From Methanocaldococcus indicus (GTDB taxonomy: Archaea > AGJL01 > Methanococci > Methanococcales > Methanocaldococcaceae), in contig NZ_CP186926.1 of the NCBI RefSeq assembly GCF_049554935.1, positions 32,001-96,000 on the forward strand: 64,000 bases of DNA, read 5' to 3'. The stretch's first letter is position 1, and every line of letters starts with the position of its first letter. This document shows positions 1 through 64,000 of this stretch, one piece after another. The notes under the pieces were generated by a model that ran no database searches, had not been told where the DNA came from, and saw only the letters and a list, made by a program, of their open reading frames with translations. The translations under genes and the position numbers were made by a program.

Positions 1-320
1 GTTAAAATATTATCTGCTATTTTAAGATTTATTTTGGATATTGTATTGGCTGTTGCAGGATAAATAACCAATAAATCAGCATTTTCATATAGATAAACAT
101 GTTCTGCCTTTTCTATATCTACATAAAATTCATCAGATGCAAATTTTAAAGCCTTCTCACCTACAATATTTAAAGCTTCTTTTGTAGCTATACAGTAGAT
201 ATATGCACCATGTCTCTTTAATTCTCTCATTAGCTTTATACTTTCAATAGCTGATATAGAGGATGATACAGCAACAACAATTTTTTTATCTTTCAAATAA
301 CAACTTTTTACATCTAACAT
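1..320 (-). CDS. coaBC: Bifunctional phosphopantothenoylcysteine decarboxylase/synthetase, N-terminal part (runs off the window start)
   Basis: Manual translation MLDVKSCYLKDKKIVVAVSSSISAIES...EHVYLY...YPATANTISKI matches the flavoprotein decarboxylase motifs; not in the ORF track. Confidence 0.85.
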   Translation of the reverse strand, partial: MLDVKSCYLKDKKIVVAVSSSISAIESIKLMRELKRHGAYIYCIATKEALNIVGEKALKFASDEFYVDIEKAEHVYLYENADLLVIYPATANTISKINLKIADNIL

Positions 321-408
321 ATTTAAATCACACTCAATTTTTAATACTAAAATAAAAACTTATAAATATGATTTAAAATTATCTTAATTTAAAAAGAAGG
401 TGATTATA

Positions 409-1173
409 ATGCAAATGGTTCCACCATCAGCTTATGATAGGGCTATAACAGTATTTAGTCCAGAGGGGAGATTATATCAAGTTGAATATGCAAGAGAAGC
501 AGTAAGAAGAGGTACAACAGCTGTTGGAGTAACATGTAGAGATGGAGTGATATTGGCTGTGGATAGGAGAGTAAGTAGTAGATTAGTTAAAATTGAATCA
601 ATAGAGAAAATATTCCAAATTGATGACCATGTTGCAGCTGCAACTTCTGGATTAGTTGCTGATGCAAGAGTTCTTATTGATAGAGCAAGATTAGAAGCAC
701 AAATTTATAGATTAACTTATGGGGATGAGATACCAATAGAGTTGTTGGCTAAAAAAATCTGTGATATTAAACAAGCTTATACACAACATGGAGGAGTTAG
801 ACCCTTTGGTGTCTCCTTATTAATAGCTGGTTTAGATAAAAACAAATCAAGATTGTTTGAAACAGACCCAAGTGGTGCTTTAATTGAATATAAAGCAACA
901 GCTATTGGTAGTGGAAGACCTATTGTTATGGAGTTGTTAGAGAAAGAGTATGATGATAACCTAACTATAAAAGATGGTTTGAAATTAGCTATTAAAGCAT
1001 TAGTTAAAGCTAATGAAGAGATAAATCCAGAGAATATAGATGCTTGTACTATTGATACAGAAACTCAGACCTTTAAAAGAGTGAATTTAGAAGAAATTAT
1101 AAAATTAGTTGAAGAATCTAAAAAAGAATTAGAGGAAGAGAAAAAAGCTAAAAATGAAAAAAGTGAAGAATAA
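409..1173 (+). CDS. psmA: Proteasome alpha subunit
   Basis: YDRAITVFSPEGRLYQVEYA signature; ATG at 409 follows a GGTGA RBS. Confidence 0.97.
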   Translation: MQMVPPSAYDRAITVFSPEGRLYQVEYAREAVRRGTTAVGVTCRDGVILAVDRRVSSRLVKIESIEKIFQIDDHVAAATSGLVADARVLIDRARLEAQIYRLTYGDEIPIELLAKKICDIKQAYTQHGGVRPFGVSLLIAGLDKNKSRLFETDPSGALIEYKATAIGSGRPIVMELLEKEYDDNLTIKDGLKLAIKALVKANEEINPENIDACTIDTETQTFKRVNLEEIIKLVEESKKELEEEKKAKNEKSEE

Positions 1174-1198
1174 TCAATATATATAAATTAAAGAAATA

Positions 1199-1212
1199 GA
1201 AAAGTTTATATA
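1199..1212 (+). promoter_or_regulatory. BRE/TATA promoter of the tRNA operon
   Basis: Purine run followed by TTTATATA about 35 nt upstream of tRNA-Phe. Confidence 0.65.
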
Positions 1213-1246
1213 CTTCTTTTACTATTCCTATTTATGCAATTTGTGA

Positions 1247-1323
1247 GCCGCGGTAGTTCAGCCTGGGAGAACGCGGGACTGAAGATCCCGTTGTCGGGTG
1301 TTCAAATCACCCCCGCGGCACCA
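1247..1323 (+). tRNA. tRNA-Phe(GAA)
   Basis: GCCGCGG/CCGCGGC acceptor stem, CT-GAA-GA loop, TTCAAAT T-loop, encoded CCA. Confidence 0.96.
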
Positions 1324-1332
1324 TCTTTATGT

Positions 1333-1408
1333 GCCCCCATAGCTCAGTTGGTAGAGCGACGGACTGTTAATCCGTAGGTCGCAGGTTCGAGTCCTGCTGG
1401 GGGCGCCA
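1333..1408 (+). tRNA. tRNA-Asn(GTT)
   Basis: Cloverleaf, CT-GTT-AA loop, encoded CCA. Confidence 0.96.
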
Positions 1409-1424
1409 ATTTTATTTTTTATGT

Positions 1425-1499
1425 GGGCCCGTAGCTCAGCCTGGTCAGAGCGCTCGGCTCATAACCGAGTGGTCAAGGGTTCAAATCCCTTCGGGCCCA
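1425..1499 (+). tRNA. tRNA with CAT anticodon, probably tRNA-Ile2 (agmatidine) rather than Met
   Basis: CT-CAT-AA loop; GGGCCCG acceptor stem is Ile-like; no A1-U72 initiator pair. Confidence 0.85.
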
Positions 1500-1507
1500 C
1501 TTTTTTT

Positions 1508-1582
1508 GCTCCGGTGGTGTAGCCCGGCCAATCATGCGGGCCTTTCGAGCCCGCGACCCGGGTTCAAATCCCGGCCGGAGCA
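1508..1582 (+). tRNA. tRNA-Glu(TTC)
   Basis: GCTCCGG acceptor stem, CT-TTC-GA loop. Confidence 0.96.
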
Positions 1583-1612
1583 CTATATATTTAGTTTTTA
1601 TTTATTTCAATT

Positions 1613-1697
1613 GCAGGGGTCGCCAAGCCTGGCCAAAGGCGCCGGGCCTAGGACCCGGTCCCGAAGGGGTTCCGGGGTTCAAATCCCCGCCCCTGCA
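1613..1697 (+). tRNA. tRNA-Leu(TAG)
   Basis: Long variable arm; anticodon stem CCGGG/CCCGG with loop CC-TAG-GA. Confidence 0.93.
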
Positions 1698-1711
1698 CTA
1701 TTATTTTTTGT

Positions 1712-1785
1712 GGCCGGGGTGGGGTAGTGGCCATCCTGGGGGACTGTGGATCCCCTGACCCGGGTTCAATTCCCGGTCCCGGCCC
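1712..1785 (+). tRNA. tRNA-His(GTG)
   Basis: CT-GTG-GA loop, encoded G-1 and C73. Confidence 0.95.
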
Positions 1786-1897
1786 TTATTTTTAGCAAAT
1801 ACAAAAAAAGTAGTTATTAAAAATAACCAAATAATCCATATATTTATACATATAAATAAAAATAACAAAAATTTATTTTTTTGTTATAAATAAATAA

Positions 1898-2236
1898 TTA
1901 ACATTTAATTGCTTCTTCTGGAGCTCCTAATTTTTTTGGATGTGGTGCTTTAATTACAAAAAACTCTAAAATTTCATCATCCTTATTTTCAATAATCATC
2001 TTTGTGTTAAATGGAACATATACAATAGTTCCAGCTTCAAACTTGTTAGTTTCATCTTCTAATGTTAGTGTCATTGTTCCTCTTATTATTATCAGATGAA
2101 CTCTTGAATTTGAATAATGGCATGGAACTTTTTCTCCTTTTGGTAGAACAATATGGTTTATTATAACATCATCAGTATTAACTAACTTCTCTACTAATTT
2201 CTTGTCAGCATTTAATGTGAATTTGTATGTCTTCAT
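1898..2236 (-). CDS. Cupin domain protein
   Basis: Cupin-like PCHYS...HLIIIRG and GTIVYVP motifs; downstream of hcp. Confidence 0.8.
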   Translation of the reverse strand: MKTYKFTLNADKKLVEKLVNTDDVIINHIVLPKGEKVPCHYSNSRVHLIIIRGTMTLTLEDETNKFEAGTIVYVPFNTKMIIENKDDEILEFFVIKAPHPKKLGAPEEAIKC

Positions 2237-2242
2237 TTTTTA

Positions 2243-2581
2243 TCACCTCAAATAATATAAAAATGTCTCATCATCAGCTAAGCAATGTATAATACTCTGT
2301 CTTAATCCAAAGTTGTTACATTTTTTTATTGTTTCTTTTTCAATAGAAATAATACTTTTTAACAACTCAACTATATCCTTATTTACAATATCTATTTTAT
2401 CTAAGTTAATTGGAATATTGTATATTAATGATTTTTGATATAATTTATTTAAATGTTCATCTTGTTTTTTTGTCAAATCTTTCAAAAGTTTATTATCATA
2501 TTCTTCCAAAGATTTAAATTTAGTAATTATCAGTAATTCAATCTTATATTTAATTATTTTATTTAGATTTTCTTCTATCAT
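2243..2581 (-). CDS. Hypothetical helical protein in the hcp operon
   Basis: Co-oriented between hcp and the cupin gene; no recognisable motif. Confidence 0.65.
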   Translation of the reverse strand: MIEENLNKIIKYKIELLIITKFKSLEEYDNKLLKDLTKKQDEHLNKLYQKSLIYNIPINLDKIDIVNKDIVELLKSIISIEKETIKKCNNFGLRQSIIHCLADDETFLYYLR

Positions 2582-2617
2582 GATATCACATCTAAAAATA
2601 AAAATAAAATTAGAAAG

Positions 2618-4240
2618 TTATCCAACTAATCTTTTAATATCTTCATCAACTGTTGATATTTGTGAGATTCCAAACTTCTCAACTAAAACCTTTATTATAT
2701 TTTCTGATAAGAATGCTGGTAATGTTGGACCTAATACAATATTTTTAACTCCTAAGTATAGTAGAGCTAAGAGGACTGCAACTGCCTTTTGTTCATACCA
2801 AGATATATTATAAGCTATTGGTAAGTCATTTATATCTTCTAAACCTAAAACTTCTTTGAGTTTTAGGGCTACAACTGCTAATGAATAGCTGTCATTACAT
2901 TGTCCTGCATCTAAAACTCTTGGAATTCCATCTATATCTCCTAAATCTAACTTAATGAACCTATACTTAGCACATCCACATGTTAGGACAACAACATCCT
3001 TAGGTAGTTTTTTAACAAACTCTGTATAATACTCTCTTGTTCTATGTCTTCCATCACATCCAGCTACAACAACAAACTTTCTAATTTTTCCAGCTTTTAT
3101 AGCTTCTATAATCTTATCTGCTAATGCTAAAACTTGGTTGTGAGCAAATCCACCAATAATCTTTCCACTTTCTAATGGTGTTGGAGGAGGACATTTTTTA
3201 GCATGTTCTATAACCTCTGAGAAATCTTTTTTACCATCTTTTTCGGGAATTCTCTTTAATCCTGGATAACCAACTTCATTAGTTACATAAACTCTATCTT
3301 TATAGCTATCCTTTGGAGGAACTAAACAGTTTGTAGTTACAACTATTGGACCATTAAACTTTTCAAACTCTTCTTTTTGTTTCCACCATGCATTTCCATA
3401 GTTTCCTTTGAAATGTTCATACTTCTTAAAGAATGGATAATAATGAGCTGGTAACATTTCACAGTGTGTATATACATCTACACCAGTTCCCTTAGTTTGT
3501 TCTAAGAGTTCTTCTAAATCTTTTAAATCATGCCCAGTTATCAAAATTCCTGGATTGTTTCCTACTTCTAAACTAACCTCTGTTATTTCAGGATGTCCAT
3601 AAGTCTCAGTATTTGCCTTGTCTAATAAAGCTAATGTTTCAACAGCATATTTTCCTGTCTCTAATGCCAAATTAAAGAGTTCATCAGCATCTTTTGAATC
3701 AACTAATTTTGTGAAAGCTCTTATTATAAATTTGTGTATTTCTTCATTGTTGTAGTTTAATCTCATTGCATGTGTTAAATATGCTCCAATTCCTTTAATT
3801 CCATAAGTAATAAGTTCTTTTAAAGCTCTTATATCCTCATCTTTTTCAGATAAAACACCTACAACTTCTGGCTTGGCAAATTCTAACATTTCTTTTTCAT
3901 CTTTACAAATAAACTTAGCACATTCTGGGAGTTCTTCTTTATTTAAGTTAGTTTTTTCTATTATTTCCTCTCTTAATTCAATTCCTTTCTTTATATAGTT
4001 AATAACATCATCTTTATCAAAATTCACATTAGTTATTGTAACAAATAATGCCTTTGGAATATAGTCCATTACTTTATTATCTAAATAATTGGATTTTTCA
4101 CAAACATAGCATAATCCTTTTATAGTATAAATTAATAAATCTTGTAGGTTTGCAACTTCTGGCTCTTTACCACAAACACCTATTGTATCACAACCTACAT
4201 TTCTTGCAGCCTCTTGGCATTGGAAACAAAACATCTTCAT
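2618..4240 (-). CDS. hcp: Hybrid cluster protein (hydroxylamine/NO reductase)
   Basis: [10 protein letters not shown]...GVCGK, GHDL, HCEM, GCDG, GQCND and SWYEQKA motifs. Confidence 0.96.
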
Positions 4241-4395
4241 TTTTTCACCAAAAATCACTTTTGTATTTATTATTGTTTAATTATTACTATTTAAAGTTAT
4301 TTGAGAAAAATTGAGCTAAAATAAGAACAATAATTATCCAATATTTTGACTAGAGAAGATGCAATTTTTAATAAAAATAATAAAAATAGTAATAC

Positions 4396-5649
4396 TTAGT
4401 TAATTAAGTTGTAGTATGCATTTTCAGCTTTTTCATAGATATCATCTTCATCTAAATTAACAAATTTTCCATCATCTAAAACTATTTCCCCATTTATTAT
4501 AGAATAATCAACAAATCCATTAAAAGCATATACTAAGTGAGAGTTTATATTTTCTTTTGGATATAAAAATGGTTTGTCTAACTTAATTAATACCATATCA
4601 GCTAAATTACCCTCTTTTATTTCTCCTGCTTTTATACCTAATGCTATAGCTCCATTTTTAGTAGCAAAATTAAAAGCCTCCTCAGCTTTTATAACAGTTG
4701 GATTTAAATTAACTCCTTTATGTAAAATAGCTGTTGTCTTTATTTCCTCAAAAAGGTTTAGATTGTTGTTACTACCACATCCATCAGTTCCTAATGTTAT
4801 ATTTATTCCTTCATTCAAAAGTTTTGGAATTGGTGCTATTCCAGAAGCTAATTTTAAGTTACTTATTGGATTATGAGAGATATGAATATTTTTGTTTTTT
4901 ATAATGTCAATTTCATTCTCAGTTAGATGAACACAATGGGCAGCTATAACTCTAACCTCATCAAAGAAATTAAATGAATTTAAATATTCAATAGGGACCA
5001 TTCCTGTTTTTTCTTTAATTGTATTTATTTCATCAATAGTTTCATTTAAATGGATATGTATTGGAACATTGTATTTCTTAGCTAAATTATTAACCTCTAA
5101 TAATAACTCTTTTGAGCAAGTATAGGGAGCATGAGGACCTAAAACAGGATAAATCCTATCATTTTTTAAATTTTTAATATAGTTTATATAGTATTCTGCT
5201 TTTTTTAACTCTTTTTCTCTTCTTTCTTCATCAAATAAATCAATCATTCCATAAGCTAAAAAAGCTCTTATACCACATTCTTCAACTGCTTTAATTATTC
5301 CCTCTAAGTAAAAATACATATCATTAAAGGTAGTTGTTCCTGTTTTTATCATCTCTACACATCCTAAGAGAGTTCCATAATAGACAATTTTCTCATTTAG
5401 TTTAGCTTCTAATGGCCAAATGTAGTTATTTAGCCACTCCATTAAAGGTAAGTCATCAGCTACTCCCCTAAAAAGAGTCATTGGTATGTGAGTATGAGTA
5501 TTTATCAGTCCTGGGATTGCTATCATATTTGAGCCATCTATAACAATATCATTCTTCTCCTTAACATCTCCAATCTTAGATATTTTATTACCTTCTATAA
5601 GAATATCTTGCCTCTTACCATTTACAAAAACATTTTTAATAGTTATCAT
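4396..5649 (-). CDS. dadD: 5'-deoxyadenosine / S-adenosylhomocysteine deaminase (amidohydrolase)
   Basis: PGLINTHTH, HAPYT, HLNET and GTDG..SNN motifs. Confidence 0.85.
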   Translation of the reverse strand: MITIKNVFVNGKRQDILIEGNKISKIGDVKEKNDIVIDGSNMIAIPGLINTHTHIPMTLFRGVADDLPLMEWLNNYIWPLEAKLNEKIVYYGTLLGCVEMIKTGTTTFNDMYFYLEGIIKAVEECGIRAFLAYGMIDLFDEERREKELKKAEYYINYIKNLKNDRIYPVLGPHAPYTCSKELLLEVNNLAKKYNVPIHIHLNETIDEINTIKEKTGMVPIEYLNSFNFFDEVRVIAAHCVHLTENEIDIIKNKNIHISHNPISNLKLASGIAPIPKLLNEGINITLGTDGCGSNNNLNLFEEIKTTAILHKGVNLNPTVIKAEEAFNFATKNGAIALGIKAGEIKEGNLADMVLIKLDKPFLYPKENINSHLVYAFNGFVDYSIINGEIVLDDGKFVNLDEDDIYEKAENAYYNLIN

Positions 5650-5707
5650 TTATATCCCCCAAATTTATAAATTAAAATTGTTTGATAAAAAGAGTAATAA
5701 AAAAATA

Positions 5708-5768
5708 GTGCGTCAGTTCGCCCATCAATCATCATAAATCAGCAGCTACTCCGTTCATCATCCGCAGT
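5708..5768 (-). ncRNA. Box C/D methylation guide sRNA
   Basis: Minus strand reads TGCGG-ATGATGA(C)-ACGGAGTAGCTG-CTGA(D')-TTT-ATGATGA(C')-TTGATGGGCGAA-CTGA(D)-CGCA; terminal stem; two 12-nt guides; TATA-like box about 25 nt upstream. Confidence 0.93.
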
Positions 5769-5864
5769 TTTAAAATATAAAATCTTATGCTATATATACT
5801 TTTTTGGTAGGAAAAGTTAGACATCTTAAAAAAGCGTTTTTAAAGTTTCCATATATTATATTTA

Positions 5865-5901
5865 GTTTTCATTCTTGTTTTAATAGACTAACGATTTAAA
5901 C
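5865..5901 (-). repeat. Solitary CRISPR-like repeat, copy 1 (37 bp)
   Basis: GTTTAAATCGTTAGTCTATTAAAACAAGAATGAAAAC; 32/37 identical to 24271-24307. Confidence 0.75.
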
Positions 5902-5987
5902 TCTTGGTGTTCATCCTTATTTTATATCTAAACTCCTACAAATATCTTCCATTTATTATCTCATTAATTACAAAGAACAACAAATTT

Positions 5988-6554
5988 TTATAATTTTCTA
6001 ACAATCTCTTTTAAAATGTTCAATTTTGCTAATTCTTCCAAAACTTCAACTTTTACATATGCTTCTTTTAAGTCTTTACCTAAGCACACAACTCCATGGT
6101 TTTTTAGTATAAGAACTTCTTCATCTTTTTTACTTACTGCTTTAGCTAATTCTAAGCTTCCAGCAGGATAATAATCAACATATCCAATCTTTTTTAGGAA
6201 AATTTTACCTTCAGGAGTTAAAAGTTCTATATCTTTATTGATTATTGAAAGAAATGTAGATATTAATGAATGAGTGTGAATAATTGCATTAATATTTTTT
6301 TTATTTCTATAAATTTCTAAGTGCATATTTATTTCTGATGAAGGTTTTCCTTTTATTACATTTCCATTTAAATCTACAATAGCTATATCTTCCTCTTTTA
6401 AAAGTCCTAAAATTGAGCCAGTTGGTGTAATATATACTTTATCATCTATCTTTATTGAGACATTACCTCCACTACCAACAACATACTTTCTATTGTATAA
6501 TAGTTGGCATATTTTTATAAACTCATTTATTCTATCTTTTAACATAATTTTCAC
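5988..6554 (-). CDS. fucA: Class II aldolase (L-fuculose-1-phosphate aldolase family)
   Basis: GGNVS, PSSE..MH, HTHS and NHGVV motifs. Confidence 0.85.
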
Positions 6555-6832
6555 ATCAATTTATATATTAATATAATAACTGCAATATACAAAATAATTG
6601 TAAATAATCCTAAAAAAGTTAAGATATATCTAATTAATTTTAGATTCCTTTTAAAATCATCCATAATTTTTATGTATGAGGCTGCAATAACAATTAAATT
6701 CTTTTTAAGAATTTCTTCATTTTTTTTAGTTAGTTCTTCTTCAAATTTTTCTAATTTGATATCAACTCTTTTCTCCAATTCTAAAATTTTTTTATTTAAA
6801 AGTTCAATCTGCTCTTTTATATCATCATCCAT
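6551..6832 (-). CDS. Hypothetical coiled-coil protein with a C-terminal TM helix
   Basis: Coupled to lonB and fucA; hydrophobic C-terminus. Confidence 0.7.
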
Positions 6833-6837
6833 AATTA

Positions 6838-8751
6838 TCAGCTTTTTATATCAAATACCAAAGGAATTATCTCATCAATTGTTTTAACAGGAATAATTTC
6901 TATTCCTTCTGTATCTATAACATCTATTATATTTGCTTCTGGAATTATTACTCTTTTAAATCCATATCTCTTAGCCGCCTCTATTTTCTCATTTACTCCT
7001 CCTATTGCTAATACATTACCACTTAAATCTAAACTTCCTGTTATAGCAAAATCTTGCTTTAATGGGATATTTAATAGAGCAGATATTGTAGCTAAACAAA
7101 CAGCTGCTGTTGCAGAATCTCCATCTATCTTATTGTAAGATTGGCTAAATTGAATATATATTTCTTTATTATTTAAATCTATATCCTTTTTAGGGAATGG
7201 TAATTTTCCTTCACTAATAAGTTTTTTAGATAATGCTGATGCTAATGTTATTGAGTGTTTTGCAATATCTCCTGAGATATTTAATAAATGAGTTCCAGGA
7301 TTTTTGGAGTCTAATATTTGAACTATTATCTTAGTTACATCCCCAATTCCTCCAGCTCCTAAAACAGCTAATCCATAGATAACTCCAACCTTTGGAGTAT
7401 CATTTGGAACAATATGTTTATATCTTTTAATATTTTTGATATAGTTAATAGCCACTTGTTTCTCCATACTATAAATTCCAGAGTCAAATACCTTTCTAAC
7501 ATGTTCAGCTTTAATAATAACTCCTTCTTTCTTTTTCTCTGCTTTATAATCTTTATCATCTACCTTTTTTAGTATATCCTCAATTTCCTTTCCTAATGCT
7601 AAGTCATTTGCCATCTTTATAATATTTGCCAACAACCTCAATCTTAAAGTTAATTTATCTTTTGAACCTGCAAGATATTGGGCTATTCTTACAATTTCAC
7701 AACAAGCTTCATAATCCATTGGACATAATTTATTATTTTCAATTTCTTGGACTATAAACTGTAAAATTTTATCTCTATTTTCTAATGTATTGTCCATTTT
7801 ATCTTTTAAAACTATTTTATAATCTATTCTATCTAACAATGGAGCTCTTAAATTATAAACATCATCCATATTTCCAGACATTATTAATATGAAATCACAT
7901 GGAATAGGATTGGTTTCAACAGTTGCCCCAGAAGAGTTAGGATTTCTTCCACTTATTGGTAATTTTTTATCTTGAAGAGCTGTTAAAATATAATCTTGCA
8001 CTTCTAATGGCATAGTTTTAATTTCATCTACATATAAAATTCCTCTATGAGCTTCATGAACAGCTCCTAATATAATTCTCTTATGGGGTGGTGTTCCTAA
8101 TGGTGGCCTTCCACCAAGAGGACAGTGTTTTATATCCCCTAACAATCTTGTGACATTGTATGCACTTGCCTTAACAAGAGGTCTTTTTTTACATTCATAT
8201 AAAAGAACAGGTTTCAAATCAGCTGGATTTATTTGATTTGACATAGCTCCTTTTGAAGCTCCTAAGATAGTAGTTAAAATTATTACAAATCCAAATATTA
8301 AGACTATCATAGATATAGCTGTTACAGTTGCTAATAAATGCTCAGTTGGAATAAATCTCATAAAATACTGAACTCCAAAAATTGCTGCTATCATTATTAA
8401 AATAAATGTTAAAGAGTTAGGTGTTTTAATATCAATTTTAGGAATATCTTTTTCTTTTTCTTTATATTCACCATCTTTAACTTCAACAATAGGCCTCTCC
8501 ATATTTTTTAAATTTGGCTTTGCAATGACATAATAGGGTGTAAATTCACCAAAATCTTGTAAAATTTCACCAACTGCCTTAACTAACATTGATTTACCTA
8601 CTCCTGGCTCTCCTAAAAGAATAACATTTCTCTTATTTTTTACGGCTGATAAAACTATCCTTACAGCCTCATCTTGTCCAATTACTTGGTCTATTAATCT
8701 TGGAGATGGTTTGGGCAATTCTAAGGTTGTTTTAAATTTAGTAGAAAACAT
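6838..8751 (-). CDS. lonB: Membrane-anchored archaeal Lon protease
   Basis: Walker A GEPGVGKS, two TM helices inserted in the AAA+ domain, DGDSA catalytic Ser and EKIEAA Lys. Confidence 0.95.
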   Translation of the reverse strand: MFSTKFKTTLELPKPSPRLIDQVIGQDEAVRIVLSAVKNKRNVILLGEPGVGKSMLVKAVGEILQDFGEFTPYYVIAKPNLKNMERPIVEVKDGEYKEKEKDIPKIDIKTPNSLTFILIMIAAIFGVQYFMRFIPTEHLLATVTAISMIVLIFGFVIILTTILGASKGAMSNQINPADLKPVLLYECKKRPLVKASAYNVTRLLGDIKHCPLGGRPPLGTPPHKRIILGAVHEAHRGILYVDEIKTMPLEVQDYILTALQDKKLPISGRNPNSSGATVETNPIPCDFILIMSGNMDDVYNLRAPLLDRIDYKIVLKDKMDNTLENRDKILQFIVQEIENNKLCPMDYEACCEIVRIAQYLAGSKDKLTLRLRLLANIIKMANDLALGKEIEDILKKVDDKDYKAEKKKEGVIIKAEHVRKVFDSGIYSMEKQVAINYIKNIKRYKHIVPNDTPKVGVIYGLAVLGAGGIGDVTKIIVQILDSKNPGTHLLNISGDIAKHSITLASALSKKLISEGKLPFPKKDIDLNNKEIYIQFSQSYNKIDGDSATAAVCLATISALLNIPLKQDFAITGSLDLSGNVLAIGGVNEKIEAAKRYGFKRVIIPEANIIDVIDTEGIEIIPVKTIDEIIPLVFDIKS

Positions 8752-8867
8752 ACTATCTCACACTATATAATTATATTTTGAAATTTTAATTTTAAAAATA
8801 CTAAACTTTATTTATATACATAATATTGATTAAATAGATTACGGTATATATTTTAGGTGCATGGACT

Positions 8868-9932
8868 ATGGATGTATTTAAATTTATAGAAAAAGAACCT
8901 TCAAAGAAAGAGGTATTTGAACTATTCTATACAGAAGATATTCATGATTTATTTAAAGTTGCAGATATTTTAAGAAAGAGGATAGTTGGAGATATAGTCA
9001 CTTATGTGGTTAATAGAAATATAAACTTTACAAATATCTGTGTAAATAATTGTAGGTTTTGTGCTTTTAGAGTCAATGAAAATGATAAAAATGCATATTT
9101 TTTAGATATTGATGAGATTGTTAAGAAAGCTGTTGAAGCTAAAAGATTTGGATGTACAGAAGTGTGTATTCAGAGTGGATTACATCCAAAAATTGATACT
9201 TACTTTCAGGCTGAAATTTTAAAAAGAATTAAAGAAAAAGTAAATATTCATATACATGCATTTTCTCCTATGGAAATAAAATTTGCAGCTGAAAATTCAG
9301 GTTTAACTATTGAGGAGGCTCTCAAAATATTAAAAGAGAGTGGATTAGACAGCATTCCTGGGACAGCAGCTGAGATTTTAGTAGATGATGTTAGAGAAAT
9401 AATATGTCCAAATAAAATAAAAACAAGAGAATGGATTTCTATAATTAAAAAAGCTCATAAATTAGGAATTCCCTCAACATCTACCATAATGTATGGACAT
9501 ATTGAAGATTATAAAGATATTGTTGAACACCTTTTCATTATTAAGGATATCCAGGAAGAAACCAAAGGTTTTACTGAGTTTGTGCCTTTATCATTCATTT
9601 ATGAGAATTCACCAATTTACAGAGAGGGTTTAGCAAGAGATGGAGCAACAGGGATAGAAGATTTAAAAATTTATGCTATAAGCAGAATATTATTCAGAGA
9701 AAAATTAAAGAATATACAGGCATCTTGGGTTAAATTAGGAAAAAAGATGGTTCAAATTGCTTTAAGATGTGGGGCTAATGATGTTGGGGGAACATTAATG
9801 GAGGAAAATATTTCTAAAAGTGCAGGAGTAAAGTTTAGAGAATATATGAGTGTTGAGGAAATTAGGAATATGATAAAAAGAATAAATTTAATTCCAAAGC
9901 AAAGAACTACACTTTATGAGATTATAGAGTGA
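8868..9932 (+). CDS. cofH: FO synthase subunit 2 (F420 biosynthesis)
   Basis: NRNINFTNICVNNCRFC, PGTAAEIL, NIQASWVK and GANDVGGTLMEENIS motifs. Confidence 0.92.
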   Translation: MDVFKFIEKEPSKKEVFELFYTEDIHDLFKVADILRKRIVGDIVTYVVNRNINFTNICVNNCRFCAFRVNENDKNAYFLDIDEIVKKAVEAKRFGCTEVCIQSGLHPKIDTYFQAEILKRIKEKVNIHIHAFSPMEIKFAAENSGLTIEEALKILKESGLDSIPGTAAEILVDDVREIICPNKIKTREWISIIKKAHKLGIPSTSTIMYGHIEDYKDIVEHLFIIKDIQEETKGFTEFVPLSFIYENSPIYREGLARDGATGIEDLKIYAISRILFREKLKNIQASWVKLGKKMVQIALRCGANDVGGTLMEENISKSAGVKFREYMSVEEIRNMIKRINLIPKQRTTLYEIIE

Positions 9933-9936
9933 AATA

Positions 9937-10281
9937 ATGAAAATGGCAATAGTTTTAAGGAATGATTTAGGTATGGGAAAGGGAAAGTTAGTGGCTCAAG
10001 GTGCTCATGCAGCAGTTGAATGCTTTATTATTGCCAAAAAAATGATTCCAAACAAAGTAGAAGAATGGTTAAGAGAAGGACAGAAAAAGATAGTTTTAAA
10101 AGTAAATTCAGAACAGGAACTTTTAGATATATATAATAAATCTAAATCTCTTGGAATTCCTACATCACTAATTAGAGATGCTGGAAAAACACAACTAACT
10201 CCTGGAACATTAACAGCAGTTGCTTTATTAGAGAAGGATGATATTGTTGATAGAGTAACAGGACATTTAAAGTTATTATAG
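9937..10281 (+). CDS. pth2: Peptidyl-tRNA hydrolase Pth2
   Basis: MGKGKLVAQGAHA, DAGKTQ and TGHLKLL motifs. Confidence 0.95.
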   Translation: MKMAIVLRNDLGMGKGKLVAQGAHAAVECFIIAKKMIPNKVEEWLREGQKKIVLKVNSEQELLDIYNKSKSLGIPTSLIRDAGKTQLTPGTLTAVALLEKDDIVDRVTGHLKLL

Positions 10282-10297
10282 TTTTTTATTAGAGTGT

Positions 10298-11773
10298 TTA
10301 TACTACAACTCCTTCTAAATACTTTGAATGAGCTTTAATGATTTTAACTTTCTTTTTTTGTCCAATATATTTTTTTCCTTTTTTAACAACTACCATTAAT
10401 CCACTATCTAAAAGATAACCAACAGCATCCTCTTTATTTTTTAGATGCTCCTCAGCAACAATAACCTCTATAACTTTTCCAACATATCTTTTTTTAATTT
10501 CTAAGTTTATTTTATTAGCAGTTTTTTTTATTAAATAGCTGTATTTAGTTAAATTTGGCTTAAAATTATAGAATGAGCTCATAGGAAGAGGTCTAAATCT
10601 ATATACTGTTATTTTATCAATATATGGCTTAATTTTGTGCATAAATTCAACAGTATTTTTAGCGGTTTCTTTATTTTCTCCTGGAAGTCCATAAATAAAA
10701 TAAACTTGTGCCTTTAAATTAAATTTCTTAGCTATTTTAACAGCTCTTAAAACATCTTCTGGATAAGAAGGCCTACCAATAAGTTCAGAATGTCTTTTAT
10801 CTCCTGTCTCACAGCCAATATATAAAGTAGTATTTAAATATTTTGATATTATTTTAGCTACTTTCTCATTAAACAAATTAGCTTTAACATTTTCAATCAT
10901 TATATTTGAGTTATACTTTTCAGCTAAATCTTTACAATTCTTTAAAAGAGAGTCTATTGCTTCATAATTCACTTCACCATATGGAGAAAATTGCTTTTCT
11001 CTTTTATAATCTAAAAAGTCAGGAGCAGATAAGACTATTCTTTTTACACCTCTCCTTAAAAGCTCTACTATCTCCTCTAAAATTTTTTCTTCATCTCTAC
11101 TTCTTGCATAGCCAAAAACAGAAGGAACTGAACAAAAACCACAACCAGGATTTATATTTAAAGGACATTTTAAAGTTCCTTCTTTACATAGAGAACATTT
11201 TTTATTTTTGCATAATAATAGAGCTCTTTTAAAATTACTACAACCTCTAACAACTTCCACATAAACTCTTGCTGATTTATAATTTTTATAATCTTCTATT
11301 TCATAAGAAGGTGTTATTAAACTTAAATCTTTTAAAATCTCTCTTAGTGAATTAATTTTTAATTCATCATCCCAGTAAGTTGTTCCTTTTACTTTTTCTG
11401 GATTAAAATCTTTTCTTATAAGTTCTCTTAAAGTTATTTCTGCCTCTCCAACAATTGTAATATCTCCTTCAATCTTCTCTAAAAGATATAAATCATTTGC
11501 AATTGGTCCTCCAATAATAATTTTTGAGTCAGTTTTTAATTTAATTTTTTGCACAAGTGTTTTTACTGCTTTAAAATCTGAGGTCATTGCACTTATAAAT
11601 ATTATATCTTCTTTTTTAATTTTAGATAGTGCTAAATCCTCATAAGGAATAATTTTAGCTTTAAAACCTACATTCTCTAAAATACCTTTAACAGTTCTTG
11701 GTCCTGCCCCTATTACATCCCTTGTTAATAACTTCTTACCATCCCCAACTGCTAAGCAATCAACTATAATCAT
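10298..11773 (-). CDS. Radical SAM protein with a Cys-rich insertion and a C-terminal TRAM-like domain
   Basis: EVVRGC...GCGFC, IGCETGD and YFIYGLPGE motifs; TRAM-like beta-rich C-terminus. Confidence 0.85.
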   Translation of the reverse strand: MIIVDCLAVGDGKKLLTRDVIGAGPRTVKGILENVGFKAKIIPYEDLALSKIKKEDIIFISAMTSDFKAVKTLVQKIKLKTDSKIIIGGPIANDLYLLEKIEGDITIVGEAEITLRELIRKDFNPEKVKGTTYWDDELKINSLREILKDLSLITPSYEIEDYKNYKSARVYVEVVRGCSNFKRALLLCKNKKCSLCKEGTLKCPLNINPGCGFCSVPSVFGYARSRDEEKILEEIVELLRRGVKRIVLSAPDFLDYKREKQFSPYGEVNYEAIDSLLKNCKDLAEKYNSNIMIENVKANLFNEKVAKIISKYLNTTLYIGCETGDKRHSELIGRPSYPEDVLRAVKIAKKFNLKAQVYFIYGLPGENKETAKNTVEFMHKIKPYIDKITVYRFRPLPMSSFYNFKPNLTKYSYLIKKTANKINLEIKKRYVGKVIEVIVAEEHLKNKEDAVGYLLDSGLMVVVKKGKKYIGQKKKVKIIKAHSKYLEGVVV

Positions 11774-11855
11774 AACCTCTCACATTACATAGAAAGTTTT
11801 AAAATTAATAGTTATATTTTTACTATTTGATGAGTTATTAAATAGGGTTTATATT

Positions 11856-12527
11856 ATGCACAAACAGAGATTTTGTTTAGATACAAGTGTCTTTACTGAG
11901 CCATCAGTAAGAAAAGCTCTTGGTTATAAAACAATAACAGAGCTAACAAATAGGTTAATGGATTTGATAGCTGAGGCAAGAGTAAAATTGAATATCTCTT
12001 GTCATATTCCTTATCCATCTGTTTATAATGAGTTAATAGGTTTCTTAGAAAATGAAAACTGTCCTAAAGATGTTATAATTAAAGTTGATACTTGGTTAAT
12101 TAAAAAGACCCCTAATAGGTATGAAATTCAAATGCCATCAGAAATTTTTTATAGCTATATAAAAGATTTAAGGGATAGGATAAATAAAGGGTTAAGAATT
12201 GGAGAGGAACATATAATAAAAACTGCTGATTTAGTTTATGAAGAACTCAAAAAGAATCCTGACATAAATAAAAGGGAACTTTTAAACAAAATCTTATCAA
12301 AAACAATAAATACATTTAGAAATAAATATAGAGCCGCTCTGAGAGTGGGAACATTAGACAGTGCTCCTGATTTAGATGTTCTATTATTAGCTAAGGAGTT
12401 AGATGCTGCTGTTGTGGCAAGTGATGGTGGAATTGAAAAATGGGCTCAAAAGTTAGGGTTAAGATTTGTTAATGCAGTAGATTTTCCATTTATGCTTGAA
12501 GAATATTTAAAACACTTTAAAAAGTGA
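11856..12527 (+). CDS. RNA-free RNase P (HARP, PIN-like fold)
   Basis: RFCLDTS, RINKGLRI, R.G.LDSAPDLDVLLLAKEL and SDGGI motifs. Confidence 0.9.
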   Translation: MHKQRFCLDTSVFTEPSVRKALGYKTITELTNRLMDLIAEARVKLNISCHIPYPSVYNELIGFLENENCPKDVIIKVDTWLIKKTPNRYEIQMPSEIFYSYIKDLRDRINKGLRIGEEHIIKTADLVYEELKKNPDINKRELLNKILSKTINTFRNKYRAALRVGTLDSAPDLDVLLLAKELDAAVVASDGGIEKWAQKLGLRFVNAVDFPFMLEEYLKHFKK

Positions 12528-12916
12528 TGATTATGACTTTTTTATTGATAAGAGGAGATAATTATGAAAAACTAAAAAATGCCTTAGCAGATGTAGATAG
12601 GCATGCAGAACTTACTATTATTGGAAAACCAAAAATTATAGTTCCTGAGGCAGCAGATGAAATTTTGTCAAAGATTTTAGGAGAAGTAAAAAAACCTTGT
12701 AAAACAGCATGTGTTGCTAAAATAGCAGAAAAAGCTCCTAAGGCCATAGATAGAATTAGAAAGATACATCCTCCTGCTCATATTGTAGTTATTAGTGACA
12801 GATATAGAGAGGTTTATTTTGGATTGTTGGAGGATTTTCCAAAACTTCCAGTATTAAGAGGATATTACAAATCTAAAAAGAAAAAATTAAATAAGCCAAA
12901 AAATAAATCTAAATAA
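12524..12916 (+). CDS. DUF356 family protein
   Basis: LIRGDN..K..NALADVDRHA and IHPPAHIVV motifs. Confidence 0.75.
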   Translation: MMIMTFLLIRGDNYEKLKNALADVDRHAELTIIGKPKIIVPEAADEILSKILGEVKKPCKTACVAKIAEKAPKAIDRIRKIHPPAHIVVISDRYREVYFGLLEDFPKLPVLRGYYKSKKKKLNKPKNKSK

Positions 12917-12938
12917 AATATTTTTATGGGAGATTTTT

Positions 12939-13436
12939 ATGCAACCTATTATTGTTGAAATTAAAGATAGAAAAAATGAACTAATTTTTAATGGTGAGAA
13001 AAAACTTAGGGAACTGTATGATACAAGGATAAAGTTAGAGCTTGCAAGAGATATGAACAATCCAAATGTTATAGAAAAATTAGAAGAAAAAGAACAAGAT
13101 TTAGTTTATGACTTATCAAAAATAGATTTGGCTATAAAAACATTAGAAGCTTTGGAGTATATTATTGAAAACAACATTTTTGAATCTTATTGGGAAAATA
13201 TTGAAAAAAAATATTCTTTGGATGATTTATTGGAAATAGTTGTAAGTAATGGATTAAATATCAAAAAAATATGTTTAGATTTATATGAAAGAGAAAATAT
13301 TAATGATAAGAAAATTTTGGACAATATTTTAAAACTTCCTGATGAAGAAGTATGTGAAGAATGTAAGGATAAAAATGCCTTCAAAAAGATGTTAGAAAGA
13401 ATCAAAATGTTAAAAGAAAAGTTGAAAGGTGAGTGA
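12939..13436 (+). CDS. Hypothetical protein
   Basis: In operon, abuts ileS. Confidence 0.7.
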   Translation: MQPIIVEIKDRKNELIFNGEKKLRELYDTRIKLELARDMNNPNVIEKLEEKEQDLVYDLSKIDLAIKTLEALEYIIENNIFESYWENIEKKYSLDDLLEIVVSNGLNIKKICLDLYERENINDKKILDNILKLPDEEVCEECKDKNAFKKMLERIKMLKEKLKGE

Positions 13437-16400
13437 ATGGAAAGAGTTGGGGATGTAAATTTTAGAGAGTTGGATAAAAAAATAAAAAAGTTTTGGGAAG
13501 AAAATAAAATTTATGAAAAAGTTAAAGAAAGAAATAGAGAAAATAAAGAGTTTTATTTTGTAGATGGTCCTCCTTATTGTTCTGGGGCTATACACTTAGG
13601 AACTGCTTGGAATAAGATAATTAAAGATACTTATTTAAGATTTAAGAGAATGCAAGGATACAATGTTTTAGATAAAGCTGGATGGGATATGCATGGTTTG
13701 CCAATAGAGGTAAAAGTTGAGCAAACACTTGGAATAAAATGTAAGAAAGATATTGAAAATTATGGTGTTGATAAATTTATAGAAAAGTGTAAAGAATTTG
13801 CTCTAAAACATAAAGAAATTATGGAAAATCAATTTAAAAATTTAGGGGTATGGTTAGATTGGGAAAATGCATACATGCCTATAACTAAGGAATATATGGA
13901 GATAGGTTGGTGGACATTAAAGAAAGCTTATGAAAAAGGATTATTAAAGAAAGATTTGAGGGTTGTTTATTGGTGTCCAAGGTGTGAGACAGCTTTAGCT
14001 GAGCATGAGGTTAGAGGAGAGTATAAAGAAGTTGAAGACCCTTCATTATATTGTAAATTTAAGTTAGAGGATGAAGATGCTTATTTAATAATATGGACAA
14101 CAACTCCATGGACATTAGTTGCTAATTTAGCTGTGGCTGTTCATCCTGAATATGACTACTGTTATGTTGAAGTTGAAAAGGACAACAAAAAAGAAGTTTG
14201 GATAATAGCTGAGAAGTTAGTTGAAGATGTTTTAAGAAAAGCTAAAATCTCCAATTATAAAATAATTAATAAAGTTAAAGGTAAGGATTTAGAATTTAAA
14301 AAATATATTCATCCTCTTTTAGATGAAGTAGAAAAACAGAGAGAATTTAGAGAAAAAGCACATTTTGTTATTTTGGGTGAGCATGTAACTTTGGAAGGAG
14401 GAACTGGATTAGTTCATACTGCTCCTGGACATGGGGAGGAAGATTTTGAAGTAGCTAAAAGATACAATCTTCCTATTTATTCTCCAATAGATGACCAAGG
14501 TAGATATACAGAAGGAAAATGGAAGGGAATGTTTGTTAAAGATGCAGATAGGGAGATAGTTAAAACCTTAGAAGATAAAGGGTTATTAGTAAGTTTTGGG
14601 AAGATAAAGCATAGTTATCCTCACTGTTGGAGATGTAAAACACCACTCTTATTTAGAGCAACAGAACAATGGTTCTTAATGATTTCAAAAATTAAAGATA
14701 ACATAATTGAGCAAGCTAAGACAGTTGAATGGATTCCTGACTGGATAGAAACAAGATATATAAATGGAGTCAAATTTGTTGGAGATTGGAACATATCAAG
14801 ACAAAGATATTGGGGTATTCCAATTCCTGTATGGGTTTGTGAGAAATGTGGAAAATATGTTGTTATAGGAAGTATAGAAGAGCTAAAAGAGAGAGCAATT
14901 GAAAAAGTGGAGTTAGAAGATTTACATAAACCTTATGTTGATAATATTAAGTTAAGATGTGAATGTTCAGGAGTTATGAAGAGAATTCCAGATGTTTTAG
15001 ATGTTTGGTTTGATTCTGGATTAGCTCCTTATGCATCTATAAACTCAAAAGAACTTAAAAAAGCAGATTTTATAACAGAAGGACATGACCAAGTTACAAA
15101 GTGGTTCTACTCTCAGCATGCACTATCAGCCATCATATTCAATGATGTTCCATACAAAAAATGTCTAACTCATGGTTTTACTTTGGATGAGAAAGGAGAC
15201 AAGATGAGTAAAAGTTTAGGAAATATTGTAAGTCCTGATGATGTTGTTGAAAAATATGGTGCTGATATATTAAGATTCTATTTATTATCTGCAAATAAAG
15301 TTTGGGAAGATTTAAGATTTGTATGGAGTGAAGTAGATGATGTTTTAAGTGTATTCAATACATTATGGAATATATATAAATTTGCAGTTAATTATATGGT
15401 TTTAGATAACTTTAAACCAAAAGATGAATACTTTAACTATGTAAAAGATGAAGATAAATGGCTTTTGAGTAGAATAAATAGCTTAGCAAAGTTAGCAGTT
15501 GAAAGTTTAGAAAAACCATATTTCCATACATACACATGGGCAATTAAGGACTTTATTGTGAATGATTTAAGTAGATGGTATATAAGGTTAATAAGAGATA
15601 GAACTTGGAAAGAAGGAGAAGATAAAGATAAATTTTCAGCTTATCAAACACTTTACTACTGTTTAATGAAACTCTCTAAAATAATAGCTCCTGTAACTCC
15701 ACATATTGCTGAGGAAATTTACCAAAACTTAAAAGATAATGAAGATTTAGAAAGTGTATTTATGCATAAAATTGAGATAGATGAGAACTTTATAGATAGG
15801 GAGTTAGAGGAAGATATGGACATAGTAAGGGAAATAGTAGATGCAATATATAGAGGAAGAGATAAAATAAAATACACATTGAGATATCCTTTGAAGGAGA
15901 TAGTTATCTCATGCCCTGATGATGTTAAAAAATCAATAGAAAGATTTAGTTATATAATAAAAGAACAAGGAAATATTAAAGAGCTTAAATTTGGTGAAAT
16001 GGGAGAGTATAAGATAAAACCTAATTATAGAGAGTTAGGTAGAAGATACAAAAAAGATGTTCCTAAGGTTGTTGAACTTTTAAACAAGGTTGATGCAAAA
16101 GAATTTTTAGAAAAATTAAAAGAAGATGGGAAGGTAATTTTAGAAGGTTATGAAATACTTCCAGAGTATATAGATATAAAAATTGAGCTTCCAGAAGATA
16201 TAGAAGGGATAGAGTTTAGTAAAGGAACTATATATATAAATGCAAAATTTGATGAAGAACTAATAAAAGAAGGTTTAATGAGAGAAGTAATAAGAAGAAT
16301 ACAAGCAATGAGAAAAGATTTAGATTTGGATATTGAAGATAAAATTAAATTTAGTGTTGAGGGATTAGATATTGAGGAGTTTAAAGATAAAATAGAGAGA

Positions 16401-16514
16401 GAGGTTAGGGGAATATATACAAAAGATTTAAAACCTGAATATGAAAAAGTTTGGGAAATAAAAACACCTAACAAAAAAGTTTATAATATAAAAATATCTA
16501 TTGAAAAAATCTAA
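13437..16514 (+). CDS. ileS: Isoleucine--tRNA ligase
   Basis: DGPPY..G.IHLG, WTTTPWT, GTGLVH, DWNISRQRYWG and KMSKS motifs. Confidence 0.98.
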   Translation: MERVGDVNFRELDKKIKKFWEENKIYEKVKERNRENKEFYFVDGPPYCSGAIHLGTAWNKIIKDTYLRFKRMQGYNVLDKAGWDMHGLPIEVKVEQTLGIKCKKDIENYGVDKFIEKCKEFALKHKEIMENQFKNLGVWLDWENAYMPITKEYMEIGWWTLKKAYEKGLLKKDLRVVYWCPRCETALAEHEVRGEYKEVEDPSLYCKFKLEDEDAYLIIWTTTPWTLVANLAVAVHPEYDYCYVEVEKDNKKEVWIIAEKLVEDVLRKAKISNYKIINKVKGKDLEFKKYIHPLLDEVEKQREFREKAHFVILGEHVTLEGGTGLVHTAPGHGEEDFEVAKRYNLPIYSPIDDQGRYTEGKWKGMFVKDADREIVKTLEDKGLLVSFGKIKHSYPHCWRCKTPLLFRATEQWFLMISKIKDNIIEQAKTVEWIPDWIETRYINGVKFVGDWNISRQRYWGIPIPVWVCEKCGKYVVIGSIEELKERAIEKVELEDLHKPYVDNIKLRCECSGVMKRIPDVLDVWFDSGLAPYASINSKELKKADFITEGHDQVTKWFYSQHALSAIIFNDVPYKKCLTHGFTLDEKGDKMSKSLGNIVSPDDVVEKYGADILRFYLLSANKVWEDLRFVWSEVDDVLSVFNTLWNIYKFAVNYMVLDNFKPKDEYFNYVKDEDKWLLSRINSLAKLAVESLEKPYFHTYTWAIKDFIVNDLSRWYIRLIRDRTWKEGEDKDKFSAYQTLYYCLMKLSKIIAPVTPHIAEEIYQNLKDNEDLESVFMHKIEIDENFIDRELEEDMDIVREIVDAIYRGRDKIKYTLRYPLKEIVISCPDDVKKSIERFSYIIKEQGNIKELKFGEMGEYKIKPNYRELGRRYKKDVPKVVELLNKVDAKEFLEKLKEDGKVILEGYEILPEYIDIKIELPEDIEGIEFSKGTIYINAKFDEELIKEGLMREVIRRIQAMRKDLDLDIEDKIKFSVEGLDIEEFKDKIEREVRGIYTKDLKPEYEKVWEIKTPNKKVYNIKISIEKI

Positions 16515-16586
16515 ATTCTAAACTTCTATTTTTTTATTTTCAATACTTTATATTTAAATTAAAAAAATATTAAAGTGTGATTGGAT

Positions 16587-17249
16587 ATGGTTAAAATAGG
16601 AGCTTCAATTTTGTCAGCTGATTTTAGTAATCTAAAAGAGGAAATAAAAAAAGCAGAAGATGCTGGAGTGGATTTTTTCCATGTTGATATGATGGATGGT
16701 CATTTTGTCCCTAATATAAGTATGGGGATTGGAATAGCTAAGCATGTAAAGAAAATAACAAAATTGCCAGTTGATGTGCATTTAATGGTTGAGAATGTTT
16801 CTCTATTTATTGATGAGTTTAAAGGTATGGACTATATAACATTTCATATAGAAGCTGTTAGATTTCCATTTAGAATAATTAATAAGATAAATGAAATAAA
16901 TGCTAAACCTATAGTTGCTATAAATCCTGCAACACCATTAGATGCAATAGAGTATATATTAGATGATGTATATGGAGTTTTAGTTATGACTGTTGAGCCA
17001 GGATTTGCTGGGCAGAAATTTATTCCAGTTATGTTAAAAAAGATTAGAAAATTAAAAAGTTTAATTGTAGAGAATAGTTATGATACAAAGATTTTTGTTG
17101 ATGGAGGAATAAATATAGAAACTGCTCCTAAGGCGGTTAAAGCTGGAGCTGATGCTATTATAGCAGCTTCTGCAATATTTGGAAAAGGAAATGTACAAGA
17201 ATCAGTTAAACAATTAAGAGAAGCTATAAGGGGAGTTAAATATGGTTAA
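16587..17249 (+). CDS. rpe: Ribulose-phosphate 3-epimerase
   Basis: SILSADF, HVDMMDGHFVPN, MTVEPGFAGQ and VDGG motifs. Confidence 0.96.
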   Translation: MVKIGASILSADFSNLKEEIKKAEDAGVDFFHVDMMDGHFVPNISMGIGIAKHVKKITKLPVDVHLMVENVSLFIDEFKGMDYITFHIEAVRFPFRIINKINEINAKPIVAINPATPLDAIEYILDDVYGVLVMTVEPGFAGQKFIPVMLKKIRKLKSLIVENSYDTKIFVDGGINIETAPKAVKAGADAIIAASAIFGKGNVQESVKQLREAIRGVKYG

Positions 17250-18192
17250 GTTAAGTGGAGTATATAAAGGAATGAGAAAAGCTTATGGAGAAACATTAGT
17301 AGAGTTAGGTGAAAAGTATAAAAATTTAGTTGTGTTAGATGCTGATTTATCATCCTCAACTCAGACTGCAATGTTTGCAAAAAAATTTCCAGAGAGATTT
17401 TTCAATGTAGGGATTGCTGAACAGAATTTAATGGGAGTATCTGCTGGATTAGCCACAACTGATAAAATTGTTTTTGCATCATCTTTTGCAATGTTTGCAG
17501 CTGGAAGACCATGGGAAATTATTAGAAATATTATTGCTTATCCTAAGCTAAATGTTAAAATTGTTGCTACACATGCGGGAATAACTGTTGGAGAAGATGG
17601 CGCATCTCATCAAATGACAGAGGATATAGCAATAATGAGAGCTATTCCAAATATGGTAGTTATTGCTCCTTCTGACTATTATCATACAAAGAATGTTATT
17701 AGAGAGATAGCTAAATACAAAGGACCTGTTTATGTAAGAATGCCAAGAAGAGATACAGAAATTATTTATGAGAATGAAGAAGAAGCAACATTTAAAATAG
17801 GAGAAGGTAAAGTTTTGAAAGAGGGAGAGGATTTAACAATTATAGCAACAGGAGAAGAAGTGCCAGAAGCTTTAAGAGCTTATGAAATATTAAAAGAAAA
17901 TAATATTTCTGCTGAAATTGTTGAATTAGCAACAATAAAACCAATTGATAAAGATATAATAAAGAAGGCAAATGACTTTATTGTTACTTTGGAAGACCAC
18001 AACATAATTGGAGGTTTAGGAAGTGCTGTTAGTGAAGTTATAGCAACAGAAGGGTTAAATAAAAGATTAATGATGATAGGAGTTCCTGATGTCTTTGGAA
18101 GAAGTGGAAAAGCAGATGAATTGTTAAAATACTTTGGATTGGATGGAGAGAGTGTAGCTAAAAGAATTATGCAGATGATTAAAAATGGATGA
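17242..18192 (+). CDS. Transketolase, C-terminal (pyrimidine-binding) subunit
   Basis: GIAEQN, GEDGASHQ and GPVYVR motifs. Confidence 0.92.
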   Translation: MVKLSGVYKGMRKAYGETLVELGEKYKNLVVLDADLSSSTQTAMFAKKFPERFFNVGIAEQNLMGVSAGLATTDKIVFASSFAMFAAGRPWEIIRNIIAYPKLNVKIVATHAGITVGEDGASHQMTEDIAIMRAIPNMVVIAPSDYYHTKNVIREIAKYKGPVYVRMPRRDTEIIYENEEEATFKIGEGKVLKEGEDLTIIATGEEVPEALRAYEILKENNISAEIVELATIKPIDKDIIKKANDFIVTLEDHNIIGGLGSAVSEVIATEGLNKRLMMIGVPDVFGRSGKADELLKYFGLDGESVAKRIMQMIKNG

Positions 18193-19384
18193 AAAATTTG
18201 CCTCTAAATATGAAATATCTATTTTAAATAATTTGACTAAAAAAAACTTTTCTAATGATTTAGCAATAATTTTAAAAAAGATTGGGGGATTAGATTATAG
18301 AAAAAAGGTTTTTATAAGAGATAAATGTATTGGAATTTTAGAATTTGATTTGAATAAATTGGATTGGGTCTTCCATCCTTATGCTTCCTACTATTTATTA
18401 GAAGAGCCAAAAATAAAACTGAAAGATACAAAAAGGAAAATTAAAGGGAAAAAAGTTCCTCTAAATTTAATAGAGAATATAGAGGAGTTTAAAAAATTGG
18501 AAGATGGATATGTTGGTGTTGAATTAAAAAATTATGTAGGAGTTGGAATAAAAAAAGGAAATACTTTAAAAATCAAAGATTTGACTTTTAAAGATGAAGA
18601 GATAAAATTTGAAAAGATAGAGGAATATATAAAAAGAAATAAAGAAAGATTAGAAAAATTAGAAAGAAAAGCTAAAAACATAATTAGTAAATATAAAGAT
18701 AAAGATATAAATACATCTTTTTCAGGAGGTAAGGATAGTTTAGTATCTACATTATTAGCCAATGATATAATAAAAGATTTAGAAGTCATCTTTATAGATA
18801 CTGGTTTAGAGTATCCTGAGACTATAAAGTATGTGAAAGATATTGCTAAAAAATATGATTTAAACTTAGTTATTTTAAAAGGAGATGATTTTTGGGAAAA
18901 CTTAGAGAAGTATGGAGTTCCTACAAAGGATAACAGGTGGTGTAACTCAATACTAAAACTAAATCCATTAAGGGAGTATTTAAAGAAGTATAAGTTAGTT
19001 TATACTGTTGATGGAACAAGAAGGTATGAAAGCTTTACAAGGTGTAAGTTAAGTTATGAAAGAAAAAGCTCTTTTATAGATAATCAAATAAATGTATTTC
19101 CTATATTAGATTGGAAAGCAACTGATGTTTTTAGCTGGATATATAAAAATGAAGTGCCTTACAATCCACTATATGATAAAGGTTTTGAGAGAATAGGCTG
19201 CTATTTATGCCCTGCTGCTCTAACATCAGAGTTTTTGAGAGTTAAAGAGCTGTATCCTAATCTATTTAATAAGTGGTTTAATACATTGAAAAAGTTTGGT
19301 TATTCTGATGAAGAGATTTTAAAAGGTTTTTGGAGATGGAAAGAACTCCCTAAAAAGATGAAAGAACTTTTAAAGGTGAAATAA
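18185..19384 (+). CDS. PAPS/APS reductase family protein
   Basis: SFSGGKDS, DTGLEYPET, RRYES and RIGCYLCP motifs. Confidence 0.85.
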   Translation: MDEKFASKYEISILNNLTKKNFSNDLAIILKKIGGLDYRKKVFIRDKCIGILEFDLNKLDWVFHPYASYYLLEEPKIKLKDTKRKIKGKKVPLNLIENIEEFKKLEDGYVGVELKNYVGVGIKKGNTLKIKDLTFKDEEIKFEKIEEYIKRNKERLEKLERKAKNIISKYKDKDINTSFSGGKDSLVSTLLANDIIKDLEVIFIDTGLEYPETIKYVKDIAKKYDLNLVILKGDDFWENLEKYGVPTKDNRWCNSILKLNPLREYLKKYKLVYTVDGTRRYESFTRCKLSYERKSSFIDNQINVFPILDWKATDVFSWIYKNEVPYNPLYDKGFERIGCYLCPAALTSEFLRVKELYPNLFNKWFNTLKKFGYSDEEILKGFWRWKELPKKMKELLKVK

Positions 19385-19386
19385 TA

Positions 19387-20595
19387 ATGATAAAACAAAG
19401 ATGTATAGAATGTGGGAAAGAGTATAATGTTAATGAGGTAGTATATACTTGTGAATGTGGTGGTTTATTAGAAATAATTTATGACTATGATAGTATTGAA
19501 TTAGATAGAGATAGTTTTAAAGGTAGAGAGTTTGGAGTTTGGAGATATATTGAACTCCTCCCAGTTAAGGATAAAGATAAAATTGTATCATTAAAAGAAG
19601 GTAATACTCCTCTATATAGATGTAAGAATTTAGAGAAAGAACTTGGGATTAAAGAGTTGTATGTAAAAAATGAAGGGGCTAATCCAACAGGAAGTTTTAA
19701 GGATAGAGGAATGACAGTTGGAGTTAGTTTAGCTAATGTTTTGGGAGTTGATGTGGTAGGATGTGCTTCAACAGGAAATACATCTGCTTCATTAGCTGCT
19801 TATTCTGCTAAGGCAAATAAAAAATGTATTGTTCTTCTTCCAGAGGGAAAAGTTGCATTAGGAAAGTTAGCTCAAGCTATGTTTTATGGAGCTATGGTTA
19901 TAGAGATAGCTGGAAACTTTGATAAAGCTTTGGAAATGGTAAGAAAGTTGGCAGAAAATAAGTATCTCTATCTTTTAAATTCAGTTAATCCATTTAGATT
20001 AGAAGGACAAAAAACTATTGGTTTTGAGATAGCAGAACAGTTAAATTGGGATGTTCCTGATAGAGTGGTAGTTCCAGTTGGAAATGCTGGAAATATATCG
20101 GCGATATGGAAAGGTTTTAAAGAATTTTATAAGATTGGATTAATTGATAATCTACCAAAAATGACAGGAATACAAGCAGAAGGAGCTAAACCAATAGTAG
20201 AAGCTTTCAAAAGAGGAGATAAAGATATTAAACCTTATGATAATCCTGAGACAGTTGCAACAGCTATAAGAATTGGAAATCCTGTAAATGCTAAGAAGGC
20301 ATTAGATGCTATTTATTCATCAAATGGATATGCTGAATCAGTAAGTGATGAAGAAATTTTAGAAGCTCAAAAGTTATTAGCAAGAAGAGAAGGAATATTT
20401 GTTGAGCCAGCTTCAGCTTCATCAATTGCAGGATTAAAAAAACTCTTAGAAGAGGGAGTTATTGATAGAGATGAAAGAGTTGTATGTATAACAACAGGAC
20501 ATGGTTTAAAAGACCCAGATACTGCTATAAAGGCATGTGAGAAACCTATTAAAGTTAAAGATATGGATGAGTTATTAAAGATTATTAAAAACTAA
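19387..20595 (+). CDS. thrC: Threonine synthase
   Basis: NPTGSFKDRG PLP lysine, ASTGNTSAS, PVGNAGN. Confidence 0.95.
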   Translation: MIKQRCIECGKEYNVNEVVYTCECGGLLEIIYDYDSIELDRDSFKGREFGVWRYIELLPVKDKDKIVSLKEGNTPLYRCKNLEKELGIKELYVKNEGANPTGSFKDRGMTVGVSLANVLGVDVVGCASTGNTSASLAAYSAKANKKCIVLLPEGKVALGKLAQAMFYGAMVIEIAGNFDKALEMVRKLAENKYLYLLNSVNPFRLEGQKTIGFEIAEQLNWDVPDRVVVPVGNAGNISAIWKGFKEFYKIGLIDNLPKMTGIQAEGAKPIVEAFKRGDKDIKPYDNPETVATAIRIGNPVNAKKALDAIYSSNGYAESVSDEEILEAQKLLARREGIFVEPASASSIAGLKKLLEEGVIDRDERVVCITTGHGLKDPDTAIKACEKPIKVKDMDELLKIIKN

Positions 20596-20624
20596 ATTAA
20601 AATTTTTTCTTTTTTGTGAGAATT

Positions 20625-21188
20625 ATGAAGATAGTTGTATGCATAACTGGTGCTTCTGGTGTAGTTTATGGTAAGAGATTATTGGAAGTATTGAATAAAA
20701 AAAATATATCTGTTGATTTAATTATTTCAGAATCAGCTAAGAAGATAATAAAAGAGGAGTTAGATATCTCTTGGGAGAAGTTAAAAGATTTAGCCAACAA
20801 CTACTACAATGAAGATGATTTTTTTTCACCTATTGCCTCTGGCTCAAATAAATTTGATGCAGTTGTTATATCCCCCTGTTCTATGAAAACATTATCAGCA
20901 GTTGCAAATGGTTACTCTTACAATTTAATTGTTAGAGTTGCAGACATAGCCCTAAAAGAAAGAAGGAAATTAATCATTTTACCAAGAGAAACCCCTTTAA
21001 ATAGCATCCACTTAGAAAATATGCTTAAACTTTCAAATTTAGGAGCAATAATAATGCCACCAATTCCAGCTTTTTATACAAAACCTAAAACTGTTGATGA
21101 TATCATTGACTTTATTGTGGGAAGAGTTTTAGATTTGTTAAATATTGAGAATAATTTATATAGAAGGTGGGGAAAGGATGTTGGATAG
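20625..21188 (+). CDS. ubiX: Flavin prenyltransferase
   Basis: ITGASG, IASGS, PCSMKT, RETPL and P.PAFY motifs. Confidence 0.93.
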
Positions 21189-22524
21189 ATTAGGAGAACA
21201 ACTAAACAAAGCACTAAATAAAATAAAAACTGCTGTTTTTGTTGATAAAAAGCTAATTAAAGAGGTTGTTAGAGATATACAAAGAGCTTTAATCCAAGCA
21301 GATGTCAATGTCAAACTTGTTTTAAAAATGAGTAAAGAGATTGAGAGAAGAGCATTAGAAGAAGAGCCACCAAAAGGTTTCTCTAAGAAAGAGCATATTA
21401 TAAAGATAGTTTATGAAGAGTTAGTTAAATTATTGGGAGAAGAAGCAAAAGAACTTAACATTAAGCCAAATAAAAGAAATGTTATAATGCTTGTAGGTAT
21501 TCAAGGTAGTGGAAAAACTACAACAGCAGCTAAACTTGCAAGATACTTAAAAAAGCATGGTTATAGAGTTGCTTTAATTGCAGCAGATATTTATAGACCA
21601 GCAGCTTATGAGCAACTTTTGCAGTTGGCTAAAAAAATAGATGTTCCTGTATATGGAAATAAAGAAAAAACTCCTGAGGAGATAGTTAAAGAAGGTTTGG
21701 AGAAATTTAAAAATGTTGATGTAGTTATAATAGATACAGCAGGGAGACATAAGGAAGAGAAATCTCTTTTAGAAGAGATGAAAAGATTAAAGGAGATTGC
21801 TAATCCTGATGAAATCATTTTAGTTATAGATGGAACTATTGGACAGCAAGCTAAGACACAAGCTAAGGCATTTAAAGAAGCTGTTGGGGAGATTGGAAGT
21901 ATAATAGTTACTAAATTGGATGGTTCTGCTAAAGGAGGAGGTGCTTTAAGTGCAGTTGCAGAGATAAAAGCACCAATAAAATTTATTGGAGTTGGAGAGA
22001 AGATAGATGATTTAGAAGAGTTTGACCCTAAAAAGTTCATATCCAGATTGTTAGGAATGGGAGATTTAGATACACTCTTACAAAAAGCAGAGGAGATAGT
22101 TGAAGATAAAAAGGCTGAGGAAAGTATAGAGGCAATAATGAAAGGTAAATTTACATTAAATGAGCTTTATTCACAATTAGAAGCAATAGAAAATATGGGC
22201 TCTATGAAAAAAATTTTAAGTATGATTCCAGGTTTAAGTGGAATGCCAAAAGAACTCTCTCATCTAACTGAGGCAAAAATAAAAAGATATAAGGTAATAA
22301 TAAGCTCAATGACAAAAGAAGAAAGAGAAAATCCAAAGATTATAAAGGCATCAAGAATTAGAAGAATAGCAAGAGGTTCAGGTAGTAAAGAAGAAGAGGT
22401 TAGGGAAGTTTTAAGATACTATGAAACAACAAGAAAGGCAGTAGAACAAATAAGAAAAGGTAAGATGTTAAAAATTGGTGGGCCATTAGGACAAATATTA
22501 AGACAACTTATGTATAAAGAATAA
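21178..22524 (+). CDS. srp54: Signal recognition particle protein Srp54
   Basis: [25 protein letters not shown] and M-domain SR..RIARGSG. Confidence 0.97.
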
Positions 22525-22539
22525 AAAAGAGGGATATCA

Positions 22540-24186
22540 ATGGAAGAAGTAATTAGAGAGATAGCTATAAAGAACAGGTTAAGGTATGGGCAAGCTAATC
22601 CTAAGAAAGTTTTAGGAATATTTCTATCAGAAAATCCTGAATATAAAAAGAAAGCTAAGGAAATCCTTCCAAAAATTGAGAAAATTGTTGAGGAAATAAA
22701 TAATATTCCAGAAGATGAGTTTAAAGAGCTCTCTAAAAACATATCTTTAGAGAGTAAGAAGAAAGAGAGAGAATTAATTTTACCAAATGTTAAGGACAAG
22801 GTTGTTTTAAGATTTGCTCCTAATCCTTCTGGTCCATTACATATAGGACATGCAAGAGCAGCTGTGTTAAATGATTATTTTGCAAAAAAATACAATGGTA
22901 AGTTTATTTTAAGATTAGAAGATACAGACCCTAAGAGAGTATTAAAAGAAGCTTATGAAATGATAAAAGAGGATTTAGATTGGTTAAATGTAAAAGTTGA
23001 TGAAGTTGTTATTCAATCAGATAGATTAGATATATACTACAAATATGGAGAAGAGCTTATAAAAATGGGAAAAGCTTATGTTTGTGAGTGTAATCCAGAA
23101 GATTTTAGAGAATTGAGGAATAAAGGAATTCCTTGTAAGTGTAGAGATAGGGATATAGAGGAAAATTTGGAGTTATGGAAAAAAATGCTAAATGGAGAGT
23201 TAAAAGCAGTTGTAAGGTTAAAAACAGATATAAAACATAAAAATCCATCTATAAGAGATTTTCCAATATTTAGAGTTGAAAAAACACCTCATCCAAGAGT
23301 AGGGGATAAATATGTTGTATATCCATTAATGAACTTTTCAGTTCCAATTGATGACCATCTTTTAGGAGTTACTCATGTTTTAAGAGGAAAAGACCATATT
23401 GTAAATACTGAAAAACAAAAATATATATATAAATATTTCAATTGGAATATGCCAGAATTTATACATTATGGAATTTTAAAAATAGAGGATACAGTTTTAA
23501 GCACATCTCAAATATATGAAGGAATTAAAAAAGGGCTATATTCTGGATGGGATGATGTAAGATTAGGAACATTAAGAGCTCTAAGAAGGAGAGGAATTAG
23601 AGCAGAGGCAATATATAAAATTATGATAAAGATAGGGATAAAACAGGCAGATGTTAGATTTTCTTGGGAAAATCTATATGCTATAAACAAAGAGCTAATA
23701 GATAAAGAAGCTAAAAGATACTTCTTTGTATGGAATCCTAAAAAAATGATAGTTAAAGATGCAGAAGAAAGAGTTATAAAACTTAGAAAACATCCAGATA
23801 GAGAAGATTTTGGAGTTAGAGAACTCTTTTTCAATGGAAAGATATATGTTGTTAATGATGAGATAGAAGAGAATAAAATGTATAGATTAATGGAGTTGTT
23901 TAACATAGTTGTTGAAAAAGTAGAAGATGATAAAATTATAGCTAAATATCATTCAGATGACTTTAAAATAGCAAGAAAAAATAAAGCTAAAATTATCCAC
24001 TGGATACCAATAGATGGAGCAATTAAAACAAAAGTACTTATGCCATCTGGGGAGATAAAAGAAGGTTTAGCTGAAAAAGATTTTAATGAAGTTAAAGAAG
24101 ATGAAATTATTCAATTTGAAAGATTTGGATTTTGTAGAGTAGACAAAAAAGATAATATAGTAGTTTGTTGCTATACCCATAGATGA
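22540..24186 (+). CDS. gltX: Glutamate--tRNA ligase
   Basis: [23 protein letters not shown] and QFERFGF motifs. Confidence 0.97.
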
Positions 24187-24270
24187 GTCTGATTGTTTAT
24201 ATTATTAAATTTTCTAATTAAGTTTTCTTGCTTTTATATACCCCCTTTCGAATAAGGATGAACAGCCAGG

Positions 24271-24307
24271 GTTTGAATCGTTAGTCCATTAAAACAAGGA
24301 TGGAAAT
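24271..24307 (+). repeat. Solitary CRISPR-like repeat, copy 2 (37 bp)
   Basis: GTTTGAATCGTTAGTCCATTAAAACAAGGATGGAAAT; CRISPR-type 3' end; upstream AATAAGGATGAACA shared with copy 1. Confidence 0.75.
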
Positions 24308-24450
24308 TTATAAGATTTCTATTTTATTTGTTAGTTTTACTATTTTTATTTATAGCTAAAAATTTAAATATATAATAATATAAAAATAAATAACTTTTTT
24401 AATAAAATCATTAATAAAAAAATTAATCCAAAAATAATAAAAGTGAAATT

Positions 24451-26421
24451 ATGAACATTTTTGATATTTATTACAAAAAATTTTCAGAGTTAATAGAGTT
24501 AGAAAGAAACTATGAAAAAGAGTTTCACAAGAAAGAAATTTTAAGATTGGGCAAAAAAAGAGAAAATGTAGGAAGAGCAATATTAAATTTAAAAGCTAAA
24601 TTTTTAGGAGAAAGTTTAGGTTGTAAATTAGTAAGATTTGGTAGAAAGAAGGAAATAAAAACTGAAATATCTCCTGGAGATGTTGTTTTAGTTAGTAGAG
24701 GCGAGCCATTAAAAAGTGATTTGTATGGGAATGTTGTTTATGTTGGAAAGAGCTTTATAGATGTAGCTTTTGATGTAGATTTACCAAAATGGCTATTTAA
24801 AGAAAGGGTTAGATTGGATTTATTTGTTAATGATATAACATTTAAGAGAATGAAAGAAGCATTAAAAGAGTTTGTAGAAAAAAGAGAAAAATTAGCTTTA
24901 ATAATTTTAGGTTTAGAAAAGCCAGAGAAATCATTTAAAACTGATATAAATTTAGAATTTGGAGATAAAAAACTTAACATATATCAAAAAAAAGCTGTTA
25001 AAGAAGCTATTTTAAGCAGAGATTTATATCTTATTCATGGACCTCCAGGGACTGGAAAGACAAGAACTTTAACAGAAGTAATATATCAGGAGGTTAAATT
25101 CAATAAACATAGAGTTTTAGCAACAGCTGACTCAAATACAGCAGCAGATAACATATTAGAGTATCTTTTAAAAAAATATCCAGATTTAAGAGTTGTAAGA
25201 GTTGGACATCCTACAAGAATCTCAAAAGAGCTAATTGAACACTCACTCCCATATTTAATAGAATGCCATGAGAAGTATGAAGAAATTAAACAATTAAAAG
25301 CAAAAATTTTATTATTAAAAGAGGAAAGAGATAAATATACTAAACCTTCTCCCAAATGGAGAAGAGGTTTGAGTGATGAGCAAATACTAAAACTATCAAA
25401 AAAGAAAAAAAGTGTTAGAGGTATCCCAAAAGAAAAGTTAGAAAGTATGTCAAAATGGATTTTAAAGAATATTAAACTAAAAAAGATAGTAGATAGAATA
25501 GAGAAACTAAGCAAAGAAATTATTCATGATATTATACTAAATTCTGATGTTGTTGTATCAACAAACTCTATGGCTGGAAGTGAAATTTTAAAAGATTATC
25601 ACTTTGATGTTGTTGTTATAGATGAAGGTAGCCAAGCTATGGAGCCAAGTTGTTTAATCCCAATAGTTAGGGGAGATAAACTTATTATGGCAGGAGACCA
25701 TAAGCAACTACCACCAACAGTTTTAAGTGAAAATGAAGAACTTAAAAAAACTTTATTTGAAAAGTTAATTAACATGTATCCAGAATTTTCAACTATTTTA
25801 GAAATACAGTATAGAATGAATGAGAAGATTATGGAATTTCCAAATAAAATGTTCTATAACAATAAATTAAAGGCAGCTGAAGAAGTTAAAAATATAACTT
25901 TGATGGACTTAGTTGATAAAGTTGAGGAAGAAGATAAAGATATTGTTAATAAAATTCCTGTCCAATTTTTCCATATAGATGGAAAAGAAAGAAAAGAAAA
26001 AGAATCATTCTCATACTACAATATTGAGGAAGCTGAGAAAGTTTTAGAAGTTGTAAAAAAACTTATTAAGTATAATATTCCTGTTAGTGTCATATCCCCT
26101 TATGATGCCCAAGTTAGATATATTAGAAAGCTGTTTGAGAAAAATAATATAGATGTAGAGGTTAATACAGTTGATGGTTATCAAGGAAGAGAAAATGAAG
26201 CTATTGTTATATCATTTGTCAGAACTGAAAAATTTGGATTTTTGAAAGATTTAAGAAGATTAAATGTAGCTATAACAAGAGCTAAAAGAAAATTAATCAT
26301 TATTGGAAATGAAAAACTATTAAAGAAAGATAGTGTTTATAATGAACTTGTAAAATGGGCTAAGCAAGTTGAGATGGGTGAAAATGTTGATAGGAACTCC
26401 ATTATCAAAAAATGCAATTAA
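24451..26421 (+). CDS. IGHMBP2/Upf1-like SF1 helicase
   Basis: [36 protein letters not shown] and [11 protein letters not shown] motifs. Confidence 0.92.
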
Positions 26422-27550
26422 ATTTATGTTATTAGGTAGTGGAGAGCTTGGAAAGGAGGTTGTTATTGAAGCACAAAGGTTAGGAATAGAGTGTATAGCA
26501 GTAGATAGGTATCAATTTGCTCCTGCAATGCAAGTAGCGCATAGAAGTTATATAACAAATATGAAAGATTATGATGCTCTATTATCAATAATTGAGAGAG
26601 AAAATCCAGACTATATCATTCCTGAGATTGAGGCAATAAATATAGATGTTTTATTAGATGTAGAGAAAGATTGTAAAGTTATTCCTAATGCCAAAGCAGT
26701 TAAAATAACAATGAATAGAGAAGAGTTAAGGAAGTTAGCAGATAGAAAATTAAATTTAAAGACTGCTAAATATGAATTTGCTAATAATATAGATGAACTT
26801 AAAGAAGCTATAGAAAAAATAGGATTTCCTTGTGTTGTTAAACCAATTATGTCATCATCTGGGAAAGGACAGAGTATAGTTAAAGATAGGGGAGATATAG
26901 AAAAAGCATGGATAAAAGCAAAAGAAGGAGCAAGAGGTTATGGTGAGAGGGTTATTGTAGAGGAGTTTATAGATTTTGATTATGAACTTACTTTATTAAC
27001 AGTTTCTTCAAATAATGAAGTGGAGTGTTGCCAACCAATAGGACATAGACAAGAAGAAGGAGACTATATTGAAAGTTGGCAACCTCATAAAGTATCTGAT
27101 GAAGTTAGAGAAAAAGCTGAGTATATAGCTAAAAAAATAGTTAAAGAACTTGGAGGGAATGGTATATTTGGAGTTGAGTTGTTTGTTAAAGATAATGAAG
27201 TTATTTTTAGTGAAGTATCTCCAAGACCTCATGATACAGGAATGGTTACAATGATAACTCAAGAGATGAGTGAGTTTGAACTACATGTAAGAGCTATTTT
27301 AAATTTACCAATATCAACAAAATTATTAACTCCTGGAGCTACTCATGTTATTAAATCAAAAATAAATAAATACTCTCCAATGTATAAGATAGATGAAGCT
27401 TTGAAAGTTCCAAATACTAAAATAAGATTATTTGGTAAGCCAAATGCAACTGTTGGTAGAAGAATGGGAGTAGTTTTATCTTATGCAGAAGATATAGAAA
27501 AAGCAAGAGAACTTGCAAGAAAAGCTGCTAATTTGGTTGAGATTTTATAA
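26384..27550 (+). CDS. purT: Formate-dependent phosphoribosylglycinamide formyltransferase
   Basis: [22 protein letters not shown] and [10 protein letters not shown] motifs. Confidence 0.96.
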
Positions 27551-28669
27551 TATCCTTTTTATAGCATTCCAAATTAAAAAAGATTGAGGTTTAAGAGTTC
27601 CATTAATAGGATTCAGGAAAAGGATATTTTTATTAATTAAGTATATATAGATAGGAGTAGGAATTTCCTTTCTATTAACTTCATATTTATTTTTAAATAA
27701 TTTTAAAGCTTTAATTACATCATCTTTCTTTATTTCAATAATTTCATCTCCAATTTTTATTTTTGGTTTAATATAATTTAAAGTTTCTAAGAATATCTCC
27801 AACTTTTGAATTTCCTCTTTAAGCATTAAATCTAATATATTCTCTAATTTTTTATATCTCATTTCATCAATTACATTGTAAATATCTCCAGGTTTTCCAC
27901 CAACATAGGAGTAAATTAACTCTTTCTCTTCATTAGATAATTTTTTATTCAATATATTATCAGATAAAAAGTCCATAAATTTTAAAGATGTTTCTTTATC
28001 AAAGTCATCAACTAAAATATACTTAGCTCTACCTTCCAACTCTCCAGTAGTATAAATATACTCAATAAATAAACTATCTGAACTCAAACAGAAAACATGA
28101 CATAAATGTTGAACTTTGGTTAATGTAACTAAGAATTGGAATAAGCTCCACAATAACAATCTATTTCCATTTAAAGTTATTTCTTTAATCATCTGCAATT
28201 CATCAAGTATTAAAATTGGCTTTTTACCTTTTTCATTTATTTTAGCAAATAAATACTCAATATACTGATAAACATCTCCAGATTTATCTTTTTTGTTAAA
28301 AATTTTATCAAAAAATGGTTTTGGTATTTTAATAGGCATTCCTAAGTAATAATTAGTTAAATCATCTGAGCTCTTAACTAACAACTCAGCTAATGATTTA
28401 GCATACTCCCTAAAATCATCTACTTTTGACTTTTCATCTACTTCAAATAAACACTCAATAAAATTATCAACATTCACAATATTCCTTGCCCTAAAATCAA
28501 TAAAGAATGGAACATATTTAGATTTATCTAACCTATTTGATATAATTTCTCTCATTAGTGTAAATTTCCCACTATTCAAAGGTCCATATACAAAATATAT
28601 TTGATTAGGAACACTTTCTAAAATTGCTAAAATCTCTTTTATCTCCTTTTCTCTATTGAAAAATTTCAT
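27545..28669 (-). CDS. Archaeal (MJ-type) ATPase with a degenerate Walker A
   Basis: [33 protein letters not shown] and VGGKP motifs. Confidence 0.85.
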
Positions 28670-28701
28670 ATTTACACCAAAAAATTTGGAGAATTGCATA
28701 T

Positions 28702-31700
28702 TTAAGTAATAAGTGATTTTAGAATTTCCAATTTCTCTAACAATTCATTGTTATCTCTTAAATCTTCTGAAGTAGAGGTAATTAAAACTTTATCATTTAG
28801 TTTAGTATCTTTATTTAATTCATTTATTCTAATTATTTGGAAACCTTTTTCTCTATATAACCTTTCTTTTTCTTCTTGTCTTGCTAAGTATTCCTCAGTT
28901 GTCATTCCATAATGTTCCCAAAGAATTATTTTATTGTTACTATATAATTCAAAATCTGGAAGCACTCCAAGCTCTAAAAACTTAGAAAGTGGTTCATACT
29001 CATAGTTTATACCTACCTTATTGAAAAAATTAGCTAAAATACATTCTTGCCAACTTCTAACTTTTTCTCCATTAATGGTTATAATATTTCTTTCATTTGC
29101 ATAAGGAATAATATAGGAAATATTAAAATTATTGAATAAATTTGTTTTTCTTCTTGCTAATTCAGATACAGTTACATCAATAAAGTTTTTAATATCATCT
29201 TCAACAATTATGTATAATCTTTCCTTAGCTCTTGTTATTGCAGTATATATCATTTCCTTTGATACAAATTTTCCTAAGTTTTTGGGAATAATTAAGATTA
29301 CATTATTAAAGCCACTACCTTGAGATTTATGTATTGTTATAGAATATGCATGTTCTAAATAATCTATAATAGGTTTATTTAATTCACAAGAAGCATTAGG
29401 GACATAAAACTTAATTTTGAATATTTGTTTTCTATATCCATTTGTTCTTTTCCAATAACTGTAAATATATCCCATCATTCCATTAAATACTCCATTTTCT
29501 AAAGTATTTCTATCATAGTTGTATATTTTGTACTCATATATGTTTTTATTTACAATTACTTTATCTCCTACATTATTATTTCCATAGAACCAGTGTTTTA
29601 TCATATATTTCCTAAATCTTTCAGGGACATATTTAGATTCATGTTTAATGAATAGGTTAATATTATAACTACCAAATCTTTTAGTTTTTGTTGGAGATAA
29701 TATTTGGAGATTATCATTGAACACAGCAAAGTCAAAGAAATTTGAATTATTTTCAGATAAAATTTTGTCTATTGCATTTTCTAAGGATTTCTTTAAATCT
29801 TTTGTTACTTCTATGGTTATAATTTCATTTCCACTATCATCTTTTATAACAATTTTATTGTTATCATCTATCTTATTTTCTTTTAAAATATTATCTAATA
29901 TTTTTTCTTTTTCTTCATAGTCTATATCAATAAACAATTTTGATAATTCATTTATTTTTTCAGATTTGGCTCTTAAAGGTATTTCAAGCTTTGCTATTAA
30001 ATCTTTATTAACTTTATTTAAATGCACATATATATCATGGAATGGTTTTCCTGCATCTACTGGTGGTAGTTGATTTATATCTCCTACAAAAATTATTCTT
30101 TTGGCTTTTATACATTTAAATAAATCTCCTAATGTTATCAAATCTATCATTGAGCTTTCATCTAATATTAAAGTATCTATTTTCAGTTTATTATCGACAT
30201 CTTTCAATATGTAATAATCAAAGTCAAAGTATTCTCTAAAGTTTGTAGCTAAAAATCTATGGATAGTCATTACCTTTATATTGTTATTCTCTCTAATTCT
30301 TTCTTTTAAAACCATTGCAGCTTTTCCTGTTGGTGTTAAAATGTATATTTTCTCATTTTTTAACAGTTCTACAACAGCTCTTATAACTTCACTTTTTCCT
30401 ACTCCTGCTGCACCAGTTAGAATAGAAACATTATTTTTAACTAATTTCAATACAGCATCTATTTGTTGAGATAGGGCTTTTTCATATTTTTCTTTATCAA
30501 TTTCTATATTCTCCTTTTTAAGTAATTTTTCAATATCATCTCTTTTTATTTGAATCTCCCTTATTTCTTTGTTTATAAGCTCATTTATTGTATTTTCAAT
30601 TATCTCCTCATATTTTCTAATTTCTTTTAGAGTATAGATAGTTATAGTCTCATTATCAACAGTTATCTCGTTAATATCTACTTTCTCTTTAAATAATGAT
30701 AAATTATTATTTAAGATTTCTTTAAATTTGTTAAAATCAATGTCTAATTTTTCTAATTCATTTTTTATATCTGTATCAGCTATTGTTGTATTTCCTTTCA
30801 GTAGATTATCTTTTAATATTTCAACCAATATTGCTCTATATCTGTAAGGATTATCTAAATTATAGTTCTCACTTAACCTTCTTTTTTCTCCATTATCAAT
30901 TTCTATAAATCTAAATCCTTCAAAATCATCTTTTCTTTTTAAATCTTCAACTAATGTATAAGGATTTTTTAGGATATCATCTATATTGATATATCCTTTA
31001 TCAATCTGTTCTTTTATACATTTTATAGAATGGGATGTTATGTTATAGTATGGAAGATATTCAATTAGAAGTTTTTTAAATTTTTCATCAATATTTTTGT
31101 TATTTGATATTTCATTTTTAGTTTTATTATATAATTCCTCTTCTTTTTGTTCTTCTAATGCTGCTAAATAATCTCTATAACTATTGTTATCCCCAAGATA
31201 GTATCTTACAGCTGCTAATCCAGGATACTTAGATTTTAAGTTTTTTAATCTTTGAATAGCCAATCTTACATTATCTTTATAATCTACAAAATTTCTTAAT
31301 AAATAACCTCTAAATGCTTTTTCTCCATAAAGATACTCTTTAAAGTTCTTATTTTCCTCTAAAAATGCATCCCAATTTTTTAGACACTCTAAAACTTCTT
31401 CAAAAATTTCAATAGCAACATCATCAGAGATAAAGTTTGCACTTTTGAAATAATTTCTATACTTTCCTAAATCAAATACTAAATTATCTGGAATAGGAAT
31501 ATCTTTTTCTTTACAGTATTTTATTAACTCTTGATAAGGAAATACAAAAACAACATCATCCTCTAAATTAAAATCAACTTGCCCTCCAATACGTTTTTGA
31601 GTTCTAATTCCAAGATTTTTAATATCTCTTACTTTCACACAGCCAATTAAAACTTTATTCTCAGATAATGGATTTTCTCTAACATAAATAAAACAATACT

Positions 31701-32040
31701 TACCTATACAACTTCTTATAATCTCTAAATCTTCATTTGTATTATTTGTATATCTAACATAAGGTACTCTCCCAAAATTAGGAATCTTAAAATCTGCAAA
31801 CATTAGTGATTCAAAGCATGGTATTGAATAATTTTTTAGGATAGTATCTAATTTTTCTCTTGGATGATTTAAACAACTAACAACTTCTCTATGATAATCT
31901 CTATCTCTTCTAATTACTCCATATTTCCCAGCTCTAACATATCTAAAGCTCTCACAATAATTATTTTCTCTTGGATTTTCACAAAAATGACCATTCCATC
32001 CTAATTCATGCCAAGCTGCATAATCTACTAAATTTTGCAT
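28702..32040 (-). CDS. Large RecD-like SF1B helicase with an uncharacterised N-terminal domain and a C-terminal PD-(D/E)xK-like nuclease
   Basis: [47 protein letters not shown] and YTAITRA motifs; C-terminal RS..E..LANF...YEYE...PDF...WEHYG. Confidence 0.88.
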
Positions 32041-32387
32041 TATTCACCACCTCCAAATATTCTAATTAATAAAGTTTTATTATATCTTTTTCCAGAAATA
32101 TATGTATGAATTAAACACACAATGCATAATCCTAAATATATAACTATCCAAAATGGTATAAATATAATTCCAATGATTGAGAATATCATTAATACTAATA
32201 GTATTATAGTAAATAACCAAATGATTGTATATATTGAACCTGAAAGTATCTTTTCTAAATACCATAATCCAAATCCTGGGACTATAAAACTCAATATTAA
32301 TGCTATTCCAATATTTTTTCTGCATTTTTGATAATAAAATAACTTGTCTCTATCATTTAATTTTTTAATTATACTATCTACATCCAT
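32040..32387 (-). CDS. TM2-domain membrane protein
   Basis: KNIGIALILSFIVPGFGLWYL motif, 2-3 TM helices, overlaps both neighbours. Confidence 0.75.
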   Translation of the reverse strand: MDVDSIIKKLNDRDKLFYYQKCRKNIGIALILSFIVPGFGLWYLEKILSGSIYTIIWLFTIILLVLMIFSIIGIIFIPFWIVIYLGLCIVCLIHTYISGKRYNKTLLIRIFGGGE

Positions 32388-33421
32388 CTAAATCCCTCCA
32401 ATTCCCTGTCTATTTCATCTCTTTTATTTTTTCTTGTATAGAATGTTGCTTTTACGTTGTCCCAATTAACAGTGTCTCTACTATCTTGCTTAATGTATCC
32501 TTTGTCTAACAAGCTTTTAATCCCAATTTTTACATCATCCCTAATAATTATTTTATGTGATAAACCTCTAATTTTGTTAGTAATATCCCCTAAACTGACT
32601 CTATGAGGACTTTCTCTTAAAATTTTTAGAATTTTTAGTTCTAAGTCACTTAATCTTTTATTTGAGTAAATCATCTCACCATTTTTGAATACTATTAACT
32701 CTCCATCTTTGAATGATTTCCAGTCTTCGTCTGTTAGAGGATTTGTAGCTATAATAAATCCCCTTTCATTAGGATTCTTTACAGTTCCTAAATTTACCTC
32801 ATAATCTAAATCTCTTAATCTAATTTTGTCATAAGGAAACACTCTTTTTAGGAAATGTAGTTCTCTCCTACCTTCTATATCTTTATAAGCAAATAAATAC
32901 TCTCCATCAGACATTAAAAAGTTGAATGGACCAAATTCATTAATTTTATAAATGATATCTAAAAGTTTTTTAAAACCTTCATAGTTCCATTCTAAACCAT
33001 TCTTTTCAATTTCTTGTATTAGATAGCAAAATACATACTCTGAATCAGTATCTCCAACTGGATAGTATTTTTTAAGTTTTAACTTTTTATATCCTCTTAA
33101 AGTTCCATTATGTGCAAAAACTATTTCCTTATCTCCTAAAAGTCTTACAAATGGATGAGTATTTACATAGCTACAAGTTCCTAATGATGCTCTTCTTATA
33201 TGTAGAATAAATATATTTGATTTTATGTTGTTCCAATCAATTCTATGGGCTAACAATGCACTTCCCATTTTTACTGGTTCTTTTATTAATCTAACAAATC
33301 CATTATGATAGAAAGCTATTCCCCAACCATTTGGATGAAAATCACTTCTATATTTAAAAATATTAAAAGATAGAGAGATATTTACTTTCATATTGAAACT
33401 AATTCCTAATAATTCACACAT
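32378..33421 (-). CDS. Class II glutamine amidotransferase (YafJ/EgtC/Dug3-like Ntn hydrolase) with a C-terminal winged-helix domain
   Basis: MCELLG (Cys nucleophile), H.NGWG, HIRRAS, NTHPF, HNGTL and GDTDSE motifs; C-terminal LSDLELKILKIL...SLLDKGYI. Confidence 0.88.
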   Translation of the reverse strand: MCELLGISFNMKVNISLSFNIFKYRSDFHPNGWGIAFYHNGFVRLIKEPVKMGSALLAHRIDWNNIKSNIFILHIRRASLGTCSYVNTHPFVRLLGDKEIVFAHNGTLRGYKKLKLKKYYPVGDTDSEYVFCYLIQEIEKNGLEWNYEGFKKLLDIIYKINEFGPFNFLMSDGEYLFAYKDIEGRRELHFLKRVFPYDKIRLRDLDYEVNLGTVKNPNERGFIIATNPLTDEDWKSFKDGELIVFKNGEMIYSNKRLSDLELKILKILRESPHRVSLGDITNKIRGLSHKIIIRDDVKIGIKSLLDKGYIKQDSRDTVNWDNVKATFYTRKNKRDEIDRELEGFRWM

Positions 33422-33788
33422 TTCTATCCCTCAAATATTCTATATAATCTCCAGATTTTACTAAGACACCATAAGGCTCTGGATAGAAATATAACCATGC
33501 CTCTACCTCTTCTCCATTATCTAATACTATCTTAACTTTTTTTCTTTTATAGAAAGTTGGATGTCCTTCTAACATATCAATTCTTCTAAGAGTTTCCTCA
33601 TCTACATCATAAACCTCCCCAACTATGTGAGAAATTTTCTCATCTTCAACAACATAAGGAATTAAATCTGCATACATTGCATATTTCTCCTTAGTTTTTC
33701 CCTTTCCAACAAATTTAGAATTTTTTAAATATTTTTTATTGTTCCAGCACTCACTCCTTAATGTTCCATATACAAATATTAGAGTCAT
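33414..33788 (-). CDS. Gamma-glutamylcyclotransferase (AIG2-like)
   Basis: IFVYGTLR, GEVYDV, ID.LEG..Y.R and AWLY motifs. Confidence 0.9.
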   Translation of the reverse strand: MTLIFVYGTLRSECWNNKKYLKNSKFVGKGKTKEKYAMYADLIPYVVEDEKISHIVGEVYDVDEETLRRIDMLEGHPTFYKRKKVKIVLDNGEEVEAWLYFYPEPYGVLVKSGDYIEYLRDRNV

Positions 33789-33929
33789 TTTATCAACTCA
33801 TAAGGGAGTTTTATTATCTCACCAATTAAGTTTTCTAAATAATCATATGATATAAGATTTAAATAAAACTTTTTAACTTACTAAGCTTAATGTCCTTAAT
33901 ATTTTTAATATTCAATTTAGAGTGATAAT

Positions 33930-34859
33930 ATGGAGAAAATTAGAGGAGGTATCCACATAGCTGTTCAAGGTTATGAAGTGGATAGAATAACAGAAGTTCC
34001 AATAAAATGCAAAGCAGAAAAGGTTTATTTAATTTGTATGCCAGAAGATAAAGATTCAGAGAGAGGAAAATCATTTAAAAATATAATAACAAAAAGGTTT
34101 GAAGAAAACAATATTGAATATGAAATAGAAAATGCATATCTATTTGATTTAGAAGAAATTGCTAAAAAAATTAAAGAAATAATTAAAAAAGAAAGAGAAA
34201 ATTATCCTGATGCAAAGTTCTATATTAATTTATCTTCTGGCTCCTCAATTGGCTGTGTTGCTGGAACTATTTGCTCTATGATATTAAATAAAAAAGATTC
34301 TAAAATTATTCCTTATTATGTATCTCCTAAAAAAATTCTTGAAAATCTTACAGATGAAGAAATTAAATTATTAAAAAAAGAATATGGAGAATATTTACCA
34401 AGAACTTTTGGAGTTAAAGATGTTAAGCTTATATATCCTTTTGAAATTAAACTTCCAAGAGAGGAACTTCTAATAATTTTAAAGTATCTAAAAAGAGCTA
34501 AAAGAGGATTAACAATAAAAGAATTAAGTTTTTTAACAAGAGATGAAATTTTAGAGGAGTTAAGTGATGAAACAATTAAAAAACTCTTAAGAAAAGATAA
34601 AATTTCTCAACATACCATAAAAAAATATTATAATAAAATTAAGGAACTTAAAGAGATTATAGATGATGATGTAAAGAAAATTATTGAATGGAGGAGACAT
34701 AGTAGAGAGAGTTTTTCAGAACATAGTGATTTAGTTTGGATTAACAAAAATGTTGTTGAGAAACTTTTAGAGTGGGAGTTAATAGAGGTAGAAAAAATTG
34801 GTAGAAATAAATATGTAAAAATATCTGATAAAGGTAAGATGCTCCTAAACTATATATAA
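33930..34859 (+). CDS. CARF-like (DUF6293/HFX_2341-type) winged-helix transcriptional regulator
   Basis: IHIAVQGYEVDRI...AEKVYLI and YINLSSGS CARF-like motifs; C-terminal wHTH with LIEVEKIGRNKYVKISDKG wing. Confidence 0.75.
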   Translation: MEKIRGGIHIAVQGYEVDRITEVPIKCKAEKVYLICMPEDKDSERGKSFKNIITKRFEENNIEYEIENAYLFDLEEIAKKIKEIIKKERENYPDAKFYINLSSGSSIGCVAGTICSMILNKKDSKIIPYYVSPKKILENLTDEEIKLLKKEYGEYLPRTFGVKDVKLIYPFEIKLPREELLIILKYLKRAKRGLTIKELSFLTRDEILEELSDETIKKLLRKDKISQHTIKKYYNKIKELKEIIDDDVKKIIEWRRHSRESFSEHSDLVWINKNVVEKLLEWELIEVEKIGRNKYVKISDKGKMLLNYI

Positions 34860-34892
34860 TCCATTAGCTCCAAATAATTTAATTGTGGGAAT

Positions 34893-36056
34893 ATGAGGAT
34901 TGCTATTGTAACCTGGGAATATCCTCCTAAAGTTGTTGGAGGGTTAGCTATACATTGTAAGGGTTTAGCTGAAGGTTTAGTTAAGTTAGGTCATGAAGTA
35001 GATATTATTACTACTGACTACAACCTTCCAGAATATGAAAATATTAATGGTGTTAATGTATATAGAGTTAGACCAATTACTCACTCACACTTTTTAACTT
35101 GGGCTATTTTAATGGCTGAAGAAATGGAAAAGAAATTAGGTATTTTAGGTTTAGATTATGATGTTATTCACTGTCATGATTGGATGACACATTTTGTGGG
35201 AGCTAATATAAAACATCTCTGCAAAATGCCTTATGTGCAATCAATACATAGCACAGAAATAGGTAGATGTGGAGGTTTATATTCAGAGGACTCAAAGACA
35301 ATCCATACAATTGAATATTTATCTACATATGAATCTTGTCAAGTTATAACAGTAAGTAAAGCTCTAAAAGATGAAGTTTGCTCTATTTTTAATACACCTG
35401 AAGATAAAGTAAAAGTTATTTATAATGGGATAAATCCAGAGAAGTATGATATTTTTTTACCTGATGAGGAGAAATGGAGAATAAAAGAAAGCTTAGGAAT
35501 AATCTATGAAAAAGTTATACTTTATGTTGGTAGATTAACTTATCAAAAGGGAGTAGAGTATTTAATAAGAGCTTTACCAAAAATTTTAGAGAAACATAAT
35601 GTTAAATTAGTTATAGCTGGACATGGGGATATGAGAGGTTACTTAGAAGATTTAGCTAATAAATTAGGAGTTAGAGATAAAGTAATATTTTTAGGTTTTG
35701 TAAATGAAGATTTTTTAATAAAGTTATATAAAATTGCTGATGTTGTAGTTATTCCATCTGTCTATGAGCCATTTGGTATAGTTGCATTGGAAGCTATGGC
35801 TGCTTCTGTCCCTGTTGTAGTGAGTTCAGTTGGTGGTTTAAGGGAGATAGTTAAGCATGAATACAATGGAATTTGGGTATATCCAAAAAATCCTGATTCT
35901 ATTGCATGGGGAGTGGATAGAGTTCTATCTGATGAAGCACTTAGAAAGTATATTGTTGAAAATGCCAAGAAAGATGTATATACTAAATACAGCTGGGAAT
36001 GTATAGCAAGAGAGACCGTTAATGTTTATAAAATAGCTATTGATATGATGAAATAG
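34893..36056 (+). CDS. GT4 family glycosyltransferase
   Basis: WEYPP..VGG, HCHDW, VGRL..QKG and EPFGIVALEAMA motifs. Confidence 0.92.
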   Translation: MRIAIVTWEYPPKVVGGLAIHCKGLAEGLVKLGHEVDIITTDYNLPEYENINGVNVYRVRPITHSHFLTWAILMAEEMEKKLGILGLDYDVIHCHDWMTHFVGANIKHLCKMPYVQSIHSTEIGRCGGLYSEDSKTIHTIEYLSTYESCQVITVSKALKDEVCSIFNTPEDKVKVIYNGINPEKYDIFLPDEEKWRIKESLGIIYEKVILYVGRLTYQKGVEYLIRALPKILEKHNVKLVIAGHGDMRGYLEDLANKLGVRDKVIFLGFVNEDFLIKLYKIADVVVIPSVYEPFGIVALEAMAASVPVVVSSVGGLREIVKHEYNGIWVYPKNPDSIAWGVDRVLSDEALRKYIVENAKKDVYTKYSWECIARETVNVYKIAIDMMK

Positions 36057-36164
36057 TTTATAAAGAATTTTTATAATTTTTATTAAAAATATTATTAAGT
36101 AAATTATTATAGAAGATATAAAATAATTTAACATTTAATAGAATCTATTTATGGGGGATTGATT

Positions 36165-36749
36165 ATGGTTTTAACAAATAAAGACATGAGTGTAGATTTT
36201 ATAAATGAAATTATAGAAACTGGAAAAGAGATTTTAGATGAGCATCATGTTGCCTCTTTTAAAGCATGTTATCAGTGTGGAACTTGCACAGGAGCATGTC
36301 CAAGTGGTAGAGTAACAAGTTATAGAACAAGAAGATTGATGAGATTTGCTCAATGTGGAATGAGAAAATTTGTTATTGATTCTGATGATTTATGGTTATG
36401 CACTACTTGTTATGAATGTTATGAAAAATGTCCAAGAGAAGTAAAGATAACAGATATCATAAAAGTTATGAGAAACATTGCTGCAAGAGAAGGAAAAATG
36501 GCATTAGCCCATAGAAAAACAGCTCTTTATGTATTTAAAACTGGACATGCAGTTCCAATAAATGACCAAATAAGAGAAGTAAGAAAAAAATTAGGTTTAA
36601 GTGAGATTCCTCCAACAACACATAAGTATCCAGATGTTTTAAAGATTATGCAAGAAATTATGAGAGATTTAGGATTTTGTGATATGGTTGGTATATGTTA
36701 TGAAACAGGTAAGTTAGAAGAACCAAAATGGAAAGATATGTCAGAATAA
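36165..36749 (+). CDS. hdrC: Heterodisulfide reductase subunit C
   Basis: [12 protein letters not shown] and [13 protein letters not shown] motifs. Confidence 0.95.
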
Positions 36750-36772
36750 AAAATTTTTAAGGTGAGATAGTT

Positions 36773-37660
36773 ATGGAATTCTTATTTTTCTTAGGATGTA
36801 TTGCACCAAATAGATATCCAGGAATTGAGAAAGCTACTTATGTTGCTATGGAAAAGTTAGGCATAAAACTTCATCCATTTGAAAAGGCTTCATGTTGTCC
36901 AGCTCCTGGAGTTTTTGGTAGTTTTGATTTAAAGACATGGTTGGTTTTAGCTGCAAGAAATCTCTGTGTAGCTGAAGAAAAAGAGATGGATATTTTAACA
37001 ATATGTAATGGATGTTATGGTTCTTTATTTGAAGCGGACCACATATTAAAAGAAAATGAAAGAGCAAGAGAGTTTGTTAATAGTGTATTATCAAAATATG
37101 GTATGGAATATAAAGGAACTATAAGAGTTAGACATCTTCCAGAAGTTCTATACTTTGATTTAGGTCCTGACTATATTAGAGAAAAAGTTGTTAGACCTCT
37201 AAATTTGAGAGTTGCTGTTCATTATGGATGTCACTATCTAAAACCAACTGATGTAAAACACTTAGAAAGCTCTGAAAGACCTAAATCCTTTGATGCTTTA
37301 GTAGAGGCATTAGGAGCAGAGTCAATAAACTACAAAGATAAAAATATGTGCTGTGGAGCTGGAGGGGGTGTTAGAGCAAGATTTTTAGATGTTGCTTTAA
37401 AAATGACTGAGAAAAAATTAATAGCTATGAAAGAAGCAAAAGCAGACTGTGTAACTGAGGTATGTCCATTCTGCCACTTGCAATTTGATAGAGGACAAAT
37501 AGAAATAAAAGAGAAGTTTGGTAGAGAGTACAATCTTCCAGTTATACACTACTCTCAATTGTTAGGTTTAGCTATGGGAATGAAACCAAAAGATGTAGCT
37601 ATGGACTTACACTTTATATCTTGTGACCCTGTTTTAGAAAAATTAGGTTTATTAGAATAA
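36773..37660 (+). CDS. hdrB: Heterodisulfide reductase subunit B
   Basis: CCPAPG, CNGC, HYGCH, CCGAGGG and CPFCHLQFD motifs. Confidence 0.96.
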
Positions 37661-37667
37661 AATTTTT

Positions 37668-38666
37668 TTAATTATTTAGATATTTTTTTAATTTTTCTAA
37701 TTGTTCTCTACTACCAAAGGCATATATAACATCCCCATAGTTAATAACTACCTCAGGAGGAGGACTTGTTATCATCTGATTTCCTTTTTTAATGGCTAAA
37801 ATTGTAGCACCTGTAAGTTCTCTAATTTTAGAATCTTTTAATTTTATACCATCTAACTTGTGATTTTTTACTACAAACCTTCTAATTTCCATATCTTCCT
37901 CTTCATTTGCTATTAGAGAATGAACAAATTCAACAATATCTGGATTTATTGCAATCTTAGCAATTTCCATACCTCCAACTACATAAGGACATATTGCTCT
38001 ATCTGCCCCTGCTTTTATTAGCTTATCTAATGTAGATGGTTTATCTGCTTTGGCAACTACATAGATATTAGGATTTAGTTTTTTAGCTGAGAGAGTAATA
38101 AACACATTTTCAGCATCTGTTGAGACAACAGATATTAATCCTTTGGCTCTCTCAATTCCAGCTTTTAGTAGTATGTCATCAGAAGTGGCATCTCCAACAA
38201 TACAAACTAAATCAGGATTTTTTTCAATAGCTTCATTAATTATATTTTCATTATTATCTACAATTATAAAAGGAATATTATTCTTTTTTAGTTTATCTGC
38301 AACTATTCTCCCTAATCTTCCATAACCACATAGTATATAGTGGTCTTTCATTTTTTTTATTTTATCTTCCATTTTTTTCATCCTATAATACTTTTTAAAA
38401 TGTCCTTCTATAAAAAAAGAGGCAATATTACCCATTGTATATGCAACAGTCCCAACTCCTAAGAATATATAAACAATTATAGACAGCTTTCCAAGAAATG
38501 TTTTAGGAGTATAATCTCCATATCCAACAGTAGATATAGTAACAACTGCTGTATAAAAAGATGTAAAAATATCCCATCCCTCAGTTATTGAAAGTACAAA
38601 AGTTTCAATTATTATTAATCCTATTAAGACCAATATTCCTAATTTTATCCTTTCAAGTGTTTCCAT
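37668..38666 (-). CDS. MthK-like potassium channel with an RCK domain
   Basis: TVGYGD selectivity filter, two TM helices, CGYGRLG RCK motif. Confidence 0.93.
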   Translation of the reverse strand: METLERIKLGILVLIGLIIIETFVLSITEGWDIFTSFYTAVVTISTVGYGDYTPKTFLGKLSIIVYIFLGVGTVAYTMGNIASFFIEGHFKKYYRMKKMEDKIKKMKDHYILCGYGRLGRIVADKLKKNNIPFIIVDNNENIINEAIEKNPDLVCIVGDATSDDILLKAGIERAKGLISVVSTDAENVFITLSAKKLNPNIYVVAKADKPSTLDKLIKAGADRAICPYVVGGMEIAKIAINPDIVEFVHSLIANEEEDMEIRRFVVKNHKLDGIKLKDSKIRELTGATILAIKKGNQMITSPPPEVVINYGDVIYAFGSREQLEKLKKYLNN

Positions 38667-39269
38667 CTATTCACTACTACAACATTTTTTGCAAGGTTTA
38701 TATCCAAGCTCCTTAGCATCTTCCTCTGAATAAAAGTAAATCTTATTTTTTATTCTTTTCCCATAAGGACAATTTATATCAACATGATAAGTTTTTCCAT
38801 ATTTTGATGCATATATATTAGTTGGATAAGGAGATAAATAAATATCTCTTTTAAAGTTATTTTTTTGAATTAACATAAAATTATTGATGTCATCTAAAAT
38901 AATCTCATATTTACCATTATACTCAGATACTTTTCCAACAACTTTAATTTTATCTCCTTCTTTTATAGATGGTGTATAATTTAAAATGTAATTTAATAAA
39001 TCTTTCCTAACATTACCAAAAACTATAATATCTAAATTTCCTGAACCATCATTAATAGTAATTTTGTATATATCAATGATATGTCTATAATCATCTCTTT
39101 TTACATACATTTTTTGAATATAGCCCTCTAAAACTACATAATCCCCTTTCTCTACTTCAGAAATTTTTTTGTATTCTGGTTTTATAGGATTCAAAAATAG
39201 GTAAGTAATAGAAACAATAGAAAGAATAGTTAGAGATAAAAGAATTATATTCTTATTGTTCAGATTCAT
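38667..39269 (-). CDS. Membrane-anchored OB-fold nucleic-acid-binding protein with a C-terminal Ada-like Zn site
   Basis: N-terminal TM; INDGSG...GDKIKVVGKVSEYNG OB-fold; YH...C...F.S.E.A...GYKPCKKC. Confidence 0.75.
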   Translation of the reverse strand: MNLNNKNIILLSLTILSIVSITYLFLNPIKPEYKKISEVEKGDYVVLEGYIQKMYVKRDDYRHIIDIYKITINDGSGNLDIIVFGNVRKDLLNYILNYTPSIKEGDKIKVVGKVSEYNGKYEIILDDINNFMLIQKNNFKRDIYLSPYPTNIYASKYGKTYHVDINCPYGKRIKNKIYFYSEEDAKELGYKPCKKCCSSE

Positions 39270-39801
39270 TAAACAACTCCTTTTTTAGTGGTTTTAAATG
39301 TTCTTCTAAGGTTTTTATAATTTTGTCTATTTCATTATAGATAGCTTCTTTATCAACATTTTCTCCTGAGACATATTTATTTAAATCTTTTATATATTTT
39401 GTCCTTGCAATAATATAGTTCAAATCATGGTCAATAACAACATTACCAAATAATGGAATTTTAAACATATTTTTAAAATCTGTTTGATACATTCTTATTA
39501 TATCTTCTGGCTCAACAATCTCATTTCTTAAAATAGCCTCAAACTCTAAAACTGTTTGAGAACCAAGGAGCTTAGAAGCTAATCCTTCCACTTTTCTTGA
39601 TACTGTTATTTTTAATTTGTAAAATACAGGATTATCCTTAAATTTAAATGTTAAAGAATGGTTATTTTGAGAATCTGACAAAATTTCAATTAAATAAGCA
39701 TTATTCTTATACATATAATTAATTAGAACTCCAATAAATATTTCATCAACTGCTTCATTAAGCTCTCTTTTGTGAGATAACTCTGATAAAAACTTAAACA
39801 T
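39253..39801 (-). CDS. Hypothetical protein (paralog of the upstream gene)
   Basis: GGTGA RBS, in operon; DEIFIG motif. Confidence 0.7.
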   Translation of the reverse strand: MFKFLSELSHKRELNEAVDEIFIGVLINYMYKNNAYLIEILSDSQNNHSLTFKFKDNPVFYKLKITVSRKVEGLASKLLGSQTVLEFEAILRNEIVEPEDIIRMYQTDFKNMFKIPLFGNVVIDHDLNYIIARTKYIKDLNKYVSGENVDKEAIYNEIDKIIKTLEEHLKPLKKELFNESEQ

Positions 39802-39808
39802 TTGATAA

Positions 39809-40330
39809 TCACCCAATAGTTAAGTAGGTTTTTAAAGCTGAGATTATTGAAGAAATATCTTTCTCTAACTGTTCATAGTTTATATCTAATGTCTCAAAGT
39901 CAATATATTTATTTATATCTAAATATAAAATTGTTGAGACATATAGATAATAATTTTCATATTCATAAGAAATAGTTCCAATATCTTCCAAACCTTTTGA
40001 AAGAGAGAGTTTTTTCATTCTACTAAAAATATCAGATAGTCCTTTAACTGGGATTCCATAAAAGAATTTTATTAAAGCTCTACATCCAACTGTCTTAGCT
40101 TCAACAACAGAGTGATTTTTTGTATAGATTGAGACTCCAAATTTTTCTCTGTCCTTTTCTAAGATAAATAAATGACTATTGGTATCTGAATAGATATTTA
40201 AAAGGATATATCCTTTATCTACTAATGTAGTAACTATTGCTCCAAAAAATATCTCATCCAAATAATTTGCTTTTTCTTCTTCTTCAACTAATTTATGGCT
40301 TTCTCTAACTAATTCTAAAAAATCTTTCAT
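39809..40330 (-). CDS. Hypothetical protein
   Basis: In operon; DEIFFG motif. Confidence 0.7.
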   Translation of the reverse strand: MKDFLELVRESHKLVEEEEKANYLDEIFFGAIVTTLVDKGYILLNIYSDTNSHLFILEKDREKFGVSIYTKNHSVVEAKTVGCRALIKFFYGIPVKGLSDIFSRMKKLSLSKGLEDIGTISYEYENYYLYVSTILYLDINKYIDFETLDINYEQLEKDISSIISALKTYLTIG

Positions 40331-40336
40331 AAATTT

Positions 40337-40807
40337 TCACCTAACTTCATGAAACTCCACTTTATAAATCCCATTAATCTCTAATTTAATATATGGATAA
40401 GTTATAACAGTTATTGCAAAATCTTTTGGAGGAACAACCCTATAATAAACATTAGCAGTATTATTGATTAAAGTTATATTTAGAACTTTGATTTTATAAC
40501 CCCCAGATGGTTTTTCCCCAAGATTTATAACAATAATAGTTTTATTATCTTTATAATAGTAGTAGTTTCTCTTTTCTTTTTCTCCCCAATATCCAAAAGA
40601 TAGAATTTTATAAGATAGATTCTTTACTATATTCTTCTTGCTTATTATGTCATTTTTTATTGTATTATTTATGGTTATGGTTGTATTTTTATTTATATCT
40701 TTGTTATTGTAGTTATAGATAATACTATTGTTATTTTTCTCAATAGTAGTGTTATTTACACATCCTGTCAATAATAAAAAAATTAATAATACAATTAAAT
40801 ACTTCAT
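40337..40807 (-). CDS. Lipoprotein with a PrcB-C-terminal-like domain
   Basis: Lipobox LLTGC, Asn-rich linker, LGEKPSGGY.I.V...P......VITYPY. Confidence 0.75.
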   Translation of the reverse strand: MKYLIVLLIFLLLTGCVNNTTIEKNNNSIIYNYNNKDINKNTTITINNTIKNDIISKKNIVKNLSYKILSFGYWGEKEKRNYYYYKDNKTIIVINLGEKPSGGYKIKVLNITLINNTANVYYRVVPPKDFAITVITYPYIKLEINGIYKVEFHEVR

Positions 40808-41604
40808 TTACCAAACCTTCTCTGTCTTCTTTGATAGTCTCTAATAGCTCTCAAAAAATCAATTTTTCTAAAAAATGGCCAATATACATCACAAAAATAT
40901 AGTTCTGAGTAGGAGCTCTGCCAAATTAAAAAATTGCTAATTCTTTCTTCTCCTGATGTTCTAATTATTAAATCTGGCTCAGGATGAGGTAAGTGAGAAG
41001 TATAAAGATGGTCATCAATTGTCTCCTTATCAATATCCTCTGGATTTAGTTCTCCTTTTTTAACTTTTTCAGCTATTTTCCTTACAGCATCTACAATTTC
41101 CTGTTGGCCTCCATAAGCAATTGCAATATTTACATAAAAATTGTTATAATTTTTAGTTCTCTCCTCTGCATATTTTATAGCTTCTTGCACATCCTTTGGC
41201 AGGAGATGAATTCTACCTATTGCCTTAACTCTAACTTTGTATTTGTGGATATCTTTATCATCAGCTATCTCATAAAATTTTTCTTTAAATAGTTTCATCA
41301 ATACATCAATCTCTTCCTTAGGTCTATTAAAATTTTCTAAGGAGAAGGAGTAAAGAGTTACTACTTTGATACCCAAATCTCTTGTCCATCTTAAAACTTC
41401 TTTGGCTTTTTCTGCTCCTAAATAATGTCCTTCATAGCTTTTTTTACCCAACATCTTAGCTGTTCTTCTATTTCCATCCATAATAATGGCTATATGTTTT
41501 GGTAAATTATTTTTGTCTATTTCTAACTCCAATTTTTTTTCATAAATTTTTAAAATTCCTAATTTTTTAATCTTATTGTATAAATTCAACATTATATTTT
41601 TCAT
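40804..41604 (-). CDS. uppS: cis-prenyltransferase (undecaprenyl diphosphate synthase family)
   Basis: HIAIIMDGNRR, FS.ENF.R and PDLIIRTSGEERISNFL motifs. Confidence 0.96.
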   Translation of the reverse strand: MKNIMLNLYNKIKKLGILKIYEKKLELEIDKNNLPKHIAIIMDGNRRTAKMLGKKSYEGHYLGAEKAKEVLRWTRDLGIKVVTLYSFSLENFNRPKEEIDVLMKLFKEKFYEIADDKDIHKYKVRVKAIGRIHLLPKDVQEAIKYAEERTKNYNNFYVNIAIAYGGQQEIVDAVRKIAEKVKKGELNPEDIDKETIDDHLYTSHLPHPEPDLIIRTSGEERISNFLIWQSSYSELYFCDVYWPFFRKIDFLRAIRDYQRRQRRFGK

Positions 41605-42317
41605 TTTAAACCCTTACAAAGAAATTTTACTGCATTGTAGTATCTCTTCCAGTTACCATTTCTACTTGTATCTATAAAATTAACTTTTTTATTTAATATT
41701 ATAGCTCCATATCCTTCTAAATTAAAAATTAAAGCTAAACATCTAAAAATTAAATTTCCAGTTATTCCATCAATAGCTATAATAACATTACATTTCTCTC
41801 TTAAATATTCTTCTATTAGTATTCCTTTATGTACTATATTTAAATCTTTTATTTCATTTTTTATTCTTTCAGCCTCTAAAATCGTTTTATCTATTACCTT
41901 TCCCCTACCTAAATCATCTAATCTTCCACCTGAAAGTAGTCCTATTTTTGGAGTAATATTTAAACTATTTAAAAAATTGGATGAATATTTAACAATATTT
42001 ATTTTATCTTTTATTCTCTCCTCTTTATTTTCTGATATCTCATCTATTCCAACAGGTGAAAGTAAAAAAATCTCATCTTTATAGAAGGGATTTTTTAATA
42101 TAGAAGCTCTATAAAATTTTCCTATTTTTTCTCTTAAATATAAAACTGTCTTAGATGGTAAAGAACCTCTAACAGCTCCAGAAATCTCTTTATTTAATAG
42201 ACTGTCAATAAGTTCCTTATAGTTATCAAACAGTTGAACTTCAATCCCTTCAGATTTTAACTTTTCATAAGCTTTTAAAACCTCTTTTTTTTTCTCTCCT
42301 AATCCTAATCCAATCAT
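41601..42317 (-). CDS. mtxX: Methanogenesis marker protein 4 (MtxX)
   Basis: AVRGSL, PVGIDE, SGGR..D.GR, DGITGNLIFR and DTSR motifs. Confidence 0.8.
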   Translation of the reverse strand: MIGLGLGEKKKEVLKAYEKLKSEGIEVQLFDNYKELIDSLLNKEISGAVRGSLPSKTVLYLREKIGKFYRASILKNPFYKDEIFLLSPVGIDEISENKEERIKDKINIVKYSSNFLNSLNITPKIGLLSGGRLDDLGRGKVIDKTILEAERIKNEIKDLNIVHKGILIEEYLREKCNVIIAIDGITGNLIFRCLALIFNLEGYGAIILNKKVNFIDTSRNGNWKRYYNAVKFLCKGLK

Positions 42318-43291
42318 ACTTCCACTGGGATTCCTAAGATGTTTCTTTCTCCTTTTAATATATCTTCTGCTATTAATGATAAACCTATTGCAGCACTCTC
42401 ACCATCTAAAATATATATTTCTCCATTTACAAATTTTTTTATTTCATTAGGAATATTAATATTGTCTCTATACACACCCACAGAGCCAGCTAATACTACA
42501 ATTTTTTTATCTAAAAGAGGTAATAAAGAATTTATTTCCATAGCTACACTTAAAATTAAGCTGTCTATTGCTAATTTACAATTTTCATCTTTATGATAAT
42601 TTTTTAGGATTTCTTCTTTTGTATTTTCAACTCCTAAATATCTTTTAGCTATTTTAACAGCTCCAGCTGTTGAGAATGCTTCATTTGCAGTTATTTCTTT
42701 ATTATCTATCTTTCTAATTAATTCTAAATCTATTGGTCCATGCAAAATACCTATTGCACCAATACAGGCATCAAAGCCTCCAAAGAATTTTTTATCTTTT
42801 ATTAATAGAGTTACTGTATTTGAAGAGATATCAGAAAGAACAAAATCATTTAAGTTAAATTTTTTGTGTGCATAGTATGCAATTCCAATTTTTTCAGGAG
42901 AGGATATGTGTGAATATAAAGCTCTAAATCTTCTGTCTAAACATTCTATTCCCCTATGTAATCCTGGAATGACAATAGTTGGAATATTTGAGTTTTTAAT
43001 TTCATCATAAACTTTTGTTCCACCACCAATCTTTTTTCCAGCTCCTTCAATAGACAAAACTCCTCTATTTTTTACTCTTTCAATAGGCAAGATTTTATTT
43101 ATTCCATCTCCCATAGAGTATGTTAAAGCTATTAAATCAATATCTCCCAAAGAAACATAATTTTTTAATTCCTCTAAAAAAGATTTTTTTAAAAGTTCTG
43201 TTCTCTTTAGCTTAAAAATTGTATAATTTTTATTTTCTTTAATACAGACAACAATTCCAGATGTTCCATGGTCTATTCCAACAGTTATCAT
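42314..43291 (-). CDS. Methanogenesis marker 12 protein (ASKHA-like fold)
   Basis: VGIDHGTSG, TYSMGD, GGGT and DISSNTV motifs. Confidence 0.8.
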   Translation of the reverse strand: MITVGIDHGTSGIVVCIKENKNYTIFKLKRTELLKKSFLEELKNYVSLGDIDLIALTYSMGDGINKILPIERVKNRGVLSIEGAGKKIGGGTKVYDEIKNSNIPTIVIPGLHRGIECLDRRFRALYSHISSPEKIGIAYYAHKKFNLNDFVLSDISSNTVTLLIKDKKFFGGFDACIGAIGILHGPIDLELIRKIDNKEITANEAFSTAGAVKIAKRYLGVENTKEEILKNYHKDENCKLAIDSLILSVAMEINSLLPLLDKKIVVLAGSVGVYRDNINIPNEIKKFVNGEIYILDGESAAIGLSLIAEDILKGERNILGIPVEV

Positions 43292-43410
43292 TAACTCACC
43301 ACAAAAAATTTTTAATAAATAAATCCAATAGAGTTAAAAAAAGAGTTTAGTATATGTTTCCTAACAAATGCATTAGTTTAACATAAATTATTTTTAGAAG
43401 CATATTATCA

Positions 43411-43524
43411 CTAAACTATATTTTGGGATTTATCATATTTTTCCAATAATTCCAAAATATTAATGTTACCACTAAAATGATTAATTATTACATTTGAATC
43501 AATAAACGCTTTTATAATCCCCAT
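43411..43524 (-). pseudogene. Truncated PIN-domain (VapC) toxin
   Basis: MGIIKAFIDSNVIINHFSG... stops after 37 aa; its start overlaps the end of the antitoxin gene. Confidence 0.75.
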
Positions 43525-43697
43525 TCCTCTTCAGCCTCTCTCATAGCTTTCTTAACATCTTCCTTCTTAAACTTTCCATAGAGTTTCATAACACTAATTT
43601 TTCTTTCAATTTCTTTCTTTATTTTTTTGGTAATTTCTTCAATGTCAATATATTTCAAATCCTTATCAGGAATCTCAATTTTTATAGTAATTTCCAT
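43512..43697 (-). CDS. Putative antitoxin (VapB-like), 61 aa
   Basis: MEITIKIEIPD...KLYGKFK...MREAEEEW; GGTGA RBS; lies directly upstream of the PIN remnant. Confidence 0.7.
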   Translation of the reverse strand: MEITIKIEIPDKDLKYIDIEEITKKIKKEIERKISVMKLYGKFKKEDVKKAMREAEEEWGL

Positions 43698-43740
43698 TTT
43701 TTCACCTAAAAATTTAAATGAAAGTAAAAAACAAAAATAG

Positions 43741-44976
<1,236 letters not shown>

Positions 44977-44985
44977 TATTTCTCC

Positions 44986-46062
44986 TCACTTTATTATTTT
45001 TTTATAAAGGATATTATTTCTTTGGAATAGATTTTCTATCTCAAATATTAACTCATCAAAATAATATTCTTTTTCATTAAATATTTTTAATAGCTCTCCT
45101 GCTTCATCATCCCTACAATTTATAATTTTAAAGATAACAGAACCTATTGTAATATTACTCTTACTTAGTAAGTTGTCCTTATCTCCATCAACTACACCAA
45201 CAACCCTAACATTAAACCTTGCTAAGATATCCCCAACTATTTCAGTTGTATCATCTCCAATTGTTATAACTGCTAAATAATCTTTATATTTTAGAGCATC
45301 TTCACCAAAATGGTTTATATACCCAACTCTTCCAAAGTCTTTTTTTGGATAAGAAATTAAATCTTTATTATCTCTCCTCAATAAACCAGTTTTTATAACA
45401 GCTTTCTCTAAATCTATCTTTCCTAATCTTTCTAAACCTTCCTCTTTTAGAGTACCTCCAATTATTGAAATATTTCCATCTTCTTCTATTAAAATAACTT
45501 CATCATTATCAGCTCTTCCTATAACAACTCCATTTACAACTATTGGCTCTCCTTTCTCAACTCCATGTATTCTCCTAAATTTCTTATTTTTTTCTTTCCA
45601 AAATGTTAGACCATCAGAAATACATCTTTCTATTTTTAAATTTAACTCTTCTGATAGATACTTTACTATTTCATTTAATTTAGTATTTGAGTTATCAAAG
45701 TTCCATAATAAAATAGAGCCATCATTCTCTCCAGGTCTTTCTATCTGTATAATTGGCTTATTTATATTTGCTCTCTCAACAACAATTTTTCCAAAAGTAT
45801 GTCCAGTTATTTTAGATTTTCCATAGTTCAATAAAAAAAGAACATCACAATCATTAGATAGTTTTTTTAAAGCTTCTGAAGGGTAAAGTTTTTCAGATAT
45901 ATCTATTATATTATCTAATTTATTATCAATAACTGCAACTCTTCCCATAGTGCCTCCTAACTTTGCCCTAACATCACCAAATTTTTTTAAAAGATTAATA
46001 ATTTTTAGGGCATAACCACTATCTACAATCTTTGGTCCATGGACAACTACTCCAATCTTCAT
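44986..46062 (-). CDS. DUF2117-type methanogen protein
   Basis: GVVVHGP.IVDSG, GGTMGRVA and TIGDDTT motifs. Confidence 0.75.
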   Translation of the reverse strand: MKIGVVVHGPKIVDSGYALKIINLLKKFGDVRAKLGGTMGRVAVIDNKLDNIIDISEKLYPSEALKKLSNDCDVLFLLNYGKSKITGHTFGKIVVERANINKPIIQIERPGENDGSILLWNFDNSNTKLNEIVKYLSEELNLKIERCISDGLTFWKEKNKKFRRIHGVEKGEPIVVNGVVIGRADNDEVILIEEDGNISIIGGTLKEEGLERLGKIDLEKAVIKTGLLRRDNKDLISYPKKDFGRVGYINHFGEDALKYKDYLAVITIGDDTTEIVGDILARFNVRVVGVVDGDKDNLLSKSNITIGSVIFKIINCRDDEAGELLKIFNEKEYYFDELIFEIENLFQRNNILYKKIIK

Positions 46063-46064
46063 AA

Positions 46065-46916
46065 TTATTCAGCAAAATATCTTATAACATCTTTTTCGGT
46101 TATTATTCCAATTAGTTTATTGTCATCATCAACAACAGGAATTGCCCCTACATTTTTCTCAATCATAATTTTAGCAACATCTTTTAACTTAGCTTCTTCA
46201 TTAGTTGTTATAACATTTTTAGCCATAATCTCTTCCATTCTTACATTGGTAATTTCTCTGACATTTCCAGTTTTTAATTTCTCAAAAGCCCAATCACTAC
46301 CTAAAAGCTTTATAAAGTCAGTTGTTGTAATTATTCCTACTAATTTCTCTTCTCTAACTACTGGTAATCTTCTAAATTTATTTCTCACCATAGTTCTTGC
46401 AACATCTTTTAATCTCTCTCCAGGAGTAGCACATATAACTTTTTTTGTTGTATATTTATCTATTGTTGTATCTTCATCAATCTTATCAATTAATGTCTTA
46501 ATAACATCTCTCTCAGTTATAACTCCTAAAATTTTATTATCTTTATTTACTATTGGAACTCCTCCAACATTTTTCTCTAAAAATGTTTCAATAGCTTCAT
46601 CAATATCTGCATTCTCACTTAATGTAACAACATCCTTAGTCATAATTTCTTTAACTTTGTCATTTATTGCATGGTAAAAGTTTCTATTATGTTTCTCTCT
46701 AATTAAATTGTATTTGTCTCCTCCACCAATAAAATTAACTATATCCATAGCTGTTATAATTCCTTCTAACTTTTTACTTCCAGGATTTGCTACTGGTAAT
46801 CTTCTAAATTGGTTGTTGTTCATTATGATTAAAGCTTTTCTTATAGTTGTGGTTGGAGGAATTAAAACTAATTTTTTTCCTTTTACTACATCAAGAGCTC
46901 TCACACATTTCACCAA
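46065..46916 (-). CDS. Protein with four CBS domains
   Basis: Repeated FRRLPV/GGVPIV...GIIT..D units. Confidence 0.92.
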   Translation of the reverse strand: MVKCVRALDVVKGKKLVLIPPTTTIRKALIIMNNNQFRRLPVANPGSKKLEGIITAMDIVNFIGGGDKYNLIREKHNRNFYHAINDKVKEIMTKDVVTLSENADIDEAIETFLEKNVGGVPIVNKDNKILGVITERDVIKTLIDKIDEDTTIDKYTTKKVICATPGERLKDVARTMVRNKFRRLPVVREEKLVGIITTTDFIKLLGSDWAFEKLKTGNVREITNVRMEEIMAKNVITTNEEAKLKDVAKIMIEKNVGAIPVVDDDNKLIGIITEKDVIRYFAE

Positions 46917-47036
46917 TGAAAATTAGATTCTATATAATACTTAATTTCAGTAAAATAAATAGTTTATGATTTATAAAAAATTTTGAATTTTCTAAAAAAA
47001 GAATAAAAATATTAAAAATAAATATTAAAAATTATG

Positions 47037-48107
47037 TTATAAGTTTTCTTTTACTACTTTTGCTATTGCCCTACTTACACATGGTGGAACACTTTCTCCA
47101 ATCTGATTTAAAGAACTTCTTAATCCTCCTGCAAAGAGATGATAATCTGGATAACTCATCAATCTTGCCTGTTCTCTTGGAGTTAGTAATCTATCTTCAT
47201 AAGGATGAATAAAAAACCTCTTACCCATAACTGTCTCAGCTAATTTAAATGGATGTAATCTTATATAATTTCCTAATCTTCTATTAGCTCCTTTAAAGTA
47301 TAAGAAGGCATCTCCCCATCCAAGTTTATGAACTTTATTTCTATATCTCTTAGGAAGAGCCATATACTCATGGTTAGGAATATCTCTCCCTTTATACATT
47401 AAATCTCCAATAGCTTCAATAACTGTTGTTTTTTTAGTTTTTTCTGGATTTATTTCTATATTAGAGATAAATACTCTCCTTCTTACAGAAGGATTACCAT
47501 AATCTTCTGCATTTAACTCATTGAAGTATATGCTTTCATAACCTATATCCCTAAATTCTTTTATTAACTCTCCTTTAACATCTTTAATTCCTGGAACATT
47601 TTCCATAACAAAGATTTTTGGTTGTAAGTCTCCAACAATTCTTATATACTCTAAAACCAACCTTCCTGTCTCATCTTTATATAATCTATTAAAAGGATTT
47701 TTTTCTCTTTTAGGATTAGCTCCTGTATAACCTTCACAAGGAGGCCCTCCAATAACAACATCAACTTTTTTCTTAATTAGTTTCTCTATATCAATAGAAT
47801 GAATTTCTCTAATATCTCCATTAATAACTATTGGATTTAAATCTTCTCTATATGTTTTTAAAAATTTTAACCATTTAATAGATTCTTCATCAAAAGGATG
47901 TTTAAAAGGATAAATAGAGACATATCCTTTTAATTCCCTAATTTTAAATTCATTGTTTATTTTTTCTAAAATAGTTCCATTAAAATTTAAAGCATAGGAA
48001 AAAGCAGCATCTTCCTCTAATTCAATAGCCAATAAAGGATTAAATCCTTCTTCAACAAAACCTCTCGAAAATCCACCAGCTCCTGAAAATAAATCTATGA
48101 ACTTCAT
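47037..48107 (-). CDS. Cytosine-C5 methyltransferase (orphan)
   Basis: DLFSGAGG, GGPPCEG, MENV, R.RVF, R.LTPRE.ARL and QIGESV motifs. Confidence 0.9.
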   Translation of the reverse strand: MKFIDLFSGAGGFSRGFVEEGFNPLLAIELEEDAAFSYALNFNGTILEKINNEFKIRELKGYVSIYPFKHPFDEESIKWLKFLKTYREDLNPIVINGDIREIHSIDIEKLIKKKVDVVIGGPPCEGYTGANPKREKNPFNRLYKDETGRLVLEYIRIVGDLQPKIFVMENVPGIKDVKGELIKEFRDIGYESIYFNELNAEDYGNPSVRRRVFISNIEINPEKTKKTTVIEAIGDLMYKGRDIPNHEYMALPKRYRNKVHKLGWGDAFLYFKGANRRLGNYIRLHPFKLAETVMGKRFFIHPYEDRLLTPREQARLMSYPDYHLFAGGLRSSLNQIGESVPPCVSRAIAKVVKENL

Positions 48108-48114
48108 AACCAAC

Positions 48115-48318
48115 TCATTGTTTTGCTTTTAATTCTTTTTTCATATCTTGGTATATTTTTGTCCATTTTAGTTTTCTTGGATTTCTTCCCATAAAGTAAC
48201 TTTTTTCACATTTTCTTGAACAGAAGTATAAAACTTTTCCATCTTTTTCAACATAAACTTTTCCTGTTCCAGGCTCTATTTCATAACCACAAAAACTACA
48301 TTTTTTCCATTCTGGCAT
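48115..48318 (-). CDS. rpl24e: 50S ribosomal protein L24e
   Basis: CSFCG..IEPGTG...FCS.KC...RNPRKLKWT. Confidence 0.97.
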
Positions 48319-48334
48319 AAATATCCCTCTAAAT

Positions 48335-48562
48335 TTATCTTCTTCTGTCTAATGGTCTTGCTTCTCTTTCTGTTTCTCTTAACATAATAATGTCTCCAAC
48401 TTTAACAGGACCTTTAACATTTCTTACTAAAACTCTACCAGTATCTTTTCCTCCCAATATTTTACATCTAACTTGGATAATTCCCCCAGTAACTCCTGTT
48501 CTTCCAATAATTTCAATAACTTCAGCAGCAACAGCCTCTTTATATACAAATTCATCCTCCAT
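48335..48562 (-). CDS. rps28e: 30S ribosomal protein S28e
   Basis: GRTGVTG, RNVKGPV and ETEREAR motifs. Confidence 0.97.
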
Positions 48563-48627
48563 ATTTTCACCAAAAAATATAATTTAAAATTGTGTTTTAG
48601 GAAAAATATTAATTAGTTAAAATAATT

Positions 48628-48981
48628 TTATTCTTTTAATGCATTAATTTTTTCTATTAATTTGTTTAATTCTTCTTCATTGTCAGGCTCAATAATAGCA
48701 ACTGATGATGATGCTACTTCTATTCCTGCTGCCTTACCTAAATCTTGTTTTGATAAGACATAAGCATATGGAATATTTTTCTCTTCACATAATGGTGGGA
48801 GATGAGCAACTATCTCCTCTGGTTTAACATCTTCAGCAATAACAACTAACTTAGCAATTCCTCTCTCAACTGCTTTTGTAACTTCATTGGCTCCTTTTCT
48901 AATTTTTTTTGCTTTTGCAACCATATCTAAAATTTCTTTTTGTACATCTTCTGGAACATTGAACTTTACATAAATAGCCAT
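48628..48981 (-). CDS. rpl7ae: Ribosomal protein L7Ae
   Basis: [13 protein letters not shown] and [13 protein letters not shown] motifs. Confidence 0.97.
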
Positions 48982-48992
48982 TTTTATCCCTC

Positions 48993-49042
48993 CTTCATTT
49001 TTATTGGGCAATCCGGAGGGATTGCCCTTTAATATAATGAAG
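48993..49042 (-). promoter_or_regulatory. Structured 5' leader hairpin of rpl7ae overlapping the RBS
   Basis: GGGCAATCC/GGATTGCCC 9-bp stem plus a CTTCATT/AATGAAG basal stem. Confidence 0.6.
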
Positions 49043-49086
49043 TTAATAAAAAAATAGTAAAATACTATTTAAAAGTTTTGCTAAAA

Positions 49087-49359
<273 letters not shown>

Positions 49360-49446
49360 TTACAGTATATAAAGTTTATTGTTAAGAAAATTATATAAAT
49401 TAGACTAAAATGAAATTGAATATACTATAACTGAAATTGTGATATC

Positions 49447-49995
49447 TTGATAATTAAGAATGAGATTGAAGTTATTGGTTTTGATGATGCTCCTTTTAAA
49501 AAGAATGATAAAGATTGTATCTTGACAGCTGTATATATGAGAGGAAACAAAATAGTTGATGGTGTCTATTTTAAAAAGTTTCAAAAGGATGGATTAGATG
49601 TTACTAACAAAATTATAGATGTTGTTAAAGGAAAACACTATAACAAAATAAAAGTTATTTTTTTGTCAGGAATAACCTTTGGAGGATTTAATATAGCTGA
49701 TATAAATGAGATATACAAAAGAACCAATATTCCTGTGGTTGTTGTTATTGACAAATATCCAAATTATGAGAAAATATTTAATGCAATTAAAAAACATTTT
49801 TTAGATTATAATATAAGAATTGAGATAATAAAATCTCAACCAAAACCAGTAAAGTTAGATAATATCTATGTTCAATATGTAGGAATTGATTTAAAATCAA
49901 TAAAAAAGATTCTTGAAAAAACAAGATTAAAAAGTAAATTTCCAGAATGTTTAAGATTAGCCCATTTAATTGGAAGAGGATTTTTGTATTTATAA
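49447..49995 (+). CDS. DUF99 family endonuclease V-like protein
   Basis: IGFDDAPF, DGLDVT, GITFGGFN and PE.LRLAHLIG motifs. Confidence 0.85.
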   Translation: MIIKNEIEVIGFDDAPFKKNDKDCILTAVYMRGNKIVDGVYFKKFQKDGLDVTNKIIDVVKGKHYNKIKVIFLSGITFGGFNIADINEIYKRTNIPVVVVIDKYPNYEKIFNAIKKHFLDYNIRIEIIKSQPKPVKLDNIYVQYVGIDLKSIKKILEKTRLKSKFPECLRLAHLIGRGFLYL

Positions 49996-50064
49996 GTTTT
50001 CAAGAGGTATATATAAAAGCCAGAAAACTTAATTAGAAAAATTAACATATTAAATAATGTAATA

Positions 50065-50583
50065 TCATAATATTTTTTTAACAACTTCACCTTTTTCTAT
50101 CAACTTTATAATTAAATCAATATTCACAGGTTTGTAGTTTATAACCTCAACAGAAACATTAATTCTCTTTGTTTTGGGATTTATAAATGGATAATTATCT
50201 AAGTCATTTGCATGATGATGTCCATGTATTATCCATCCATCAAAATTTAAAGTGTAAGAACTATCTGGATTATGTATTAACATGAATTTATAACCTTTAT
50301 ATTCAATAATTTTAAATTTTTCTCCAAATTTGTCATGATTTCCTCTTATAAATATAATTTCTCCATTCAAATTACTCATTATTTCTCTTGCTACTTTATT
50401 TTTATTTCTGCTTAAATTAAAATCTCCTAAGAAATAAACAATATCATTATCTTTAACTGTGTTGTTCCAATTTTCTATAAGTATTCTATTCATCTCTTCT
50501 ACATCTTTAAATGGTCTATTACAATACTTTATTATATTTACATGATTAAAATGTGTATCAGATATAAGGAATATTTTCCTCAT
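50065..50583 (-). CDS. Calcineurin-like metallophosphoesterase
   Basis: SDTHF, LGDF, GNHD and HGHHH motifs. Confidence 0.9.
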   Translation of the reverse strand: MRKIFLISDTHFNHVNIIKYCNRPFKDVEEMNRILIENWNNTVKDNDIVYFLGDFNLSRNKNKVAREIMSNLNGEIIFIRGNHDKFGEKFKIIEYKGYKFMLIHNPDSSYTLNFDGWIIHGHHHANDLDNYPFINPKTKRINVSVEVINYKPVNIDLIIKLIEKGEVVKKIL

Positions 50584-50585
50584 AC

Positions 50586-51488
50586 TTAATCATCATAAAT
50601 AAATTTTAATAATCCTTTTTGTGCATGTAATCTATTTTCAGCTTGTTGATAGACAACAGAATTCTCACTATCAATAACATCATCAGTTATCTCTTTTCCT
50701 CTAATAGCTGGTAAGCAGTGCATAACTATACAGTCATCCTTAGCTAATTCCAAAGCTTCTTTATTTAATTGATAAGGTTTAAAGAGGTTTTCATCTTTTT
50801 CTTTTTCTCCCATACTAACCCATACATCAGTATATAATATATCTGCCTCTTCCAAAGCTTCTTTTGGATTGTTAGTTAGTGTTAAAGAGCCATCTCCATA
50901 TTTCTCAATAATATTTAAAGCTTTCAAAATATGTTTAGAGTTTGGTTCATAACCTCTTGGAGTAGCTATATAACAATCAATCCCTACCAAAGCACAACCT
51001 AAGATTAAAGAGTTGCACACATTGTTTCCATCTCCTAAATAAGCTAATTTTAAACCTTTAAATTTACCTTTCTTCTCTTTTATAGTTAGTAAATCTGCCA
51101 AAATTTGGCATGGATGAGCTAAATCAGAGAGTGCATTTATAACTGGAACATCTGAATATTTTGCTAATCTTTCTAATGATGTATGTGAAAAAACTCTGGC
51201 AATTATTCCATCTACATATCTACTTAAAACTTTGGCAGTATCTTTATAATCCTCCTTTCCTAAATGGAACTCTCCCTTATTTAAGGTTATTAAGTGCCCT
51301 CCTGATTCATATACTGCTAAATCAAAACTTATTCTTGTTCTTGTTGAAGGTTTCTCAAATATTATTACAAAACTTTTATCTTTAAGAAATTTTTCATGAG
51401 AATATCTATTTTTTTTAAATTTCCCACTATATTCCAAGATTTTATATATATCATCTCTACTAAATATATCTAAATCTAACACATGCAT
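50586..51488 (-). CDS. argF: Ornithine carbamoyltransferase
   Basis: PSTRTR, HPCQ, DGNNV, SMG and HCLP motifs. Confidence 0.96.
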
Positions 51489-51580
51489 ATAAATCCCCTT
51501 AGAAATTTTTATTTATAAGTTAGAATAATAAATTTGGCAATAATTAAATAAATAATTTATATATTGTGAGGAGGTTGTTT

Positions 51581-52081
51581 ATGAGACATGTTATATCTGC
51601 CTTAGTTTTAAACAAACCAGGTGTTTTACAAAGAATAGCAGGGTTATTTACAAGAAGAGGATTTAATATATCAAGTATAACTGTTGGAATAACTGAAAAT
51701 CCTAATTTGTCAAGAATGACTATTGTTGTTAATGGAGATGACAAAATAGTAGAGCAGGTAATTAAACAACTAAATAAGTTAATTGATGTTATAAAAGTTT
51801 CTGAGTTGGATGATAAATCTGTCCAAAGAGAACTCTGTCTAATTAAAATTTATGCTCCAAATGAATCTACAAAATCTCAAGTTATTCAATATACAGATGT
51901 ATTTAGAGGAAGAATAGTAGATTTATCTCCTGAATCTTTAACTGTTGAAATAACAGGAAGTTCTGATAAAATTGATGCATTTGTAGAGTTAGTTAAGCCC
52001 TTTGGTATAAAAGAAATGGCAAGGACTGGAATAACTGCTATGGCAAGAGGTCCAAAAGTTTTAAAACCAAAATCAAGGTGA
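51581..52081 (+). CDS. ilvN: Acetolactate synthase small subunit
   Basis: [19 protein letters not shown] and [12 protein letters not shown] motifs. Confidence 0.95.
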
Positions 52082-52085
52082 TTAA

Positions 52086-53483
52086 ATGGAAGATGTTAAA
52101 ATGATTTGCGGGTTAGAGATTCATGTCCAAATAGATACTAAATCTAAGTTATTTTGTAGATGTCCAACAAACTATAAGGATGTTGAACCAAACACAAATA
52201 TATGTCCAATATGTACAGGAATGCCTGGAGCTAAACCAATGCCTGTAAATAAAAAAGCTGTTGATGTTGCTTTAATGGTAGCTAAGATGTTAAACTGTGA
52301 GATAGTTCTTAACAAAGATATATATTTCCAAAGAAAACACTATGACTATCCTGACTTACCTAATGGTTATCAGAGAACATCTACACCAATAGGAGTTAAT
52401 GGAAATTTTTTAGGAATTGGGATAGAGGAGATACACTTAGAAGAAGACCCTGGACAGTATAATCCAAGTTTAGGATTAGTAGATTTTAATAGATGTGGAA
52501 CTCCTCTAATTGAGATAGTTACAAAACCAGATATTAGAAGTCCAGAAGAAGCAAGAAAATTCTTAAAGAATTTATTAACTCTATTTAGATATCTTGGGTA
52601 TCTTAGAGGAGAAGGAACAATGAGGGTGGATGTAAATATATCTATTGAATATAATGGAAAAAAAGGAAATAGAGTTGAAATAAAGAATGTCAATTCCATA
52701 AAAGGAGTTTATAAAGTTCTTAAATATGAATTAATAAGACAAAAAAATATAATGAAGAGAGGAGGAGAAGTAAAAAGAGAAACAAGAGCTTTCTTAGAAA
52801 GTCAAATGATTACAAAGGCAATGAGAAGTAAAGAGACTGCTGAAGATTATAGATACATCCCTGACCCAGATGTTCAGCCAATTGTTATAGATGAAGATTG
52901 GGTTAAAAAAATTGAACAAGAGATGCCAGAGACACCTTTAGAGAAGAAAAGAAGATTTATAGAGGAGTATAAAGTAGATGAGAAAGATGCAGAAGTCTTA
53001 ACAGCTGATTTAGACTTGGCAGAATTCTTTGAAAAAGTAGTTAAATTAACAAATGATTCTAAATTAGCAGTTGTATGGGTTAAAAATGAATTAGTAAGAA
53101 GTTTAAACTATCATAAATTAGATTTATATGAATGTGGTGTTAAACCAGAACATATAGCTGAATTAATAGAGTTAATCAAGAAAAAGGTTATATCTGAAAA
53201 AATTGCTAAGGAGTTAGTAGATGAGATAGTTAAAAATAGAGGAGAAAAAACACCAAAAGAGATAGTTAAAGAGAAAAACTTAACTGTTATAGAGGATGAA
53301 TCCTATTTAATAAAAGCAGTTGAAGAGGCAATAAAAAACAATCCATCAGCAGTTGAAGATTATCTATCTGGAAAGAAAGAAGCTCTTAATTTCTTAATGG
53401 GGCAAGTAATGAGAATAACAAAAGGTAGAGCTGAACCAAGAAAAGTTATTCAACTACTAAAAGAAAAATTAGATAAAAAATAA
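52086..53483 (+). CDS. gatB: Asp/Glu-tRNA amidotransferase subunit B
   Basis: GLEIHVQ, YPDLP, LEEDPG, R.DVNIS and YRYIPDPD motifs. Confidence 0.96.
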   Translation: MEDVKMICGLEIHVQIDTKSKLFCRCPTNYKDVEPNTNICPICTGMPGAKPMPVNKKAVDVALMVAKMLNCEIVLNKDIYFQRKHYDYPDLPNGYQRTSTPIGVNGNFLGIGIEEIHLEEDPGQYNPSLGLVDFNRCGTPLIEIVTKPDIRSPEEARKFLKNLLTLFRYLGYLRGEGTMRVDVNISIEYNGKKGNRVEIKNVNSIKGVYKVLKYELIRQKNIMKRGGEVKRETRAFLESQMITKAMRSKETAEDYRYIPDPDVQPIVIDEDWVKKIEQEMPETPLEKKRRFIEEYKVDEKDAEVLTADLDLAEFFEKVVKLTNDSKLAVVWVKNELVRSLNYHKLDLYECGVKPEHIAELIELIKKKVISEKIAKELVDEIVKNRGEKTPKEIVKEKNLTVIEDESYLIKAVEEAIKNNPSAVEDYLSGKKEALNFLMGQVMRITKGRAEPRKVIQLLKEKLDKK

Positions 53484-53519
53484 ATAAAACCTAAAAATCT
53501 TTATTTTTTGGTGAGATTT

Positions 53520-55199
<1,680 letters not shown>

Positions 55200-55202
55200 T
55201 AT

Positions 55203-56798
55203 TTATTTATTAGCAAACATTTCTTCTTTTTCTTCTTCTGTTAATATTTTAACAATTTCTTCTGGTTTTCCTACTTTAACTAACTTACCTTTTCTCATTA
55301 ATCCTGCTCTATCACAAACTTTTAAAACAAAGTCCATATCATGAGAAACTATAATGTATGTTTGTTCTAACTCAACTCTTGATTTTAATATTGATTCTGC
55401 TACTGTATTTCTTGTTATTGGATCCATTGTTCCAGTTGGCTCATCCAATATAACAACTCTTGGTTCTTTTATTAGTACTTGTGCTAATGCAACTCTATGT
55501 CTTTCTCCAACACTTAACTCATGTGGATATTTATCTAAAATTTTCTCAGCTTCTTCTTCACTAAATCCAACTGATGTTAAAGTATAGATAGCTTTCATCC
55601 TTGCAAACTCATCTGGAAGCTCTAAACCAATAGCAACAGTTAGATTTTCTAAGACAGTTCTGTATGGATAGAGTGCATATTCTTGGAATAGTATTCCAAT
55701 ATATCTCTTAACTCTACCTCTATGTAATCCCTTTTTAGTCATATCTATCCATTCATCACCTAATCTAAATAGATATCTTCCTTTTGATGGTTCTAAAACT
55801 CCTGCTATTATTTTAGCTAATGTTGTTTTTCCTGCTCCACTTGGTCCAACTAAACCAAATATTTCATTCTCTCTAATGTTTAGATTTACATTATCAACTG
55901 CTTTTATAACTCCTCTATCAACTGAACAGTAGTGTTTTGAGATATTTTCTAATCTTATAATGTCCTCTTTTATTTCAACTTCAACATCTGGCTTTTTAAA
56001 TTCTTTAACTTGTTCCATAAACTTCTTAACAATTTCCTTAGAATTACCTTCTGCTAAAATTTCTCCTTTTTCTAACCAGATAGCTCTATCTGTTAATTCA
56101 GCTATAACCTCTGGCCAGTGTGAAGTTAAAACTAATGATATTCCTTTATCAATAACTAAATTTCTTAAAGCATTATGAACAATTTCAGCTGTTTTAGGGT
56201 CTAATGTCCCAGTTGGCTCATCTGCTAAGAATATAAATGGTTCTTTAGCTACTTGTCTTGCTAAAACAACTCTCTGCTTCTCTCCCCCAGATAAATCTCT
56301 TGCAATATGTGTAATTCTATGCTCCAACTTAACCATTTTTATTAGTTCTAATGCCCTTTTATAGGCTTCTTCACCTTCATATCCAGCTTGATGTAAAGCC
56401 TCTAATACATTCTCTAAAACTGTTCTATCTCCATATAAAGCAAAAGTCCTTTGGAACATTATAGCAATTCTTTTTCTTAGTTGATAGGAATATTTTTTAT
56501 CTTCATATAAATTAACTTCCAACTTTTCCATCTCACTATTACATTTTTTACATATTTCTTTAGATGGAACATCTATAAATCCACACTTTTTACAGTATGA
56601 GATATGATAAATAACTTCTCCTTCAGTAGGTTCATATCCATCCATTCCTCTTAACATATGTAAAAGAACAGATTTTCCTGCTCCACTTCTACCTAATATT
56701 CCCAAAGCTTCTTTTTCATTTAAAGTAAATGAGATATTTTTTAAAACAACATTATCTCCAAATTTTTTAGTAACATTTTTAACCTCTAATAGTATCAT
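55203..56798 (-). CDS. atwA: Methyl-coenzyme M reductase system component A2
   Basis: Two ABC ATPase domains, CxxC...CxxC insert, [12 protein letters not shown]. Confidence 0.93.
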
Positions 56799-57154
56799 TC
56801 TATCCCCTCTCTACAGTGTTTTCCATGTCTAAATCTATATCTAAAACATTCTCCACATTCCCTAATTTTATAGTGTCCTCCTTCAATATAGATAACTTTT
56901 CCATGTAGTAAAGCATCAACAATCTTTTTTCTTGCAGCTGTTAATAAATTCCACAAAGTTCTTCTTGAAATACCCATTAATTTAGCTGCCTCTTCCTGAG
57001 TTAAATCTAAATAATCAACTAATTTTAAAGCTTCTAACTCTTCAACAGTTAAATTAACTTTATCTAATTCAGATATTGGAATTCCTTGAGGTTTAAAAAC
57101 TTTAAATTTTGGTTCTTCACTTACTAGTCTTACAATTTTTGGTCTTCCTCTCAT
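56795..57154 (-). CDS. DUF134 HTH protein
   Basis: R.RPK..R, FKP.G, EELEAL.L.D and Q.EAA..M.ISR.T motifs. Confidence 0.88.
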
Positions 57155-57155
57155 T

Positions 57156-57482
57156 TTAAACCACATTTACTTTTATATCTACTACTGGCACAGCAATAAT
57201 TGTATATTTCTCATTTGAGAGTTTTTCATTAATATACTTTTTAATCTTTAAAAACTTTTCTTCACTAACAACAGTCCCTATAACTACTGCATTTTTTGCT
57301 AAGTTTTTTATTGCATTAACAGCAGCTTCAGGAGCTTCATCAATTAAAAAACCTTTCCAATCTTGTGGAGACATACCTTTATATTCATATAAAAAGAATC
57401 CTGTTATTTCAGCCTCTGATAATGCATTTATTGCTTTTCCTACATTTTCAATTTCAACAAAAACATATACTAAAACTTTCAT
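57156..57482 (-). CDS. Methanogen-specific GlnB/PII-like protein
   Basis: [12 protein letters not shown] and [13 protein letters not shown] motifs. Confidence 0.65.
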
Positions 57483-57565
57483 AGTTTCCCCTCTCTATTG
57501 AGATAATTTTTATAATTTAATTAAGAATATTTATAATTAATGTTAAAAAAAATCGGGGATTAACT

Positions 57566-58543
57566 ATGTTAATAAGACCAAGAAGATTAAGAAAAAATAA
57601 AAAAATTAGGAATTTAGTAGCTGAAAGTTGTTTAAGTGTAAATGATTTAATAATGCCTATTTTTGTAGATGAAAATATAAAAGATAAAAAAGAGATTCCT
57701 TCAATGCCAAATCAATATAGATTTAGTGTAGAGAAAGCTATTGAAGAGGCAAAAGAAATAGCTGATTTAGGTATTCCAGCAGTTATATTATTTGGCATAC
57801 CAAAAGAAAAGGATGATTTTGCCACATCAGCATATAAGAGAGGTAATGTTATTGAAAGGACTATAAAAGGTATTAAAGAAGAGATTGGAGATGAGTTAAT
57901 AGTTATTGCTGACTGTTGCTTATGTGAATATACAACACATGGACATTGTGGAATAGTAAAAGATGGAAAAATTTTAAATGATGAAACTTTAGAAATTCTC
58001 CAGAAGATAGCTTTAAATTATGCTGAGGCAGGAGCTGATATTATAGCCCCTTCTGATATGATGGATGGAAGAGTTAGAGCAATAAGAGAAATCTTAGAGA
58101 AAGAAGGATTTACTGAAACTTTAATTATGAGTTATGCTGCAAAGTATGCATCCTCTTTTTATGGACCATTTAGAGTAGCTGCTGATTCAGCTCCAAAATT
58201 TGGAGACAGAAAAAGTTATCAAATGGATTATAGAAATTGGAGAGAAGCATTAAAAGAGATAGAGTTAGATATAAAAGAAGGAGCAGATTTGATTTTAATA
58301 AAACCTGCATTATCTTATTTAGATATTGTTAAATTGGCAAAAGATAGATTTTTATTGCCTATTGGGGCTTATTCAGTTAGTGGAGAATATTCTTTAGTTG
58401 AAAGTGGAGCTAAACTTGGATATATAAATAGGGATGAGGTTATTAAAGAGATACTTTATTCAATAAAAAGGGCAGGAGCAGACTTCATTATAACATATTG
58501 GGCAAAAGAAGTAGCAAAAAAAATAATTATGGGATTATTTTAA
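57566..58543 (+). CDS. hemB: Porphobilinogen synthase
   Basis: [28 protein letters not shown] and IKPA motifs. Confidence 0.97.
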
Positions 58544-59707
58544 TTCTAAAACTTTCTTTTTTTCTTTTTCAGCAACACTTAAACATAATAGACACATAAC
58601 ACAGAATCCTTTTAATGGCAATTTTTCTGACCTTGTTAATCTTAGTGTTTTCATAGGACAAACTTTGACACATTCACCACATTTTTGACATAGATATGGA
58701 GAGTATTCAATTCTATTATACTCTTTTCCATTATGCTCTATCTTACCTAATTTTAGAGCTCCATTTGGACATGCAACTGTACAAGCTCCACAAACTATAC
58801 ACATTCTAACTTCTTTTTTATCTTCATCTACTACTATTGCATCAGTTGGACAAACAGATGCACATTTTTTTAATATCTCAAAGTCTTCCTCTACAATAAC
58901 CAATCCTTCATCAGTTATTGGATGTGGTGAGCTATATTTAACATCTAACTCTAATGCATCAACTGGACATGTTTTTACACACAACTTACATGCTGGACAT
59001 GCCTTTGGAACTTTAACAATCATGTTTTCATAATCTACTTTAATCATGTTTCCAGGACAAACTTCAACACATTCTAAACAGAATATACATTTTTCTTCAT
59101 CAACAACAAATTTTTTGATTTCCTTTCTTCTTTTCTTAGGTATTTTTCCAGCTACATATATAGCATTCCAAGGACAGGTTTGAGCACAAATTGAACAGTA
59201 AATACACTTACTTTTATCAATAACTGCCTTATTATTCTCTATTGTTATAGCATTAACTGGACATTCTGGGACACAAATCTCACAACCAACACAGCTCTCA
59301 GTTACAACTATTGGCTCTTTTGGTATTTCAATTTTTTTGAGTGGTTTATCTATAACTCCTGGGAGTGAGATTATTTCAATTGGACATACATCTATACACT
59401 TTAAACATAAAACACAATGTCCTTTTGAGTAAGGGAATGTATCATCAACTTTCTTTATTCCTGTTGGACATACTTCTTGACAAGTACCACATTTTTCACA
59501 TTTATGGGGTAAGTATCCAACTCTTTTTAATTTCTTCCCATCTAACTCAATCTCTTCCTCTACTAATGCTCCTGTAGGACATGACTCAACACACTGGAAA
59601 CACAATGCACATACCTTAAAACTGTCTATGTCTATAGCTCCATTTGGACATTCTGCTTGGCATGCATAACATACCAAACATGCATCTTTCTGGATTGTTA
59701 TTGGCAT
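58535..59707 (-). CDS. vhuB: Polyferredoxin of the F420-non-reducing hydrogenase
   Basis: Many CxxCxxCxxxCP motifs; last gene of the vhu operon. Confidence 0.9.
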
Positions 59708-59745
59708 CTATTCACCTTTTTAAAGTTTATAAAAAATAGAAAGGT

Positions 59746-59781
59746 GCTCACAACCTCCCACAAAGGGGTTCGGTTGTGAGC
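59746..59781 (-). promoter_or_regulatory. Archaeal SECIS element in the vhuU 3' UTR
   Basis: GCTCACAACC-GAA-CCC-CTTTGT-GGG-A-GGTTGTGAGC. Confidence 0.92.
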
Positions 59782-59933
59782 TATTCACTTTTTATAACTT
59801 TGATTATTTCTCCTTTTTCATTCTTTATTATTATATGGGCAGCACATGAATATCAAGGGTCATAAGCTCTTAAAACCATCTCTATTAAGTTTAACTTATA
59901 CTCTTCAATTTTTATCTCTTTTTCATTACTCAT
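59781..59933 (-). CDS. vhuU: Selenocysteine-containing hydrogenase subunit VhuU (50 aa)
   Basis: [33 protein letters not shown]...; in-frame TGA at 59853-59855; GAGGTGA RBS; absent from the ORF track. Confidence 0.95.
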
Positions 59934-59968
59934 ACTTACTCACCTCTAAATTATCATTTATAATTTTC

Positions 59969-61225
59969 TTATTCATTTAGTATTTTTTCAACAGCTTGAA
60001 TTATTGCTTGTTCCATTGGTGGAACATTGTGTGTTGATGCAACTATCATATTAGCTTTAACAACAATACCATTCTCATCAGTTTCATAGTTGTGGATTAA
60101 AACTCCTCTTGGAGCTTCTACAACACCTACACCGACTCCTGCCTTAGGTTCAACATCTACCTTAATGTTATCTGAAGTAATGTCATTATCCTCTAATAAT
60201 ATTTTAGCTTTCTCACAAGCTTCAACTAATTCAATCATTCTCGCATAGTGATATGCTAATGATTCTTTAACTGGAAATTCAAAAGTTTCAAAGAACTCTT
60301 TTCTATATTCTTCTGCCAACTCTGTCTCCATTTCGTCACAAACATTTAACATAGCTAATGGCCCAACTCTATAAATTCCATCTGGATAGCCAACTTTTTT
60401 ATAGTATGGATATTTAACATAAGAATGTTTAACAACATGCTCTCCTATATAATCTAAATATTCTTCTGGTTTAAATTCTACCTTTTCTTTACCATCAGGA
60501 GATAAAAATCTTAAAGTTCCATCATAGAATGTGTGCTTTCCTTCATTTAATATTCCTAAATACCAAGTGTCTATAACTCCAAGCTCTTTAACTTTGTCCA
60601 TAAATTTATTAGTTATATCTTTTACAACTTCCACACTTTCCTTAGCATATTCAATCATTGTATCTATTTCTTTTAAGAGTTTATCTCTTTCTTCTTCTTT
60701 CATTCTTTTTGATACTCCTCCAGGAACTCCTGTTATTGGATGTATTGCTTTACCTCCTGTTACATCTACTAATCTTTGTCCAAATCTTCTTAATGCTATT
60801 GCCTTTTTAGCTAATTCAGGATTCTCATTTATTAATCCAACAATATTTCTAATCTCTGGAGATGCATCTACTCCTAATATAAAGTCAGGAGCACATAAGA
60901 AGAAAAAATGTAGTGCATGACTGTGAATCATATTACCTAATAACATTAATTCTCTCAATTTTTTTGCAGTATCTGGTATCTCAACTCCCCAAGCATTATC
61001 AACTGCTTTAACACTTGCTAAGTGGTGAGGAGCTTGACAAATTCCACAGATTCTTGGGACAATTCTTGGAACTTCCTCAGCTGGCCTACCAACAACAAAC
61101 TGCTCAAATCCTCTAAGTGCAGTTATGTGTAATCTAACATTTTTAGGTTTTCCATTTTCATCTAATATAATCTCAACTTTACCATGCCCTTCTACTCTGG
61201 ATATGGGCTCAATATGTAAATGCAT
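59969..61225 (-). CDS. vhuA: F420-non-reducing [NiFeSe] hydrogenase large subunit (split; C-terminal motif on VhuU)
   Basis: RVEGHG, RGFE, RICGIC and EAPRG motifs; lacks the C-terminal DPCxxC. Confidence 0.95.
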   Translation of the reverse strand: MHLHIEPISRVEGHGKVEIILDENGKPKNVRLHITALRGFEQFVVGRPAEEVPRIVPRICGICQAPHHLASVKAVDNAWGVEIPDTAKKLRELMLLGNMIHSHALHFFFLCAPDFILGVDASPEIRNIVGLINENPELAKKAIALRRFGQRLVDVTGGKAIHPITGVPGGVSKRMKEEERDKLLKEIDTMIEYAKESVEVVKDITNKFMDKVKELGVIDTWYLGILNEGKHTFYDGTLRFLSPDGKEKVEFKPEEYLDYIGEHVVKHSYVKYPYYKKVGYPDGIYRVGPLAMLNVCDEMETELAEEYRKEFFETFEFPVKESLAYHYARMIELVEACEKAKILLEDNDITSDNIKVDVEPKAGVGVGVVEAPRGVLIHNYETDENGIVVKANMIVASTHNVPPMEQAIIQAVEKILNE

Positions 61226-61240
61226 ATAATCACCTTAAAT

Positions 61241-62101
61241 TTATTTGATTTTTCTGTTTATTAATGCAGCAGGTAATGAAAATCTTTCTATTAATGCTAT
61301 TTTATCTGGAATCTTTAAAGCTTCTTCAATGTTTGCATTTGCAAATGTATTTGCTATCTTTATTATATCAAGAGTTGCATCAGTTTTTCCATAACATCCT
61401 CTACATGGCATTCCAGCTCTTGGACACTTAGCACCACATCCTGCTCTTGTTCCAGCACCTAAACAAGTATAACCTTGTTCAAATAGACATTTCTCTGGGT
61501 CTGGCTTTCCATCAAAACTTCTCTTAAACTTCTCTGGAAATACATTTTCTTTCTTTCTTGGACACTCATCACAAACAGTTTTTTTAGGTAATTCTGGTTT
61601 TTCTCCATTTAATAGAGCTGTTAAAACTTTTGCAATTAATTCAGGGGATGGAGGACATCCTGGAACTTCATAATCTACAACAATAACATCTGATATAGGT
61701 TTTACAACATCTGTTAATTTTGGTATTCCTTCTTCTGGGATTTCCCCTTTATTTTCTGTTGAATCTGTTGAATATACAGTTTTTAATAGTTCTTCTGTAT
61801 CATATAAATTTCCTAATCCTGGAATTCCCCCATAAACTGCACAAGTTCCAAATGCTATAACATATTTAGATTTTTCTCTAATTTCATGGAGTAAATGTTC
61901 GTCATGCTCGTTTCTAACTCCTCCTTCAACTAAAAATACATCTATTCCTTCTGGAATCTCTTTATTATCCATTAATATAGGTGAATATACAATCTCAATG
62001 TTTGGTAGTAAATCTAATAAGTTATCATGTAAATCTAACAATGATATATGACATCCTGAACATCCACATAACTGGATTGTTCCTATTTTTGCTTTACTCA
62101 A
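61241..62101 (-). CDS. vhuG: F420-non-reducing hydrogenase small subunit
   Basis: CSGCH, VEGG, GTCA..GG and PGCPP motifs; TTG start after GGTGA. Confidence 0.94.
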   Translation of the reverse strand: MSKAKIGTIQLCGCSGCHISLLDLHDNLLDLLPNIEIVYSPILMDNKEIPEGIDVFLVEGGVRNEHDEHLLHEIREKSKYVIAFGTCAVYGGIPGLGNLYDTEELLKTVYSTDSTENKGEIPEEGIPKLTDVVKPISDVIVVDYEVPGCPPSPELIAKVLTALLNGEKPELPKKTVCDECPRKKENVFPEKFKRSFDGKPDPEKCLFEQGYTCLGAGTRAGCGAKCPRAGMPCRGCYGKTDATLDIIKIANTFANANIEEALKIPDKIALIERFSLPAALINRKIK

Positions 62102-62172
62102 AATATCACCCTACAAATAGATTTAATAAATTTAAAAAAGTTTATTTTCCCCCTCACCTCAGGGGGTGGTTA

Positions 62173-62207
62173 CCCTTCTGGTCCCTTTATCAGGGTTCCC
62201 AGAAGGG
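62173..62207 (-). promoter_or_regulatory. Archaeal SECIS element in the vhuD 3' UTR
   Basis: CCCTTCTGG-GAA-CCC-TGATAAA-GGG-A-CCAGAAGGG. Confidence 0.92.
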
Positions 62208-62224
62208 CTCATCCCTTATCTTAT

Positions 62225-62623
62225 TTATTTGAGAGGGTTAGGTCCCAATTTTTTAATTCTTTCAGTCATTTCTATAGATGCTTTAACGAATTTATCAGCT
62301 TCAGCAGCTGACATAAAGAACATTTCTACTCTTTCTCCACCTAATCCATATTCATCTAATAATGATTTTAGGAACCTAACCCTCTCTTCAGCCTTTAAGT
62401 TACCTGTTTCATAAACACATTCTCCTTTTTTTCAACCAACAACCATTACTCCATCTGCCCCTTTCTGGAAGGCTCTTAATGCATAAGTAATGTCGAACCT
62501 TCCAGTACAGGGGATTCTTATAACTCTAATTGATGGAGGATATTGCATTCTACTTGTCCCAGCTAAATCAGCTGCTCCATATCCTCATTGATAACAACAG
62601 AACGCTATTATTAATGGTTCCAT
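62225..62623 (-). CDS. vhuD: Hydrogenase [2Fe-2S] subunit VhuD with two selenocysteines (132 aa)
   Basis: [22 protein letters not shown]...PCTGR...VVG-U-KKGEC...LGPNPLK; TGA at 62585-62587 and 62432-62434; absent from the ORF track. Confidence 0.95.
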
Positions 62624-62723
62624 ACTCTCACTCTAAGATATTTTTTTATTTAGTTTTATTCTAATGATAAATTATTAGTCATTTAGGTCATCAGGGCATA
62701 ATGCCCCTCATCTAAGATTTATT

Positions 62724-64000
62724 TTAAGATTTAATTTTTAATTTTTCTTTAATTTTTTCAATATCCCCAATTTGATTTACTAATTTGTGGATTTCCACAA
62801 CTGCATCAATTTCTGGGATGATTTGTTCATCTCTATAGTATCTTAACTGCATAGCTCCTGCTGGACAAACTCCTGCACAAGCTCCACAACCTTTACAAGC
62901 AACATCATCTACAACTGCTATTAAATGGCCTTCTTTTTCTCTATATGTTATAGCCTTATATGGACAAACTTTAGCACAAACTTGACATCCACCACAAATC
63001 TCTTCATTAACTGTAGCTCTAATCATCTCAATTTTAAACTTACCTTGAGACATTGGTATTGCAACTGCACTTGCAGCCCCTTTAGCTTGAGCAACTGTAT
63101 CTGGAATATCTTTTGGTCCTTGTGCTACTCCTGCAATTGCAATACCATCTACTTTTGTATTAACTGGAGCTAATTTTGGATGTAGTTCTTTAAAGAATCC
63201 ATCAGGACTTAACTCTAAACCTAACATTTTTGCTAATTTTGGATTATCTGGTCTTGGTGATAATCCAGCTGATAATACAACTAAATCTACTTCTAATTCA
63301 AATACCTCTCCTAATAAAGTATCTTCAACCCTAACAATTAAGTTCTTTGTTTCAGGGTCTTCCATTATACAGGCTGGTCTTCCTCTAATAAATTTGACTC
63401 CAAACTGTTCTTGGGCTCTTTTGTAATACTCTTCATAACCTTTACCAAATGCTCTAATATCCATATAGCAGATATAAACCTCAGCGGATGGGTCATGCTG
63501 TTTAATTAATTGAGCATTTTTTAAAGCAAACATACAGCAGATTCTTGAACAGTATGGTTTTCCAACTTTTAAATCTCTTGAACCAACACATTGGATAAAC
63601 AATACTCTTTTTGGATGTTTTCCATCACTTGGTCTAATTTCATGCCCTCCTGTTGGTCCAGCTGGGTTAATCATTCTTTCTAATTCTAAGGTGGTTATAA
63701 CATTATCATAAACTCCATAACCATATTCTTCTTTCAATGTACAATCAAATTCATTATATCCAACTGCATTAATTATAGTTCCAACTTTTAATTTGATTTC
63801 TTCTGGTTTTTGGTCATATCTTATAGCTCCAGGACCACAAACTTTCTCACACAATCCACATCTTATACAGTGTTCCATATCAATTGTATAAACCAAAGGA
63901 ACAGCTTGTGGGAATGGAACATATATAGCTTTTCTTGTACCTAATCCACAGTCAAATTCATTTGGAACTTCAATTGGACAAACAGCTGCACAAGCTCCAC
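62724..64000 (-). CDS. hdrA: Heterodisulfide reductase subunit A, C-terminal part (5' end outside the window)
   Basis: RKAIYVPFPQAVP, QCVGSRD, YCSRICCM and GPKDIPD motifs plus ferredoxin motifs; frame stays open to the window end. Confidence 0.95.
   Translation of the reverse strand, partial: GACAAVCPIEVPNEFDCGLGTRKAIYVPFPQAVPLVYTIDMEHCIRCGLCEKVCGPGAIRYDQKPEEIKLKVGTIINAVGYNEFDCTLKEEYGYGVYDNVITTLELERMINPAGPTGGHEIRPSDGKHPKRVLFIQCVGSRDLKVGKPYCSRICCMFALKNAQLIKQHDPSAEVYICYMDIRAFGKGYEEYYKRAQEQFGVKFIRGRPACIMEDPETKNLIVRVEDTLLGEVFELEVDLVVLSAGLSPRPDNPKLAKMLGLELSPDGFFKELHPKLAPVNTKVDGIAIAGVAQGPKDIPDTVAQAKGAASAVAIPMSQGKFKIEMIRATVNEEICGGCQVCAKVCPYKAITYREKEGHLIAVVDDVACKGCGACAGVCPAGAMQLRYYRDEQIIPEIDAVVEIHKLVNQIGDIEKIKEKLKIKS

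Follow-up and report, generated by a model that had tools for sequence, protein, structure and literature searches.

Loci that hold a single CRISPR repeat are not without precedent. The 1996 genome of M. jannaschii, as summarised by Haft et al. (2005, PMC1282333), was described with 18 loci and with two truncated long repeats (leaders), each ending in a single short repeat. Orphan and degenerate arrays have been treated as signs of CRISPR-Cas degeneration (PMC8616872), and a study of E. coli and Salmonella admitted loci with "one single repeat" (Touchon and Rocha 2010, PMC2886076). Solitary repeat units and mini-arrays form a further group (Shmakov et al. 2023, PMC10120712; for viral solitary repeat units, PMC8616872).

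The genome examined here carries three units, two of them in the stretch of DNA that was analysed (the window, 64,000 nucleotides), which share features with each of these systems. Like the M. jannaschii stubs, they consist of a shortened leader ending in one repeat and are dispersed away from cas genes. Unlike the M. jannaschii stubs, as far as these are covered by the summary in PMC1282333, their 37-nt repeat belongs to a class that differs from every array of the host, where repeats are 30 or 31 nt long. With the orphan and degenerate arrays they have in common that repeats occur without adjacent cas genes and in minimal number, although the orphan arrays treated in the cited sources usually have at least two repeats or stand at conserved positions, whereas each host stub has one repeat. 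The solitary repeat units and mini-arrays resemble them in having a near-identical single repeat with a promoter-like box upstream; as portrayed in the two papers, however, those units occur in viruses or within or next to cas loci, and their repeats match the host arrays, none of which is true of the host stubs. The regulatory units presented there also have a spacer partly complementary to a promoter, whereas no target above the level of shuffled sequences was found for the stubs. The anatomy of the units is thus already known in the genus, and the only new twist is a repeat class unlike that of every working array in the host. Because this class is absent from the host arrays, the stubs would record the loss of a whole class and not shrinkage within an active one.

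Three units of leader and solitary repeat

The window corresponds to G000:C1:32001-96000 of the host genome (G000), which has a main contig of 1.414 Mb, a second contig of 22 kb and a G+C content of 28%. A preliminary description had reported two dispersed 57-mers, each made of a 20-nt flank and a 37-nt CRISPR-like repeat, and both were found where it had placed them, with the letters it had quoted: copy 1 at window positions 24251-24307 (+) and copy 2 at 5865-5921 (-). Their flanks are identical at 17 of 20 positions. The 37-mers mismatch at five positions, by transitions only, as had been reported. In the annotation of the window both copies are intergenic and lie on the same strand as their neighbouring genes, which are housekeeping genes. 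With as many as 10 substitutions allowed, a genome-wide search gave three copies of the 37-nt class in 1.44 Mb. Copy 3, which the preliminary description did not include, lies outside the window at G000:C1:747491-747527 (-) and follows the same flank (19/20 identical to that of copy 1). Since there are three copies genome-wide and the reversed-pattern control gave 0 matches in 40 genomes, the match between the 37-mers is not due to chance.

The features discussed below are as follows, in window coordinates:

4396..5649 (-), deaminase gene, neighbour of copy 2 beyond the C/D-box sRNA
5711..5765 (-), C/D-box sRNA, between the deaminase gene and copy 2
5865..5901 (-), solitary 37-nt repeat, copy 2, with four changes from the congener consensus and its weak hairpin lost
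5902..5965 (-), what is left of the copy 2 leader, about its last 64 nt, with a mutated proximal TATA box
5988..6554 (-), FucA-like aldolase gene, neighbour of copy 2
22540..24186 (+), gltX, neighbour of copy 1
24198..24250 (+), distal (5') leader fragment of copy 1, with the box TCTAATTAAGTTTTCTTGCTTTTATATA at 24213-24240 and a consensus TATA box at 24233-24240
24251..24270 (+), leader end of copy 1, the last 20 nt, a host-specific variant that aligns with the leader ends of G003 and G039
24271..24307 (+), solitary 37-nt repeat, copy 1, 36/37 identical to the congener array repeat, with the last base changed from C to T
24451..26421 (+), IGHMBP2-family helicase gene, neighbour of copy 1
50010..50058 (-), isolated distal leader box without a repeat, a fourth fragment, 86% identical to query positions 893-941

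A functional array would have at least two repeats with a spacer between them, and there is a single repeat at each of the three loci. The earlier statement that a second full repeat is lacking near each copy agrees with our alignments, in which the 160 nt downstream gave a local alignment score of 8 against a shuffle mean of 8.0-8.3. Nor was a degenerate second repeat detected in the 160 nt downstream of copies 1-3, where 63-75% of 300 shuffles scored as high or higher. The downstream sequences of the three copies are unrelated to each other.

The reading of the units as a leader end plus a single CRISPR repeat proved to be correct, as the flank aligns with the final 20-100 nt of array leaders in the congeners. 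Leaders of the congener arrays of the 37-nt class are about 400 nt long, and the three copies have kept very different amounts of them. The leader of copy 3 is full-length; aligned over 370-429 nt with each of ten true leaders, it shows 66-72% identity (BLAST, E 1e-28 to 1e-52). For copy 2, the leader remnant and the repeat together are 82% identical over 93 nt to copy 3 and 80% identical over 90 nt to G003 (BLAST). At copy 1, a stretch upstream of the leader end (positions 358-404 of the extract) matches positions 76-118 of the true leader at locus L017, with 93% identity over 43 nt at about -355 to -312, and the same distal piece is 89% identical to positions 89-134 of the copy 3 leader (both BLAST). 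A distal piece of about 45 nt is therefore fused to the leader end, which implies an internal deletion of about 290 nt. The box that had been noted upstream of copy 1, TTTATATA at 24233-24240, is indeed present 31 nt 5' of the repeat start; this TATA box is part of the distal leader piece.

Genome-wide, the 28-nt distal box has only three occurrences: at copy 1, at copy 3 and, with one mismatch, at window positions 50010-50037 (-). It was not found in the leaders of the host's own arrays. By alignment, the flanks of copies 1-3 are closer to each other than to any congener leader end, so the units derive from arrays that were resident in the lineage and not from a recent import.

The repeats themselves have decayed to different degrees, measured against a congener consensus for which the repeat was taken exactly as it stands in G013 and G005. 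By this standard copy 1 is changed at a single position. The changes in copy 2 are all G/C to A/T transitions and affect 4 of 13 G/C positions and 0 of 24 A/T positions; the minimum free energy of the repeat hairpin is -0.5 kcal/mol in this copy and -5.6 kcal/mol in copy 1. Even in copy 1 the hairpin is weak (6 bp, z -1.15) and indistinguishable from shuffles. In copy 3 the first 30 nt contain two changes, and the last 7 nt are degenerate at the same place at which the terminal repeats of the G013, G005 and G006 arrays are degenerate. By this comparison of sequences, copies 2 and 3 are decayed. The final 11 nt of copy 1, including the terminal T, are identical to the 3' end of the host 31-nt repeat, and from 8 nt before its end the copy 1 repeat reads 5' AUGGAAAU. 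Together with the next 18 nt these 11 nt can form a hairpin of 13 bp with four G-U pairs (window 24297-24325, +), which is followed by a U-rich stretch and which, in an 80-nt context, is within the range of shuffles (z -0.84).

Other features were observed in this part of the window. The C/D-box sRNA matches the Rfam family RF01139 (sR2) with 57.6 bits against a gathering score of 42. It follows copy 2 on the same strand after about 100 nt, and a TATA-like box of its own, AAGTATATATAGC, stands about 30 nt upstream of it. Six tRNA genes are clustered at window positions 1247-1784 (+). In the first 40,000 nt of the window, gene order relative to G005, G008 and G013 is kept in blocks of about 1-4 genes, with coding DNA that is 75-85% identical.

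The 37-nt repeat class and the CRISPR-Cas systems of the host

Judged by its matches in other genomes, the solitary 37-mer is a genuine CRISPR repeat. Of 40 genomes of the order, 11 contain it with at most 3 mismatches; the reversed control had 0 matches. Regular arrays with a period of about 72-75 nt were present in three congeners, with 78 matches in G003, 45 in G013 and 57 in G015, and the G013 array repeat is the same as copy 1 except for the final base, which is C in G013 and T in copy 1. A few copies each were found in G005, G006, G008, G009 and G010, plus two genomes of another genus. The preliminary description had allowed for a case in which no CRISPR repeat of this genome or its relatives would be similar to the 37-mer; the arrays in G003, G013 and G015 show that such repeats exist. 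It had also called 37-nt repeats of this kind typical of methanogens. This holds, and the family in fact extends well beyond them, as the 3' 22-mer of the repeat was found, among the matches listed, in arrays of many further archaeal and bacterial groups, such as Methanosarcinales, ANME-2, Bathyarchaeia, Desulfobacterales, Brocadiaceae and Clostridia.

The host's own arrays are of another kind. A k-mer scan and pattern search gave about 12 arrays with 30/31-nt repeats of two sub-kinds, which share a different leader end, and a strict 30-nt pattern had 64 matches in the genome. A small array of the 30/31-nt class is also present on the 22-kb contig, which is presumably a plasmid, at G000:C2:10763-11141. 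The cas content of the host comprises one Cas6, encoded at G000:C1:958121-958879, one Cas1, a type I-B system and a type III-A system, at the following loci:

G000:C1 ~958-967 kb, type I-B operon, with, in this order, cas6, an IS6 transposase gene, an unassigned 517-aa gene, cas7, cas5, cas3, cas4 and cas1
G000:C1 319.7-322.4 kb, type III-A csm1

Matches to Cas6, Cas1, Csm1, Cmr2, Cas7b and Csc2 all fell outside the window or were absent, in agreement with the earlier observation that the window has no cas genes, and Csc2 was not found anywhere in the host genome. From the two window copies the distance to the I-B operon is about 860 kb, and that to csm1 is more than 220 kb.

The distribution of the two repeat classes in the genus was compared with that of the cas genes. 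The strict 30-nt pattern occurs in 9 of the 17 genomes of the genus and has zero matches in G003, G013 and G015, each of which has a single Cas6. The host Cas6 is 79% identical to the one from G013, where the only repeats detected were of the 37-nt class. More generally, it is about 73-80% identical to 12 of the 16 congener Cas6 sequences that were compared (73-79% for the 11 besides G013), whichever repeat class their genomes have, and 59-61% identical to those of G015 and G003; a rough FastTree tree of Cas6 showed no split by repeat class. The host Cas1 is 77% identical, over the comparable 142 aa, to its counterpart in a 37-nt-class genome. G006, which is of type I-B and of the 30-nt class, keeps three mini-arrays of the 37-nt class with spacers and full leaders, and these indicate that both repeat classes can coexist in one genome.

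A simple tie between repeat class and CRISPR subtype was considered and rejected. The G013 locus is of type I-D (cas6, csa3, an 854-aa gene, csc2, csc1, cas3', cas4 and cas1), and G003, which has the 37-nt repeat, has a Cas7b match, G001, which has the 30-nt repeat, has Csc2, and G015 has neither.

Side by side, the cas loci of the host (L038, G000:C1:955000-972500) and of G013 (L040, G013:C1:398000-414000) are 71-80% identical in Cas6, Cas4 and Cas1. Between Cas6 and Cas4/Cas1, no similarity is detectable between the I-B effector genes of the host and the I-D effector genes of G013, and the comparison looks like the swap of an effector module inside a conserved frame. An IS6-family transposase gene lies between cas6 and the first effector gene of the host I-B operon (L038:3843-4487, -).

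Probable array collapse and alternative explanations

Our preferred explanation is that the units are probably relics of arrays that collapsed, and that the lineage has since abandoned their 37-nt repeat class. Each unit is a piece of a class-specific leader followed by one repeat. In the ancestral arrays, recombination between direct repeats would have deleted all spacers and left one repeat. Copy 3, with its degenerate end, may be a hybrid left by recombination between the first and the terminal repeat. Later deletions would have shortened the leaders, and AT-biased mutation would be eroding the repeats. The genome now depends on the 30/31-nt arrays with their different leader. The present stubs would no longer acquire spacers or yield a useful guide RNA. 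At most, the leader-derived TATA box may still drive transcription of copy 1, and the resident Cas6 may cut the transcript, to give an RNA without function.

Several options had been left open in the preliminary description, namely seeds or relics of mini-arrays, Cas6 processing sites in mRNA, and crRNA-like regulatory or anti-CRISPR RNAs. Relics gave the best fit, through the unequal truncation of the leaders, the mutations in copy 2 and the degenerate 3' end of copy 3. The others found no support, as the downstream sequences are unrelated and without targets above the level of shuffles and the cas loci are far away.

The points that oppose a view of the units as entirely dead mainly concern copy 1, in which 36 of 37 repeat positions are intact, a consensus TATA box lies 31 nt upstream and the 3' end is host-like. 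Given the near-intact repeat, the TATA box at a suitable distance and the host-like last 11 nt, some transcription of this copy, and its processing by Cas6, may persist. Cutting in particular is plausible since its last 11 nt equal the end of the host 31-nt repeat. The similarity of the host Cas6 to that of G013 and the coexistence of both classes in G006 also speak against such a view.

A stronger proposal is that copy 1, and perhaps the other copies, are transcribed and cut by Cas6 8 nt before the repeat end, and that the product, with the resident 5' handle, enters the type I-B Cascade or the type III-A Csm and acts as a regulator or decoy. The TATA box at 24233-24240 and the shared 11-nt end would suit this proposal, as would the 79% identity of the host Cas6 to that of a genome using the same repeat, and for type I systems regulatory roles of mini-arrays and single repeat units have been described (PMC10120712). 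The regulatory units treated in that source lie in or beside cas loci, however, whereas the host units lie at the large distances from the I-B operon and csm1 given above. The sequences that would serve as guides also argue against it. The search for targets of the 30-40 nt downstream, which had been proposed earlier, gave no genome match that we would place beyond shuffles: for three 36-nt downstream sequences the best non-self matches in the host genome covered 27, 26 and 29 of 36 positions, and the shuffles (20 per query) averaged 26-27 and reached at most 28. Copies 2 and 3 are damaged in or beside the would-be handle, and a conserved position was shown in 0 of 16 congeners, in a region where gene order is shuffled generally. 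On balance we regard functional expression of these units as unlikely. A version confined to copy 1, in which the leader deletion set the TATA box 31 nt upstream and a Cas6-cut, crRNA-like RNA with an 8-nt handle serves as a decoy or regulator for Cascade or Csm far from the cas genes, would have the resident Cas6 cutting copy 1 because the Cas6 lineage serves both the 30-nt and the 37-nt class; it seems quite unlikely to us.

It is also quite improbable that the units are seeds, that is, empty but competent arrays of a leader and one repeat that the resident Cas1-Cas2 could use. Copy 3 does have a full-length leader, the host Cas1 is close to that of a 37-nt-class genome (77% over 142 aa), and mini-arrays that combine a full leader with 1-2 spacers are common in G005 and G006. 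But only copy 3 has its leader complete, and the 3' end of its repeat is degenerate; copy 1 keeps only about 20 nt of the repeat-proximal leader, and copy 2 has a short leader and four mutations. The genome has no array of the 37-nt class, so there is no sign of acquisition. By analogy with the coexistence of both classes in G006, an "empty but usable" state of the stubs can nevertheless be envisaged.

The dispersed positions of the copies bring to mind the termini of a MITE or another mobile element, or solitary units carried by viruses or plasmids as an anti-CRISPR device. For both window copies, the genes on either side are adjacent in none of the 16 congeners, so that the copies are at sites where gene order differs from all of them, and the flanking genes are only about 75-83% identical to those of all 16. 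These breakpoints are not special, however, because the first 40 kb of the window are shuffled in blocks of 1-4 genes, and for the same reason we rejected synteny breaks as evidence of collapse in place. The flank is homologous to array leaders rather than to an element end, and the neighbours are housekeeping genes. A degenerate 33-nt pattern of the repeat had 0 matches on viral contigs, and the host-specific junction of leader end and repeat had 0 matches in two scans of metagenomes. A mobile or viral origin is, on this evidence, hardly credible. Collapsed arrays of an abandoned class remain the explanation that we prefer, and under it the stubs show that the lineage once had 37-nt arrays, which are still dominant in some congeners, and then moved wholly to the 30/31-nt class. 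The stubs themselves would be an ordinary by-product of array turnover, and their value is mainly for annotation and history.

A hybrid array and trailer elements in the congeners

In G008, the congener whose flanking genes are most similar to those of the host, a hybrid array was observed (L005:602-1537, G008:C18), in which thirteen 30-nt repeats are followed by a 59-nt gap and then by a repeat of the 37-nt class. With this array, and with related Cas6 and Cas1 proteins serving both classes, the genus is suited to testing the repeat-length tolerance of Cas6 and of the integrase.

A small, G+C-rich element was also noticed, consisting of GGTATACCAATAGG and then a short hairpin, sometimes with a second hairpin in front. 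Two copies are present in the host genome, at C1:499815 (+) and C1:1054137 (-), neither of which adjoins the stubs. In G005, G009, G010 and G013 the element follows the last repeat of arrays of the 37-nt class. It was located at the trailer ends of L003, L006, L007, L008, L017, L201 and L202, and in G005 it is followed by half a repeat.
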